Positions 1 to 64,000 of a DNA stretch of 64,000 nucleotides are shown here, piece after piece. The number at the start of each line of letters is the position of its first letter. Positions within the stretch are counted from its first letter, which is position 1. The stretch is from Abditibacteriota bacterium (GTDB taxonomy: Bacteria; Armatimonadota; UBA5829): contig JAFSVJ010000084.1 in the NCBI GenBank assembly GCA_017445025.1, positions 980-64,979 on the forward strand. Reading direction: 5' to 3'. Under the pieces are notes generated by a model. It was not told the DNA's origin and ran no database searches. It was given only the letters and a program-made list of their open reading frames with translations. The translations under genes were made by a program, and so were the position numbers.

Positions 1-1011
1 CAGAGATATGTGGACCTTGTGATTAACGAAGACTCCAAAAAAACCTTTATTATGAGAAGTAAAATCGTATCTGCCATGAGAAGGTTTTATGAGTCTCGGG
101 GCTATTTGGAAGTGGAAACCCCCACTCTTCAAAGCGTAGCCGGTGGTGCCGCCGCTCGTCCTTTCCTAACTCACCACAACGCTCTTGACATGGAATTCCA
201 CCTGAGAATTTCTCTTGAATTATATCTAAAAAGACTTATTGTGGGTGGTCTGGAAAAGGTTTTTGAAATAGGAAGAGTTTTCAGGAACGAAGGAATAGAC
301 ACAAGGCATAACCCCGAATTCACCTTAATGGAATCCTATGAAGCCTATGCCGATTTGGATGATGTTATGGATCTTGTGGAAGATATGTTTAGGTTTATCT
401 GCACAGAGGTCCACGGTGTGCCTCAGTGTGAATTCCAAGGTGAGATTATAGATTTCGGCAAAAAGTGGAGAAGGCTTCCCATGCTCCAAGGAATTGAAGA
501 GTATGCGGGCATAAAACCGGAACAATTTGCCACTCTTGAAAGCTCCCTTGCCGCCCTTGAAAGTTTGGGCATAGACACGGAAGGGGAAACCATGATAGGT
601 GGAATAATTGAGAAGATACACGAAAGATATGTTCAACCTCAGTTGATTCAACCTACATTTATAACTGATTTCCCGACAGAAAATTCACCTCTTGCCAAGA
701 AGAAACTTGACGACCCCTCTCTTACAAGAAGGTTTGAGGTTTATATAGCAAAACAGGAGTGCGGAAACGCTTTCAGTGAGATTAACGACCCCGTAGACCA
801 AAAGGAGAGATTTATTCTCCAAGGTAAACAGAGAGAAGCCGGTGATGAAGAAGCTCACCCAATGGATGAAGACTACATCAGAGCCCTTGAATACGGTATG
901 CCACCCTGTGGCGGTCTCGGTGTGGGAATAGACAGATTAACCATGATTATGTTAAACAAGACATCCATAAGGGATGTGGTCCTGTTCCCTCAAATGAAAC
1001 CGGAACAATAA
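1..1011 (+). CDS. lysS: Lysine--tRNA ligase (class II), 5'-truncated by the window edge
   Basis: Motifs YLEVETPTL, GGAAARPF, FRNEGIDTRHNPEFT, EYGMPP.GG.G.GIDRL, SIRDVVLFP. Confidence 0.97.
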   Translation, partial: QRYVDLVINEDSKKTFIMRSKIVSAMRRFYESRGYLEVETPTLQSVAGGAAARPFLTHHNALDMEFHLRISLELYLKRLIVGGLEKVFEIGRVFRNEGIDTRHNPEFTLMESYEAYADLDDVMDLVEDMFRFICTEVHGVPQCEFQGEIIDFGKKWRRLPMLQGIEEYAGIKPEQFATLESSLAALESLGIDTEGETMIGGIIEKIHERYVQPQLIQPTFITDFPTENSPLAKKKLDDPSLTRRFEVYIAKQECGNAFSEINDPVDQKERFILQGKQREAGDEEAHPMDEDYIRALEYGMPPCGGLGVGIDRLTMIMLNKTSIRDVVLFPQMKPEQ

Positions 1012-1017
1012 AATATT

Positions 1018-1047
1018 AAAAAGGAGCGATTTTTCGCTCCTTTTTTT
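1018..1047 (+). terminator. Intrinsic terminator after lysS
   Basis: AAAAAGGAGCGA-TTTT-TCGCTCCTTTTTTT hairpin followed by a T tract. Confidence 0.85.
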
Positions 1048-1283
1048 GTAATCAGAAATCAGAAATATGTAATCAGAAATCAGAAATCCATCCCCCCGTC
1101 TTTTTTGCTACGCAAAAAATCCACCCCCCCCAAAAACTCTGTCGAGTTTCAGGGGGGCAGAGTGGGGCTTTGCCCCACTTAGGTTACCGGTGTGCGAAAT
1201 TTCTATAAACTTGTTTTATTTTTCATAATATGTTATAATATAGTGGTAAATAATCTAAAATTTATATAATATGTGAGGCGAAT

Positions 1284-2723
1284 ATGGCTAAAATAACTCC
1301 TTCCCCCGGAAACAGTATTTCCGTTGTAATCAAGTATAACCAAAACGACGGAACTTTATCAAAAATAATTGAGACAATAGAATCCAACAACGGTTCTCTC
1401 GGACCTATTGACATAATCGAATCCGAAAGAGTGACAATTATTCGTGATTTCGCTATAAACCTTGTAAAAGATACAGACTGTGCTTCTATGGTTGCCGCTC
1501 TCAAAGCTATTGATAATGTAGAGATTATTGACGTTATTGACAGAACCTTTGATATGCACATAGGCGGAAAAATCGATGTTGTTTCCAAAGAACATCTTTA
1601 CGACTACGACCAACTCTCTATGGCTTACACCCCCGGTGTTGCAAGAGTATGTAAAGCTATTGAAACCGATCCCCAAAAGGCTTTTGATTACACCATACGA
1701 CAAAACACAGTTGCCGTTATTACCGACGGAACAGCTGTTTTAGGTCTCGGTGACATAGGAGCCACAGCAGGTCTTCCCGTTATGGAAGGAAAATGTGTTC
1801 TCTTCAAAGAATTTGCAGATGTAAACGCATTCCCCATTTGTGTGGGAACCAAGGATTTTGACGAACTCTTAGCCACATGTAAAAACATTATAGGAACCTT
1901 CGGTGGTGTAAACCTTGAAGATATTTCCGCTCCTCGTTGTTTTGACCTTGAAAGAGAACTTCAAAAAGTATCCGATATCCCCATTTTCCACGATGACCAA
2001 CACGGAACAGCCACAGTTTGCGGAGCCGGTTTCATAAACGCTCTTAAGGTAACAGGCAAAGATCCTTCAAAGATGAGACTTGTAGTTTCAGGTGCCGGTG
2101 CTTCAGCTATGGCTTGCACAAGAGCCTTATTGGACCTCGGTATCGGTGACGCTATCTTATGTGACCGAAAGGGTGCATTATATGACGGTCGTCCCGACCT
2201 AACTCCCGACGGAAACAAAGCCAAATACTGGGCATCTAAGATGTTTAACAAAGACAACATGCAAGGTTCACTTAAAGATGTTTTGAAAGGTGCGGATATG
2301 TTCCTTGGTCTTTCCGGTCCTAACCTCTTAACCGGTGAAGATATCAGAACCATGAACGAAGGTTGTATAATCTTCGCTATGTCCAACCCAACTCCGGAAG
2401 TTCCTCTTGAAGACTGCTACGGTTACGCATCCGTAGTTGCCTCCGGAAGAAGTGACTATCCTAACCAGGTTAACAACGTTCTCTGCTTCCCCGGACTGTT
2501 CAAAGGACTTATGGAAGCCGGTGCAAAAATGGTGACAAGAGAAATGCAAAGAGCTGCAGCTCAAGCTATTGCCGACTGTATTGAAAACCCAACCGCTGAC
2601 AACATTATCCCCGGTGCATACACACCCGGTATTGCAGACGCGGTTGCAGCAGCTGTTAAGAAAGTTGCCCTTGATGAGAGCATACCAAAGACACCTATAT
2701 TCTTTGATTTTGATAAATTCTAA
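1284..2723 (+). CDS. NAD(P)-dependent malic enzyme with N-terminal ACT-like domain
   Basis: AYTPGVA, DGTAVLGLGDIG, PVMEGK, NLEDISAPRCF, FHDDQHGTA, GRSDYPNQVNN. Confidence 0.93.
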   Translation: MAKITPSPGNSISVVIKYNQNDGTLSKIIETIESNNGSLGPIDIIESERVTIIRDFAINLVKDTDCASMVAALKAIDNVEIIDVIDRTFDMHIGGKIDVVSKEHLYDYDQLSMAYTPGVARVCKAIETDPQKAFDYTIRQNTVAVITDGTAVLGLGDIGATAGLPVMEGKCVLFKEFADVNAFPICVGTKDFDELLATCKNIIGTFGGVNLEDISAPRCFDLERELQKVSDIPIFHDDQHGTATVCGAGFINALKVTGKDPSKMRLVVSGAGASAMACTRALLDLGIGDAILCDRKGALYDGRPDLTPDGNKAKYWASKMFNKDNMQGSLKDVLKGADMFLGLSGPNLLTGEDIRTMNEGCIIFAMSNPTPEVPLEDCYGYASVVASGRSDYPNQVNNVLCFPGLFKGLMEAGAKMVTREMQRAAAQAIADCIENPTADNIIPGAYTPGIADAVAAAVKKVALDESIPKTPIFFDFDKF

Positions 2724-2738
2724 TAAGACATTAATACT

Positions 2739-2765
2739 AAAAGGAGCTTTTTAGCTCCTTTTTTT
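2739..2765 (+). terminator. Intrinsic terminator after malic enzyme gene
   Basis: AAAAGGAGCT-TTT-AGCTCCTTTTTTT. Confidence 0.8.
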
Positions 2766-3259
2766 ATAATCTGCTAAGGTAGTTTGTCGCCTAAGTCACG
2801 GGAACCGGTGAAGTAGGAGCACTAAAACCCCCCTTGAGGGGGGTCATCGGGGGGGTGAAGTCAGGCAGGACCACCCCCGCCCTCCGGGGTGGGGGTCGTC
2901 ATTTTTGGTGTTTTGCAAAGCAAAACAGTCAAAAATGGCGGGGGCGGGGGAATTCGCAAAACAACGATTTTGCGATTATAAGAAGAAAAATGATTTTGCG
3001 TAGCAAAATCTTTATAAAGTGGTAAACCCAAATAAATTTGCATACTTGCAAATTTATAAACCTAAATTTTGCGAAGCAAAATAAATTTTGTAAACTTTAG
3101 GCTTATCTTATCTATACCTCTCCTTGAAAATCTGCTCGTGGTCGCGAGCGATTTTCAATGGTCCCCTTTATCAAAAGGGGAGATTGTCTTAAACTTTAAA
3201 AAAACCCTAAAATGTGGTATAATATATATAGATAAAAAAATAACTGTTGGAGAGATAAA

Positions 3260-4735
3260 ATGGATCGATGGAGCAATAGATTTTTACTTGTTTTGGCTGT
3301 GGCCGGGGGTGCCATAGGTATAGGTAATTTTCTTAGGTTTCCGACACTGTTTGCTCAATACGGAGGGTTGTTTTTAATCCCATATCTTCTAAGTTTCTGC
3401 GTTTTGGGTTTACCTTTAATGTTTACGGAGTGGATTTTGGGGGCTATGGCAAGAGATGTAAAAATGAACTCTCTTGCTTCTTTCTTGGAAGTTTATCATA
3501 AAAACAGAGTATTAAAATATTTCGGCATTGCGGCACTCAGTGCTTGTCTTATTATTTCCGGCTACTATATGTATATTGAAAGTTGGATTTTGGGTTACGG
3601 TTGGATTTCCGCTACCGGCGGTTTCAAAAATATGGAAGCCTCTGCCATGGGTGATTTTTTGAGCAGTTATATGACCATGGGGGACGGAGTTTGTGATATT
3701 CTCTGCATTGTTTGTCTTATTATAACTCTTTTCCTAAACTACTATTTCACCGCAAAGGGTATTGCCAAGGGTATTGCCACTCTTATTAAAGTTTCCATGC
3801 CCTTGTTAATGATAATTGCTCTTATAATGCTTGTGAAAGTCTTCTTTACTCCCGGTTCTTTTGAAGGTATTAAATATATGTTTCAGCCTCGTGCGAGCCT
3901 GTGGGACACCAAAATGTGGATAGACGCCGCCAGTCAAATGTTTTTCTCTCTGTCTGTGGGCTTTACCGCCACTTTCACTTATGTCACTTATGCAGATAAG
4001 AATTTGGATATATCAAATCAAGGACTTATGGCTTCCTTTATGAACGTGGGAATGGAAGTTTTGATTGCCTCATTTATTGCTATTCCCGTGTCATACATTG
4101 CTTTCGGTGCGGACAAAATCCAAGATGTTGTAAAGGGTTCCTCCATAGCTTTCGGTATGGTTAGTATGCCTTCCATTTTCAACAATATTCCCGGGGGCCA
4201 ATTTTGGAGCTTTTTGTGGTTCTTCTTGCTCTTTATTGCGGCTCTCACCAGTTCTCTCTCCATTGTTCAACCTTCCGCATCATTTTTTTGTAATAAGTTT
4301 AAGAAAAGCAAGGTTTGGGGATCTGTTATGTCCTTCCTTGTTTGTCTTATAATCATTGTGCCAAGTGTTTTGTGTGCTGTGGGAATAGACGAATTTGACT
4401 TTTGGGCAAACTCATTTATAGTGCCCTTAGGTGCTCTTTTCCTAATAGTAATTGTTTATGCCATAGGTAAGGAGAAGTGTTGGGTATGTTTTGAAAACAA
4501 TTCCACAAGCAAGCTTAACGACTTTATGAAATTTAATATCAGTTGGGCGACACCCTTCTTTTTGATAGTGGTGGTTGTTTTGTATATATTTAATTATGGA
4601 AAAGAAATAATAACCTGTGCAAATTATGAGCCGGAGAAAATACCTCAGGTGATTTTGTGCAGAGGTTTAATGCTTGCCATTGTATTGATTTACGCCTTAA
4701 TTATTCATTTTAAGAAGATTAAGCCGGAGGAATGA
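3260..4735 (+). CDS. Sodium-dependent transporter, NSS/SNF family
   Basis: W.NRF..LAVAGGAIGIGNFLRFP, GG.FLIPY, W.DA.SQ.FFSLSVG, AALTSSLS; many hydrophobic segments. Confidence 0.92.
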   Translation: MDRWSNRFLLVLAVAGGAIGIGNFLRFPTLFAQYGGLFLIPYLLSFCVLGLPLMFTEWILGAMARDVKMNSLASFLEVYHKNRVLKYFGIAALSACLIISGYYMYIESWILGYGWISATGGFKNMEASAMGDFLSSYMTMGDGVCDILCIVCLIITLFLNYYFTAKGIAKGIATLIKVSMPLLMIIALIMLVKVFFTPGSFEGIKYMFQPRASLWDTKMWIDAASQMFFSLSVGFTATFTYVTYADKNLDISNQGLMASFMNVGMEVLIASFIAIPVSYIAFGADKIQDVVKGSSIAFGMVSMPSIFNNIPGGQFWSFLWFFLLFIAALTSSLSIVQPSASFFCNKFKKSKVWGSVMSFLVCLIIIVPSVLCAVGIDEFDFWANSFIVPLGALFLIVIVYAIGKEKCWVCFENNSTSKLNDFMKFNISWATPFFLIVVVVLYIFNYGKEIITCANYEPEKIPQVILCRGLMLAIVLIYALIIHFKKIKPEE

Positions 4736-5769
4736 TTATGAACGTTGCTGTTATAGGTTGTGGGGGAATAGCCAAAAAAGGTCATTTTCCCAATATAGAC
4801 AAATTACCGAATTTGACTCTCTACGGTGTCTGCGATGTGGATATTGAGAGAGCAAAGGATATTCAAAAAACTTATAACTGTCCGAAAGTGACAGATGATT
4901 ATAAAGAATTGTTAATGGACTCCCAAGTAGACTCCGTTCACATATGCACTCCAAATTTTCTACACAAAACCATAGCTGTGGAAGCTCTTAAAGCAAAAAA
5001 ACATGTCATAGTGGAAAAACCCATTGCCATTACAGTTGCCGACGCTGAGGAGATTTTTAAAACAGCAAAAGAGAATAATGTTTATGTTATGTCTGCCAAC
5101 TGTTTCAGATATGTGACTGAAGCCACCATGCTGAAAAAATTTATGGACGCCGACATGTTAGGGGAGATTTATTATGCCAAGGTGGAAGCCCTAAGGCGTA
5201 GAGGTATCCCTCCTCACGGAGTTTTTACCAGTAAGGAAAAGCAAGGCGGGGGCCCCTTAATTGATATTTGTATACATGTTATTGATATGGCTATGTATCT
5301 TCTCGGAAACCCAAAGCCTGTGGCTGTGTCAGGTGCTTCCTTTGCCAAAATCGGCCCCTTTGAAGGTCATGCCACAGGGGTGAGAGGACCTTGGAACCCT
5401 AAGGAATTTGAGGTTGAGGATTTTGCCTGCGGAATGGTGAGATTTGAAACAGGACAGGTTATGCAAATAGAAACATCCTTTGCCGCAAACATAGAGAAAG
5501 ATAAGCAAAATGTGACCCTGTTGGGAGATAAGGGCGGTGCAGAAACCCAACCTTTAAAGGTTTACACGGAACACGGTGGATTTATGACTGACGTGACGCC
5601 AGTGTTGGTGGATAAAACCAATTTTTATGAAGTGGAAATAAAAGGTTTTTATGAGGCAATAGAGAAAGGCACGGATACTCCCATTAAGAAAGATGAAGTA
5701 ATAAATGTTATGAAGATTATTGAAGGGCTTTACAAATCTGCGGAAAGGGGCCAAGAGGTAATGCTGTAG
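4732..5769 (+). CDS. Gfo/Idh/MocA family oxidoreductase
   Basis: VAVIGCGGIA Rossmann motif, HVIVEKP, GGGPLIDICIH; ATGA overlap with the transporter gene. Confidence 0.92.
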   Translation: MIMNVAVIGCGGIAKKGHFPNIDKLPNLTLYGVCDVDIERAKDIQKTYNCPKVTDDYKELLMDSQVDSVHICTPNFLHKTIAVEALKAKKHVIVEKPIAITVADAEEIFKTAKENNVYVMSANCFRYVTEATMLKKFMDADMLGEIYYAKVEALRRRGIPPHGVFTSKEKQGGGPLIDICIHVIDMAMYLLGNPKPVAVSGASFAKIGPFEGHATGVRGPWNPKEFEVEDFACGMVRFETGQVMQIETSFAANIEKDKQNVTLLGDKGGAETQPLKVYTEHGGFMTDVTPVLVDKTNFYEVEIKGFYEAIEKGTDTPIKKDEVINVMKIIEGLYKSAERGQEVML

Positions 5770-5907
5770 TTTCCCGTAGGGGTTAATTCTGTTTTTGTTA
5801 ATGCGTTAGCTTGGCACTTAACCTCCTTGAAAGGAATTTGCGAATCAAATTCAGTTCAAAGAGGGTGGGTGGGTCTTAGGGGATATTTAAGTTTTTAGGT
5901 TGCAAAT

Positions 5908-6711
5908 ATGAAAAAGATATTATTTATTATATGTATTGTTTTGATTATTATCATAGCTGTTTTTTGCTATACCAATTTGACTTTCACAGGAATTTATGTT
6001 AATGATAAACTTGCTTCTTACGCTCCCAATAGGTTTTACGCTAAAAAGTGGGTTAATAAGGTTATTTCCGAGAAAAAATATTTTAGCCCGGATGTAGTGA
6101 TAAATGACAAAATCACCTACAAAAAAGCAAATAAAAATGATGATAAATTTAAAATCAAAAACAAAGATGGTGAAGTTGTCAAAGATATAAATACAATCAG
6201 AGAATTTTCCTTAATAAATTTGGAACACGCCATTACGGCACAAGTGCCTTGTACCATTATTGTGGTAGACGGTGAACCTTTACTCGGACTTCCCACAAAA
6301 GATAATGCGGGAGAGTTTCTCATAGCTGTTAAGGATAAGTTTAAACTTCCCGGTTGTGAAGAGCCTGAGATTAAAGAAAACATAACCATAGACAATTCTG
6401 CCATTGATGTTCATAAGTTTTTCAGAAGCGTAGATAAAGCTTTGGAATATATCTCTGAAGGGGACAATAAAATAACTGTTGTGGTGAGAAAACCCTTTAA
6501 CAAAGAAGTTCCTGTCCCTCAAACTACAGTTAAGGTATCTTCCTCAAAAATACCTTTCGGAAAACAGAAGGTTATCTCCAAAGGATCTCCCGGAAAGAAA
6601 ATAATCACAGGATATACTATTTTTGAAAACGGAAAGAAAGTCAGAGAAGAAACCACAAAGGAAGATTTTTTAATTCAACCTGTGCCTAAGCAAATTGCAA
6701 TAGGCATATAA
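5908..6711 (+). CDS. Membrane-anchored/secreted protein with C-terminal G5-like domain
   Basis: N-terminal hydrophobic segment; C-terminal G..KV..KG.PG.K......ENG......PV....G pattern. Confidence 0.7.
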   Translation: MKKILFIICIVLIIIIAVFCYTNLTFTGIYVNDKLASYAPNRFYAKKWVNKVISEKKYFSPDVVINDKITYKKANKNDDKFKIKNKDGEVVKDINTIREFSLINLEHAITAQVPCTIIVVDGEPLLGLPTKDNAGEFLIAVKDKFKLPGCEEPEIKENITIDNSAIDVHKFFRSVDKALEYISEGDNKITVVVRKPFNKEVPVPQTTVKVSSSKIPFGKQKVISKGSPGKKIITGYTIFENGKKVREETTKEDFLIQPVPKQIAIGI

Positions 6712-6794
6712 GAAAATATCAAACCCCACACCCCCTTAAAAGATCGTAAAATAAAAAAAATTTTTACTTTTTTTCAAAAAACACTGTTTATTAC

Positions 6795-6823
6795 TTGACA
6801 TTTATTGTAAAATAGTTTATAAT
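6795..6823 (+). promoter_or_regulatory. Consensus sigma70 promoter for the small Pro-rich protein genes
   Basis: TTGACA(6795-6800)-17 bp-TATAAT(6818-6823). Confidence 0.8.
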
Positions 6824-6926
6824 ATAATTAGAGATACAAAGTTTTTAAAAGCCCGTGGACAGATGTGATAAACATTGTTGATAATTGTGAATAATATCAG
6901 TCTACGGAGATTATAAGGAGAAAAAG

Positions 6927-7232
6927 ATGAAGAAAGACTTACCAATGCCGGTAGTAATTGCAGTTCTCGTAATTGTAATTTTGGCTATTATCGGTGTATA
7001 TTGGGGAATTTCCTACGCAAAGGACAAAAAGAACCAATCCTCTATGCCTCCAATGATGCCAGGAATGAATGGTCCTATGATGCCCGGTCAAGGCGGTCCA
7101 ATGATGCCCGGTCCTAACGGCCCTAACGGTCCAATGATGCCCGGTCCTAACGGTCCTCAAGGCGGTCCTCAAGGCGGTCCTCAAGGTGGTGCACCTTCTA
7201 TGCCCGCACCTATGCCTCCCGCAGGTAACTAA
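6927..7232 (+). CDS. Small single-TM Pro/Gly/Met-rich protein (prepilin-partner family, paralog 1)
   Basis: RBS AAGGAG; MKKDLPMPVVIAVL.. TM helix; GPMMPG/GPNG/GPQG repeats. Confidence 0.8.
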   Translation: MKKDLPMPVVIAVLVIVILAIIGVYWGISYAKDKKNQSSMPPMMPGMNGPMMPGQGGPMMPGPNGPNGPMMPGPNGPQGGPQGGPQGGAPSMPAPMPPAGN

Positions 7233-7292
7233 TTAGTTTTGAATCAAAGATTGGTGTATATACGCCAATCTTTGAACTTTTTTGGAGGAAAT

Positions 7293-7583
7293 ATGAAAGA
7301 GAAGTTTCCGACTTCCTTTGTTATTGTTATAGTAATACTTTTATTACTTATAGTCGGATTTTACTATTGGGCATCCTCCGGCACAAAAGAACATATAGCA
7401 GAATCTGATGAAGCTGTTGATTCACCTACCACGCAACTTGAGGAAGAAAACCCATTCCAATCACAAGTTCAAGGTTCAAGTGAAGTTCACAAACCTCCCA
7501 AAGGATGGTCCATAGACGGTAAGGGTGGGGGTTCCATGACTCCCGGACCTAAAGGTCCCGTCCCCGGACAAAAAAATAAATGA
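7293..7583 (+). CDS. Small single-TM Pro-rich protein with WSIDG motif (paralog 2)
   Basis: GGAGG RBS before ATG 7293 (preferred over TTG 7239); MKEKFPTSFVIV TM helix; PPKGWSIDG. Confidence 0.75.
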   Translation: MKEKFPTSFVIVIVILLLLIVGFYYWASSGTKEHIAESDEAVDSPTTQLEEENPFQSQVQGSSEVHKPPKGWSIDGKGGGSMTPGPKGPVPGQKNK

Positions 7584-7593
7584 TTTTTAAGCC

Positions 7594-7620
7594 AAAACTC
7601 CCTGTATGGGAGCTTTTTTT
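7594..7620 (+). terminator. Intrinsic terminator
   Basis: AAAACTCCC-TGTAT-GGGAGCTTTTTT. Confidence 0.7.
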
Positions 7621-7857
7621 GCTATATTAACATATAATAGCCTGTCCTTATAAAAGTCGGTTTATAAGACAAAATAACCATTAAAAAAAGGGGATTGTTC
7701 TCGCAAAGAACAAACCCCATATTGATTAAAAATATTGATAAGGAGAAGGTTTTCTCCTATTAAAAACAGAACAAAAAAAACAAACTCCCAAAAAGGGAGT
7801 CTGTCTGTCCCCTTAAACTCGAAGAGTTTGGGGGGGGTGGCATTTGCGAAGCAACCT

Positions 7858-7917
7858 CCAAGGGCTCCCGAAAAGTTGAAGCATCTGCGAAAACTTTTTG
7901 GGAATGGGAAGGAGGGG
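7858..7917. repeat. 60-bp hairpin repeat module; perfect inverted copy at 11856-11915
   Basis: CCAAGGGCTCCCGAAAAGTTGAAGCATCTGCGAAAACTTTTTGGGAATGGGAAGGAGGGG; core also at ~47758-47800. Confidence 0.9.
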
Positions 7918-7930
7918 GGGATGGATATTT

Positions 7931-8152
7931 TTAGTTTCCGGGGTGAGGACCGGGTTGTGCGGGACCTGCTCCACCGCCGTCTATTGACCAACCTGCGGGA
8001 GGTTGAGCAACTGCACCTGTTGATGGCGGTAAACCCTCAGAGGTAGTAACGTCTTTCTTTGCACCGCTGCAAGCCCACCAAATAACACCAACAATAAGAA
8101 TACAAGCAACTATAATCCCTACTACAAGGGGAGTCGGTAAGTTTTTTTTCAT
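7931..8152 (-). CDS. Small single-TM Pro-rich partner of prepilin cassette A (WSIDG motif, paralog 3)
   Basis: MKKNLPTPLVVGII.. TM helix, PPAGWSIDGG; clear paralog of 11492-11722. Confidence 0.8.
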   Translation of the reverse strand: MKKNLPTPLVVGIIVACILIVGVIWWACSGAKKDVTTSEGLPPSTGAVAQPPAGWSIDGGGAGPAQPGPHPGN

Positions 8153-8229
8153 TTTTTCACCTTTATTCCATAAATTTTATATCAGTATAAAAAAAGGAGT
8201 TAGGAAACTCCTTTTTTTATGATTGCCAA

Positions 8230-9045
8230 TTACTTCCAGTAGTATTCGTAGTAAAGTTGTGGATTCCAGTATTCAGAGGTTTCACCCCAACTGTTGTTGC
8301 CTGAAGCGTCACATTTACCATAACCGGCACCTATTTTAGTATCGTCACCTAAACCGGTTGTTCTGTAAAGATCGTTTGGAACTAAAGCTCTATACATCTT
8401 TGCGTGACCGTCTAAGAAACCGGCGGGAGTTTTTCTGTTATGTCCCTTGTTAGAAACACCTCTGTAGTAGAAAAACTGCATTGATTCGATGATTGCAACG
8501 GATTCGCCCGGGTTTTCATATTCGGCAAGAGCTTCACCTTCTTTTCCCCAGTAGTCAGTTCCACCGGCCCAGAAGGGGTAAGGGCTTGGCCCACAGACAT
8601 AAGCACATGTCCAAAATGAATCACTGTAACCTTTGTTGCTGGGACATTTAAATACGCCGGGGTTCTTTCCGGTTCTTTTTCGAGCTTGATCATTATCGGT
8701 CCAGGTAATGTTATCTCCCTCTGCTAACCATTTGGCGTATGAACCGTTTCCTGCTACATAGTCATATAAACAACCTATACCGTTGGGACGACCGTCAGTT
8801 AAGTAGGCTGAAAAACATGCAAGATATGCACCTGAACCTTGTCCGTAGCATCTTGGTGTTGTTTCATCCCAGTCGTCCATGTAAAGTAATAATCCTGTGC
8901 AGATATTCTTTACATTGGACAAACAGTTGTTTCCTCTTGCTTTTTCTCTTGCTTGGGCGAATACGGGGAATAGAATTGCAGCAAGTATGGCAATAATGGC
9001 TATTACTACCAACAATTCTATTAAGGTAAAACCTTTCTTGAACAT
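8230..9045 (-). CDS. DUF1559-type prepilin with H-X9-DG motif (cassette A, complete and connected to the promoter)
   Basis: KKG|[32 protein letters not shown] class III signal peptide; C-terminal [12 protein letters not shown]; GGAGG RBS. Confidence 0.95.
8987..9005 (-). repeat. Left inverted recombination site (TAATAGCCATTATTGCCAT) within prepilin A codons 14-20
   Basis: Exact reverse complement of 10627-10645; sits in imperfect dyad TGGTAGTAA-TAGCCA-TTATTGCCA. Confidence 0.8.
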
Positions 9046-9092
9046 TGTTAATGTTCCTCCTTTTTTTTATTTTAAATTGTTTTTTTTATAAA

Positions 9093-9378
9093 AACTTGGG
9101 TGTCCAAGTAATTACCATTATTATTATACCACAAATAAAACTTATTTGTCAAGGGGTAAAGTTGGTTTTTTTTAAACCGGAAAATATATTATGACAAAAT
9201 TTGTTTTTAAAAGTTTAACTTGGGCGTCCAAGTTATGACATTTATATTATACCACAAAACAAAACCATTTGTCAAGGCTTAAAACCACTTTTTTTAAAAA
9301 AATTAAAAAAAATTATTTTTTTTAGTTTCTGTTCTTTTTGAAACAGATTAATAATGTTTAAACTTAGACGTCCAAGTT
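9093..9378 (-). promoter_or_regulatory. Tandem sigma70 promoters with three palindromic operators
   Basis: TTGACA-18-(TGG)TATAAT at 9152-9123 and 9275-9246; operators near consensus AACTTGGACGTCCAAGTT at 9093-9110, 9217-9234, 9361-9378. Confidence 0.82.
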
Positions 9379-9451
9379 CAATTACAATATTAAAGACCAA
9401 TATAAAAAAAGTTTTGTTCCAAAGTTTAAAAAAATTTTTAATTATAGATTT

Positions 9452-10498
9452 TTAATAATCTATTTTAAACAATTCGTTTTTAATAATATCATCGCTTAAA
9501 TGTATATAATAATCCATGGCAACGGATTTTTGCTTATGACCACAGGCAAGGTCTATAATGGCAAAATTAACTTTATCTTGCAAAGCCATAACAAAAGCCC
9601 TTGATAAGAAGGTGTGTCTGCAACTGTGAGTTGAATGGTTCATACCTAATTTTTTTATATATGTATTTATGGCTGAAATTATGGATATACACTTTGCAGA
9701 ATTATAATCCATAAGTTTTGTGCTATCACCATAGTTGTTATTCAATAAATATTTAATAATATGTTTTATTTTTGGATGTATATAAACTTTTCTGATACTG
9801 CTTTCGGTTTTTCCGTCTCTTACAAACATATAATCTTCTTTTAAATGGACGTCTGCTCTTTTCATATTTAGGATTTCACTCACTCTGCAACCTGTATATA
9901 ATAATATTAATAATAATCTTGCATGTCTTTTGGCATATATATCACCCTTATTCAGTAAATCCCAAAGTTTCTCAATCTCTTCATAAGTAAATACACTTTG
10001 TTCTCTCTTCTTGGGGGTCTTTTGTCCTTTGCTTGATAAAAGGGAAACTATATTTTTGTCTATTATTTCATTTTTGAGAGCATATTCAAAAATCGTGTTG
10101 AGCACCATTTTGAACTGTAAAAATGTGGGTTTTGTATAGCCGGACAATTTCTCATTCAGATCCTTATATTTTATTGAATTGATTGGTGTGTTAAAAAGAC
10201 TCTCTAAGGTTTTGGCAGTTTTTCTGTATACAATCAAAGTGTTTTCCGGTATGTTGTTATTGACTTTTTCTTTATATATAATATTATAAATATCTTTAAG
10301 TGTTATATGTTTTTTATTCTTATTTCCCGCAATATAATTGTTTAAATAGTTTTCCGCTTCTGTTTTTGTGGCAAAACTGCCCAATAATTTTCTTTTCCTT
10401 TTATTATTATCTATATAAGAAGGGGTATAAACTAAATAGGGTTTATCTCTTCCGTCTTTAACTTTATAAACAGTCCCTTGATTTTGTCCCCGTTTCAT
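9452..10498 (-). CDS. Tyrosine recombinase/integrase (putative invertase)
   Basis: Catalytic set R (YTGCRVSE), K (DGKT), HxxR (HSCRHT), H (CGH), Y (DYYIH); phage-integrase-like N-terminus. Confidence 0.93.
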   Translation of the reverse strand: MKRGQNQGTVYKVKDGRDKPYLVYTPSYIDNNKRKRKLLGSFATKTEAENYLNNYIAGNKNKKHITLKDIYNIIYKEKVNNNIPENTLIVYRKTAKTLESLFNTPINSIKYKDLNEKLSGYTKPTFLQFKMVLNTIFEYALKNEIIDKNIVSLLSSKGQKTPKKREQSVFTYEEIEKLWDLLNKGDIYAKRHARLLLILLYTGCRVSEILNMKRADVHLKEDYMFVRDGKTESSIRKVYIHPKIKHIIKYLLNNNYGDSTKLMDYNSAKCISIISAINTYIKKLGMNHSTHSCRHTFLSRAFVMALQDKVNFAIIDLACGHKQKSVAMDYYIHLSDDIIKNELFKIDY

Positions 10499-10524
10499 AA
10501 TTTCCTCCCTGTGTTTTTCATAAT

Positions 10525-10553
10525 ATTATAACATAAATATATAATTTTTTCAA
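10525..10553 (-). promoter_or_regulatory. Promoter of the recombinase gene
   Basis: TTGAAA-17 bp-TATAAT with TG extension; GGGAGG RBS at ~10504-10509. Confidence 0.7.
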
Positions 10554-10626
10554 TTTTTAGTTATAGAGGAAAACAGGGTTGTCGTTATGTGGTCAACATT
10601 ATATAATTTTTAAATATAAATTATCA

Positions 10627-10645
10627 TAATAGCCATTATTGCCAT
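10627..10645 (+). repeat. Right inverted recombination site (TAATAGCCATTATTGCCAT)
   Basis: Exact inverted copy of 8987-9005; marks the start of homology to prepilin A. Confidence 0.8.
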
Positions 10646-11372
10646 CCTTGCTGCAATTCTATTCCCGGTTTTCGCCCAAGCAAGAGAAAAAGCAAGAGGA
10701 AGCAACTGTCTATCTAACGTAAAGAATATAACCACCGGTTTAATGCTTTACATGGATGACTGGGATGAAACAACACCAAGATGCTACGGACCTAACTCAG
10801 GTGCTACAGTAGCTACTTTCGGTGCCAAATTAAACGATGGTCGTCCTAACGGTATCGGTTGTTTGTTTGACTATGTTGCAGGTCAAAACGCCTACGCAAA
10901 CTGGTTAGCAAAGGCTAACACTCAAACTGGTAACAACGCCCCCGGTGTTTTCAGATGTATGAGTAACAAAACATACAGTGAAACATGGTGGACATGTGCT
11001 TACTTCTGTGGACCAAGCCCTTACCCCTTCTGGCCCGGTGGAACTGACCACTGGGGAAAAGAAGGAGAATCATTAGCTTCTTATGACAACCCCGGTGAAT
11101 CTGCTGCTATTATCGAATCAGCACAGTTCTTCTACTGGAGAGGAATTGCTAACAAGGGACACAACAAAAAGACTCCTGTTGGTTTCTTAGACGGTCACGT
11201 AAAGATGTACCAAGCTTTGACACCTAAAGAATTATACCGTGACAACAACCAAGGTTACGACTGGGTAATCAGTGCAGGTTTTGGTCCTTCCGACGCTGCC
11301 GGAACCAACAGCTGGGGTCAAACAAGCGAATATTGGAACCCACAAGTATTATACCACTACTACTGGAAATAA
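10629..11372 (+). CDS. Headless (silent) DUF1559 prepilin cassette B
   Basis: Open frame [27 protein letters not shown]...H-NKKTPVGFL-DG..YYWK*; in-frame TAA at 10617-10619; no start codon, RBS or G|FTLIE cleavage motif; otherwise uninterrupted. Confidence 0.9.
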   Translation: MAIIAILAAILFPVFAQAREKARGSNCLSNVKNITTGLMLYMDDWDETTPRCYGPNSGATVATFGAKLNDGRPNGIGCLFDYVAGQNAYANWLAKANTQTGNNAPGVFRCMSNKTYSETWWTCAYFCGPSPYPFWPGGTDHWGKEGESLASYDNPGESAAIIESAQFFYWRGIANKGHNKKTPVGFLDGHVKMYQALTPKELYRDNNQGYDWVISAGFGPSDAAGTNSWGQTSEYWNPQVLYHYYWK

Positions 11373-11491
11373 TATATAGTAAGAAAGGGGTTTAACAACT
11401 CCTTTCGTTCTTAATGATAATGTAATAAAAAATAGTTTTATGTTTTCATAAGACTATTTTTTATATAAAATCAAAGATAAAGGTGAAAAAA

Positions 11492-11722
11492 ATGAAGAAG
11501 AATTTACCATTACCTGTAGTTATAGGTGTTATAGTGGTTGTTCTCGTAATTGTAGGCGTAATATACGCTGTTGCAATTCGACCTAAAGACGCTGTCACTG
11601 ACGCAAACGGTTTACCCATAGGTGAAGTTCATCCGGCACCTGCAGGTTGGTCAATCGACGGTGGTGCTCCCGGACAACCCGGACCTCAAGGCCCCGGCGT
11701 TCCCCAAGGTGGCGCTCAATAA
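11492..11722 (+). CDS. Small single-TM Pro-rich partner of prepilin cassette B (WSIDG motif, paralog 4)
   Basis: AAGGTG RBS; MKKNLPLPVVIGVI.. TM helix; PAGWSIDGG. Confidence 0.8.
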   Translation: MKKNLPLPVVIGVIVVVLVIVGVIYAVAIRPKDAVTDANGLPIGEVHPAPAGWSIDGGAPGQPGPQGPGVPQGGAQ

Positions 11723-11735
11723 TAAAAGTTATTAA

Positions 11736-11761
11736 AAACTCCCAATTTGGGAGTTTTTTTT
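11736..11761 (+). terminator. Intrinsic terminator after cassette B
   Basis: AAAACTCCC-AATTT-GGGAGTTTTTTTT. Confidence 0.8.
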
Positions 11762-11855
11762 GTATCTGTCAGTTAATTTGCAACTGTCACCCCCTAAGTA
11801 GTAGGGGTGGCAAAATGAAAAATAAACGATAAGCTTTAGGCTTTTCCTATCTATA

Positions 11856-11915
11856 CCCCTCCTTCCCATTCCCAAAAAGTTTTCGCAGATGCTTCAACTT
11901 TTCGGGAGCCCTTGG
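11856..11915. repeat. 60-bp repeat module, inverted copy of 7858-7917
   Basis: Base-by-base reverse-complement identity. Confidence 0.9.
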
Positions 11916-12423
11916 GTCGTTTCGCTATTCGCTCAACTTTTTGGGAATGGGTCCTTAAAAGAAAATTTGCGGTTGCAAATTCAGTTCAAAGAGGGTGAGA
12001 CTAATAACTTGGTTGTTGGCTTAGGTTATTAGGCTTCTATCGTAAAATTTGCAGTTTTGCAAATTTTACTCCTGACCACCCACCACAATCCACATCCCGA
12101 AAAGTGGAGTTTACGACACTTTTTGGGATGAGAAAGAGGGTGAATCTAACAACTGAGGCTTTTTTCCGCAACAGAGCCTTTATCTCGCAAAACGAGGGAA
12201 TGCAAAAGGGGAGATATCACCCCCCCTTACGTAGTAGGGGAAGGTATTTTTTTCTGTTTAGGGGGGCATGTTTTTCTTACTATCTATAAGTTGAAAAAAA
12301 TAGCCAAAAATGGTATAATATTTATGTGTATATGTAACTAATTTTATGTTTAATAATTAGTTTAAGTTTAGATTATCAGTTTAAATACTACATTCTTTAT
12401 TTTAATATATAATAGGTGTTAAT

Positions 12424-13533
12424 TTGATTTTTGCCATTTTGGATAAGGAGAAAAGCAGTCAGGAATTTGCAAGAAAAGAACTGGCTGAGTTGATTATCAG
12501 TAAGGGTCATAGTGTTTTTGTGGGAGGAGTTAAAGACTCCATTATCAATAAATATTACAAGGATCACAACATTACTTTTTTTAATCTTTCCGTCACCAGA
12601 AACAGTCTTAATCCCTTTAAAGAATTGGCTTCCGTTCTCACGGTTTATAAACAAATTAAAAAACACTCCGTGGAAAATGTCATTATATACGGTATCAAAA
12701 AACATTTCAGCTTTACCTTAGGCTCTCTCTTTGGAGGAGCAAAAAATATAATTTGTATTATAAACGGTAGCGGAAACCTTTTAATGATGGGGGGTATAAA
12801 AGGCAAAATCCTGCGAGCCTTAGCCTTTCCCTGTCTCCGTTATGCCTACAAAAGATGCCTTGCAGTCTGTTTTCAGAATAATGATGACTATATAGAATTT
12901 CAAAAGAAAAAATTAATTAATGACAAAACTAATGCTTTTGTCACCAATGGGTCCGGAGTTAATTTGTCCGCATTCCCCTTCTCCCCCATGCCACAAGAAA
13001 ATCGGTTCCTTTTTTTATCTCGCATTACTCCCTCAAAGGGTATCAGAGAATTTCTTTCCGCAGCTCGAAAAGTCAAAGAAAAATATCCCGACTGTATTTT
13101 TGACGTGGTAGGGCAAATTGACAATGTGGTTGAAAAGAACTGCACAGACCTTGTCCAAAACGCCATAGAAGAAAATCTTATAAACTATTACGGATATAAA
13201 AACAATGTTGCGGAATGTATTGAAAAAGCAAGGTTTTTTGTCCTTCCCTCTTATTACAGAGAAGGGGTCCCCCGCTGTATATTAGAGGCGCTGTCTTGCG
13301 GACGTCCCATTATCACCACAAATTGGCAAGGTTGCAAAGAAACTGTTATGTCAAATGAAAACGGTTTTTTGGTCCCTATAAAAAATTGTGAAGCCATAGC
13401 CGAAAAAATGATTTGGCTTATTGAACATCCAAAAGAAGCAGAAATTATGGGGCAAAAGTCCCGCAAATTAGCGGAAACGAAATTTGATGTAAACAAGATA
13501 AACGAAACACTGATAGGAAAGTTTGAGGAATAA
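12424..13533 (+). CDS. Glycosyltransferase family 4 (CapM-like)
   Basis: NGSGVNL, SRI..KGIREF, VLPSYYREGVPRCILEALSCGRPIITT. Confidence 0.9.
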   Translation: MIFAILDKEKSSQEFARKELAELIISKGHSVFVGGVKDSIINKYYKDHNITFFNLSVTRNSLNPFKELASVLTVYKQIKKHSVENVIIYGIKKHFSFTLGSLFGGAKNIICIINGSGNLLMMGGIKGKILRALAFPCLRYAYKRCLAVCFQNNDDYIEFQKKKLINDKTNAFVTNGSGVNLSAFPFSPMPQENRFLFLSRITPSKGIREFLSAARKVKEKYPDCIFDVVGQIDNVVEKNCTDLVQNAIEENLINYYGYKNNVAECIEKARFFVLPSYYREGVPRCILEALSCGRPIITTNWQGCKETVMSNENGFLVPIKNCEAIAEKMIWLIEHPKEAEIMGQKSRKLAETKFDVNKINETLIGKFEE

Positions 13534-13712
13534 AGGATAAGCTTTCGTATCAACAGAGCATTTATCTCGCAAAGCGAGGGAATGCAAAAGGGAGATGGGC
13601 TTTTTTGCCTCAATTCAACCTTTATCTCGCACCGGAGTGAATGCTCTTATACTTAGTTGTTGGATTAGATTGTTTAAAAAACTTAAAATATTATATATAA
13701 AGTGAAATAGTA

Positions 13713-14873
13713 ATGAGAATTGTTTTTTTATGTGTAGATGTGCCATGGATGTTTTCTAAAGCCAGTCAATGGCGACATCATCAAATTATAGAGGCTTTAA
13801 AAGAAAATCATACAGTAAAAGTTATTGCCTTAAGCCCTAAAAATATAGAGGAATATAAAAAAAAATATAAAACAGATGCGGAATACATTGAATGTTATAT
13901 GCCTAGGGTAAAAAAGATAGATTATTTCCGCAAATCCCTAATATTGCCCCATTTCCCCAAACCTATCAAGTCCGGCTCACTTGAAGAAGCTATCCGAGAA
14001 TTTGCTCCGGATGTGATTTTCTATACCTCAATAGGATTTTTCCCCTATGTCAGAAATCTAAATGTTAAAAAAGTTTTCTCCGTCAACAAAGTTCTCTATA
14101 TGTATTACCAGAGATTGGCACTTATAGAAAATTGGTTCAACGGTTTTTTCCTCAAAAAAAGATGTTATTCCATAGGTGCTTGGGAACGACGGGCCTTTAT
14201 GGAATCGGATATGATACTCTTTTCCGTAATCAATGATATGGCAAACGTTAACTCCAACATGCAACTTCTAACTCCCAGCTATTATCTCCCCGCCTACATA
14301 GACAAGGTGGACTTTGGTCCTCTTTGTGAAAAGAAAAATATCATTATCTACGGAAATTACAACTCCATTGCGGGAAAAATAATGATAAAAGATTTTCTCG
14401 ACAACATTCACCCCGCCATAAAGAAAAAATACCCGGACTACAAAGCTTACGTGGTGGGTTTAGGCTCTGAGAAGCTTACCACAGATGAAAATATTGAAGT
14501 TTCTACTCTCTTAACGGAAGAGATACTAAAAGATGCCCGTGCTTTACTGTTGCCTTACAGAGTTCGAACAGACATGCAATTTCCCGCCATAAAAGCCATG
14601 AGTTATGGTGTTCCTATTATAGGTTTTGATAAAACTATGGATTTCTTTGCTGTTCGAAAAAAAGACGAATATTGCATTTCCGCCAAAAACCGAAACGAGC
14701 TTATAACTAAACTCCTAAAAGCCTTTGAATCCGACCCACCCCTTGAAAAAGTCAGAGAAAATGCCTTTAATTATGTAAAAGAACACTATACCAAGGAACT
14801 CTTTAAAAAGACCTTAGCTGACAGTTTAGACAAATTACAGGATAAAGTCACCTATATCAAAAGAAAATCATGA
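13713..14873 (+). CDS. Divergent GT-B (family 4-like) glycosyltransferase
   Basis: C-terminal LLLP......PAIKAMSYGVPII; size and context fit. Confidence 0.65.
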   Translation: MRIVFLCVDVPWMFSKASQWRHHQIIEALKENHTVKVIALSPKNIEEYKKKYKTDAEYIECYMPRVKKIDYFRKSLILPHFPKPIKSGSLEEAIREFAPDVIFYTSIGFFPYVRNLNVKKVFSVNKVLYMYYQRLALIENWFNGFFLKKRCYSIGAWERRAFMESDMILFSVINDMANVNSNMQLLTPSYYLPAYIDKVDFGPLCEKKNIIIYGNYNSIAGKIMIKDFLDNIHPAIKKKYPDYKAYVVGLGSEKLTTDENIEVSTLLTEEILKDARALLLPYRVRTDMQFPAIKAMSYGVPIIGFDKTMDFFAVRKKDEYCISAKNRNELITKLLKAFESDPPLEKVRENAFNYVKEHYTKELFKKTLADSLDKLQDKVTYIKRKS

Positions 14874-15772
14874 AACGATTTATTCTTTTACTTCTCTTTC
14901 TGTTTTTGTCCTTAAACATTTACGGAAAGGATGCAGAGCTCTGCGTTCTTGATGTGGGGCAAGGTCTCTGTTGTATAGTGACAAGTCCGGATAATCACAC
15001 TATGATTTTTGATTGTGGGACCTCAAGCAATCAAAGATGGAAGGACAATATGGCAGTTTTTCAGGATTCCTTATTGCCCTATTTGAAGAAAAAAAACATA
15101 AAAAATATAGATTATGTCATTCTTTCCCACCCGGATTTTGACCACTACTGCGGACTGGTGGGACTTTTGCACAAATATACGGTTGGGAAATATATAGAAA
15201 ACGGGGATTTCTCAACCACCATAGTTTACAAAGAATTACTAAAAGAAATTAAGAAAAAAAGTAATAAAAAAAAGGGGTTTGTCATCAAAGCCCAAGCAGG
15301 CTATTGGTATAACTTAGGCTCGGACATAAAATTTACCGTTCTTTCTCCCCCTTATAAATTTCCAAAAAGTAATGACAACGACATTTCCTTGGCTGTTCGT
15401 GTAGTATACAAAGACACATCCTTTGTTTTGACGGGAGACGCCACCCAAACAGCGGAAAGTGGAATGATCCGTCGTTTCGGAAGGAGCTTGAAAAGTTCTG
15501 TTTTGGTGGTGGGACACCACGGTTCTCGCACTTCCACATCAAGGGAGTTTTTGAAAATCTTAAAACCCAAAATTGCAATAATCTCTTGCGGAAAGAACAA
15601 TCAATACGGACACCCTCACAGAGAAGTTCTCTCAAATCTCAAAAGAGAAAAAGTCAAGATTTACAGAACGGACACAGAGGGTGGAGTGTTATGCACAAGT
15701 GACGGAAAGAGTATTAAAGTAAAGACAGGCATTAATCATTATAAAGTCAGAAGCAAAAGGAAGAAAAAGTGA
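14870..15772 (+). CDS. ComEC/Rec2-like metallo-beta-lactamase-fold hydrolase with signal peptide
   Basis: LDVGQG, DCG, SHPDFDHYCG, LTGD, GHHGSRTS, NQYGHPH. Confidence 0.88.
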   Translation: MKRFILLLLFLFLSLNIYGKDAELCVLDVGQGLCCIVTSPDNHTMIFDCGTSSNQRWKDNMAVFQDSLLPYLKKKNIKNIDYVILSHPDFDHYCGLVGLLHKYTVGKYIENGDFSTTIVYKELLKEIKKKSNKKKGFVIKAQAGYWYNLGSDIKFTVLSPPYKFPKSNDNDISLAVRVVYKDTSFVLTGDATQTAESGMIRRFGRSLKSSVLVVGHHGSRTSTSREFLKILKPKIAIISCGKNNQYGHPHREVLSNLKREKVKIYRTDTEGGVLCTSDGKSIKVKTGINHYKVRSKRKKK

Positions 15773-16704
15773 AATATTTTTGGTTCATATTGATTTTTCT
15801 CATTATATGGATAGTGGGATTCTGTGAACTTGTCACATTTTACCCACTTTATTTGCCTCTGATTATTGTGGTTATGCTGGGGATTTTGGCTTATACTTTT
15901 ATAATTGTAATTTTCTCCGCAATGATGAAAACCAAGGGAGTGGCTGATTATAAAATAACCAAAAAACTCTTTGAAAAAGGGGACAAACTGTCAAAGAGAA
16001 AGTATAGAGAACTGGTCAAGAGATTTCTCTATTCTCGAGGCTATGACAGACTAAAAATAGCCAAAAAAAACCCTTACGGCGTCCGTTGGTATGACAAAGA
16101 AGATATTATAATTTTAATTAAAGACAAGGAAAAAGCAGACCCGGATGTGGTGACACGAGCAGAAGAAGGAGCCATAGCTTTCGGCACCCCTCGAGCCATA
16201 ATTATAAGCCACAAAGGTTTTACCAATGAGGCTGTGACTGAAGCACAAGGAAAAAATATATTTCTTTGGGACACAAAAAGAATTATAGAAATGCTTGCTC
16301 GAGATATTAAAGAGGATGAAGAAAGACGGAAAACCAAGAGAATAAAACCCGATAAGGCAGAAAAAACTCACATTGAAGCTTTGGACTCTTGCTCAGGAGA
16401 AGAATTTAAGGAACTTTTGTGTAAAATCATGGAATCCAAGTATGAATTTAAGGGCAAGGAAGAAGAATATTTTAAATTTGTAATTGACGATAAAGTATAT
16501 ATGGTATATCCTTTAAAAGCTCCCGAAGGGGAGAGATTAAAAGAAAAAGATGTAGAAAGTATTTTTTGCAATATTTACGAAAAGGGATATTCCAACGCCA
16601 TGGTTGTGACCAACGGATATTATAACCAAAATATAGAAGATATGTCAAGAAAATTACAAATAGATGTGTGGAGTAGGGATAACATTATTTATTTGTTAAA
16701 ATAA
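15769..16704 (+). CDS. Membrane-anchored protein with two Mrr-like restriction-endonuclease-fold domains
   Basis: Two N-terminal TM helices; AIIIS..GFT.EA...A....I.LWD and SGEEF..L..AMVVTNGYY.....VWSR patterns. Confidence 0.6.
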   Translation: MKYFWFILIFLIIWIVGFCELVTFYPLYLPLIIVVMLGILAYTFIIVIFSAMMKTKGVADYKITKKLFEKGDKLSKRKYRELVKRFLYSRGYDRLKIAKKNPYGVRWYDKEDIIILIKDKEKADPDVVTRAEEGAIAFGTPRAIIISHKGFTNEAVTEAQGKNIFLWDTKRIIEMLARDIKEDEERRKTKRIKPDKAEKTHIEALDSCSGEEFKELLCKIMESKYEFKGKEEEYFKFVIDDKVYMVYPLKAPEGERLKEKDVESIFCNIYEKGYSNAMVVTNGYYNQNIEDMSRKLQIDVWSRDNIIYLLK

Positions 16705-16878
16705 GGAATTTTAATGAATAATGCATAATTTACTCAGGGGTCCCCAAAAATTGAGTTTGACGAAATTTTTAGGGGTTTGAGTGATGAATGCAGAATATTT
16801 TACCGACTACTAAATTTACCTTTACAAAATTTGTTAATACAGAAATAATCCCGATTTACCTATTTACAGTTTTTTATC

Positions 16879-18147
16879 ATGAAAAAAATAAATAAGATAA
16901 AATTTAAAAAATTACATAAAATTAAAATGAGAATACCCACCATCAACAAGTTAGAGCTTGGTGTGGATACTCTCCTTTTTTCTCTTTACCTTGCCATAAC
17001 TCCCATTAATCAAATCCTTAAATATGGGGGAGGCTCTCTCTCTAAATATATCTGCCTTCTCATTATGATTTTTTTGCTTGTGGGTGAATATGTCATCAAC
17101 AAAAGCATCCATTTCAGAAACAATCTCATAAAGGCTGTTTTGCTTGTCATGGGTTGGTTTTGTCTCACTGTATTTTGGACTTATGACTTTGCCGAAACCC
17201 TGACCAACCTTGTGACAGCCGCCAACTATTTTATATTTTTCATCCTAATCTGTTCACACCATTGGACCGACACTCAAAAGAAAATCTTCGTTCACGTCTT
17301 TATTGTGGCGTGTCTTATATACAGTTTTATCCTATTCGGAGCCATGACCGTTATGACTCGTGCCTCCATCAGAACGGAAGAGTTTAAAGCAGACCAAAAC
17401 TACCTTGCCATGAATGTGTCTATGGGAGCTCTCTTCGCCACTTACTACATGATTATCTCCAAAGACAGGCAAAGCTTTTTTGTATATCTCTGTATTACTG
17501 CAATTCTCCTTGCGGGTATATTAAGCACAGGTTCTCGTGGCGGATTGGGGGTATTCTTAATTTCTGCCATATTTCTGGCTGCTCATTTGCTGGATAACAA
17601 ACTATACAGAAAAAGAATAGGTATTATTACAGTGGTTTTCCTTATCTGTTTTGTGGGAATGCTCTTTTCGGGACTGGTCAACGAAAGAGTGACCCAGAGA
17701 TATATAGGAAAGGAATTCAACCTTAACGAAAGAGGGGAGATAGCTGTCAAATATATTGATATTATGGCCTCTAAACCCTACAGCTTCTTCGTAGGTTTTG
17801 GCTATGGAAGTGAAAGAAAAGCTTACGGAGATTATTATAATACATCTTTTTTGAGGGCAACCCATAACGATACAATCAGACTTATAGCCGGCTCCGGTAT
17901 TATAGGATTTTTTCTCTTTGTGGGTCTTTTATATGTGGTTTGGGACAAAGCCTATATTAAACGAAGAGATTTCCTGGGAGCGGCTTGTTTCATTTTAGTA
18001 GTTCTCGGAACCTTTGACATAAATATCATTGAAAGATATATCTTTTGGAACGGACTTATTTTTGCATATATAGGAATAGGAGCAAACACTCTCCCCATAA
18101 AAAGAAAAAAAACAACCCTTAGTTTAGAAGACGGATTGGAAAAATAA
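16879..18147 (+). CDS. O-antigen ligase/Wzy_C family membrane protein
   Basis: Multi-TM; DQNYLA, STGSRGG, GFGYG, THND motifs. Confidence 0.85.
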   Translation: MKKINKIKFKKLHKIKMRIPTINKLELGVDTLLFSLYLAITPINQILKYGGGSLSKYICLLIMIFLLVGEYVINKSIHFRNNLIKAVLLVMGWFCLTVFWTYDFAETLTNLVTAANYFIFFILICSHHWTDTQKKIFVHVFIVACLIYSFILFGAMTVMTRASIRTEEFKADQNYLAMNVSMGALFATYYMIISKDRQSFFVYLCITAILLAGILSTGSRGGLGVFLISAIFLAAHLLDNKLYRKRIGIITVVFLICFVGMLFSGLVNERVTQRYIGKEFNLNERGEIAVKYIDIMASKPYSFFVGFGYGSERKAYGDYYNTSFLRATHNDTIRLIAGSGIIGFFLFVGLLYVVWDKAYIKRRDFLGAACFILVVLGTFDINIIERYIFWNGLIFAYIGIGANTLPIKRKKTTLSLEDGLEK

Positions 18148-19244
18148 TGAAAATTTTGTTTGTGGTAAATTCCATGGATGTGGGAGGAGTTCAGTCCGGA
18201 ATTATGGCTTTTGGAGAAATTGTCCCTCCCGACATACACATAGATGTGCTTAACTTAACAGAAAAAATAGGATTCCATGAAGAAGCCTTTGCCAAATACG
18301 GAAAAGTTTTTCATATTAAAACTTTGCAAGGAGAAAACAAATATTCCAAAACCTTTTCTCTGTTCTTTAACAATCTTATAATTGAAAAAAACTTTGATCG
18401 GTTTTTAAAATATCATGAGTATGATGTGATTCACTCAAAGAGTATGGCTTATTCTGCCACAATTATGAAAGTTGCCAAAAAACATAATATTCCTGTGAGA
18501 GTGGCACAAGCCCATGTAGACAAGCCGGAGCATTTAAGTCCTATCCACAAATTTTATTATAAAAATTGTTCAAAAACAATAGAAAATAATGCTACTCACA
18601 AACTGGCAGTTTCAGAAAAAGCGGCAGACCTGATGTTCGGAGAGTTTGGGGGGAGGGTTATTAAAAACCCTACCGTCAGTTTAAAAAAATTTGATCATAA
18701 CAAGTATAACCCCGCTCCACACACAAGCATAAATCTCATTCAGGTAGGCACCTATTCCAAGAGAAAAAATCAATGCTTTTCCGTAGAAATCTTAAAAGAG
18801 CTTACAGATATGGGAGAGGATGTCCGTTTAATCTTTGTGGGATATACTTTTGACGATTTGACCTATTTTGAAAAAGTTCAAAAAACTGTTAAAGATTTAA
18901 ATCTTTCGGAAAAAGTTGTGTTTTTACCTAAAGACACAGATATGCCACAAGCTTTGGCAGACAGTGATTATATGCTTCTGCCCTCACTGCGAGAAGGATT
19001 GCCCAATGTGGCTCTCGAAGCCCAAGCTATGGGCGTGCCGGTTTTCCTGACAGATACTATTTTTAGAAATACAAACTGTGGGCTGTGTGTGTTTTTGCCT
19101 CTTAATAAAGGACCAAAATATTGGGCTTATGAGATTTTAAAATACAGACAAGAAAAAGGAAATGAAAAAACTTATCCCAATATGGCAGATTGGGATAACG
19201 AGTTTGTGGTAAAAGAATATATAAAAATTTGGGAAAACAGTTAA
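18147..19244 (+). CDS. Glycosyltransferase family 4 (EpsF-like)
   Basis: GGVQS, KNQ.F, LPSLREGLPNVALEAQAMGVP. Confidence 0.9.
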   Translation: MKILFVVNSMDVGGVQSGIMAFGEIVPPDIHIDVLNLTEKIGFHEEAFAKYGKVFHIKTLQGENKYSKTFSLFFNNLIIEKNFDRFLKYHEYDVIHSKSMAYSATIMKVAKKHNIPVRVAQAHVDKPEHLSPIHKFYYKNCSKTIENNATHKLAVSEKAADLMFGEFGGRVIKNPTVSLKKFDHNKYNPAPHTSINLIQVGTYSKRKNQCFSVEILKELTDMGEDVRLIFVGYTFDDLTYFEKVQKTVKDLNLSEKVVFLPKDTDMPQALADSDYMLLPSLREGLPNVALEAQAMGVPVFLTDTIFRNTNCGLCVFLPLNKGPKYWAYEILKYRQEKGNEKTYPNMADWDNEFVVKEYIKIWENS

Positions 19245-19347
19245 TACTTATTTTTCAAATCACAAAAAACAGAGATGTCGGTATTCCTCTTCCCCCCTCT
19301 ACTACGTAAGATTTAATAAATTAATTAATAATTTTTTGGTTTTAATT

Positions 19348-19413
19348 ATGTTTTTTAGTGTTTTAATACCTGTATATAATGTGGAAAAATATCTAAGGCA
19401 AGCGGTGGATTAA
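19348..19413 (+). pseudogene. Duplicated 5' fragment of a GT2 gene (MFFSVLIPVYNVEKYLRQAVD*)
   Basis: Near-identical to the starts at 19696 and 20866; truncated at the TIR element. Confidence 0.85.
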
Positions 19414-19670
19414 AGAATGACAAATCACAAAAAAGCACAATTTTTCGCAAGAAATATCCTATTGTAGTCATCGACCCCAAGGGTTCCCAGAAAATTGAGC
19501 TTAGCGAAATTTTTAGGGATTTGGGGCTGTAGACTCGGAACAAAATGTCATTTTTCAAGGCAATAGCCATTGATAAAATGTTATTTTGTGAGAATCGTCA
19601 AGAAGACACGAAAATAGATATTTCGTTAAGCGAAAAATTAGGGATTTTTAGGTGAGTTGGTATTCTTTAA
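19410..19670 (+). mobile_element. MITE-like TIR element, copy 1 (with nested ~50-bp hairpin module)
   Basis: Ends TTAAAGAATGACAAATCAC / GTGAGTTGGTATTCTTTAA; body alignable by eye with 32729-32942 and 62530-62744. Confidence 0.72.
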
Positions 19671-19695
19671 TAAATATATTTTTTAAATTTTAATT

Positions 19696-20766
19696 ATGTT
19701 CTTTAGTGTTCTAATACCTGTATATAATGTGGAAAAATATCTAAGGCGATCGATAGATTCTGTCCTTGCCCAAGATTTTGATGACTACGAAATAATTCTC
19801 TGTGACGATGGGTCTACAGACCAAAGCGGTGCTATCTGTGACGAATATGCCCAAAAAGATAGCAAAATAAGGGTTATTCATAAAGAAAATGAAGGGCTTA
19901 TTCTAACCAGACGAGTTGCCATAAGAGCCTCAAAGGGAGAGTATCTGATTCACCTTGACTCTGATGACTATATGCTTCCCGGATGTCTTTCTTCAGCCAA
20001 GAAAGCCATAGACGAAACCGGGGCTGATATGGTTATATGGCAGTTTATATCCGGAGTCGGTAGCCACCCGGAAGATTTGTCTCATGTTTCAACCATTCCT
20101 TTCAAAGATGGTGAAATTTTTGAAGGAGAAGGTTTGTATAAACTGAGAAAGCATTATATTCTTGCCACCGGGGACGCCCATATCGGTGCCATGTTCCAAA
20201 AGGCAACCAAAAGAGATATTAACGATATAGATTTTGATTATCACACCTATCCAAAAATTTACTGTATGGAAGATGTGCTTCAATCTGTGGTTTTGTATAA
20301 TAATGTAAAAAAAGCTGTTTTTATAAATAAACCTTTCATTTACTACAGCACAAATCCGGAGGGCATAACCCATGGTGTAACCTCCTCAAAATTGAAAAAT
20401 TATATTGATACCATATTTTTTATGTGGACCGTTCAAGATAAAATCATTGTTAATTGGTTTACCGAAGAGAGTATTTTTAAGAAAATACGAGGCCACCGAA
20501 TAAAAACTCTTTTGCACAAAATTGCTCAAATGAAACGATTGGCCCAAAAAAATGAGTTTATAGAATTTTGTGATTATATAAACAATCACGACTCTCTGCA
20601 AAAATATTATAACAGTTATAATGATGAATTTCTTGGCAGTTATTTGAAACTAATACTGTTTTTCTTTAAAAGAAAAAAATATGCTTCTCTTTGGTATGTG
20701 ATGGATATAACGGAAAAGCTATATCCTACCCTTAAAGGTATAGCAAAAAAAATGAGGGGGAAATAA
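19696..20766 (+). CDS. Glycosyltransferase family 2
   Basis: SVLIPVYN.EKYL, DDGSTD, DSDD (DxD), ED motif. Confidence 0.93.
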   Translation: MFFSVLIPVYNVEKYLRRSIDSVLAQDFDDYEIILCDDGSTDQSGAICDEYAQKDSKIRVIHKENEGLILTRRVAIRASKGEYLIHLDSDDYMLPGCLSSAKKAIDETGADMVIWQFISGVGSHPEDLSHVSTIPFKDGEIFEGEGLYKLRKHYILATGDAHIGAMFQKATKRDINDIDFDYHTYPKIYCMEDVLQSVVLYNNVKKAVFINKPFIYYSTNPEGITHGVTSSKLKNYIDTIFFMWTVQDKIIVNWFTEESIFKKIRGHRIKTLLHKIAQMKRLAQKNEFIEFCDYINNHDSLQKYYNSYNDEFLGSYLKLILFFFKRKKYASLWYVMDITEKLYPTLKGIAKKMRGK

Positions 20767-20865
20767 AGCACAATTTTCCAAATCACAAAATAAGAGATTT
20801 TTAGGTTGGTATTCCTCCCCCTACTACGTAATATTTAATAAATTAAATGTTTTTTTGTTTTAATT

Positions 20866-21879
20866 ATGTTCTTTAGTGTTCTAATACCTGTATATAATGT
20901 GGAAAAATATCTAAGACAAGCGGTGGATTCTGTCCTTGCCCAAGATTTTGATGACTATGAAATAATTCTCTGTGACGATGGGTCTACAGACCAAAGCGGT
21001 GCTATCTGTGATGAGTATGCCCAAAAAGATAGCAAAATAAGGGTTATTCACAAAGAAAATGAAGGGCTTATTCTCACCAGACGAGCTGCCATAAGAGCCT
21101 CTGAGGGTGAATATTTAATGCATCTTGACTCTGATGACTATATGCTCCCCGGATGTCTTTCATCTGTCAAAAAAGCCATAGACGACACAGGGGCTGATAT
21201 GGTTATATGGAAAATGATATACGGAAAGAAAAACCAAAGTGACAAAGAGGTAATCTCTCCCATTCCCTTTAAAGACGGAGAGATTTTTGAGGGTGAAAAA
21301 CTGTCTCTCTTGCGAAAAGAGTTTTTAAATAAAGGAAAACTCCAAAATATGTATATCAAAGCCACCAGACGTGACATAAACAACATAGATTTTGACTATT
21401 CTCAATACAAAATCTATAAAGCTGAGGATATTTTCCAGTCCCTTCATCTCTTTGACGCCACCACAAAAGCTGTCTTTATTGACAAGGTTTTCTACTATTA
21501 CAGAAGAGATAATATGACCAGTATTTCCAATAAGTTAAACAAGGATACTCTTAAAAAACATCTGTCATCATATTTTTTGCTTTGGCAATGGGAAGAAGAC
21601 TATATCAAAAAATGGTTTGAAGGCTCTGAAATGCAAAGTGATTTAAGCACAAGAGCTTTAAAAGCCATAACAACAAAAGCAAAACAAATGGGAACCGTTA
21701 CAAAAAGAGACGAGTTTAAAGATTTTCTTAACTGGGTTATGAGTAATGACAAAATAAACTTTTATTTTGATAATTATAACAAAAACTCTGTGGGACCTTA
21801 TGCCAAGTTTCTTTTTTGGCTTATTAAAAACAAAAAATACAATATACTATATAATGTTGTCAAAATAATAAGATTATGA
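20866..21879 (+). CDS. Glycosyltransferase family 2 (tandem paralog)
   Basis: Same motifs; first ~115 codons nearly identical to the 19696 gene. Confidence 0.93.
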   Translation: MFFSVLIPVYNVEKYLRQAVDSVLAQDFDDYEIILCDDGSTDQSGAICDEYAQKDSKIRVIHKENEGLILTRRAAIRASEGEYLMHLDSDDYMLPGCLSSVKKAIDDTGADMVIWKMIYGKKNQSDKEVISPIPFKDGEIFEGEKLSLLRKEFLNKGKLQNMYIKATRRDINNIDFDYSQYKIYKAEDIFQSLHLFDATTKAVFIDKVFYYYRRDNMTSISNKLNKDTLKKHLSSYFLLWQWEEDYIKKWFEGSEMQSDLSTRALKAITTKAKQMGTVTKRDEFKDFLNWVMSNDKINFYFDNYNKNSVGPYAKFLFWLIKNKKYNILYNVVKIIRL

Positions 21880-23126
21880 AAAAAATATGTTTTTTACAGT
21901 ATGATTTAAGCGGCGGAGGGGCTGAGAGAAAGGTTTGCACTCTTGCCAATTACTTTGTTTCCAAAGGCTACACTGTGGATATAGGGATTTTCGGAGAAGA
22001 AGTGGTAGCTTACGACTTAGATGAAAGAGTAAATCTCACCTTCATTAATCGAGAAACCATGGAATTTAAAAATGCTTTTGAGAGATATTCTTATGCTTTT
22101 CGTTGTGCCATGGAAGAGGTTTTTGTGGTAGGTCCCGCCACTATTTTGTCTAATATATATGAAGATGCAGAAAACAACAGTTTTGTTTTTTTTGAAAAAG
22201 AAAAAATCACCCTGGTCAAAAAAGCCGAAAATCATTATAACAAGAAAAACAATGTTATATTACCCTTAAAAAGATATATTGAAAACAGAAAAGATTACAT
22301 ATTTATTTCAATGATGGCAGAAGTCTATGTGAAAATCATGGAGCTGTGGAGCGGAAAAAAACAGTGGGATTTGGGTAAGAGATACATAGTTATGGACTGT
22401 AACAACCCTGAATATAATGCTCAGGGAAAACTGAAAGAAAAAAGAGATTGGCTTTACCCCTATGCCGCCAAATGTATTATGATGACGGAAGGACAGAAAA
22501 ATTGGTTTAACAATAACGTTCAAAAAATTACCGAAATAATTCCCAATCCCATAAGAGACGACCTGCCGGAGCCTTACTTTGGAGAGAGAAACAAAAATAT
22601 TATCACCTTTTGCAGATTGAGTAAACAGAAAAATCTCCCCTTATTGATAAACGCTTTTAAGAGAGTTTACGAGAAGCACCCGGACTATACATTAAGCATT
22701 TACGGACAGGGAAAACTTCGAGAAAAGTTAATAGAGTATATAAAATCTTTAAATCTTCAAGACGTGGCTCATATATATGATTTTGACCCGAAAATTCACG
22801 AAAGGATTAAAAAGAGTGCCATGTATGTATCTTCCTCTAACTATGAGGGATTTCCCAATAATACCATGGAAGCCTTGGGAATAGGAATGCCGGTTATTTG
22901 CACAGATTGTGATTTCGGCCCCGGAGACCTGATAGAAAACGAAGTAAACGGACTCTTGGTGCCTTGTGAGGATGAGGAAGCATTAGCTGAAGCTATAAAT
23001 AGGTTTATTGAAGATCCTGCCTTTGCAGCAGAGTGCGGGAAGAGGGCTGTGAAGGTGAGAGAAGATTTGGCTCCGGATAAAATCGGAGACAGGTGGATAG
23101 AGGTAATTGAAAGTATAAATCTTTAA
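21876..23126 (+). CDS. Glycosyltransferase family 4
   Basis: GGGAER, RLSKQKN, SSNYEGFPNNTMEALGIG. Confidence 0.9.
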   Translation: MKKICFLQYDLSGGGAERKVCTLANYFVSKGYTVDIGIFGEEVVAYDLDERVNLTFINRETMEFKNAFERYSYAFRCAMEEVFVVGPATILSNIYEDAENNSFVFFEKEKITLVKKAENHYNKKNNVILPLKRYIENRKDYIFISMMAEVYVKIMELWSGKKQWDLGKRYIVMDCNNPEYNAQGKLKEKRDWLYPYAAKCIMMTEGQKNWFNNNVQKITEIIPNPIRDDLPEPYFGERNKNIITFCRLSKQKNLPLLINAFKRVYEKHPDYTLSIYGQGKLREKLIEYIKSLNLQDVAHIYDFDPKIHERIKKSAMYVSSSNYEGFPNNTMEALGIGMPVICTDCDFGPGDLIENEVNGLLVPCEDEEALAEAINRFIEDPAFAAECGKRAVKVREDLAPDKIGDRWIEVIESINL

Positions 23127-23448
23127 TGCGTTAGCTTAGCAAAAACCTATGCAAAGGAACTCACCCTCCTTGTGAAGAATATCACAAGGAGGGGGGACCA
23201 TTCGCAAAGCGAATGGTGGGTGGTCAGGAGTAAATTTGCTCTCGCAAATTTACGATAGAAGCCTAATAATTTAAGCCAACAACCAAAGTCGAAGCCAGTG
23301 GCACTCCCAAGAGCGCCTAAAAAGCTGTTATGTTATAGATTTACCTAAATTTAAATTTTGTCTTTGTCCAAAAAGAACCATAACAAAAAAGGGGCTTGGC
23401 TCTTAAATATATAGTTTGCTTTGGTTATAGGACATTTTTGGTATAAAT

Positions 23449-24573
23449 ATGAATATTTGTTTTGTTATAAACAGTTTAGGGGCGGGTGGAGCCCAAAGAG
23501 TTGTTTCCGTTCTGTCCCATAAACTGTCCGAAAAACATAATGTGACTGTAATTTTAACGGATAACAAGGATTGTGTTTATCACCTGCCCCAAAGTGTTAA
23601 ATCAGTCTTTCTAAAAGATTACAGTAAAGGAAAAACTATAAATTTAAATCAAAAATTAAAGACTGTTTATTTTAAAATTAAAAGAAAATTTAATAAAAAT
23701 CTAACCCCTTTCGGTTATTACAGAGAACAGAGTTTGTGGCTTCAGAGATATTTTGAGGAAAACCCTCAAGATGTGATTTTCGGCTTTATGGTTTACGCTT
23801 CCATAATGCTCTCTCTAATAAAAACAAAAGCAAAAATAATAATGGCTGAAAGAGTTTATCCTTCCTTGCCAATTTGTGAACAAGACCCTGTTGAAATCAG
23901 AAATAAATTCTATAAAAAAGGGGATAAAATAGTTTTTCAAACTGAAGAAATTAGGGACATGTTTGCCCCTGACATAAGGGAAAAAGGGGTGGTTATTCCC
24001 AATCCCATAAAAGAAAACTTGCCTCTCTATGAAGGGGGCGACAGAGAAAAGATTATAGTAAACTATGGCAGTTTGAGTAAAGACCATAAAAATATACCCC
24101 TTCTCTTTAAAGCTTTTGATATTGTGGCTGAAACACACCCGGACCATATTCTCAAAATATACGGATACGGAGAATTAAATCAAAAAGCAAAGGAAACCTT
24201 AGATAATCTCAAAAACAAAGATAAAGTTTTCCTTCTGCCTTTTGAAAGTGATATTCACGATAAAATTAAAAAATATGGCATGTTTGTTATGACCAGTGAT
24301 TACGAAGGGATGCCCAACTCCTTAATAGAGGCCATGGGTATAGGCTTACCCGTTATTTCCACAGATTGCAAAGGCGGTGGTGCCAAAGCTTTAATCAAAA
24401 ACCATATAAACGGAATTATCACACCTCCCAATAACTCGGAGGCTGTGGCAGATGCCATAAAGTTTTATATAGACAATCCTAAAAAAGCAGAGGAATATGC
24501 CAAAGAAGCCTTGAAAATAAGAGATGACCTGTCTGTGGATAAAATCAGCGAGAAATGGATGAATTTAATATGA
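23449..24573 (+). CDS. Glycosyltransferase family 4
   Basis: GGAQRV, TSDYEGMPNSLIEAMGIG. Confidence 0.9.
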   Translation: MNICFVINSLGAGGAQRVVSVLSHKLSEKHNVTVILTDNKDCVYHLPQSVKSVFLKDYSKGKTINLNQKLKTVYFKIKRKFNKNLTPFGYYREQSLWLQRYFEENPQDVIFGFMVYASIMLSLIKTKAKIIMAERVYPSLPICEQDPVEIRNKFYKKGDKIVFQTEEIRDMFAPDIREKGVVIPNPIKENLPLYEGGDREKIIVNYGSLSKDHKNIPLLFKAFDIVAETHPDHILKIYGYGELNQKAKETLDNLKNKDKVFLLPFESDIHDKIKKYGMFVMTSDYEGMPNSLIEAMGIGLPVISTDCKGGGAKALIKNHINGIITPPNNSEAVADAIKFYIDNPKKAEEYAKEALKIRDDLSVDKISEKWMNLI

Positions 24574-25715
24574 AAAATATTGTTTTTTGGGTGAATAATT
24601 TAGGAAAAGGAGGAGCCCAAAGAGTCACATCTGTTTTAGCAAACAGATTAATAAAAGATAACAATGTGACTATTGTATACAGAGATTCTGATTCTTGTGT
24701 TTATGATATAGATCCAAAAATAAAAATCCTTTATATTAAGGATTACCAAAATAATCACACGCCTAACTTTGCTCAAAAAAAAGAAAATATTATTTTTAGA
24801 ATAAAAAGAAGATTTTTAAAAGGTAAAGAACTTAAAAAACTAAACAAATTATATTATTTTTACCAAGTCCCCGCATCTTGGTTTAAGAGATATTTAGACG
24901 AAAACCCTTGTGATGTCATATACAGTTTTATGGTAGGTCCAAATATAAATCTGACTATGGTAAAAACAAATGCCAAAACCATTCTCTCAGAGAGAAATTA
25001 TCCCGCAGTACCCCTTCTCGAAACAGATCCTGTGGAAGTTCGAAACAAATACTATCCAAAGGGGGACATTATTGTTTTCCAAACGGAAGAGATGAAAAAT
25101 ATGTTCTCTCCCGAAGTAGTTAAAAAATCTGTTGTCATTCCAAACCCCATAAAAGAAAATTTACCTCTTCCCTTTGAAGGGGAAAGGCAAAAAATAATTG
25201 TCAATTATTGTAGTCTTGACAGGCCTCAGAAAAACTTGGACTTGTTGTTTAAAGCTTTTGATATGGTTGCGGAAAAATATCCGGATTATAAACTTATGGT
25301 TTACGGTTACGGAGACCTAAATCCTAAAGCTTGTGAAACTCTTGAATCTTGTAAAAATAAAGATAAAATTTCCGTGTTGCCCTTTGACCCCAACCTTCAC
25401 GAAAAAATAAAAGATTATGCCATGTTTGTTATGACCAGTGATTATGAAGGTATGCCAAACTCCTTAATAGAAGCCATGGGCATAGGCTTACCTGTAATTT
25501 CCACAGATTGCAAAGGCGGGGGAGCAAAGGCTTTAATTAACAATCATAAAAACGGTATAATTGTCCCTCGAGATGATATAGAGGCAGTGGCACAAGCTAT
25601 GGAGTTTTATATAGAAAATCCTGAAAAAGCAAAGGAATATGCCAAAGAAGCCTTAAAGGTAAGGGAAGAGCTGTCAGTTAATCGAATTGCGGAGAAATGG
25701 ATTGCACTTATTTAA
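24570..25715 (+). CDS. Glycosyltransferase family 4 (tandem paralog)
   Basis: MKNIVFWVNNLGKGGAQR; TSDYEGMPNSLIEAMGIG; ATGA overlap with the previous stop favours ATG 24570. Confidence 0.9.
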   Translation: MKNIVFWVNNLGKGGAQRVTSVLANRLIKDNNVTIVYRDSDSCVYDIDPKIKILYIKDYQNNHTPNFAQKKENIIFRIKRRFLKGKELKKLNKLYYFYQVPASWFKRYLDENPCDVIYSFMVGPNINLTMVKTNAKTILSERNYPAVPLLETDPVEVRNKYYPKGDIIVFQTEEMKNMFSPEVVKKSVVIPNPIKENLPLPFEGERQKIIVNYCSLDRPQKNLDLLFKAFDMVAEKYPDYKLMVYGYGDLNPKACETLESCKNKDKISVLPFDPNLHEKIKDYAMFVMTSDYEGMPNSLIEAMGIGLPVISTDCKGGGAKALINNHKNGIIVPRDDIEAVAQAMEFYIENPEKAKEYAKEALKVREELSVNRIAEKWIALI

Positions 25716-26035
25716 TTCACAATGCACAATGCAAAATGCACAATAAATTCTTAGAAATTTATTTCATAAATTTCGTTTTTAAAAATGCAAAATGCACAAT
25801 ATAACTCCCGTCTTCCCAAATCCCAAAAAGTTTCGGACGGCCCCCCCACGGTCGCTTCGCTCCTAATTCCATCCCCCCGTCAGTCCTTCGGACTGCCACC
25901 CCCCAAGCTTCGCGTAGGGGGACAGAATTTTTAGGGGGTTCATTAATAGAAAAGCGAAACTTTTTGGGGTTTGAGTAGGGGGGACTAAAAGGGAGTAGCT
26001 GTCGCTTAGGGGGACAGACTTTTTTGGATTTTGAG

Positions 26036-28858
26036 TTAGGAGGATTTTAATATTTTATAAGGCACAGGGGATTTGACATCAATTTTCACATCTCCCGTAT
26101 CTGTTTTTTCTGCATGGACTTCTATTCTACCGTATTTTGTGTTTACGGCCCCCCGAACAAAAGATAAATCTCCCAAATGAGGATTTATAACAGCTTCTTC
26201 AAATCCCGGTTTTCCCGGAGTAATTCCCAAAATATAACCCAGCAAATAATAAGCCGGGGTGGAAGAATAACCGTGGCAATGACTTCTGGTAAGCCTTTCT
26301 CCCGCATTCTGTCCATAGGTCCACATTTCCCAAAATGTTGTAGCTCCCTTATCCAGCATAAATCCCCAATCATTCCTTATTATGGAAAGGAGTTTTTCCG
26401 TCTCATTTTTCTCTTGCATAATATACAAAATCAAATCTTCATATGCGGAAGAGCCTGCCTTAACAAAATCCTCAGGAGTATTGAAAATTAAATCTTCCAA
26501 TCTTTCTGTTTTACTTTCATCAATTTTAGCCAAATATGCCCAAGTTTGAGTCTGTTGGCTGTATACAGGTGACTGAACATATACCCCGTCTATAAGTCTT
26601 ATACAGTCCGTAAAGGCTTGTTTTTCCTCATTCCACATATATTTGAGAACATTATTCCTCAAAGCATTTGCCAAACCTTTCCATTCCTCTGCATCGGTTT
26701 CATAACTAAGTTCCAAAGCGACCTTGGCTGTCATTTCCAAAGATCGAATAAATCTCAGCTGAACAAAGGTGACAACTGCTCTCACGGGAGTATCCATGGG
26801 AGCCCAGTCGCAAACATTCCAAGCCCTTTTTTCAAATAAACCTATGGAATTGATATTCTGCTTTATGCCCTCAAAATTCTTTTTAAGATATACCATTATC
26901 TCTTTAAACTTCTCTTTATCTCCTGTGACTTTATAGTAGTAACAGCAAGCGTCCATCCACATAGAAACAACTCCGGGAAGGATGTTTTGCCAACCGGAAG
27001 GAACTTGAGACTCCACTATTTCACTTCGCTCTAAGGACTGACCACCAAGAACAATACTTCTGTAAAGGGTGGAGAAATTTCCGTTTATCAAAGAATCTGA
27101 CAAAGAGATTAACTGAGCATCCCCCAGCCAAGTAGTTTGTTCGTAAGTAGGACAATCTGTATAAGTATCTTCCGAACAATTTCTTGCAGAATTTACACAA
27201 ACGTCAAAGATTTTGTTGAGCTTATAATCAGAAGAATAAAAATATCCTTGATTTGAACATTGAGAAGAAGAGATTAATGTTCTCACATTTCTTATATACA
27301 TCGGTTCTTTAAGATTTCTTATAGTTAAGTAGGAGTATCGGAAACCCCTTCTGTAAAGAGATTGATATTTGTTATAACCTTCCTTGCTAATATATCGAAT
27401 GGAGTTTCTCATACCCTCTGCATAATTATAAACTCCGTCAGGCTGTATAAACTCAAAATTATGGAAATCTAAAATCACTCCTTTTGGTCCCTTAAATTCA
27501 AAAGTTTGATATCCGGTTATTTCCTTTTCGTATTCAAAAAGTATTCTTATATCACCATCCAAAGAAGGCTCAATCTTAGTCCAAGTATTATTCCCGAGAA
27601 GATAAGAGAGAGGAACATTCTGTATTCCGGTTTTTGTCTTCACCATATCAGTATATGATTGAAAATAAGGGCTTTCTGTGGGGCAGAGATTCATATCTAT
27701 GGGCTTAAACAAGTCTGTATTAATATATTTCTCAATCACCGGTTCCTTCAAAAACTCTTCATAAACCTTTACGGATACATTTTCGTCCTCGGGGCAAACA
27801 TAGTTCTGTTCATCGTCAAAATCGTTATAGGCAAAATCCTTTATTTCTTCAGGCAACTCAAAAGGACCGATTATACCAAACTTTGACTTATCATTATCTA
27901 TTGTCCATTCTAATTTGGCATCACAAATAAAAGCAAAGCTGTAATCGTGTAGATGATGGAACATAGAAGGTTGAAATAAAAAATCATTATAACCTTTCTT
28001 AAGGTCAAAGGTCACTTCATTAACCAACCCTTGAATTAACTTTATGGGCTTAATTTCTATTGCTTTTCCGTTAACATAAATATTGGTTCTTTGAATATTC
28101 TCAAAGCGAACCTTACAAGTGGTATCCCTATCACTTACTATATAAGTTGCCACAAAAACATTTATAAAATTTCTGTTACTGTTTCTGTTATTGGGAAACA
28201 GGGCTTCTTTTATATTAAAATGCAAGAAATAATCACAAGATTTAACCCCTTGAACAGAAACTATTCTTTTGGGGCTGACAGGTTCCATTGTTAAGTTTAA
28301 TGTATCCTTAGGAGTTAAATTATTATGCAAACCATCAGCAAAGGGCCTTATTTCAAAAGCCTCTTCCCAATTATCATCGTTATAATCACACTCTCTCCAA
28401 TCGTCATCATTATTGGCATTGTAAATTTCTTCAAAGCCCTGCTGAACGGAAATACGATGAACATTTGATTTATATGCGGTGTTTATTCTTACTTTGAAAG
28501 ATTTATCACTATATAGAGTTTCATTTTCAAGGTCTATCTCACAGTATAAACCACCTTCGCAGTTAATAGATTGGAAGGTAGAAGTGTTATAATGGATAAG
28601 TAAAACAGCAATTGTATTTTTACCCTTATTCATATAGGGTTTTAAGTCATAAATGTCATATTTGTAATGATTGGGCCAGCATCTTGCGGGACCGTATCCC
28701 ACATATTCACCGTTTACGTAAAGGACAAATCGAGTGTCCCCGGTAATTTTAATATCACATTTTCCCTCTGTATAGTCAAAAGTTTTTCTAAACTCTATAA
28801 ATCTGTTAAACTTAGGCAAAGGCTCCTTAATCCAAAGCCAATATCCCAAACCTTGCAT
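26036..28858 (-). CDS. Alpha-L-rhamnosidase-like glycoside hydrolase (GH78)
   Basis: ITGD.RF.LYVNG, DCPTYEQ..WLGD, DWAP, GATTFWE, RSHCHG. Confidence 0.88.
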   Translation of the reverse strand: MQGLGYWLWIKEPLPKFNRFIEFRKTFDYTEGKCDIKITGDTRFVLYVNGEYVGYGPARCWPNHYKYDIYDLKPYMNKGKNTIAVLLIHYNTSTFQSINCEGGLYCEIDLENETLYSDKSFKVRINTAYKSNVHRISVQQGFEEIYNANNDDDWRECDYNDDNWEEAFEIRPFADGLHNNLTPKDTLNLTMEPVSPKRIVSVQGVKSCDYFLHFNIKEALFPNNRNSNRNFINVFVATYIVSDRDTTCKVRFENIQRTNIYVNGKAIEIKPIKLIQGLVNEVTFDLKKGYNDFLFQPSMFHHLHDYSFAFICDAKLEWTIDNDKSKFGIIGPFELPEEIKDFAYNDFDDEQNYVCPEDENVSVKVYEEFLKEPVIEKYINTDLFKPIDMNLCPTESPYFQSYTDMVKTKTGIQNVPLSYLLGNNTWTKIEPSLDGDIRILFEYEKEITGYQTFEFKGPKGVILDFHNFEFIQPDGVYNYAEGMRNSIRYISKEGYNKYQSLYRRGFRYSYLTIRNLKEPMYIRNVRTLISSSQCSNQGYFYSSDYKLNKIFDVCVNSARNCSEDTYTDCPTYEQTTWLGDAQLISLSDSLINGNFSTLYRSIVLGGQSLERSEIVESQVPSGWQNILPGVVSMWMDACCYYYKVTGDKEKFKEIMVYLKKNFEGIKQNINSIGLFEKRAWNVCDWAPMDTPVRAVVTFVQLRFIRSLEMTAKVALELSYETDAEEWKGLANALRNNVLKYMWNEEKQAFTDCIRLIDGVYVQSPVYSQQTQTWAYLAKIDESKTERLEDLIFNTPEDFVKAGSSAYEDLILYIMQEKNETEKLLSIIRNDWGFMLDKGATTFWEMWTYGQNAGERLTRSHCHGYSSTPAYYLLGYILGITPGKPGFEEAVINPHLGDLSFVRGAVNTKYGRIEVHAEKTDTGDVKIDVKSPVPYKILKSS

Positions 28859-28925
28859 TTTATACCCCTTATTAAAAAAAAAGGTGTCATAAAGGCACCT
28901 TAAATATGTTTATTTTTTTATAATT

Positions 28926-30119
28926 CTATTTTTTTATAAACCTGTTATACATAACAGCTTGCATATCATGGTTTGCTACTATACCTGTAGCTTGGCTTTG
29001 ATCCCAAGTCTTAGAATCAAATGAAGCAAGATCTTCATTATATAGAGCAAACTCATCGCTCTTTCTACCGATTACTTGAAGTGAACCCTTAAAGAGACGA
29101 AGCTTAACATCACCGGTAACTCTCTCGTTTGTCTTGTCAATAAAGGCGTTCAGGTCATCAAAGAATGGATCGAACCATAAACCGTCATAAGCCATTCTGG
29201 ACCATTTGGCGTCAACTATTGCCTTAAATTCTCTTTCTTCCTTGGTCAAAACCAATTCTTCCAAAGCCTTGTGAGCCGGAATTAAGAGTCTTGCGGCAGG
29301 ACATTCGTAGTTTTCACGAACCTTTAACCCTAAAATTCTATCTTCCATCATATCAATTCTGCCCACTCCGTTATCACCGGCAATTTTGTGAGCAGCTTCA
29401 ACAATAGCTCTTGGATCTAATTTTTTACCGTCTATAGCTACAGGGCAACCTTTCTCAAAGGAAATAACAACTTCCGTAGGTGTAGGGCAAGCGTCATCAA
29501 TGGACTTGGTCCATTTAAATATTTCTTCCGGAGGAGCGTAGAAAGGATCTTCAAGTTTTCCACCTTCAATACTTCTTCCCCATAAGTTTTCATCTATTGA
29601 CCATATTTTTTCTACGGAAACAGTTATGGGAATACCCTTCTCTTTTGCGTATTCAATTTCAGCACTTCTTGTCCAAGTATGTTCTCTCATAGGAGCTATA
29701 ATTTTAACATCCTTAGGAACATTACATCTCAATCCAAATTCAAGTCTGAATTGATCGTTTCCCTTTCCGGTACAACCGTGACAAACAGCCTCTGCACCTT
29801 CTTTTTTAATAATTTCGGCGGCAAGTTTTGCTATTAAAGGTCTTGCAATAGATGTTGAAAGAGGATAACCTTGATAGTCACCGTTAGCCTTTATTGCTTG
29901 GAAAATGTAATCTTTGGCAAATTCATCTCTTGCATCAATAGTGTAGTGAATACAACCCATTTTCTTGGCTTTTTCTTCAGCCTGAGCAATTTCATCTTCC
30001 GGCAAACCAACGTTAACTGTAATTGTGACTACTTCGTCGTAGCCATACTCTTCTCTCATCATGGGGATACATACACTTGTATCCAAACCACCTGAGTAAA
30101 ACATAGCAACTTTACTCAT
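28926..30119 (-). CDS. argG: Argininosuccinate synthase
   Basis: YSGGLDTS, HGCTGKGNDQ.R, SIDENLWGRSIEGG, GVGRID. Confidence 0.97.
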   Translation of the reverse strand: MSKVAMFYSGGLDTSVCIPMMREEYGYDEVVTITVNVGLPEDEIAQAEEKAKKMGCIHYTIDARDEFAKDYIFQAIKANGDYQGYPLSTSIARPLIAKLAAEIIKKEGAEAVCHGCTGKGNDQFRLEFGLRCNVPKDVKIIAPMREHTWTRSAEIEYAKEKGIPITVSVEKIWSIDENLWGRSIEGGKLEDPFYAPPEEIFKWTKSIDDACPTPTEVVISFEKGCPVAIDGKKLDPRAIVEAAHKIAGDNGVGRIDMMEDRILGLKVRENYECPAARLLIPAHKALEELVLTKEEREFKAIVDAKWSRMAYDGLWFDPFFDDLNAFIDKTNERVTGDVKLRLFKGSLQVIGRKSDEFALYNEDLASFDSKTWDQSQATGIVANHDMQAVMYNRFIKK

Positions 30120-30238
30120 AATTTATCTCCTATAATATTATTACTTATTTCAAATCACAAATCACAACACGTGGTGCGAAGCACCACGACTTTGATTTTT
30201 GCTTTTTGATTATTACTTTTTAAATTTGCAACGCAAAT

Positions 30239-31219
30239 TTAATATCTATTTCCTAACAGGGCCATAACGGCTTTTTGGGCGTGGAGTCTGTTTTCTGCTT
30301 CATCAAAAACTATGGAATTTGCACAGTCCATAACCTCGTCTGTCACTTCGCTGTTTCTGTGAGCCGGGAGACAGTGCATAAAGCAAGCATCACTTTTAGC
30401 ATAACCCATAAGCTTACTGTTCACCTGATAATCCGCAAAAATAACAGCTCTCTTGGCGGCTTCCTCTTCCTGTCCCATAGAAGCCCAAACATCGGTATAA
30501 ACTATATCGGCTCCCACAACAGCCTTTACAGGATCGGTTGTGACTATCATATCTACCCCACCCAGAGAGGCATAATTTGAAGCCTTATTTACATATTCTT
30601 CCACAGGCAAATAACCATCGGGACAACCACAGGCAAAGTTTATTCCCAATTTTGAACAAATAATCATAAGTGAATTACAAACATTGTTTCCGTCACCTAT
30701 ATAGGTAAATTTAATGTTTTTTCCATCACAGCCTTTATGTTCAAAAACTGTTTCTATATCAGCAAGAACTTGACAAGGGTGTTCCATATCACACAAGGCG
30801 TTAATAACAGGTTTATCAGAATTTTCTGCCAAGCCCACTACGGTAGAATTGCTGAAAACTCTTGCCATTATAATATCTGTTATTCTTGAAAGCACATTAG
30901 CCACATCATGAACGGACTCTCTTTTACCTAAACCTATCTCTGCGGGGCTTAAATACATACCATGTCCCCCAAGCTGATAGATTCCCGTTTCAAAAGAAGT
31001 TCTGGTTCTCAAAGAAGGTTTTTCAAATATTTCGGCAAGACTTTGTCCCCAAAGGATTTTAGTCTGCTCACATCTATCTATTACACCTGTTTTCATAAGC
31101 TTTGCAAGGTTTAAAACTTCAAGGATCTCTTCTCTTGAGAAATCATCCATATATATAAGATCTCTGCCTTGCAAGCCCTTTGCTACAGGATTGTTTTCAA
31201 AATATTCTTTAAAAGTCAT
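30239..31219 (-). CDS. argF: Ornithine carbamoyltransferase
   Basis: FEKPSLRTR, HPCQ, DVWASMG, HCLPAHR, EAENRLH. Confidence 0.96.
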   Translation of the reverse strand: MTFKEYFENNPVAKGLQGRDLIYMDDFSREEILEVLNLAKLMKTGVIDRCEQTKILWGQSLAEIFEKPSLRTRTSFETGIYQLGGHGMYLSPAEIGLGKRESVHDVANVLSRITDIIMARVFSNSTVVGLAENSDKPVINALCDMEHPCQVLADIETVFEHKGCDGKNIKFTYIGDGNNVCNSLMIICSKLGINFACGCPDGYLPVEEYVNKASNYASLGGVDMIVTTDPVKAVVGADIVYTDVWASMGQEEEAAKRAVIFADYQVNSKLMGYAKSDACFMHCLPAHRNSEVTDEVMDCANSIVFDEAENRLHAQKAVMALLGNRY

Positions 31220-31397
31220 AATTATTTTATCCGTCTTTTTATATAAATGTCATCCAAGGGTTCCCAAAAAGTCTGTTCCCCTAAGCGACAGCTTGGGGGG
31301 TGGCATCTCGGAGAGATGACGGGGGGATGGATATTAGACTTTTTGGGATTTGGACACAATATATTATACTACTTTTTCTTTTATTTGTCAAGTGATG

Positions 31398-32642
31398 TTA
31401 ATCTCTTTTAAATATATCCCTTGTATAAACCTTATCTATAACATCATCAAGACACTTGTCATATCTGTTGGCAATAATGGCTTTTGACTCTTTCTTAAAC
31501 TTTTCTAAATCATTTACCACTAAACTGCCAAAAAAAGTGGATCCGTCTTCAAGGGAAGGCTCGTAAATAATCACCTTGGCGCCTTTACCCTTAACTCTCT
31601 TCATAATACCCTGTATAGAGCTTTGACGGAAATTGTCGGAATTAGATTTCATGGTCAAACGGAAAACACCGATTATAACCTCTTTCTCTTTTGAAACATC
31701 AAAATCACTGTTTTCTTCATAGGCTCCCGCTATTTCAAGGACTCTCTCGGCTATGAAATCTTTTCTTGTCCTATTGGAATTCACAACTGCCTCAATTAAA
31801 TTTTCAGGCACTTCTTCATAATTAGCCAAAAGTTGCTTTGTATCCTTTGGCAAACAATATCCTCCATATCCGAAAGAAGGGTTGTTATAATGATTTCCTA
31901 TTCTCGGGTCCAAACATACACCGTCAATAATATTTTGAGTGTTAAGCCCCTTCATTTCGGCGTAAGTATCAAGTTCATTAAAGAAAGATACTCTCAGAGC
32001 CAAATATGTGTTTGCAAAAAGCTTTACTGCCTCAGCCTCCGTATAACCCATGAGAAGACTGTCAATATTCTCCTTAAGGGCTCCTTCCTTCAAAAGCAGA
32101 GTAAACTCATTTGCCACTTTTACAAGTCTTTTGTTTTCTGTATCAATTCCCACAATAATTCTTGAAGGATAGAGATTATCATAAAGAGCCTTAGACTCTC
32201 TCAAAAACTCGGGACAGAATATAATATTGTCGCAATGGTATTTCTCCCTTGCATGAGCGGTAAAACCTACGGGAATAGTGGATTTTATAACTATAATTGC
32301 TTCCGGATTATTCTCAATAACAAGTTTGATAACTGCTTCTACAGAAGAAGTATCAAAAAAGTTCTTCTTCGGATCATAGTTTGTAGGAGTGGCAACAATT
32401 ACAAAATCCGCATTCTTATAAGCTGCGGCTCCGTCCATTGTGGCAACAAGGGAAAGATCCTTTTCGCTCAAATACTTTTCAATATATTCGTCATGAATGG
32501 GAGATACTCGCTTGTTTATCATATCCACCTTTTCCGGGATAATGTCAACAGCAGTCACATTATTGTTTTGTGCCAAAAGAACACCCACAGACAAACCTAC
32601 GTATCCGGTTCCCGCTACTGCAATATTATATTTTTTACTCAT
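31398..32642 (-). CDS. ugd: UDP-glucose 6-dehydrogenase
   Basis: [35 protein letters not shown]. Confidence 0.96.
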
Positions 32643-32646
32643 ATAT

Positions 32647-32728
32647 TTATCCTAAATAAAATTCTTTATACCATTTGGCAAATTTTCGCAAGCCCTCACG
32701 TAAGCTTGTATTTGGTCTAAAACCAAAA
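32647..32728 (-). pseudogene. Duplicated 3' end of the epimerase gene ([26 protein letters not shown])
   Basis: Same peptide as 32950-33031; differences are only synonymous. Confidence 0.88.
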
Positions 32729-32942
32729 GTTAAAAATCCCAAATCACCAAAAAGATCAATTTTTTATAAGAAATAACGAATTGTCATCACCACTCGTAGC
32801 GAATGAGTAGTGGGACAAAAGATATAAGGCGTTAGCCATTATAAATTTTGTTTCAATACGATTGAGCGTCAGAGCCGGTAAGACAAGAGTTATTTCGTTA
32901 AATAAAAAATTAGAGATTTTTAGGGGAGTTGGAATTTTTAAC
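32729..32942 (+). mobile_element. MITE-like TIR element, copy 2
   Basis: Ends GTTAAAAATCCCAAATCACC / GGGGAGTTGGAATTTTTAAC; lies between 82-bp direct duplications. Confidence 0.8.
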
Positions 32943-32949
32943 GATAAAA

Positions 32950-34032
32950 CTATCCTAAATAAAATTCTTTATACCATTTGGCAAATTTACGAAGGCCTTC
33001 TCTTAAGCTTGTGTTTGGTCTAAAACCAAAATCTCTCTCTAATGAGGATGTATCGGCATAAGTCACCGGCACATCTCCCGCTTGCATAGGCACAAGTTCC
33101 TTATGAGCCTCAAAATCATAATCCTTAGGCAAAACTCCCGCAGAAACCAATTCCTCTTGAAGAATTTTCACAAAATCCAGAAGATTTTCCGGGTTTGAAT
33201 TACCTATATTATAAATAGCATAAGGCGGAATGGGTAAACCATCCTCCCCTACTTGCTTTGCGGGAGCTTTCTCCATTACTCTTTTTACACCTTCAACTAT
33301 ATCGTCCACAAAAGTGAAATCTCTCTTACAATTACCAAAGTTGAAAATCTTAATGGTTTCACCTTTTATTAATTTATTGGTAAAACCAAAATATGCCATA
33401 TCCGGTCGTCCCGCAGGACCGTAAACCGTGAAAAATCTAAGCCCCGTTGAAGGAATATTGTAAAGCTTGGAATAGGCGTGAGCCAAAAGTTCATTGGACT
33501 TTTTGGTAGCAGCGTAAAGAGAAACAGGATTGTCCACCTTGTCCTCTATAGAATAAGGAACTTTTTTGTTTGAACCGTAAACGGAAGAGGAAGAGGCATA
33601 AACCAAGTGTTCCACACCCTTATTGCCATTATCATAAGAATGTCGACAAGCTTCCAAAATATTATAAAATCCTATTAAATTGGCTTCAATATACACATCC
33701 GGGTGGTCTATAGAATAACGAACCCCTGCTTGGGCTGCTAAATTAACAACCACATCAAAATTATATTCTTTAAAAAGTTTATCTACCAAGGCTTTATCCG
33801 CTATGGAACCCTTGACAAATACCCAGTTATTGTCACCTTTAGCTTCTGTTTCTATAAGTCTTAATCTGTAATCTTTTATTGATGTGTCATAATAATCGTT
33901 TACATTATCCAGCCCCACTACCTTTATGGGGTTAACTTCTTTTAAGAGTTTTAAAACCAAATTGGCTCCTATAAATCCTGCCGCTCCCGTGACTAAAACA
34001 CATTTCCCTTTTAAATCTATATTTGATTTCAT
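32950..34032 (-). CDS. UDP-glucuronate 4-epimerase (CapI/GAE-like SDR)
   Basis: TGAAGFIG, LAAQAGVRYS, ASSSSVYG, YAATK, RFFTVYGP.GRPDMA, GDV..TYAD. Confidence 0.93.
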   Translation of the reverse strand: MKSNIDLKGKCVLVTGAAGFIGANLVLKLLKEVNPIKVVGLDNVNDYYDTSIKDYRLRLIETEAKGDNNWVFVKGSIADKALVDKLFKEYNFDVVVNLAAQAGVRYSIDHPDVYIEANLIGFYNILEACRHSYDNGNKGVEHLVYASSSSVYGSNKKVPYSIEDKVDNPVSLYAATKKSNELLAHAYSKLYNIPSTGLRFFTVYGPAGRPDMAYFGFTNKLIKGETIKIFNFGNCKRDFTFVDDIVEGVKRVMEKAPAKQVGEDGLPIPPYAIYNIGNSNPENLLDFVKILQEELVSAGVLPKDYDFEAHKELVPMQAGDVPVTYADTSSLERDFGFRPNTSLREGLRKFAKWYKEFYLG

Positions 34033-34766
34033 TTAATAATTCCTTTATATTCCTTTTGAACTTGCTCATAACTTTCAAGGTTGCCTATATCATATCTCTT
34101 TCCCGGCATTTCCATAGCATAAACAGAACTCTTTCGACAAAGCCAAGAGATAAAACTACCCGGAGCATCTGTGTTGCAACCCACCTTTATTGCTTCTTTA
34201 ACCTTTTTAACATCATCTTTTGCATAAATATAAAAAGGAGGGCAACACCAATTACTTGGGGGATTGGGAGACTTTTCAACCATTTCCGTCACAAGGTCCC
34301 CTTCTCCTATTTTCAAAACTCCGCTTTTGGTAAGTCTTTTTAAATCTTCTTCATAATATCTCATTACAGTGGTTGATTTTTTTTCTTTAAAATATTCCAA
34401 AAACTTAACCAAACTAAAATCCAAAACATTATCTCCGGCTATCACAAGCAAATCTTCATTTAAAGATAATGTATTTATGGCAAATTCAATATCTTTTACA
34501 GCTCCGAGACGAGTTTCGTTTGAGGAAGTTCCGTCATCCAAAACTGTTATGGGTAAAGAAGGACAAGCAGCCCATTTTTGAAAATGTTCCGCAAATTTAT
34601 GGTTGGAAATTACAATATATTCGTCTATTTGTTTGCTTTGGTCTATGTCATCGAGGAGCCAATCCAAAATGGTTTTATCTCCAACTTTTAGTAGTGGTTT
34701 GGGAAAATTTTCGGTTAAAGGATATAATCTTGTGGCATAACCCGCGGCAAGAATCAAACATTTCAT
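34029..34766 (-). CDS. Sugar-1-phosphate nucleotidyltransferase
   Basis: ILAAGYATRLYPLT...PKPLL, AGDN, EK, YDIG. Confidence 0.9.
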   Translation of the reverse strand: MKCLILAAGYATRLYPLTENFPKPLLKVGDKTILDWLLDDIDQSKQIDEYIVISNHKFAEHFQKWAACPSLPITVLDDGTSSNETRLGAVKDIEFAINTLSLNEDLLVIAGDNVLDFSLVKFLEYFKEKKSTTVMRYYEEDLKRLTKSGVLKIGEGDLVTEMVEKSPNPPSNWCCPPFYIYAKDDVKKVKEAIKVGCNTDAPGSFISWLCRKSSVYAMEMPGKRYDIGNLESYEQVQKEYKGIIK

Positions 34767-35084
34767 TTTCAGGTCCTGTGATTAATTAAGTGGTGCGAAA
34801 CACCATTTTAAAATGCAAAATGTGATTTTCTACGAAAATCACTATTCCCCCCCCCGTCAGTTGCCTTTGGCAACTGCCACCCCCCATTTCCTACGGAAAT
34901 AGGGGGACACATTTACCGGCATCTAAAATTAACAGAGCAACTATAATATTTAGAGCCTGCCAACCAAAGTGGGGCGAAGCCCCACACTACCCCCTTTTCA
35001 AAAGGGGGTGCCCCATAGGGGCGGGGGATTTATTTTGCATTCTGCATTTAATTATGCATTATGCATTTTGCATTTTGCATTGAA

Positions 35085-36263
35085 TTATCCTATTCCATTG
35101 GCAGTTTCACAAATACAGGCAGAATATTTACCTCTAAGGTCCGGGAAAGTTTTTAGATACTCTCTCTCAACATTTTCTAAAATACTTTCCTCAAATGAAT
35201 GGTCTATAATTGCCATACAGCAACCTTTAAATCCCGCACCTGAGAATCGTCCACCATAGATGCCTTCTGTCTGGGTCATTATTTCATATAATCTTTTCAG
35301 TTCCGGAGAGCCTGTTTCCCAATTATAAATTGAAGAATGACCGCTTTCAAAGGACAGTTTTCCGAACAGATCTATGTCGCCTCTTCGCCAAGCTTCAGCA
35401 GCCTTTTCCACTCTGAAAAATTCCGTATACCAATGCTCTCCCCTTTTGGCCCAATTTTCCGGAAGTCTCTCTTTATATGTTAAAAATGTTTCGTAAGGCA
35501 CATCTCTGAGATTGGTTTCGTTAAATTTTCCATATTCCATTCCGCTGTAAGCTTTAAGAGCATAAGCACAACTACGGCACTCATCAACTCTCATATTAAA
35601 TTTACTTCCTGCCAAGGTTCTTTCTATGCCGGAAAAGAAAATAGCAATTTTATAAGGTTTCATTTTCTCGGACCGGGGAATTAGCTCAATACTGTCATCC
35701 AGTAAATCCATATAGAGAAGATGATCTTTTTTACAATACACTTCACAGGACTGGTCAAGTTTACCGCTGGCAACTCCCACATAATTGTTTTCCGCACTCT
35801 TTGCCATTAAAATCATTTCTTCCGGCTTTAGAGTAATATTATTTACTTTACACAGTGCTGAAAGAAAAACAAGAGTGACGGCGGCAGAAGAAGACAAACC
35901 CCCAATAGGCAATTCTCCGTCTAAAACTCCGCAAACACCCACAGAAAGAGTATATTTTGCCTTTAATGCAAGAGTGACTCCCCTCAAATAATCAGCCCAG
36001 TCTCCGGTCTTGGTTTCGGGAGTTTGGTTAATATGCCATTGAGCCCTTTTGTTAAACTGCATAGACATTAATTCCACAACCCCGTTTTCCTTGGGACTGC
36101 AAATAAAATGAATGCCCTTATCTATGGCGAAACCGGTTATTTTTCCAAGCTGGTGATCGGAATGAGCACCTACGGGACAAATTCTGTAAGGAGTAAAAAG
36201 CTCATAGGCGGGAGAATGTTTGTATATTTCTTCAAATTTATTAATAGCTCTTATACTCTTCAT
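35085..36263 (-). CDS. GHMP sugar kinase, galacturonokinase-like
   Basis: PYRICPVGAHSDHQ, GGLSSSAA, G.LDQ, GGRFSGAGFKGC. Confidence 0.85.
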   Translation of the reverse strand: MKSIRAINKFEEIYKHSPAYELFTPYRICPVGAHSDHQLGKITGFAIDKGIHFICSPKENGVVELMSMQFNKRAQWHINQTPETKTGDWADYLRGVTLALKAKYTLSVGVCGVLDGELPIGGLSSSAAVTLVFLSALCKVNNITLKPEEMILMAKSAENNYVGVASGKLDQSCEVYCKKDHLLYMDLLDDSIELIPRSEKMKPYKIAIFFSGIERTLAGSKFNMRVDECRSCAYALKAYSGMEYGKFNETNLRDVPYETFLTYKERLPENWAKRGEHWYTEFFRVEKAAEAWRRGDIDLFGKLSFESGHSSIYNWETGSPELKRLYEIMTQTEGIYGGRFSGAGFKGCCMAIIDHSFEESILENVEREYLKTFPDLRGKYSACICETANGIG

Positions 36264-36433
36264 AAGTAATCCAAAATAAAGTGATAAACCATATATATTA
36301 TACCATTTTTTAGGTTTTTTTTCTAATTTTTAGGTATAGATTATTTTTGGTAGTTATTTTTCTTTAAAATTTACTAAATATAATGATTTATGATATAATA
36401 TATATAGATAAAAATTTTAGGATATAATGAATA

Positions 36434-37420
36434 ATGAAACAATTAATGCTAATATTGGTTTTAATATTGTCGGTCAGTTTATTTTCATCTGATCAAGAAC
36501 AAATTATTATAAAAATACAAAATGCAACAAATGCTCTGCAAGCTAAAGATTATCAAACAGCTATAGATGAAGCCAATGATATTTTAAATACAAAAGGTCT
36601 TGACAGAGAATTTCAAAGTGCTTGTTATTTAACTCTATATTATGCATATAAAGAAACCAATAACAAACAGGCAGATAAATATAAAATAATAATAGAGGAA
36701 TATAAAGATACGGATTCTTATAAACAATTCCAAGAAATTTATTCAGTTGATGAATCTTTTGATGAACTTTTAAAATCTAAAAATAAGAACAAAATAAAAA
36801 AATCATTAGAAGATACAATCTCTTTATCTTCCAAAATATCTCCGGAAGAAAAAATCAATACAATAAAAAAAGCTAAAAGCATTATTACCGATTTAGATGT
36901 GAATCCGTATTATTTTATTGTTATTGAAAGTTTAATTGTAAATAATGACTTATATAAAGCTCAAGAGTTATTAGATAAATTAGCAAAAGAAGACCAAAAC
37001 TTTGCTAAAAGTCCAAAGTATACATTATTACAATATAACATTTACGTAAAATCAGATAATTGTGACGAAAAAGCAAAAGAATTAGAAAACAATTTAGAAA
37101 AAGTAAAATTATCGGATTTGGATTTATTAAAGTTTTATAGCATTAGAGAAAACTACTATTCCGAAAAAGATCCTGAAAAAGCAAAGAAATATCAAAATAA
37201 AACCAATGAATTAATTAAAAAGTTATATTCAAATCACCCGGGATACAGAAGTGATATAATGGAAAGAAAGGATGATTTTCCTGTAGCCGATAATAATTCA
37301 CCTAAGGAAGCAAACAACAATCCCATATCAATATATTCTATATATGCAATTGTGCTTATATTGATAGTTATAATTATAGTATTAATAAAAAAAATTAAGG
37401 AAGTCAATAAAATAAAATAA
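36434..37420 (+). CDS. Hypothetical exported alpha-helical (TPR-like) protein with C-terminal TM anchor
   Basis: Signal peptide, helical repeat-like body, C-terminal hydrophobic helix plus basic tail; very AT-rich. Confidence 0.6.
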   Translation: MKQLMLILVLILSVSLFSSDQEQIIIKIQNATNALQAKDYQTAIDEANDILNTKGLDREFQSACYLTLYYAYKETNNKQADKYKIIIEEYKDTDSYKQFQEIYSVDESFDELLKSKNKNKIKKSLEDTISLSSKISPEEKINTIKKAKSIITDLDVNPYYFIVIESLIVNNDLYKAQELLDKLAKEDQNFAKSPKYTLLQYNIYVKSDNCDEKAKELENNLEKVKLSDLDLLKFYSIRENYYSEKDPEKAKKYQNKTNELIKKLYSNHPGYRSDIMERKDDFPVADNNSPKEANNNPISIYSIYAIVLILIVIIIVLIKKIKEVNKIK

Positions 37421-37558
37421 AATTATGGTTTATAAACTAAATGCACTCGAAAGGGTGCTTTTTTATATAACTGTATTATTGCTGTGTTTATTACAGACAC
37501 TATTTTCATTTTACTGTTTATCATTAAAAATTAACAGCCAACCAAATAAGCTTTAAAA

Positions 37559-37588
37559 TTGACTAATTATAGGGATTTGTGATATAAT
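37559..37588 (+). promoter_or_regulatory. Sigma70 promoter of pckG
   Basis: TTGACT-18 bp-TATAAT with TG extension. Confidence 0.65.
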
Positions 37589-37645
37589 ATTTATTGGTGT
37601 AAAATGCCTTTTAGAAGGCTCATATAAATCTCATTGGAGAAAATT

Positions 37646-39412
37646 ATGGAAATCAAAAACAAAAAAGCTTTAGAATGGATTGACGAAATGGTCAAACTAT
37701 GCGAACCTGACAAAGTTGTATTTTGTGACGGTTCCGCAGAACAAAACAAACAATTTGAAGATGACGCTGTAGCAGAAGGCTCTATGGAAAGACTTAACCC
37801 TGATCTCCTTCCCGGTTGTCTCCTTCACAGAACTGACCCTAACGATGTTGCAAGAACAGAAAAATTAACCTTTATCTGCACAAAGAAGAAAGAAGATGCA
37901 GGCCCCATTAACAACTGGATGAGCCCGGAAGAAGCTTACGCCGAAACAGGTGCAAACTTCAAAGGCTCCATGAAAGGTAAAACTATGTATGTTATTCCTT
38001 TCATTATGGGTGTTAAAGGTTCCGACTTTGCAAAAGTAGGTATTGAATTAACAGACTCTCTCTATGTTGTTCTTAACATGAACATTATGACCAAAATGGG
38101 TCAAGTTGCCGTTGACCAATTGGGCGAAGACGGTGAATTTACAAAATGTCTTCACGCTCGCGGTGACCTGTCTATGGAAAAGAGAAGAATTCTTCACTTC
38201 CCGGAAGATAACACTATTTGGTCATTTGCTTCCGGCTATGGCGGAAACGTTCTCTTAGGTAAGAAATGTCTTGCTCTTAGAATTGCTTCTTGGATGGCTA
38301 AACAAGAAGGTTGGATGGCTGAGCACATGTTAATCCTCGGTTTAACCAACAAAAAGACCGGAAAGAAATACTACATTGCAGGTGCTTTCCCCTCAGCTTG
38401 CGGTAAGACAAACCTTGCTATGTTAATTCCTCCAAAAGAATTCCCCGACTACGAAATCGAAACAGTTGGTGACGATATTGCTTGGATTAGAATTGGTGAT
38501 GACGGAAGATTTTGGGCTGTAAACCCTGAAAACGGTTTCTTCGGTGTTGCTCCCGGAACAAGTATGAAATCCAACCCCAACGCTTTATTAACTACAAAGA
38601 AAAACACTATTTTCACCAATGTTGTTAAGACAGTGGAACCTGTTGAAGGCAACGTATGGTGGGAAGGTATGAAAGTAGATCCTCCTACAAAGGGTATTGA
38701 CTGGTTAGGCAGAGAATGGACTCCCGATTCAGAAGAAAAAGGTGCTCATCCAAACTCAAGATTTACCGCTCCCGCTTGCCAATGTCCTTGTATTTCTCCT
38801 AACTGGGAAGATCCTCAAGGTGTTCCTCTATCAGCTATTTTGTTCGGTGGTAGAAGAGCTAAGACAGCTCCCTTGGTATTCCAATCCTTTGACTGGAACC
38901 ACGGAACATTCCTCGGTGCTACTATGTGTTCTGAAACCACAGCAGCCGCAACAGGTGCTGTAGGTGTTGTTCGAAGAGACCCAATGGCTATGAGACCATT
39001 CTGTGGATATGACATGGGTGAATACTTCGGCCACTGGATAGAGATGGGGGCAAAAGCCAAGAAGGCTCCTAAGATTTTCCACGTTAACTGGTTCAAACAA
39101 GATGAAAACGGCGATTTCATGTGGCCCGGATATGGAGATAATGCCAGAGTGCTCGACTGGATTATCAGAAGATGTGAAGGTGAAGCCGGTGCTAAGGAAA
39201 CAGCTATCGGATACGTTCCTAACCCTGAAGATTTGAACCTTAACGGTTTAGACATTGACGCCAAGACTCTTGACGCACTTCTTGAAGTTGACAAAGAAGT
39301 TTGGAAGGCAGAGCTTCCCGGCATGAAAGAATTCTTAGGTCAATTCGGTTCAACTCTTCCCGCAGAAATCCAAGCACAGCTTGACGCTCTCGAAGAAAGA
39401 CTTAATAAATAG
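37646..39412 (+). CDS. pckG: Phosphoenolpyruvate carboxykinase (GTP)
   Basis: SGYGGN.LLGKKC.ALR, AFPSACGKTNLAM, VGDDIAW, NPENGFFGVAPGT, HPNSRFT; ATG 37646 follows GGAGA. Confidence 0.96.
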   Translation: MEIKNKKALEWIDEMVKLCEPDKVVFCDGSAEQNKQFEDDAVAEGSMERLNPDLLPGCLLHRTDPNDVARTEKLTFICTKKKEDAGPINNWMSPEEAYAETGANFKGSMKGKTMYVIPFIMGVKGSDFAKVGIELTDSLYVVLNMNIMTKMGQVAVDQLGEDGEFTKCLHARGDLSMEKRRILHFPEDNTIWSFASGYGGNVLLGKKCLALRIASWMAKQEGWMAEHMLILGLTNKKTGKKYYIAGAFPSACGKTNLAMLIPPKEFPDYEIETVGDDIAWIRIGDDGRFWAVNPENGFFGVAPGTSMKSNPNALLTTKKNTIFTNVVKTVEPVEGNVWWEGMKVDPPTKGIDWLGREWTPDSEEKGAHPNSRFTAPACQCPCISPNWEDPQGVPLSAILFGGRRAKTAPLVFQSFDWNHGTFLGATMCSETTAAATGAVGVVRRDPMAMRPFCGYDMGEYFGHWIEMGAKAKKAPKIFHVNWFKQDENGDFMWPGYGDNARVLDWIIRRCEGEAGAKETAIGYVPNPEDLNLNGLDIDAKTLDALLEVDKEVWKAELPGMKEFLGQFGSTLPAEIQAQLDALEERLNK

Positions 39413-39425
39413 ATATAAGTAATAG

Positions 39426-39451
39426 AAAAGGCTCCCGTTGGGGAGCCTTTT
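39426..39451. terminator. Bidirectional terminator between convergent genes
   Basis: AAAAGGCTCCC-GTT-GGGAGCCTTTT. Confidence 0.85.
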
Positions 39452-39453
39452 GT

Positions 39454-40362
39454 TTAACCAAATACACAATTATAAACAGCATATGAATAAATATTATTAG
39501 GAAAATATTCATCATATTCATCGTCATATTCATAAGGATAAAAATACTTATCTTTTACTTTTTCCGGTGCTTCAAGGATTGTTTCAACTTTTAAATAATT
39601 AGCTGTTTCATTTGATTTATACCAAAAAGAACAATTAAAAGCATTTTTTTCAATTATTATATCCGGATTTTCTATAGTTAGTTTCTTTAAAAAAAGAGAA
39701 CAAATGGCATGTTCTCCAATTCTTTTTACATTTTTTGGAATAACAAGTTCTTCTAAATGAGGATATATTCGACCTTTTAAAAATAATAAATCTGTATCAG
39801 TTTTTTGTAAATATTTTTTTTGTAAATATTCATCAGTATTTTCATATCCTACAAAATAAATATCATCAGGAAAAGCATTGGTTGGTATATATTCTACTGA
39901 CGATGGTATAATATATTTCTTATCTTTCTTTTGCCTGGGATAATACACTAATTTAGTTTTTTCTTTATTAAACAAGACTCCATCAACAGAACAATATGTT
40001 TTGTTATTAGAATTAACTATTATTTCTTTAAGTCCCATAGTATTGACACCAGACATATCATAACCAAATGGAGTAAAAATAGGTATACCATCATTAGATG
40101 CTATGAATTTTAAAGTTGAAGGTAATACTATAGTATTAATTGTTCCCATCCACTCACTAAAAGCATGAGGTCCAATAGATATAACACCTTCAGGTATTAT
40201 TAATTTATCTATGTGTTCTGGCATTGGCATACCATAATGATATTTATCAGCTTTATATTTAACCAAAACATGATCCTTAATTATCATTTTTCCTGCAAAT
40301 ACTACTGAAAAACAGTTAAAAACCATTAAAACTATAACTAATAATAAAAATATTTTTTTCAT
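39454..40362 (-). CDS. Exported leucine-rich repeat (BspA/LRR_5) protein
   Basis: Signal peptide; IPEGV.SIG..AF, N..Y.SVDGVLFNK.KT.L..YP, IP.SV..I...AF. Confidence 0.85.
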   Translation of the reverse strand: MKKIFLLLVIVLMVFNCFSVVFAGKMIIKDHVLVKYKADKYHYGMPMPEHIDKLIIPEGVISIGPHAFSEWMGTINTIVLPSTLKFIASNDGIPIFTPFGYDMSGVNTMGLKEIIVNSNNKTYCSVDGVLFNKEKTKLVYYPRQKKDKKYIIPSSVEYIPTNAFPDDIYFVGYENTDEYLQKKYLQKTDTDLLFLKGRIYPHLEELVIPKNVKRIGEHAICSLFLKKLTIENPDIIIEKNAFNCSFWYKSNETANYLKVETILEAPEKVKDKYFYPYEYDDEYDEYFPNNIYSYAVYNCVFG

Positions 40363-40376
40363 TAATAACTCCTTTA

Positions 40377-41177
40377 TTAATAAAATGTTATTTCACAATT
40401 TTGTGGATAATCAGTTTTGCTTATATCTAAGCCTTTTGGTGCAGATATATATTTGAGAGCATCACAATCAGCAAACGCTCCCTCTCCAATACTATTAACA
40501 CTTTTTGGTATGTCAACAATCCGAAGATTATAACATCCGGCAAATGCTCTTTCTCCAATAATATTAACGCTTGGGGACCAACGTATATACTGTAATTTAT
40601 AACAATTAGAAAAAGCTTCTTTCCCTATTTTTGTTACTTTATCTCCTATGTAAATTTCTTTTAAATTTTCACAATTTTCAAATGTGTTATCCTCTATGAC
40701 TTTTATATTGTTTGGAAGCTCTATATATTTAATATCTGCACATCCATAAAAAGCACCTTTACCTATAGAAGTAATATTATCATGAAAAGAAGGACAATAA
40801 CTACTTTTTAAAGGAACTTTTAGTAGTTTAGTATAATTATTATTATACAAACAACCAACATAACTTTTATAATATTTGTTATTTTTATTTACGTTTATAT
40901 TTGTTAAGTTTGGATAATAAATTCTTTCTATATTTTTAAACGTTTTAAGAGTAGAAGGAATGTTTATCACTTTTATATTCATTTTACTATTAAATAAAGT
41001 TGTTATGCCCATTCTAAAATCATCCCATTCAGTTGCACCTTCTGGAATATTAATAGTATCAGGTTGACTTGTATATTTATATGTGTTATCTATTTTACCG
41101 TTTTTTACAGTAAATTCTATAGCAAATGAATATTGACAAATAATTAGCAGTAGTAATAATAGTATTATTTTTCTCAT
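40377..41177 (-). CDS. Exported leucine-rich repeat (BspA/LRR_5) protein
   Basis: Repeated I..IG..AF.GC..L..I.IP units; start may be GTG 41183 or ATG 41177. Confidence 0.88.
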   Translation of the reverse strand: MRKIILLLLLLIICQYSFAIEFTVKNGKIDNTYKYTSQPDTINIPEGATEWDDFRMGITTLFNSKMNIKVINIPSTLKTFKNIERIYYPNLTNINVNKNNKYYKSYVGCLYNNNYTKLLKVPLKSSYCPSFHDNITSIGKGAFYGCADIKYIELPNNIKVIEDNTFENCENLKEIYIGDKVTKIGKEAFSNCYKLQYIRWSPSVNIIGERAFAGCYNLRIVDIPKSVNSIGEGAFADCDALKYISAPKGLDISKTDYPQNCEITFY

Positions 41178-41189
41178 TTTCACTCTCCA

Positions 41190-41408
41190 TTATATCTTTT
41201 TATATACTTGTGCTGTTGTTGAAGTTGCAGGAGTATCTATAACAACACCTATAATTAAACCATTTTTAACATCAGAATCAAAAGTTGTTCCTAAACTACC
41301 TTGTAGGTTAGCTTCTCTAACATAATGCCAGATTTTTTCACAAATAATTCTTGAACAGTAAATAAAGTTCCTGAAGGTATTGAATCAATAATTTTTTGTA
41401 ACAGATTT
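41190..41408 (-). pseudogene. Frameshifted DUF1413-like paralog
   Basis: SVTKIIDSIPSGTLFTVQELF / EKIWHYVREANLQGSLGTTFDSDVKNGLI...AQVYKKI*; 1-nt frameshift near 41341; AAGGAG RBS but no intact start. Confidence 0.6.
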
Positions 41409-41439
41409 TCTCCTTTTAGGTAATTATAAATATAAGTAT

Positions 41440-41898
41440 TTAATACTTACCTTTATTACGTTGATAATTTCTCTCTAATTCTTCTAATCTTCTCTCTTTT
41501 TCGTCTTGTCGTCGTCTTTCCATATCATAGATAAATTGTTCAGCTTCTCTTTGAGATTTTTCCAACCTTTCTGCTTCTCGTTCTGCTTCTTCTTTTTCTT
41601 TAAGTTCTCTTGCTACTTTTTCTTCGTGTGTAACTACTTCTGTACGTTTTAGTTCATAAGCGGGAGGATTATATTCTTTTAGGTAATTCCAATGGTTTAA
41701 ATCTTTTATATCACAACACATGATAATAAAAAAAGCTATTGCACCTACACCAAGAAATAATATTGCAAACACTTCTGGACACTCTCCCTCACCCTTAATC
41801 AAACGCCTTATTAATAAAATTAATAAAGTTATGCATATTATAAAACCAAATAAACAACCTGTAATAATACTAGGAAGCCTTTCAGGAAGTATATCCAT
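41440..41898 (-). CDS. Hypothetical protein, two TM helices plus charged coiled coil
   Basis: GGAGG RBS; two hydrophobic helices; E/R/K-rich C-terminus. Confidence 0.7.
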   Translation of the reverse strand: MDILPERLPSIITGCLFGFIICITLLILLIRRLIKGEGECPEVFAILFLGVGAIAFFIIMCCDIKDLNHWNYLKEYNPPAYELKRTEVVTHEEKVARELKEKEEAEREAERLEKSQREAEQFIYDMERRRQDEKERRLEELERNYQRNKGKY

Positions 41899-41913
41899 TA
41901 TTACATTCCTCCT

Positions 41914-42183
41914 TTAATTCTTAATATAAATTTGTTGACCGTTAGGGCTTTTAGCCTTATCACCATTAGCATCAAACTTTTCTGTGCAATTTATTTTTCC
42001 TGCAATAACTTGCTCTTCAAACCAAGCTCCAAAATTTGGCTTATTATGATCAAGAAGTGTTGCCCAAGCATTTGGATTAAATAAATCTTCTACAACAAAT
42101 TCATCTGTATATTTCGGTAGAAGTTTAATCCTTTCGTTAATTTCTGCAATTAATAAATCAATTGCAATTTCTGTTCTTGACAT
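41914..42183 (-). CDS. DUF1413-like small protein
   Basis: F.V.DLF....W..L......FG.WF...V..G.I......Q.Y.K pattern; GAAGGAG RBS. Confidence 0.65.
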   Translation of the reverse strand: MSRTEIAIDLLIAEINERIKLLPKYTDEFVVEDLFNPNAWATLLDHNKPNFGAWFEEQVIAGKINCTEKFDANGDKAKSPNGQQIYIKN

Positions 42184-42730
42184 ATTTTCTTCTCCTTCGC
42201 ATATTTCTATGCTTTAAACTATATTTTTTTTGGTTAGAATGAGTAAAATTTCATAACATAACCATATATATTATACTCAAAAAAAAAAACGCAAGTTTTA
42301 AGACATAAATGGTGGAAAAAATAAAAAAATTTCATTTCGGGGCATTTAAAGAGCAAAAATAGAAAAGCAAAAATTAAAGTCGTGGTGCTACGCACCACAT
42401 TGACTTTTAAATGAATAAATTTCATAGGGCTGTATACAAGTATTAGGCTGCAGACCCCCGTCCTTTGCTTCGCAAAGTCCACCCCCCATTTTTCGCTGAA
42501 AAATAGGGGGACAAACTGGCGTCAAAACTTTTTAACGACGACTACAAGATTTAGCTTAATAATAGTTTTTCGATAGCCCACCTTAAACTTTAGAGCCACT
42601 AACCTAAGTGGTGCGTAAGCACCACAATTTTATGCTTTATGCTTTCTGCATTATGCTTTAATTTTTTGATTTGTGATTTAATCCCATTTTATGGTATAAT
42701 ATTTATAGATTGTAAATAACTGTAAATATT

Positions 42731-45700
42731 ATGTATATTCTGCGAAACTTATTAAAATTAATATTTGTCTACTGTCCCATAATTATTCTAATTATTGGGT
42801 TAGGTTTTTATACTCAAAAACAATTTAATAATATACTGACAAACATAGCTCCCATTACTTCAGCCATTGCCACAGAATATATGGAAGCTGAAGCACATGT
42901 AGATTCCATTGAATTTAAAGGCTTAAGCATAATCCTTAACAATCTTTACCTAAAAGAACCCAACGGAAAAGATTTTGCCTCTGCGGAAAAGGTTTCTGTA
43001 AGAATCAACCCCTTAACTATCACTGCTCGGACATTTTCTATCCTAAACATTAAAGCTGACAATTGTTATATCAATATAGAAAGAAAGAACGGAAAGCAAA
43101 ACTTTGATTTCCTCACAAAATTAGCTCAAAGAAAAAACATAACTCCCACAGATATCAGAGGACCAATCGTTCTCATAACCAACTCTCGAGCAGACATAAG
43201 TGACGACCAAACCGGATACATAGACCACCTGACAAACATCAACATCCGTTTTGACCTTAGATCCAAGGAACACCCTTCTGTGTCTGCCACTTTATCATCA
43301 GACTATATTCAAAAAATAAAATATAGCACAAACTTCGACATATCAAACCACAGAGCTTTAATCAACTTAGAGCTTTCAAAAATCAACCTAAGTGTATACA
43401 ACAAATATTCACACTTAATCCCCGTAAACGACACTCTTAAAAATGTTCACATCACAAATGTTTACGGTATATCCGATGCCAAAATTTACCTAAATGTTCA
43501 AAACATGCAAGTGAAAGACTATCTTATAAAAACCCAGTTTTCCTCTCTCTATGCCACCACCAATTTCGGATCTGTTTCAAACGCCAACCTAAGAGCTGAC
43601 TTAACCCCTTCGCTTGTCACCTTTAACACACAAGGAAACTTCGGCAGCAATATCTCCGGAAAAGTGGTAAGTTCCAACCTCTCCGCAAAGGGCAACATGG
43701 GACTTTCCGCCCCCTACCGTATAAATAGTATCTTAACTCTAAAAAACGCCAATTTAAGCAATTTCAGCTCATTTTTGCCAAAAAACACATCCCTTTCAGG
43801 TGTCTGTGATATAACTGCCAATTTATCGGGAGATTTAAAAAATCCGATATTATCCCTCGGTGTTAAAGGAAAAGACCTTGCCTATGAAGGGGTTAAACTC
43901 TCAGAGCTAAGTCTAAAAGCTTCCTATAAAGACAAAGTAATTGATTATGAAGTCAATGCTACAGGGCCTTCTGTAAACAAATCCAAAATTATCTCCCTAA
44001 ACAAAAACTGGCTTGGAACCACTGTTAAAATTTTTGCACGAGGGGACATAAAAGGATTAAATCTCCAAAAGCCGGACATTAAAAGCCTAACCACCACTTC
44101 CCTTGTAAACCTTCGTGGCTTTGATATAAGTTCTCTGTGCCCATACAAAGGCCTTGCAGAAGGTGACTTTTTGATAAAGGGAAACATAACTCGACCTAAA
44201 ATCACTTCCAACATGTCTCTTTCAAAAGGTGTATTTGACCTTAACAAGATTAAATATGAAAATATAAGCATTGACCTATCTTTCAACACGGAAGACCAAA
44301 AAGCTGTTATCAAAAACGGTTTAATAAAAGGTCTATACAACACAGCCATTATTTTCAGAGGCTATTTAGACAGCAAGCTCAACGCTCACGCTTTCCTTTC
44401 CATAGACAGCCTTGACCTTGCTCCTATCGGAAAAGATTTTGACACAGATCTAAAAGGACTTGTTAATTTCAATACAGAAATAATCAAAACAGGAAACATA
44501 ATAGAAGCCACAAACAGGCTTAACGGTTCAAATATTCAATACAAAGACCAATACTTGGATTTTATTCAAGCTGATTTCAGCTTAACTCCCTACGCTCTCT
44601 ACATTCACAACTGTAATATTTTATATCTTCCTGCCACAGTTCAGTTTGCAGGGATTATTTCACCAAATCAAAATTTCTTAGAGTCCGTTATATCCGAAGC
44701 TTCCGACCTTAAAATAGTAAAAGACACTCAAGAATTTGATATAGAGAAAGAGCTTAAGAACCTTAACAAAGACTCACAAAACATCAGTATTCTATCAATG
44801 TTCAAAGCCAAAAAGCCTAACATCTACTTTGCGGGAAAGTTAAAGGGAAACAACTTCTCCACAAAGCATCTCTCAGAGCGTCTCAAAATAAAAAACACTG
44901 ATATAAAAGCCATTGCCAACTGTAATATGTATATAGGTGGAGTTTACATAGACAACAAAATCAAGGACCTTTCCGGAGAAGGTGACATTACAATTGACAA
45001 CCTTATGGCCTACGAAAACATTTTCAATAACTTAACAAGCAAAGTAAATGTTAATGACAACATAATCACCCTTTCAGACCTTAAAGGTGACGCTGTATCC
45101 TACAACGCCACAGATACAAACAGATTCGGCACCATAGACGGAGAATGCACCTATAATATAACCACAGGTGAAATCTTAGGTGACCTTAACATAAATAACC
45201 TTAATATAAACGACTTCAGAAAATATTACAAAAACTATCTGAACGCCTTTGGTATCACTAACACCAAATGTCATTTTTACGGAACTGTAAACAAAGAAAT
45301 TAACGATATAAACTGTAATATTGATACAGAAATCCCCATACTGTCCGTTAACGGAAAATCCTATAGGGACATATCCCTAACGGCCTCTCTTCTTCATTCC
45401 GATCTCTTTTCCGCCAACGGGATCATAAAAAAGGATGACCAATATCTCAACATCCTTGTGGACAACCTTTCTATTAAAAATGAAAATGTTGAAAACATAA
45501 GTGTCACTGTTCAAAAAGCCTCTGTCAATGACCTAAGAGAAATCTTTTATCTCTCACCCCTTGCCAAAACCAAATCTATGAAAGAATTTCTCTCCTATTT
45601 GCCTATAATTTCCAACGGAACCATAGATCTAAACATGACAGCTTCCGGAAACCTTAACTCTCTAAACGGTGAATGCGAAATAAACGGTGAAGATATTAAC

Positions 45701-47722
45701 GCCGACTTTGACAAACTCTCTGTCTTTTATGCCAAGCTTACAGCAGAAGAAGGTGTAGTGAATCTTGAAAATCTTGATATAGAAGGAACGGAATTTGTAT
45801 TAGCTTGTGACGCCTATCCTCTTTTAGATATTCACAATGCTTTTAAACCTAAATCAGAAACAAAGCTTGCAAAGGCTTCTTTGGTTAATAATTCAAATAT
45901 TAACATATCCATTACAAACCTACCCTTAGAACGTTTTGGTAAATATATAAATATGGAAGATGTAAAGGGAATGCTGGCATGCGACGCTCTTATTACGGGG
46001 GATCTTTCACAACCAAACATAACAGCTTCAGTAAATGTTGATGAACCGGCTATCGGTAGCATTCAAATGGATAATTTAATAGCTTCCAAAATAGATATTA
46101 CCAAAGACACCATTGACCTAACGGAAGGTATAACCCTTTATATGACAGAAGACAACTATGCCACCCTAAAAGGCACCATTCCCATGTCATTTATCAATAC
46201 AAACAACAGTAAAGATAACATTAACCTAAGCTTAGAAGCACCGGAGCAGGATTTGGGCTTCTTGGAAGTTTTAACGCCTCTTATTGACAAAGATACTTCC
46301 AAAGGAACTTTTGCTCTCACTGCCACCCTGGCAGGTCCTATTTCAGACACAACTCTGTCAGGTGGAGCAACAATAAGTGAAGGTGAAATTCACACCATAG
46401 GTCATACCACCCTTACCAATATAAACTCCCAAATCACCTTTGATAACGATGATGCCGGAAACCTTTTGCTTAACATTGATAAATTAACCCTTAACGACAA
46501 TAACAACAAAGAGTATGCCTTTGTGGCAGACCCGGGATACATTAAGATTAAAAGTAAAAACAATATATTGTCAGAAAGAATAAACAATCAAAACAGACAA
46601 CAAAACAAAAACATAACCATAGGTGATATGTTGTCTGACGGTGAGATTTATCTCCACGGAACTTTTGATGACTTTTACTATACAAACAGTGATTTTTCAT
46701 CCTTTAGCGATAAAACCAATTGTTATGTTAACGGAAAAATATTTGTGGAAGGAAATCTTCTGACACCTAAAATATATTCTCCGGAAACTTGTGTTTTAAA
46801 CAAAGTCAAATTCTCTTGCAAAGCAGGTAAAAATGAAAAGTCCGAAGACGACTCTCTTCTCACTCTTGCCAACAATAAAATACAAACCACAGGCATCTAC
46901 ACATATAATGACGCTGTGGTTTATGATGAAATATTTACTCAATTAAGAGAGAGACGAAACAAAAAGTATCTCTTTAACCCTTCCTTTGATATTTCTGTCA
47001 AAGCTGAAAACATAGAAGCACGACCTCCCGCAACCATAGCCAAAGTTGATTTAGATGCCACAGTAACAGGAAACCTTAATAACCCCACAGTTAAAGGACG
47101 AGCTGTCATTAAAGAAGGTAGGTCCTCATTCCAAATTGCAAGAGCAAGAATTGTCAAAGGCTCAAGTGTGGACTTTGAATATTCCGACCACACACCAAAA
47201 GCTGATATTAATATAGAAGCTTTCTCCTTCGTTCACGCCTCTGACAAAAGCGGAAATGACGAAAGATATAAGATTAACATTGCCGTTAAAGGTGGCCTTG
47301 ATGATTACGAAATTAAAATGGAAAGCGATCCGGAAGGTTTGAGCCAACAAGAGATCTTAGAAGCCTTTACGGGTATAAATAAAAATACCATTAATGCGGG
47401 AGATACATTAGCTAAGATAGGAGCCAATAATATTCTCACACCTATTGAAGATTTCTTTGTAGAGTATTTGGGATTTGATTCATTGGGATTTGAATATCAA
47501 CAAAACAAATATGCCATTATAAATATAGAGAGAAGTTTTAACAAAAAATTCTATGCATCATTCTATTCTAATTTATATAACGGCGAAAACACAGAAAAAT
47601 CCAACATATCAGAGTGGGAGTTAAAATTCGGTTATAAATTCAATAACAGACTAAGAATGAATATAGGAACTACCGACACCAAGGAAAGAACAATAACCTT
47701 CACTTATGGATTTAAGTTTTAA
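42731..47722 (+). CDS. TamB/AsmA-like (DUF490) large periplasmic protein
   Basis: N-terminal TM anchor, long beta-rich body with G.L..P.I repeats, C-terminal S.P..LSQQEIL and aromatic terminal strand. Confidence 0.78.
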   Translation: MYILRNLLKLIFVYCPIIILIIGLGFYTQKQFNNILTNIAPITSAIATEYMEAEAHVDSIEFKGLSIILNNLYLKEPNGKDFASAEKVSVRINPLTITARTFSILNIKADNCYINIERKNGKQNFDFLTKLAQRKNITPTDIRGPIVLITNSRADISDDQTGYIDHLTNINIRFDLRSKEHPSVSATLSSDYIQKIKYSTNFDISNHRALINLELSKINLSVYNKYSHLIPVNDTLKNVHITNVYGISDAKIYLNVQNMQVKDYLIKTQFSSLYATTNFGSVSNANLRADLTPSLVTFNTQGNFGSNISGKVVSSNLSAKGNMGLSAPYRINSILTLKNANLSNFSSFLPKNTSLSGVCDITANLSGDLKNPILSLGVKGKDLAYEGVKLSELSLKASYKDKVIDYEVNATGPSVNKSKIISLNKNWLGTTVKIFARGDIKGLNLQKPDIKSLTTTSLVNLRGFDISSLCPYKGLAEGDFLIKGNITRPKITSNMSLSKGVFDLNKIKYENISIDLSFNTEDQKAVIKNGLIKGLYNTAIIFRGYLDSKLNAHAFLSIDSLDLAPIGKDFDTDLKGLVNFNTEIIKTGNIIEATNRLNGSNIQYKDQYLDFIQADFSLTPYALYIHNCNILYLPATVQFAGIISPNQNFLESVISEASDLKIVKDTQEFDIEKELKNLNKDSQNISILSMFKAKKPNIYFAGKLKGNNFSTKHLSERLKIKNTDIKAIANCNMYIGGVYIDNKIKDLSGEGDITIDNLMAYENIFNNLTSKVNVNDNIITLSDLKGDAVSYNATDTNRFGTIDGECTYNITTGEILGDLNINNLNINDFRKYYKNYLNAFGITNTKCHFYGTVNKEINDINCNIDTEIPILSVNGKSYRDISLTASLLHSDLFSANGIIKKDDQYLNILVDNLSIKNENVENISVTVQKASVNDLREIFYLSPLAKTKSMKEFLSYLPIISNGTIDLNMTASGNLNSLNGECEINGEDINADFDKLSVFYAKLTAEEGVVNLENLDIEGTEFVLACDAYPLLDIHNAFKPKSETKLAKASLVNNSNINISITNLPLERFGKYINMEDVKGMLACDALITGDLSQPNITASVNVDEPAIGSIQMDNLIASKIDITKDTIDLTEGITLYMTEDNYATLKGTIPMSFINTNNSKDNINLSLEAPEQDLGFLEVLTPLIDKDTSKGTFALTATLAGPISDTTLSGGATISEGEIHTIGHTTLTNINSQITFDNDDAGNLLLNIDKLTLNDNNNKEYAFVADPGYIKIKSKNNILSERINNQNRQQNKNITIGDMLSDGEIYLHGTFDDFYYTNSDFSSFSDKTNCYVNGKIFVEGNLLTPKIYSPETCVLNKVKFSCKAGKNEKSEDDSLLTLANNKIQTTGIYTYNDAVVYDEIFTQLRERRNKKYLFNPSFDISVKAENIEARPPATIAKVDLDATVTGNLNNPTVKGRAVIKEGRSSFQIARARIVKGSSVDFEYSDHTPKADINIEAFSFVHASDKSGNDERYKINIAVKGGLDDYEIKMESDPEGLSQQEILEAFTGINKNTINAGDTLAKIGANNILTPIEDFFVEYLGFDSLGFEYQQNKYAIINIERSFNKKFYASFYSNLYNGENTEKSNISEWELKFGYKFNNRLRMNIGTTDTKERTITFTYGFKF

Positions 47723-47849
47723 TGCACCACTCCCCCTGCTCAAATCCCTAAAACCCATTCCCGAAAAGTTGAAGCATCTGCGAAAACTTTTTGGGAATGG
47801 GTTTTAGGGGTGAGAAATAAGCAAAGCTTTTTTGTAAAAACGACAACAA

Positions 47850-47937
47850 CTTGTCGTTTTTAGCAAGAGCCGGAAAATCTACGATTTTTAGGTGCCCGAC
47901 GGCAAAAATCTTTATCACTAAAGATTTTTGACTAGAC
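47850..47937 (+). repeat. 88-bp dispersed repeat, near-identical copy at 61108-61195
   Basis: CTTGTCGTTTTTAGCAAGAGCCGGAAAATCTA.GATTTT..GGTGCCCGACGGCAAAAATCTTTATCACTAAAGATTTTTGACTAGAC. Confidence 0.9.
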
Positions 47938-48058
47938 ATTTAGGAGGGTGACTAATTATAGACATATCTAAAAAATTACACTCAATCTTTTAAAACTCAT
48001 GAATTGCATTAAGAAAGTGAATAAAAAATCAACGCCAATATCTCAATACTATCCATAA

Positions 48059-49432
48059 TCATTTTCCAAGTAGCTCACATTTGCTGACAAGGACAGCTTT
48101 ATTGTCCACAAGGCACCAAGGAGAGCCTTCTCTAAAGATATATGTCTTATTGTCCTTGTTTACAGTCCAAATATCACTGCTGTTTTCAAACTTTGTCAGG
48201 TCCTTTATTCCACAGGTTTCTTTATTAAATTTTACTCTGTCAGAATTGTCTTTAAACAAAACTGTTTCTATTTCTTCTGTTGTTGGTTTTAACTCTTTTA
48301 ACTTTTCATCTGTTAAAAACTCATAAGGCACTTCTTTAAACTCAGGCTGTGGAACTATTTCTATAGACTTTTTGTATTCAAACACTCTTTTTCTTATATC
48401 TTCCGGCAAAAAAGAAATGCTCCATGGGTATTGGTAGGCTAAAGGATTAAAAAAATCTGTCACTTGATATAAATATTTATTAAATGGATCAAATACAAAT
48501 TCACAAGCCCATATAGCATATTCAGGAATATCCTTAGAAGTTGATGACAGAATTTTATGAACTTTTAATCCAATATCATATTTACTATTAGGTACTCCTT
48601 GACAAATACAACTTATTACCACTTTTTGTTCACCTATATGTTCTGCAAAAACTTGCCTAAGATATATTTTATTTGATGTATTAAACATTATGTTACAATC
48701 TTTAATTTCTTCCTCTGTAAAAAAACTCTTTACTATATCTGTTATTTCATCATTAGAAACATGCCTATCAGATATTAATTTATAATTTCTTATAAAAAAA
48801 TTAAATAATATAATCTCACCTGTTACACTATTTACTTCTATCAAAATACCACCGGCATTATCAATTCCATTTAATTCAGTATTTCTCTTACTGCTTAAAT
48901 AAAATTCCCATCTATTCATTTGAGAATCTTTCATTTCAGAAGAAATTACTTGATTAATTAAAGTATAACCTTTTGAATTTAGCCAATCAATAGCTATATT
49001 TCTACATTCTTTTTGTGAATATTTTGAATTTCCTTTTTGTTCTTCAACATTTAAATTATAATAATGAGTAATAATATTATAATTTAAATCAACATCTATA
49101 AAAATCCTACTATCTTTTAATCTAACTTCACATATATTTGGTTTAATCACACCTGTATGATCATCTATAACATCTATTTCTATTCCTGATAGATTGTCAT
49201 TCCCAATAAACTTTCTAACAATTTCAACAATCTTTTCTTGTGTTTCAAGGTTAAATCTATAATGTGATCTTAGAACACCTTCGGCTAATTTAATTTCACT
49301 CTCCGGAGCAATTGATTTATAATTTTCTTTTTCTTTATTATTTGTTATTCTTAGTGTAGTATCTATTTGCGCTTCACAGACAATTGAGAAAGCAACCAAT
49401 ATGGCAACAAAAATTAATATATATTTTTTCAT
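48059..49432 (-). CDS. Hypothetical exported protein
   Basis: Long AT-rich ORF with GGAGG RBS and signal peptide; no recognised family. Confidence 0.7.
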   Translation of the reverse strand: MKKYILIFVAILVAFSIVCEAQIDTTLRITNNKEKENYKSIAPESEIKLAEGVLRSHYRFNLETQEKIVEIVRKFIGNDNLSGIEIDVIDDHTGVIKPNICEVRLKDSRIFIDVDLNYNIITHYYNLNVEEQKGNSKYSQKECRNIAIDWLNSKGYTLINQVISSEMKDSQMNRWEFYLSSKRNTELNGIDNAGGILIEVNSVTGEIILFNFFIRNYKLISDRHVSNDEITDIVKSFFTEEEIKDCNIMFNTSNKIYLRQVFAEHIGEQKVVISCICQGVPNSKYDIGLKVHKILSSTSKDIPEYAIWACEFVFDPFNKYLYQVTDFFNPLAYQYPWSISFLPEDIRKRVFEYKKSIEIVPQPEFKEVPYEFLTDEKLKELKPTTEEIETVLFKDNSDRVKFNKETCGIKDLTKFENSSDIWTVNKDNKTYIFREGSPWCLVDNKAVLVSKCELLGK

Positions 49433-49772
49433 TTTATCCCTCCGTATTATAATTTTATTATATCAAAAAACACCGAAAAAAGCAAATAAAAAAAACCTCC
49501 CTTATAAAAAGAGAGGAGGTTTGAGGGAGAAAACAGTTGTGCGAATTTCATAGGAACGTATACAAGATAATGAATAATGCATAATGCAAAATGTATAATT
49601 AATGCAAAATGCATAATACTCACCCCCCTAACGCAGTAGGGGGGACTAACTGTATACCATAGCTCGCCCAAAAGTTTAGAGCCCACCAACCAAGGTGGTG
49701 TGTAGCACCACAATAATTGTGTATTGTGCAATGTAAATTGTGCATTAATTTTTTGATTTTTGATTATTGATT

Positions 49773-50525
49773 TTATTTTTTCGTTGTTATTACGGGGCCG
49801 TCTTTGGTTATAGCAACCGTATGTTCAAAATGAGCTGACAGAGATCCGTCTGCGGTCACCACTGTCCATTTATCAGGCAAAATCTCTATCTTGGCAGTGC
49901 CGGCATTTATCATTGGTTCTATTGCAAGTGTCATTCCTTCTGACAATCGGACACCTGTGCCTTTTCTGCCATAATTGGGAACATTAGGGTCCTCGTGAAT
50001 GGATTTTCCTATTCCGTGGCCCACATACTCTCTAACCACATAGAATCCCCTACTCTCACAATATGATTGTATTGCATAACCCACATCTCCCAATCTGTTA
50101 CCGATAACACACTCATCGATACCTTTATATAATGCTTCTTTGGTCACTCTAACCAAATCTTCGGCTATTTTAGTTCCCTTTCCGCCAACTATAAAAGTTC
50201 TTGTGCTGTCACCGTTAAATCCTGCCTTACAAGCACCAAAATCCACACTGACCAAATCTCCGGCTTTTAAAATTCTCTGGGTATTTGGTATACCGTGAAT
50301 TACTTCATCATTAACTGATATACAAGCACTACCGGGAAAACCATAAAGACCTTTAAAAGAAGGAATTGCATCTTCAAGCAAACAAACTCTCTCACAAATA
50401 TCATCTACATCTTGAGTAGACATACCCTCTTTCAAAAGACTACCCACTTCTTCAAAAACATTATAACATACTCTGCCCGCAATTTTCATTTTTTCTATAT
50501 CACGGGGAGTTTTTCTGATAATCAT
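49773..50525 (-). CDS. map: Methionine aminopeptidase type I
   Basis: C.SVND.VIHGIP, GDST, GHGIG...HEDP, AIEPM, SAHFEHT. Confidence 0.97.
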   Translation of the reverse strand: MIIRKTPRDIEKMKIAGRVCYNVFEEVGSLLKEGMSTQDVDDICERVCLLEDAIPSFKGLYGFPGSACISVNDEVIHGIPNTQRILKAGDLVSVDFGACKAGFNGDSTRTFIVGGKGTKIAEDLVRVTKEALYKGIDECVIGNRLGDVGYAIQSYCESRGFYVVREYVGHGIGKSIHEDPNVPNYGRKGTGVRLSEGMTLAIEPMINAGTAKIEILPDKWTVVTADGSLSAHFEHTVAITKDGPVITTKK

Positions 50526-50533
50526 TATATCAC

Positions 50534-51175
50534 CTACAAACCGAGAGTTTTCATAATATTATCTCTAATCTCATCTATTGAACCGCTTGCATCAATATCT
50601 GTTATTTTTCCCTGCTCTTTGTAAAACTCTATCAAAGGAGCGGTTTTTTTATCATACTGGTCAAGTCTGTTATTAATAGCTTCCGGCTGATCGTCACTTC
50701 TGTGAATCAAATCCGCTCCGCAAGCATTACATTTTCCCTCAACCTTAGGAGGATGGTTTACCAAATGATAAGTTTCACCACAGTTAAGACAAACTCTTCT
50801 TTGGCAAAGTCTGTCAACAATCACTTGATGATCTATATTTAAATTAATAACCTTTTCAACAGGCATATTAAGCTCAGATAACATAATATCAAGAGCCTTT
50901 GCTTGAGGAATTGTTCTCGGAAAACCGTCCAAAATAAAATCTTTGATATTGTCATTTATAAGTTTATCTTTTACTATTCCAACAACCACATCATCAGGGA
51001 CCAATTCTCCCTTTGACATATATTCCTTGGCTTTTAAACCTGTCTCTGTCTCTTTTGCAACAGCTTCTCTTAACATATCTCCCGTGGAAATATGAACGGC
51101 ACCGGTCTTTGTAGCTATAACCTTAGCCTGGGTGCCTTTACCCGCACCGGGGCAACCAAACATAACTATTCTCAT
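50534..51175 (-). CDS. adk: Adenylate kinase (Zn-lid type)
   Basis: G.PGAGKGTQ, STGDMLR, LDGFPRT, CxxC...CxxC lid. Confidence 0.97.
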   Translation of the reverse strand: MRIVMFGCPGAGKGTQAKVIATKTGAVHISTGDMLREAVAKETETGLKAKEYMSKGELVPDDVVVGIVKDKLINDNIKDFILDGFPRTIPQAKALDIMLSELNMPVEKVINLNIDHQVIVDRLCQRRVCLNCGETYHLVNHPPKVEGKCNACGADLIHRSDDQPEAINNRLDQYDKKTAPLIEFYKEQGKITDIDASGSIDEIRDNIMKTLGL

Positions 51176-51236
51176 ATTAACCTCTTTCCATGAGCCACCA
51201 CTTCAAAGAGCTACAAATAGCAACTGTGGAGGCTGT

Positions 51237-51267
51237 AAAAAAAGGAGTTGACTGAGTCAACTCCTTT
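51237..51267 (-). terminator. Strong hairpin/terminator between secY and adk
   Basis: 12-bp perfect stem AAAGGAGTTGAC-TGA-GTCAACTCCTTT with a T tract on the minus strand. Confidence 0.7.
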
Positions 51268-51364
51268 AATAAGCAATTTCTAAGGGTTCCCCCCTCTCAC
51301 CAAGTCCCCCCTACTACGTAAGGGGGGGGTTAGGGGGGCGACAGTTAATAAACTTTTAGGGATC

Positions 51365-52657
51365 CTATTTAATAAATCCTTCGTAATGTCTCATAATCAG
51401 TTGACTTTCAATTTGCTGCATTGTATCAAGAGCAACACCCACAACAATCAAAAGTGATGTTCCACCTATAAGGTTGAAGTTGTGGAAACCAAGCCAACCG
51501 GGGATATAATACTGTATCAAGGCAACTATTGCCAAGAATATAGCACCCGTAAGAGTTATTCTTGTAAGGATTTTATCCAAATATTCTCGTGTGGGCTTTC
51601 CGGGTCTTATACCGGGAACATAACTACCTTGCTTCTTTAAATTATCGGATACATCTTGAACATTAAAGGTGACAGCTGTGTAGAAATATGTAAACACGAA
51701 AATCATAAAGGCATAAATCAAACTTCCCCACCAAGAACCACCCGGGGCAAACTGTTGAGCAAACCTAACAAACCAATGATCCATATTACCCTTTGATAAA
51801 ACATTTGCCAAGGTCAAAGGGAAATACTGAATTGAAACAGCAAAGATAATTGGGATAACACCGGCAGAGTTTACTCTTAAAGGTAAATAAGTGGTCTGAC
51901 CACCATATACTCTGTTTCCCACAACTCTTTTTGCGTGTTGAATGGGAATCTTTCTCTGAGCAACAGTCACTGATACCATAAAGGCTATAACAGCTATGAA
52001 AATTGCTATAAGAACTATGAAACGAATCCAACCTGTAAAACCGGCGGAATTGGCTTCGAGAGCACTGGCAAAAAGTTGAAAAGGAAGAGTTACCATAATA
52101 CCGGCAAAGATAACAATGGATACACCGTTACCTATACCCTTTTCGGTTATCATTTCACCCATCCACATAAGGAAACTGGTTCCTGCAACAAGAACAATGG
52201 TAATAAACAATACATACAATATACCGGTTCCTAAACCTTGGTCTGCAATAGCGTTGCTGTTCTTTAAAACCAAGGTCATCATAAAACCTTGAATAAAGGC
52301 TAAAACACCGGTTAAGTATCTTGTATATTGCTTAATTCTCTTCTGACCGGAAGCTCCCTCTTTCTGCATTTGAGAAAGAGAAGGAAAGGCTATGGTCAAA
52401 AGTTGGAAAATAATGGAAGCGTTAATATAAGGCATAATACCCATGGCGAATATGGCATACTTCTTAAAAGCACCACCACCAAACATATCAAACATGTCCA
52501 AAAGTCCACCTGAGAATTGACCTAAAAGTGCCTCAGTATTTACTCCCGGAATTGTAATATGCAGCCCTAATACATATACAGCCATCATCAAAACAAGAAA
52601 TTGGATTTTCTTCTTAAGTTCAGGACTTCTTAAAGCTGCCGCTAAGGATTGAAGCAT
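51365..52657 (-). CDS. secY: Preprotein translocase subunit SecY
   Basis: IFAMGIMPYINASII, GIGNGVS, AGVIPIIFA, PGIRPG, GGTSLLIVVGV. Confidence 0.98.
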   Translation of the reverse strand: MLQSLAAALRSPELKKKIQFLVLMMAVYVLGLHITIPGVNTEALLGQFSGGLLDMFDMFGGGAFKKYAIFAMGIMPYINASIIFQLLTIAFPSLSQMQKEGASGQKRIKQYTRYLTGVLAFIQGFMMTLVLKNSNAIADQGLGTGILYVLFITIVLVAGTSFLMWMGEMITEKGIGNGVSIVIFAGIMVTLPFQLFASALEANSAGFTGWIRFIVLIAIFIAVIAFMVSVTVAQRKIPIQHAKRVVGNRVYGGQTTYLPLRVNSAGVIPIIFAVSIQYFPLTLANVLSKGNMDHWFVRFAQQFAPGGSWWGSLIYAFMIFVFTYFYTAVTFNVQDVSDNLKKQGSYVPGIRPGKPTREYLDKILTRITLTGAIFLAIVALIQYYIPGWLGFHNFNLIGGTSLLIVVGVALDTMQQIESQLIMRHYEGFIK

Positions 52658-52658
52658 A

Positions 52659-53105
52659 CTATATTACCTCCACCTTTCCTCCGCAGGCTTCGATTTTCTT
52701 TATAGCTTCAGCAGAAAACTTATTTGCTTTTACTGTTAAAGCTTTTGTTAATTCACCGTCTCCTAAGATTTTAACACCGTCTTTTACACCGTTGATACAC
52801 TTAGTGTCTAATAAAGCTTGTGTTGTCACTTCGCTGCCGGCATCAAAAACTTCTTCAAGCTTTGCAACATTAACAACAACAAATTCTTTTCTGTTAATGT
52901 TCTTAAAACCTTTCTTGTGAGGAAACTTTCTGTATAAAGGTGTCTGTCCACCTTCAAATCCAAGTTTAATACCTACATTGGATCGTGATTTCTGTCCGTT
53001 CATACCACGTCCGGCTGTTGTTCCGTGTCCTGATCCGGGACCACGACCAACTCTCTTACGGGCATGAGTTGAACCCGGGTTCGGCTTTAAATCATGTAAT
53101 CTCAT
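52659..53105 (-). CDS. rplO: 50S ribosomal protein L15
   Basis: [26 protein letters not shown]. Confidence 0.97.
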
Positions 53106-53293
53106 TATTTTACCTCCCCATCTACTTCTTCCACCTTAAGAAGATGACTAACTCTGTTAATCATACCCTTAACTAATGGTGTATCTTCCTTAATTACGGA
53201 AGAACCTATCTTGTGAAGACCTAAAGCTTTAACTGTTCCTTTTTGGAAATCTTTACCCTTAATAAGGCTTTTAACGAGAGTAATCTTAAGCAT
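53105..53293 (-). CDS. rpmD: 50S ribosomal protein L30
   Basis: [10 protein letters not shown]....TV.ALGL.KI......GMI..V.HL; start after AAGGAGG. Confidence 0.93.
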
Positions 53294-53882
53294 TTTCACC
53301 CTCCTTAACCTCCAAAGTTTCAACTTCCTTTATATCGGACTCTAAGCCTTGGCTCTCTGCTTTCTTAATTCTTGCATACCAAGGAACCAAAACTTCCAGG
53401 TCTCTTTGTCTTGTGGCACATACATCTTCAGCTAATTTAAGGTTTTCAAGACAAATCATGGTAGCCTTGGCGGCGTTTACACCGTTTCGTGAACCTAAAA
53501 TTTTACCGAATACGTCTTCAATTCCCGCAAGTTCGAGAATAGGACGAACAGCACCACCGGCAACAACTCCGGTTCCCTTTGAAGCGGGCTTAAGCATAAC
53601 TTTGCTTGCACCAAACTTTTCAAAGCACTCGTAAGGAATTGTTCCGTTTACAATGTTAATCTTAATTATATTCTTCTTGGCAGCTTCGGATGCCTTTCTG
53701 ATTGCATCGGGAACAGCGGCTGCCTTTCCTAAACCTATACCAACGTGACCGTTCTTGTCACCTACTGCAACAAGAATTGACCAACTAAGGGTTCTACCAC
53801 CTTTGGTGGTCTTTTGAACTTTATTGGTTCTGACAACGATTTCTTCAAGGTTGAGTTGATCTGCGTTTATGTTTTTTGCCAT
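53286..53882 (-). CDS. rpsE: 30S ribosomal protein S5
   Basis: KGGR, VGD.NG.VG.G.GKA, PA..GTGV.AGG.VR. Confidence 0.97.
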
Positions 53883-53891
53883 AATACTCTC

Positions 53892-54254
53892 CTAAAACTT
53901 CAGTCCGGCTTCACGTGCACCATCGGCAAGTGCAGCAACTCGACCATGATATTTGTAACCGGCTCTGTCAAATACGACTTCGCTGATGCCTGCGTCAAGA
54001 GCCTTTTTACCGACTACTTGACCAACTAATTTTGCAACTTCTGTCTTGGACTTTCCGTCCATTTGTGATTTAACTTCTGCGTCAAGAGTGCTACTTGCTA
54101 CAAGAGTGATACCTTTTGTATCATCAATAACTTGAGCATAAATACCCTTCAAGGATCTGAAAACATTAAGTCTGGGCTTTGTTTCGGTTCCGGACAAATT
54201 CTTTCTGATTCTGAAGTGTCTCTTTTGGCGAAGCATTTCTTTTGTTTTCTTCAT
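53892..54254 (-). CDS. rplR: 50S ribosomal protein L18
   Basis: [29 protein letters not shown]. Confidence 0.97.
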
Positions 54255-54434
54255 GTTTCCTCCGTCACAGATTAATCCTAAAAATAACTTTAGGATAGGT
54301 GTTATCCTTATTAAGCGATTTTTTCGCTCACCGGCATCTATATGCGAGTTCCCTCAACGGCACACACCGCAAGCATATTAAGACACCTCTGTTGACATTG
54401 CGAAATTAAACCTAATAAGGAATATGAGAACAGA

Positions 54435-54989
54435 TTATTTCTTAACCTGTTTTCCGACTTTTCTACGAACCACTTCGCCTTTGTAGCGAATACCTTTGCC
54501 TTTATAGGGCTCGGGGGGTCTGATTTTTCTGATAAGAGCTGCTTGTTGACCCACAGTCTCTTTGTTGTAACCCTTTACAATAATTGTGGGTGTTTGGTTT
54601 CTTGCTCCCGGGATAACTTCAAACTCAATACCGGGGAGAGGCTCTACGACGTTTTCGTTTGAATAACCGACATTAATCTTTACATTCTTGCCGGCTGCTT
54701 CACATCTGTAACCTACACCGATGATTTCAAGGGTTTTGGTAAAACCTTGTGTCACACCTATTACAGCATTGTTAATCAAAGCTCTCATAAGACCGTGAAG
54801 TGATCTGTGTTCAGGTCTGTTGGTAGGTCTTTCACAGGTTATTACACCATTTTCAAATTTAACCGTAATATCCGGGCTTATAGGAATATTTAATGTTCCC
54901 TTAGGACCCTTAACGGTAATGTCTGTTTCTGTTAATTTAATGTCCACTCCGTTTGGCACATGAATGGGCATTTTTCCGATTCTACTCAT
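54435..54989 (-). CDS. rplF: 50S ribosomal protein L6
   Basis: MSRIGK.PI, VKGPKG, RPPEPYKGKGIRY. Confidence 0.97.
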   Translation of the reverse strand: MSRIGKMPIHVPNGVDIKLTETDITVKGPKGTLNIPISPDITVKFENGVITCERPTNRPEHRSLHGLMRALINNAVIGVTQGFTKTLEIIGVGYRCEAAGKNVKINVGYSNENVVEPLPGIEFEVIPGARNQTPTIIVKGYNKETVGQQAALIRKIRPPEPYKGKGIRYKGEVVRRKVGKQVKK

Positions 54990-55006
54990 TTATAATGTCC
55001 TCCTGA

Positions 55007-55405
55007 TTACCAAACGTAGCAAAGAACTTCGCCACCGATACCAAGCTTTCTGGCTTCTCTGTCAACGATAACACCGTGAGATGTGGAGATAATAGCAATA
55101 CCTAAACCTCTTAAAACTCTCGGAACCTTATCTTTCTTGGCATAAATTCTCAAACCGGGCTTAGAAATTCTCTTTAATCCGGTTATAATCTTTTGATTCT
55201 TTTCGCCATACTTCATTGCGATTATAGCTGTGGGGAATTTGGCTTTTTCGTCCATAGTATAACCCTTAATGAAACCTTCGGCAACAAGAATCTTTACAAT
55301 TTCCATGTTGAGCTTATTGGCAGGAACCTTAACTTCAGCGTGTCCCGCTTGGTTAGCGTTTCTGATTCTGGTCAATAAGTCAGCAACGGGATCTGTGACA
55401 ACCAC
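55007..55405 (-). CDS. rpsH: 30S ribosomal protein S8
   Basis: [29 protein letters not shown]; GTG 55405 follows GGAGGA. Confidence 0.96.
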
Positions 55406-55647
55406 TTGCGTGTCCTCCATTATTAATACTTAGGTCTTCGATAACTCACACAAATTTATTATGCATTTTGCTTTCAAAACAACAGAGCAAATTAATCCGT
55501 GGGTCCTCAAGGCGAACCTTACCTCATACCAAACTATTCCTTATTACAGTTTTCCTGTCGGAGACACAGGAGACTTTGCAACAGGACATTTTTGACTATA
55601 TTGTTTTGCAATTTAAGGTTTTGCGAAACCTTTCTTTCTCGAAAAAC

Positions 55648-55833
55648 TTACCAACTTGATTTGGTAACACCGGGGATAAGGCCTTTAGAAGCCATTTCTC
55701 TGAAACAGATTCTGCAAATGCCGAATTTTCTCATGTAACCACGAGGTCTTCCGCAAATGTTACATCTGTTGTAGGCTCTAACCTTAAACTTAGGTGCCTT
55801 TTTTTGTTTTTCGATAAGACATGTTTTAGCCAT
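55648..55833 (-). CDS. rpsN: 30S ribosomal protein S14, zinc-binding type
   Basis: RC..CGRPR....FG.CR.CFR, PGV.KSSW. Confidence 0.97.
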
Positions 55834-55843
55834 GTTTTACCTC

Positions 55844-57868
55844 TTATTCTTCTTTAGCCTTTTCTGCTTCGGCTATGATTTTTTGTGCCACGTCTCTTGG
55901 GGCTTGTTCGTAATGGTCAAAAGTTGTTGTAAATTTTCCACGTCCTGAGGAAATAGAACGAAGGTCAATACAATACTTTTGAATTTCATTGGCGGGAACA
56001 TTTGCCTTAACCACTGCTCTTCCACCATGAAGTGTATCTTGTCCGTAAACTCTTCCACGCTTGGTGTTAAGATCTCCGATAACATCACCAACACATTCTG
56101 CGGGAACTATGATCTCTATATCCATTATAGGCTCAAGGATTATTGGACCGGCGTTCATAGCAGCTTCCTTAAAAGCTGTCTTGGCGGCCATTTGGAAAGC
56201 GATATCCTTGGCGTCTACAGGGTGAGTAGATCCATCAATTACAGAACAAATAATGTCCACACAGGGGTAACCTGCTTGAATACCCTTTGACATAGCATCT
56301 TGAACTCCCTTATCAACAGAAGGGATAAATTGTCTTGGAATAGCTCCACCAACAACCTTATCAATAAATTCGTAACCTTTACCGGGTTCGTTAGGCTCAA
56401 TAACAATGTGAGCGTCACCAAACTGACCGGCACCACCGGTTTGCTTCTTGTGTCTCTTTCGACAGTCGGCTTTCTTTGTAATGGTTTCACGATATGCAAT
56501 CTTAGGAGTTTGAGTGGTCACTTCAACACCAAACTTTTTCTTAATTTTTTCAAGAATGATACCTAATTGGTAGTCACCTAAGGATGCGATAATTGTTTCA
56601 CCTGTGGATTGGTCACGGAATGTCTTAAATGTAGGATCTTCTTCCATAATCTTTTGGAAAGAAGGACCCATTTTATCTTCAGCTGCTTTGTTTGCGGCAA
56701 ATACAGCAAGAGAATATACAGGGTTGGGGAAGTCAAGAGGAGGAAATGCTTCCGCACTCTTGTCATTTGTTAAAGTATCTCCGGTTTGAACTGAAACCAA
56801 CTTTGCAACGGCACCAATGTCACCGGCTTTAACTTCTGCCACAGCGTTTTGCTTTGCACCAAAGATAGAGTAAACTTGACCCACTCTTTCTTCCTTTTCT
56901 TGGTTTACATCGTAAACTCTGCTATCACCCTTGAAAGTGCCTGAGGTTACCTTGAAGTAGGTTAATTTTCCAACATAAGGGTCGGCAATGGTCTTGAATA
57001 CTCTTGCTTTCATAACTCCATCTTCAACGGAAGGAGCAGGAGCATAGGTAGATATAAAGTTTAAAAGGGTATCTATACCAACGTTCATTGCGGCAGAACC
57101 AACCAAAACAGGAACAAAAGAACCATCTTTGATGGCGGACTTAATTCCGGTGGTCAAATCTTCGTCGGAAAGGGTGCCTTCTTCAAAGAATTTTTCCATA
57201 AGAGCGTCATCTGTTTCGGCAATGGCTTCAATTAATTCTTCTCTAATGGTTTCAACTTGGTCTTCCATATCGGCCGGAACGGGAGCTTCGTCACTGGTCT
57301 TGGTTGCCGGGTTGTAAATGTAAGCTTTTTTACTTATAACATCCACAATACCTTTGAAGTTAGCTTCTTTTCCTATGGGGATATATACAGGAGTCACACC
57401 GTTTCCGTAAGCTTCTTTCAAAGCTTCGCAAGTAGCAGTCCAGTTCATATTATCTTTATCTCTTTTATTAATGAAAACAATCTTTGCGTTTCCGGCGGCG
57501 GCGGCAAGTTCCATAGCGTTGTCTGTTCCCACTTCAACAATACCGGAACCATCAACAACAACAAGTGCGGTTTCAACAGCACTCATGGCACCTACAACAT
57601 CACCCACAAAATCAGCAAAACCGGGAGTATCTATAACATTAATCTTGGTATCTTTCCATTCAATGGGACACATAGACATAAAAAGAGACATTTTTCTGGC
57701 TTTTTCGTCTTCTCCATAGTCACAAACCGTGTTACCGTCATCAATTTTACCAAGTCTGTTTATAGCATTTGTAGTAAAGAGCATAGCTTCAATAACGCTG
57801 GTTTTACCAACTCCGCCATGTCCCGCTACAGCAATATTTCTGATTTGTTCGGTTGCATAATCTTTCAT
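55844..57868 (-). CDS. fusA: Elongation factor G paralog (EF-G2/FusA2-like)
   Basis: GHGGVGKT, DTPG, NKRD, KKQTGG.GQFG; switch I reads EKARKMSL instead of canonical RGITI. Confidence 0.88.
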   Translation of the reverse strand: MKDYATEQIRNIAVAGHGGVGKTSVIEAMLFTTNAINRLGKIDDGNTVCDYGEDEKARKMSLFMSMCPIEWKDTKINVIDTPGFADFVGDVVGAMSAVETALVVVDGSGIVEVGTDNAMELAAAAGNAKIVFINKRDKDNMNWTATCEALKEAYGNGVTPVYIPIGKEANFKGIVDVISKKAYIYNPATKTSDEAPVPADMEDQVETIREELIEAIAETDDALMEKFFEEGTLSDEDLTTGIKSAIKDGSFVPVLVGSAAMNVGIDTLLNFISTYAPAPSVEDGVMKARVFKTIADPYVGKLTYFKVTSGTFKGDSRVYDVNQEKEERVGQVYSIFGAKQNAVAEVKAGDIGAVAKLVSVQTGDTLTNDKSAEAFPPLDFPNPVYSLAVFAANKAAEDKMGPSFQKIMEEDPTFKTFRDQSTGETIIASLGDYQLGIILEKIKKKFGVEVTTQTPKIAYRETITKKADCRKRHKKQTGGAGQFGDAHIVIEPNEPGKGYEFIDKVVGGAIPRQFIPSVDKGVQDAMSKGIQAGYPCVDIICSVIDGSTHPVDAKDIAFQMAAKTAFKEAAMNAGPIILEPIMDIEIIVPAECVGDVIGDLNTKRGRVYGQDTLHGGRAVVKANVPANEIQKYCIDLRSISSGRGKFTTTFDHYEQAPRDVAQKIIAEAEKAKEE

Positions 57869-58049
57869 AATCAACTTTCCTTTTATACTTTATATAAAAA
57901 TAAACTTAATCAAATATAAAAATCGGCATAACAAAAAGAGCGTCTAAAAAAGTGACACCATTATTATTATACCACATTTTCTTTTTTAAAACAAGTTTTA
58001 AGGCCCTTTTTGGAAAATATTTTTTTACTTATATAATATAACAAAAATA

Positions 58050-60884
58050 TTATTTTAATATAAATAAGAAACCTTTTTTGTGTTCTACCACAAATTGACT
58101 ATCTATATCAAAAGAGCCTTCACCTTGAAATCCTTCTACTTTTGGCATATATAAGCCTTTATAACCTTTATCTTTAAACTCCAATTTAAAGGTTTCTTGA
58201 GTATCACTAAAATTAGCTACAGCTATAATTAAAATATCTTCTTTTTTATAGCATGATACAAAGACCTTTTCATTATTACTCTTTACAGGGCAATTTTTAT
58301 CCCAGTAACCAATCAACTCACTGCCGGCTAAAATTTCATTTTGCATTTTAACCATTGCTCCGTAATTCTCATAAGCTCTTGAAGTTGTCATTGCATAAAG
58401 CAAACCCTTATACATATTCAATTCATGAGTGCAAAGAAGTTCCTCCCCAGTCAATCCGAAGGGCACACCGCTACATTCCACAAACCAATAATCTTCACTT
58501 AAATCATATTCCGAAATTTCTCCGAAGAATAATGAAGAAATATAAGGCAAAATTTCCATATAAGTTAATGCGGGACTTGATTTAATACAAGTGTTGTTAA
58601 ACAAATTGCTGGCATGAAGATTAATTCTATGGAAACCTCTTTCTTTTTCCATTATTTGAACAAGTCTCTTAAAAGATCTTCTATCCGTATTTGTGGAATC
58701 CACATACAAACCGTCGTGAGGCAATTTTTTTAATCCATACTCAAAACCTTTAACAAAGAAATTTGCAAGTCTGGAAAGTCCGTTGGTAGCCACAGTTATG
58801 TCTACTTCTCCGTCATACAAACTTGAAACATATTCAGGGTGCGGACGGAAGTTGAGGTGTTCCAAAATCCAAGGGTGATTGCCTCCGAACTGAGTTAAAA
58901 ACCACTCATGAAGCTTACCTATAAGCCACTCTTCCGGCTCAAATATCTCATCTCCGAGACTCTCAAAAGCCCATATCTCCGGTGCATGACAACTGAGTTC
59001 CCTAATAGTATTATAAATGTTAATACCCTTATATTCTTTTAAATACTCATCAAACTTTTTCTTAAGCCTATCTAAGTGGAAGAAAGGATAGTTAATATAA
59101 GGATACTCATATTGAGCGTGGTGGAAATGAACCAGCTCTCCCTCTTTCTGTGTGCCTGAGTTCGTATAAATATAAGACCAATGTTCCGGTAAAATCTTAT
59201 GAAAAGGAGTTATAAGCAATCTGAAATTAAACTCAGTTTTTTGACCTTTCTTGAATAATCTGTTTCCCGTATAAGCTTTTATGAAAACCTTTTTGCCTTT
59301 TTCATAAACTTTACTTCCTCCTAACCCTTCATTATACCAAGAAAGAGGATTGCCAAAGTTGGAGTTATAGAACATAGAGAAAGTATCTTTGGTATCTCTT
59401 AAATCCAAATAAAGACCACCGTCTGCATCCCCTATCCATACTTTGTGACTGTTTTGATTTTCATTCCATTTCCAGTCTATATCTTCAGTTCTGTATCCGC
59501 CCTGTTTGCAATATCCCATTATATATTTTGACATCTCTTTTCGCAGAGGAATCAAGAGAATATTGTCTTTCAATTGGGATTTCTTTGAAGTGGTTTGTAT
59601 AGACACATCAACACATCCGTCAAATTCTATTCTTGTAGATGTGATACCTTTAAACTCTTCCGTTTCCCATTTTGAAACAAACAAAACAAAAGTATTTCCG
59701 TGAGATTTTTCTTTTATATCGGATTTAATACACTTTCCGCAATCAAAAAGAATACTGTCGGCAAGAAGTTCATTCTCTCGGCTGGTTATACTTTTAGGAA
59801 GACCAAATTCATTTAAAATTATTTTTCTGTCAAGGATACTTATAACATAAGCGTTCCCCTTTTTACTAAATTCTACATTTTTATAAGGGTAAGGGACTAT
59901 ATCTTCCGTACCGGTTTGATCGTTAAGCCATGCAAGTCGAGACATGGAATTCATATCATCAAAACCTTTATCTTTACAAACAGAACCTTTAACCTTTACC
60001 GAAACCTTAAATATAACTGTATCCTTGTCAGTTACTATTTTAATCTTGTCATTTATATCTTTTTGGGTTTCTGCCAAAAACCATAAGGCACCTACCTGCC
60101 CTTTTGGAACATTTATTGTTTTTGTAAAATGCTCACCCTTATAATCAATACCTTCTGTATTTATACAAGTAATTCCTTTAGGAGTTTCCACTTTAACATT
60201 TGTTAAATCACAAATATGAGCATAAACACCTATTTGAAAAGCTTTTATTTCTCCCGGTCTTATATTAAAAGATGCTTCTTTTGCCGGTCCCTTGTTAAGC
60301 CATCTGTAAGGAATAAAATCTTTCATTTTAATGGGATGCTGAGCATCCTCAAAGAAAGTCATAAAGGGTTCTTTATAGTTAAGTATTTTTTCAACTTCTT
60401 CTTTTGAGGCAGTGACTTCCATAGGATAAAAAGAATTAAATCCTATATGGTCCTTTGTTTCTCTATATTGTATTTCCGTACATTTTGCTATAGGTATGTT
60501 TCTTTTTAAAGCTAACTTTGGAGCACCTTTAAACTTAAAGCCTATATCCGTATAATGGTTTTTGGAAAAATCTCCCGTAATTTCAAACTTTTTATAAGGA
60601 TAATAATAGAAATAATATACGCCGACTCCGCATTCGGGCTTAAAAACTATATCTCCTCGCAGATTAGTATTATCATTTACATAATAATCTTTAACTTCCG
60701 TTCCGTCTTCAAATTCTATATAAGGATTTATTCTTTCAGGATGCTTTTCATGTCGTCGCCAATTTATAAAAACTCTGTTATAATCGGAAGCATCCTTTAC
60801 TACAACCTTTGCTCTGTGATTTCCGTGACCTTCAAAATCCCAAAAACCATAAGTCCATTTAATTCCGTCAATAATTCCGTTCAT
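58050..60884 (-). CDS. Putative glycoside hydrolase (DUF6067-like)
   Basis: GNHRA, WRR, YPME, LITPF, HHA...PYINYPF, Y.TIRELS, GLYVD, SG.PFGLTGE. Confidence 0.65.
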   Translation of the reverse strand: MNGIIDGIKWTYGFWDFEGHGNHRAKVVVKDASDYNRVFINWRRHEKHPERINPYIEFEDGTEVKDYYVNDNTNLRGDIVFKPECGVGVYYFYYYPYKKFEITGDFSKNHYTDIGFKFKGAPKLALKRNIPIAKCTEIQYRETKDHIGFNSFYPMEVTASKEEVEKILNYKEPFMTFFEDAQHPIKMKDFIPYRWLNKGPAKEASFNIRPGEIKAFQIGVYAHICDLTNVKVETPKGITCINTEGIDYKGEHFTKTINVPKGQVGALWFLAETQKDINDKIKIVTDKDTVIFKVSVKVKGSVCKDKGFDDMNSMSRLAWLNDQTGTEDIVPYPYKNVEFSKKGNAYVISILDRKIILNEFGLPKSITSRENELLADSILFDCGKCIKSDIKEKSHGNTFVLFVSKWETEEFKGITSTRIEFDGCVDVSIQTTSKKSQLKDNILLIPLRKEMSKYIMGYCKQGGYRTEDIDWKWNENQNSHKVWIGDADGGLYLDLRDTKDTFSMFYNSNFGNPLSWYNEGLGGSKVYEKGKKVFIKAYTGNRLFKKGQKTEFNFRLLITPFHKILPEHWSYIYTNSGTQKEGELVHFHHAQYEYPYINYPFFHLDRLKKKFDEYLKEYKGINIYNTIRELSCHAPEIWAFESLGDEIFEPEEWLIGKLHEWFLTQFGGNHPWILEHLNFRPHPEYVSSLYDGEVDITVATNGLSRLANFFVKGFEYGLKKLPHDGLYVDSTNTDRRSFKRLVQIMEKERGFHRINLHASNLFNNTCIKSSPALTYMEILPYISSLFFGEISEYDLSEDYWFVECSGVPFGLTGEELLCTHELNMYKGLLYAMTTSRAYENYGAMVKMQNEILAGSELIGYWDKNCPVKSNNEKVFVSCYKKEDILIIAVANFSDTQETFKLEFKDKGYKGLYMPKVEGFQGEGSFDIDSQFVVEHKKGFLFILK

Positions 60885-61107
60885 AATTACCTCTATGTTT
60901 AAAATACTATCTTTAATTTCTATTCAATACCATATATATTATACTATTTTTATATCACAAATTACAATTATAATGTACAATTGACAGTCCCAAAAAATTG
61001 CGGATCTGAAAAGTTTGACTATGTGCTAATCCCATCTTTTCCAAATCCCTAAAACCCATTCCCAAAAAGTCGTAGCGTAGCAAGACTTTTTGGGATTTGG
61101 GCAACTG

Positions 61108-61195
61108 CTTGTCGTTTTTAGCAAGAGCCGGAAAATCTATGATTTTGCGGTGCCCGACGGCAAAAATCTTTATCACTAAAGATTTTTGACTAGAC
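61108..61195 (+). repeat. 88-bp dispersed repeat (copy of 47850-47937)
   Basis: Near-identical sequence; a related hairpin module lies upstream of both copies. Confidence 0.9.
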
Positions 61196-61362
61196 CCTTG
61201 GAATTGGGCAAATACGAAATTAAAATTTAAATAAGCCTTTTACATAACAGCTTTTTGGGTGGTATGTTTTTTTCACATTCGAAGACAGCAAATAAAAATA
61301 TTCTACCCAAAAAGGTGTTTATAGGTCCTACTCAAGATTTTGGATTTGCTCAATTCCAAGGG
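61195..61362. mobile_element. Second MITE-like TIR element
   Basis: CCCTTGGAATTGGGCAAAT...ATTTGCTCAATTCCAAGGG terminal inverted repeats; partial inverted copy near 23317-23372. Confidence 0.55.
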
Positions 61363-61513
61363 CTCCCGAAAAGTTGAACAAAGTGAAACTTTTTGGGAAT
61401 GGAAATAGAAGCATAGGAAAAAAGGGGAGTTTAAGAGAACCTGCCCTGCCCCCCTTGGGGGGCAACGATGAAAAACAAAAAGTTTTTCATCGTGGGGGGT
61501 AATTATACATCAT

Positions 61514-62515
61514 TCAAGCCTTAGGTATTATAATCTCCGGGTCGATTACTATATTTTTCTCTAAAGTCCATTTTTGATTAATATTATCCACAGACATATC
61601 AAACAAAGCCTTGGTTATCTTACTATAATCCACTCTAAGCTCGATATAATCGTATTCCAAATTTAGATTCATATCACCCGAAGTGTAAATAATGAATTTA
61701 CTATCTTTTATATATTCATTATATTTTTTAAGATAATATTTAGCTGAAACAAATAAATTATAATTCATAAAAACTATGGCATCAGGAGGCTCTGTAATGG
61801 ATTCAAAGCCTTTAGTTAAAACTTTATTGGATTCCTTTTTTTCTCGGATAATATTTTGGAAAAAATAATAATAGTTTTCTTTCATATAATTACTGTAGAA
61901 TTTATCTATTGTTGAACCGTAATTGTTAAACTCATTCACAAAATCAAAAACTATCACTTTTTCAAATTTATTCTCTTCTAATATTTTTATAAGTTGCCTA
62001 TGCCTTAATATTTCGTTAATACTGACTTTTGCATAAGGGGACAACTCATTTCCAAACTCAACTATGGGAATATGTTTCTCTCTTGCTATGTCAATAAGTT
62101 TACAATTCCACTGATATAGATTAATAATACAAGCAATTTCATTTATGTTTACAGGACACTTATCTTTAATATCTTCATAAAATACGGGAATCCATTGTGT
62201 ATCTGAAAAAAGTTTATATAGGCCGGAAGATATGACAAAATTACGAATTCCAACTAATAAAGGGTCATAAAAAAATTGTTCATCTAATATAATTACAACA
62301 TATCTTTTAAAAGATTTGAGGTAAGTTCCGCTGCCATGACGTCTTTCAATAATATTATCCCTTTCAAGCTCAGAGAAAGCATTTCTGACAGTCAAAACGG
62401 AAACAGAAAGCTCCTTGGCAAGATCAGCCTCGCTCTGTATCCTCTTGTCCGGGTCAAAATCATTGGTCTTTATTAAATTTTTAATATATTCAATAACTTT
62501 CTCTTTCTTTGTCAT
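61514..62515 (-). CDS. GntR-family transcriptional regulator (probably AraR-like, with a LacI-type sensor domain)
   Basis: SE.DLAKELSVS.LTVRNA...L.....I.RRHGSGTY; C-terminal PDAIV and periplasmic-binding-like size. Confidence 0.85.
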   Translation of the reverse strand: MTKKEKVIEYIKNLIKTNDFDPDKRIQSEADLAKELSVSVLTVRNAFSELERDNIIERRHGSGTYLKSFKRYVVIILDEQFFYDPLLVGIRNFVISSGLYKLFSDTQWIPVFYEDIKDKCPVNINEIACIINLYQWNCKLIDIAREKHIPIVEFGNELSPYAKVSINEILRHRQLIKILEENKFEKVIVFDFVNEFNNYGSTIDKFYSNYMKENYYYFFQNIIREKKESNKVLTKGFESITEPPDAIVFMNYNLFVSAKYYLKKYNEYIKDSKFIIYTSGDMNLNLEYDYIELRVDYSKITKALFDMSVDNINQKWTLEKNIVIDPEIIIPKA

Positions 62516-62529
62516 AATTAATATCACTT

Positions 62530-62744
62530 AAAACAAAATTCCAACTCCCCTAAAAATATCTAATTTTTTGCTTAACGAAATAACTTTTGTCTTACCAACC
62601 CTGACGCTCATTCGTCTTGAAACAAAATACCTACGGACTTTGTCCTTGCTCTTTTGCCCCAATACTCATTCGCTACGGGCGGTGACGACAATGCATTATT
62701 TCTTACAAAAAATTGATCTTTTTGGTGATTTGGGATTTTGTTTT
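62530..62744 (-). mobile_element. MITE-like TIR element, copy 3
   Basis: Ends AAAACAAAATTCCAACTCCCC / GGTGATTTGGGATTTTGTTTT; reverse-complement homolog of 32729-32942. Confidence 0.8.
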
Positions 62745-62845
62745 GGCAAGATCAGCCTCGCTCTGTATCCTCTTGTCCGGGTCAAAATCATTGGTCTTTA
62801 TTAAATTTTTAATATATTCAATAACTTTCTCTTTTTTAGTCATAA
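62743..62845 (-). pseudogene. Duplicated 5' fragment of the GntR gene (MTKKEK...ADLAK)
   Basis: 103-bp direct repeat of 62415-62517 with two synonymous differences. Confidence 0.88.
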
Positions 62846-63070
62846 CAATTTACCAATAAATATTATATCATATATAACCAATAATTACAAAATTTTAAGT
62901 CATTATATTGACTTTTTTATAATTTTAAGACTTTCTATATTGATTTTAAGGCCCTATTTATGATATAATTATTTGTGGAAGTAATAGATTTCTTGTCACA
63001 CCATCCCTACCATTCTTATATTTGTTGACAGAATTTATTAAGCTCTGTAAAGGCAATAAAGGAAAACTTA

Positions 63071-64000
63071 ATGACTTTTTTCTATAGCACCCTACCCAAA
63101 CAGATTAAAGACAATCTCAGATTAGACATTCTCTCGGGAGTATTCTTAGGTATATACACAGGTCTGGCAGCTCCTCTTTTCACTATTGTGGCAAGAAGAG
63201 AATTTCACGCATCTCCTTTTTGGTTATCTATGATGATTTTAGCCACCAGTATAGGAGGAATATTCAGCTTTCTGTTTTCTTCCATAGTAAAAGACGGACA
63301 GGAGCTTAAGTATTACTCTGTAGCCAATGGTATAATCAGAGCTTTATATTTATTGTTTTTCTTTATAAACAACGGCACTTTGTTCTGTCTTAATTATATA
63401 GCTATAGGTTTTCTCTCCGGCGTTATATGCACTCAATATAATATAATAATTCAAAAAGTTTACCCCAAAGATGCAAGGGGTAAACTTATGAGTTATACCA
63501 GAATTATACAAAATATCTTTATTCTTTTAGCAACCCTCTTGGGAACTATCATAGCAGACAGAGAAATATTTGGAATGGAAGGTTGGAGATTTATCTTCGG
63601 CTCTTCCGGTGTAATACTCCTAATCTGTAACGGTTTTTTTGCCAAATTAAAATACATCACAAACGATGCAGGTAAACAAGAAAATGTTTTAGGCTATCTA
63701 AAAAACTTTGTGGATATTTGTTTACATGATAAAAAAGCAAATATAGTTTGTATAGGAATGCTTTTGTTTATGTTTGCCAATAATACAACAATGATTTGTA
63801 TTCCTATGTTTCAAAGTGATGTTTTGGGAATAAAAAACGGAACAGTCTCCGCCTTTGCTTTTATAACCACTATCTTCACTATTATAACCCTTCCCTATTG
63901 GGGGAAATATTTAGATAAAAAAGATCCTATAATTATGTATGCCCTAATCCAAGGTATTTGGATGATTACCAATCTGTTTTATTATTTTTGTCCACTCCAT
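63071..64000 (+). CDS. MFS transporter, 3'-truncated by the window edge
   Basis: Open frame MTFFYSTLPK.. with successive TM helices, YP...RGK..S, GWR.IF and WGKYLDK motifs. Confidence 0.8.
   Translation, partial: MTFFYSTLPKQIKDNLRLDILSGVFLGIYTGLAAPLFTIVARREFHASPFWLSMMILATSIGGIFSFLFSSIVKDGQELKYYSVANGIIRALYLLFFFINNGTLFCLNYIAIGFLSGVICTQYNIIIQKVYPKDARGKLMSYTRIIQNIFILLATLLGTIIADREIFGMEGWRFIFGSSGVILLICNGFFAKLKYITNDAGKQENVLGYLKNFVDICLHDKKANIVCIGMLLFMFANNTTMICIPMFQSDVLGIKNGTVSAFAFITTIFTIITLPYWGKYLDKKDPIIMYALIQGIWMITNLFYYFCPLH

Follow-up and report, generated by a model that had tools for sequence, protein, structure and literature searches.

Small hairpin repeats are common in bacteria and are usually treated as passive intergenic filler. 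Integrative elements, such as the islands in tRNA 3′ ends and SXT in prfC, bring a replacement gene end and leave the old terminus behind as a stub. The attC sites of integrons, which are imperfect palindromes, have conserved ends around a variable centre and act as folded single strands beside gene cassettes. The target duplications of miniature elements (MITEs) comprise a few bp only. Three further groups are close to the repeats reported here. REPINs, mobilised by RAYT transposases, are REP doublets that form hairpins. Their two ends are conserved, the spacer between them is less so, and compensatory changes are frequent; in the family described, two conserved 16-mers start 71 bp apart (PMC3116915). 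Bacterial MITEs such as ERIC, Correia/NEMIS and RUP are shorter than 500 bp, AT-rich and bounded by inverted ends, and their transcripts are predicted to fold stably (PMC10969869). The elements of the IS1549/IS1634 type are 1.5–2 kb long and encode a DDE transposase, the family norm being AT-rich duplications of 5–6 bp; for their long direct repeats, the account in PMC2266710 gives no mechanism as proposed by 2008.

The DNA studied here comes from an uncultured gut bacterium, and the whole stretch that was analysed, 64 kb in length, is referred to as the window. It contains three homologous non-coding elements of a ~215-nt class, called E in this work, all of them full-length: E1 (19409–19671, forward strand, 263 nt), E2 (32729–32942, forward strand, 214 nt) and E3 (62530–62744, reverse strand, 215 nt), lying 13 and 30 kb apart. 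E2 runs on the forward strand from its left end, CAAATCAC, to its right end, GGAGTTGG. An earlier note on this DNA had placed the three elements at these positions, and blastn of each element against the window recovered them all. E2 and E3 are 85% identical over 206 nt, while E1 is alike in its two ends of ~55 nt only (79–85%); its core is longer and different, and a small hairpin repeat (repeat family D9) is nested in it at 19480–19523. Two end patterns of 22–25 nt each match exactly three places in the 64 kb, the copies of E, and shuffled sequences gave means of 0.01 and 0.00 matches, none of 100 shuffles reaching three. E is a real repeated non-coding element with inverted repeats, as the earlier note had described it. 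Its inverted ends span 25–26 nt and are 81–85% complementary, no reading frame is open in all copies, and the three full copies are accompanied by two remnants. E1 and E2 carry the tetranucleotide TTAA at each of their outer ends, E3 at the right end only; being itself a palindrome, TTAA may simply belong to the stem.

E2 folds as one hairpin of −67.3 kcal/mol (z = −9.6), the reverse strand reaching −62.4. Across the three copies the stem comprises 71 pairs with 93.9% of cells paired, and 15 of these pairs carry compensatory changes among only three sequences; shuffles gave on average 6.5 pairs changed on both sides, none of 500 reached the observed 15, and slid controls gave 0–3. The pairing extends through the whole unit of 214–263 nt and not through the termini alone, and each of the three sequences keeps its own compensated stem. 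The architecture is one of conserved ends of ~45 nt around a variable core, the whole unit being one long imperfect palindrome. Rfam 15 gave no match anywhere in the window, and the best permissive matches on E2 (E = 2–6.4) fell far under the gathering scores.

With the REPINs described in PMC3116915, E shares a symmetric hairpin, conserved ends, a variable spacer and compensatory changes, as well as being non-coding, multi-copy and mostly extragenic; the host also carries other small palindromic repeats, like REPIN genomes. In contrast, E is 214–263 nt long and paired throughout, where a REPIN consists of two short REP units near 100 nt; the RAYT (Y1 HUH) transposase of REP–RAYT systems is absent from the ORFs of the window; and E is flanked by duplicated gene ends, a feature for which the consulted passages of PMC3116915 hold no report. 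Like MITEs in general, E is shorter than 500 bp, AT-rich, non-coding, bounded by terminal inverted repeats and present in several copies, but it differs from them in that the whole unit pairs, the ends co-vary and every copy comes with 82–103 nt of duplicated gene end. In our view E belongs to a new family of dispersed repeats that fold into hairpins, with a REPIN- or foldback-MITE-like build. An attC identity was considered and set aside: E2 alone starts with GTTAAAA and ends with TTTTAAC, the reverse of the attC order, E1 and E3 differ, and no array is present. The only tyrosine recombinase (9452–10498), ~9 kb away, reaches 19.1 bits, the cut-off for integron integrases being 265.

The earlier note had seen no transposase in the window, and among its 74 distinct ORFs with a length of 90 aa or more none presents a transposase domain (NCBIfam was applied to nine of them). 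Beyond the window, the 26-nt consensus pattern of the right end had no match in 185,579 species genomes, E2 had no match in plasmids and phages by blastn set for distant similarity, and a protein-level search through ORFs reading into E gave no candidates for other copies; a lone marginal HMMER match to a 1118-aa protein (E = 7e-4) was judged irrelevant. Of ten small ORFs, nine are absent from the protein collection and the remaining one is a singleton. The search for related epimerase loci retained 80 of 582 relatives, the best at 80% protein identity; all belong to unrelated gut taxa and none provides a usable empty site. Within 1.3 Mb of these loci E was not found (nhmmer best E = 0.28; one blastn match of 39 nt, E = 5.5e-4). 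GC skew follows gene orientation, and from it no consistent relation of E to the replication strands emerged.

Every full-length copy of E in the window is tied to a long direct duplication of a gene terminus, of 84, 82 and 103 nt around E1, E2 and E3, respectively. This association had been pointed out in the earlier note, whose lengths are correct for the epimerase (82) and GntR (103) genes; the ~70 nt given for GT2 are actually 84. Its account of the orientation also holds: in all three loci the truncated stub adjoins the CAAATCAC end of E and the intact gene faces the GGAGTTGG (CCAACTC) end, so that E has the gene body on the same side each time, an agreement with a chance of 1 in 4 under a symmetric model. 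No gene is lost at any of the loci, again as first described. A repeat search of the whole window returned 19 direct-repeat families, three of which (D3, D5 and D6) are the duplications at E; the remaining 16 contain no gene-end stubs, and the other hairpin repeat families of the window lack gene-end duplications. Beyond the duplications, 3, 13 and 10 of 25 nt are identical on the outer side, and on the inner side 6, 4 and 4 of 25. For the epimerase and GntR genes, the outer limit of the homology is 0–2 nt away from the stop or start codon; in the case of GT2 the homology takes in the leader common to the paralogues. E is followed on its right by unrelated spacers of 4–12 nt.

At the epimerase locus, the stub (32647–32728, reverse strand) holds the last 79 coding nt of a second epimerase allele together with its TAA stop, and is still joined to the start of ugd (ATG at 32642) with its AGGA ribosome-binding site. 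A spacer of 7 nt (32943–32949), which is not homologous to the flank of the stub, separates the right end of E2 from the stop of the intact NAD-dependent epimerase gene (32950–34032, reverse strand; Pfam PF01370, E = 1.9e-52). The second copy of the duplication, 32950–33031, represents the last 82 nt of this gene and is identical to the stub in 74 of 82 nt. Both copies encode the same 26 residues: the 8 differences fall in 6 codons, are all synonymous, and include two double-step codon changes and TAA/TAG. Random substitution kept the peptide unchanged in none of 100,000 trials. A dead stub does not diverge by synonymous changes alone, and both copies therefore diverged as functional genes. 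Neither the stub nor the intact end is closer than the other to the related epimerase loci, and 17 nt at the junction of the stub with E2 are common to the other copy. Compared with P0006, an allele from another sample, the intact epimerase has 8 differences, none of them in residues 45–267. Neither for this gene nor for GntR is there a paralogue or a second copy of E in the window.

The GT2 stub (19328–19411, forward strand) comprises 20 nt of leader and the first 64 nt of a GT2 gene, and its stop codon is created at the junction with E1. The leader and intact gene of GT2-A follow (19676–20766, forward strand; ATG at 19696), beginning with the second copy of the duplication (19676–19759), which is 88% identical to the first over 84 nt. 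The peptide of the stub is the N-terminus of the neighbouring paralogue GT2-B, not of the GT2-A gene that follows; by our own count on the alignment the stub differs from GT2-B by 3 synonymous changes, and its mismatches with the adjacent intact copy reach to within 4 nt of E1. The ~400 nt at the 5′ side of GT2-A are 90% identical to GT2-B. GT2-A is in fact a hybrid, GT2-B-like over ~115 residues and then like P0009, an allele from another sample, from which it differs by ~28 changes in residues 1–150 and by 1 in residues 151–356. Two internally deleted remnants of E occur here, both on the forward strand and without flanking duplication: one at 19256–19290, upstream of the stub, in which the left-end motif is joined to the right-end motif, and one at 20779–20815, 12 nt past the stop of GT2-A and ~50 nt before the start of GT2-B.

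At the third locus, the stub (62743–62845, reverse strand) is formed by the first 101 nt of a GntR gene and 2 nt of its leader. It retains the native promoter-like site (62890 to 62862) and is read as an annotated 46-aa ORF (P0038), which ends 12 codons inside E3. The spacer has 12 nt (62518–62529, reverse strand) and leads to the start region of the intact GntR-family regulator gene (61514–62517, reverse strand; ATG at 62515; Pfam PF00392), in which 62415–62517 is the second copy of the duplication. The copies are identical in 101 of 103 nt; both differences are synonymous and lie within the first 9 coding nt (P = 0.03). They could be a strain chimera of the metagenome assembly, since 93 identical nt follow. 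Only two relatives of the GntR protein were found, a partial one at 100% identity and another at 52%.

The earlier note had also proposed that E rewires the untranslated regions of its neighbours, and this applies in part: at two loci, GT2-A and GntR, the 5′ leader of the intact gene now contains E, which would act there as a strong RNA hairpin. A promoter scan detected nothing convincing inside E facing these two genes.

What found no support was the origin suggested for the duplications, namely simple long target-site duplications of the IS1549/IS1634 type. E resembles those insertion sequences in being placed between long direct repeats. It departs from the IS1634 family in having no DDE transposase, either in the element or in the ORFs of the window, and in repeats that measure 82–103 nt in all three cases, carry allele-type substitutions and end at coding boundaries. 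As two copies of one target, the repeats of GntR would be acceptable, while those of the epimerase and GT2 are contrary to it. Fresh target-site duplications are thus not supported, given the synonymous differences (8 at the epimerase), the GT2-B-type stub, the homology limits and the unrelated spacers. The allele-type differences, together with the limits and the spacers, indicate instead that stub and intact copy derive from different functional alleles or paralogues. A diversity-generating retroelement was also discarded, as the differences are not specific to adenine and the ORFs of the window include no reverse transcriptase.

As the leading explanation, which we hold tentatively, we propose that E marks joints where a gene end led by E was spliced 64–103 nt inside a resident homologue. 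The incoming segment would start exactly at the left (CAAATCAC) terminus of E and continue through E and the spacer into a complete gene terminus. It would have been joined to the resident homologous gene 64–103 nt inside the terminus of that gene, the other side of the event being resolved by homologous recombination deeper inside the gene. The resident terminal piece would remain as a stub with its own flank, seen in the promoter at GntR and in the ugd junction at the epimerase. This direction of transfer is the one we infer; the left joint would be illegitimate, with 0–4 nt of microhomology at GT2, and a stable hairpin may be what sets the end of the incoming DNA. Support for such joints comes from the intact genes of GT2-A and the epimerase, whose E-proximal parts are the divergent ones relative to the alleles of other samples, although the mosaic patterns against P0009 and P0006 do not tell which strain is the recombinant. 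The one-sided gene body in three of three loci and the other hairpin families, free of duplications, also favour it, and so does the remnant directly before GT2-B, which offers an example of the proposed donor arrangement, E–leader–gene. By analogy, the outcome may be likened to that of tRNA islands and SXT, with direct repeats of a gene terminus, the gene kept whole and a slightly different terminus brought in; those elements, however, measure kilobases, encode an integrase and use one fixed target, whereas E has ~215 nt, no gene and three unrelated genes as neighbours. Several observations weigh against the joints. The copies are three, and neither donor, empty site nor second genome has been seen. 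The left terminus of E is precise in all three loci and the joints are narrow (64, 82 and 103 nt), as if an enzyme with a ruler were at work. The GntR duplication is 98% identical, as in a young target duplication. In addition, the GT2 resident had an upstream remnant of E and a leader, so that a fully homologous exchange was possible, yet it was not used. A more novel reading, in which E is the fixed end of a one-ended device for gene-end transfer, DNA that starts exactly at the left foot of the hairpin and extends into the adjacent gene being protected or cut at the hairpin, moved between strains or paralogues and spliced 60–100 nt inside a homologue, seems rather unlikely to us.

The most serious competitor, although we give it distinctly less credence than the splicing of E-led gene ends, is transposition with long duplications: a non-autonomous E would insert by a staggered cut of ~90–115 nt and be kept where the duplication spans a gene terminus, the arrangement having arisen in another lineage or gene context before being moved into this genome or partly overwritten by homologous recombination, from which the allele-type differences would come. 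A single mechanism would then cover the stub–E–gene-end topology, the precise ends of E and the similar lengths (84–100, 82 + 7 and 103 + 12 nt) in three of three copies; the size, AT-richness and inverted ends of E are MITE-like, and the 101 of 103 identical nt at GntR fit as well. The IS1549/IS1634 elements provide the precedent, with direct repeats of 8–514 bp in the account of PMC2266710, a spread to be compared with 84, 82 and 103 nt in three copies only here, though the usual duplication of the IS1634 family in that account is 5–6 bp. An origin in place is rejected at the epimerase by the substitution trials. An origin in a donor genome, with later transfer by recombination, keeps the modest probability of this reading; it would need a later crossover no farther than 17 nt (epimerase) or 4 nt (GT2) from where E begins on the left, a stretch that does not suffice for homologous exchange. 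Transposition also fits poorly with homology limits at 0–2 nt from stop or start codons, and with remnants of E that have no duplication before GT2-B and the GT2 stub; compensatory changes that keep the hairpin are unexpected of terminal repeats bound by a transposase, and no transposase is encoded among the 74 ORFs.

The remaining readings are less probable. Long palindromes are known deletion end-points, and a local rearrangement, in which a tandem duplication or unequal crossover of paralogues flanks E and a hairpin-stimulated deletion of the upstream copy ends at the foot of E, would suit the tandem paralogues of GT2, each preceded by E or its remnant and a shared leader, as well as the hybrid GT2-A. 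We regard it as improbable overall: the epimerase and GntR have neither paralogue nor second E in the window, the 10% synonymous divergence at the epimerase implies an old duplication whose stub nevertheless shows no decay, and on three occasions the deletion would have had to stop at one and the same terminus of E. Slightly less credible still is a Campbell-type spread, where a circle of E and one gene-end copy, excised between the direct repeats, integrates in the corresponding gene end of another strain by a single homologous crossover and forms the duplication anew from two allelic versions. It needs no transposase, and its direct repeats would span just the homologous segment, stop where the homology stops and carry differences of the allele type. 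It leaves unexplained the first duplication and the arrival of E at three unrelated genes, and it predicts reciprocal chimeras, unlike the GT2 stub, whose differences from the intact copy reach as far as the junction; moreover, 82 nt at 90% identity are a poor substrate, and the circle would need to include the unrelated spacers at the right end. An assembly artefact, with strain variants threaded in series around a repeat, is the explanation to which we attach the least probability. The contig of 79,451 bp is metagenome-assembled, the named genomes nearest to it by their proteins are likewise assembled from metagenomes, allele-like differences are typical of co-assembled strains, and the 93 identical nt at GntR would permit a switch of path. 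On the other hand, the stub–E junctions share 4 nt at GT2 and 17 nt at the epimerase, less than the k-mers that assemblers use, and so require real reads, and the same architecture recurs at three loci with three different sequences of E, each having its own compensated stem.

Every full-length E in this window sits where one gene end appears to have replaced another and the gene was kept. Under either the splicing of E-led gene ends or transposition, the long direct repeats make insertions of E reversible by ordinary recombination, and those of 82–103 nt would let host recombination remove E again. To our knowledge, no small non-autonomous element making ~100-nt target duplications was known before, and if transposition is the correct reading, E would be a handle on the chemistry of such long duplications. 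If the transfer device were true, a non-coding hairpin of 215 nt would work as a portable boundary for exchanging gene termini with their leaders; the gene would stay whole, and the long repeats so created would keep the hairpin removable. If the link between E and joints is general, it would represent a route for swapping gene ends together with leaders and regulation, here in polysaccharide-synthesis genes and a regulator, and E-like elements may serve as markers of recombination joints in genomes known from metagenomes only.

Three homologous copies of E, a hairpin-forming non-coding repeat of about 215 nt, are present where the earlier note had placed them: E1 at 19409-19671 and E2 at 32729-32942 on the forward strand, and E3 at 62530-62744 on the reverse strand. 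E1 belongs to a polysaccharide locus that comprises GT1, GT2 and Wzy genes; E2 is located between an epimerase gene and ugd; and E3 separates the GntR gene from its promoter. E2 and E3 present 85% identity over 206 nt, and E1, with a longer core, has only two ends of about 55 nt in common with them. Two end patterns (22 and 25 nt) matched only these copies in the window, whose G+C content is 36%, with about 0 matches in shuffles.

Each copy lies, as had been noted, between direct repeats of a gene terminus. The duplication at E1 has 84 nt with 88% identity (20 nt of leader and 64 nt of the GT2 gene); that at E2 has 82 nt, 74 of them identical (the last 79 nt of the epimerase gene and the stop codon); and that at E3 has 103 nt, 101 of them identical (2 nt of leader and 101 nt of the regulator gene). 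The constant orientation was also confirmed, since at all three loci the CAAATCAC end adjoins the truncated terminus, or stub, while the intact gene is on the side of the GGAGTTGG end. When the whole window was searched for repeats, 19 direct-repeat families were obtained, three of which are these duplications; no gene-end stubs were found among the other 16.

Either strand of E2 forms a single long hairpin (z about -9.6; 0 of 200 shuffles fold as well). The alignment of the three copies gave a consensus structure of 71 pairs with 93.9% of cells paired, in which 15 pairs are changed on both sides, against a shuffle mean of 6.5 (0 of 500 as high) and 0-3 in slid controls. The outermost 9-10 bp differ among copies and are perfectly complementary inside each one. 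In every copy the forward-strand fold is the more stable one (-80.6 vs -76.5, -67.3 vs -62.4 and -69.5 vs -56.4 kcal/mol), and the centre holds three conserved G-U pairs; these two features hint that E takes a strand-specific form, as RNA or as single-stranded DNA. None of the reading frames stays open in all three copies, and no Rfam match was obtained at gathering scores, the permissive matches having E-values of 2 or worse.

Several other small palindromic repeat families occur in intergenic DNA, none of them with gene-end duplication. One family of about 45-50 nt, with stems of the type CCC(A/G)AAAA...TTTTTGGG, has copies at 16736-16779, 61359-61402, 7866-7917, 47759-47810, 25928-25990 and 19480-19523, one copy being nested in the E1 core. 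A composite block of several hairpins (about 160-200 nt) occurs twice, with 88-92% identity, in the intergenic regions at 47741-47940 and 61042-61200; the ends of its first hairpin resemble those of E. At least six short G+C-rich hairpins are clustered at 34780-35030, between a nucleotidyl-transferase gene and galK, and between argG and argF, at 30151-30190, a doubled CAAATCAC motif precedes a similar hairpin of the GTGGTGCGAAGCACCAC type.

The earlier note had regarded E as a non-autonomous element of IS1549/IS1634 type. The long repeats of that reading stand, but four results, from the epimerase, GntR, GT2 and the homology limits, say that they are not fresh target-site duplications. Between the epimerase stub and the intact end there are 8 nucleotide differences, spread over six codons and all synonymous, including CGT/AGA, TTG/CTT and TAA/TAG; eight random substitutions left the peptide unchanged in 0 of 100,000 trials. 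Such divergence, unlike that of a non-functional stub, indicates that both genes were still functional as the copies diverged. The GntR copies differ only twice, both times synonymously (P = 0.03 for this alone) and within the first 9 coding nt, followed by 93 identical nt. In the GT2 stub, differences from the neighbouring intact gene (GT2-A) reach to within 4 nt of E, and the encoded peptide is identical to the N-terminus of GT2-B, the paralogue that follows. Upstream of the stub, a stretch of 100 nt is homologous (85%) to the region between GT2-A and GT2-B. Each of these two stretches contains an internally deleted E remnant (19256-19290 and 20779-20815), with the left-end motif fused to the right-end motif; the remnants lie 12 nt past a stop codon, with a GT2 start 50-60 nt further on, and are paralogous and without flanking duplication. 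The homology ends abruptly at the three loci: past the outer limit 3, 13 and 10 of 25 positions agree, and past the inner one 6, 4 and 4 of 25. In the epimerase and GntR cases the outer limit falls 0-2 nt past the stop or start codon, and between the intact terminus and the right end of E there are spacers of 7 and 12 nt, unrelated to each other's context. These limits speak against a fresh duplication, since nothing would make a staggered cut stop at a codon boundary, while the homology of two alleles in different contexts would have reason to stop there.

Comparisons with alleles from other metagenome samples showed about 28 differences between GT2-A and P0009 in the first 150 residues and one in the last 206, and eight residue differences between the epimerase and P0006, none at positions 45-267. 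In both proteins the E-proximal part is among the divergent ones, which would fit a recombination tract starting at E, where either strain could be the recombinant. The tandem GT2-A and GT2-B (19696-21879) present 90% nucleotide identity over the first ~400 nt and then diverge, with 55% protein identity overall; together with the different N-terminal 150 residues in P0009, this points to a probable mosaic evolution of the catalytic-domain end.

From the order of the parts (stub, E, spacer, complete terminus), their unvarying orientation, the finding that the copies are alleles or paralogues, and the homology limits, we propose tentatively, with somewhat less than even confidence, that a segment with one end at the left foot of E, extending through E into the gene, would have been joined to a resident homologue, 64-103 nt inside its terminus, its far end being resolved by homologous recombination. 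The left foot may serve as the joint if the ~100-bp hairpin caps the incoming strand against nucleases or is itself cleaved at that point. The remnant that directly precedes GT2-B, without duplication, shows that the E-leader-gene arrangement exists alone; on the other hand, two features speak against the proposal and for an enzyme: the left end is used precisely, and the joints fall within a narrow range of positions. The chief rival, in which the long-duplication transposition of the earlier note took place in a donor and was followed by recombination, needs crossovers 4-17 nt from E at two loci, and we regard it as rather unlikely. Tandem duplication followed by a hairpin-ended deletion is plausible at GT2 only and is improbable as a whole; Campbell-type integration of a circle carrying E and one repeat is slightly more improbable still. 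An assembly error could be the source of the two GntR differences; at the other two loci the junctions have just 4 and 17 nt in common with the other copy, which makes it unlikely there, and as a general explanation it is very improbable.

Among known elements, IS1549 and IS1634 are described with direct repeats of 8-514 bp of unexplained mechanism, against a family norm of 5-6 bp (PMC2266710), and a 6 bp repeat is given for a Geobacillus member of the IS1634 family (PMC8024623). Prokaryotic MITEs are presented in a review as AT-rich, smaller than 500 bp, with terminal inverted repeats and flanking direct repeats, long ones not being mentioned in the part consulted (PMC10969869); a limited literature search found no report of long target duplications of bacterial MITEs. 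The conserved ends, variable centre and compensatory changes described for REPINs are all found in E, which is larger (PMC3116915). In its workings E is most like a REPIN or foldback MITE, and it could not be placed in any named family by the defining features.

An exact pattern taken from the right end of E had 0 matches in 185,579 species genomes; E was not found in 80 epimerase loci, none of close relatives, nor in plasmids and phages; and a search for proteins reading into E, as a route to other copies, returned none. In agreement with the earlier note, no transposase domain occurs among the window's 74 distinct ORFs with 90 aa or more (NCBIfam was run on nine of them). The sole recombinase among the window ORFs is a tyrosine recombinase (9452-10498) that belongs to the phage-integrase type and carries an Arm DNA-binding domain. 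Its gene lies a short way upstream of the polysaccharide locus and has next to it, at 9116-9299, a pair of direct repeats of 61 nt with 75% identity. In the middle of the glycosyltransferase cluster, 14870-16704 encodes a metallo-beta-lactamase-fold protein and a protein with an Mrr-type restriction endonuclease domain. An EF-G-like gene (55844-57874) lies directly upstream of the S8-L6-L18-S5-L15-SecY-Adk-Map block, a place usually taken by S10 and early spc genes. GC skew over 1-64000 is positive to ~24 kb and then negative, tracking the change in gene direction around 25-26 kb.

The GT2 stub ORF has its stop at the foot of E1; the epimerase stub still carries the ribosome-binding site of ugd; and the intact GntR start lies 14 nt past the hairpin. 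The native promoter-like site at GntR (62890 to 62862, 10/12 matches) is upstream of a 46-aa ORF that ends inside E3, and would drive this ORF. With direct repeats of 82-103 nt, the removal of E by host recombination would be possible.
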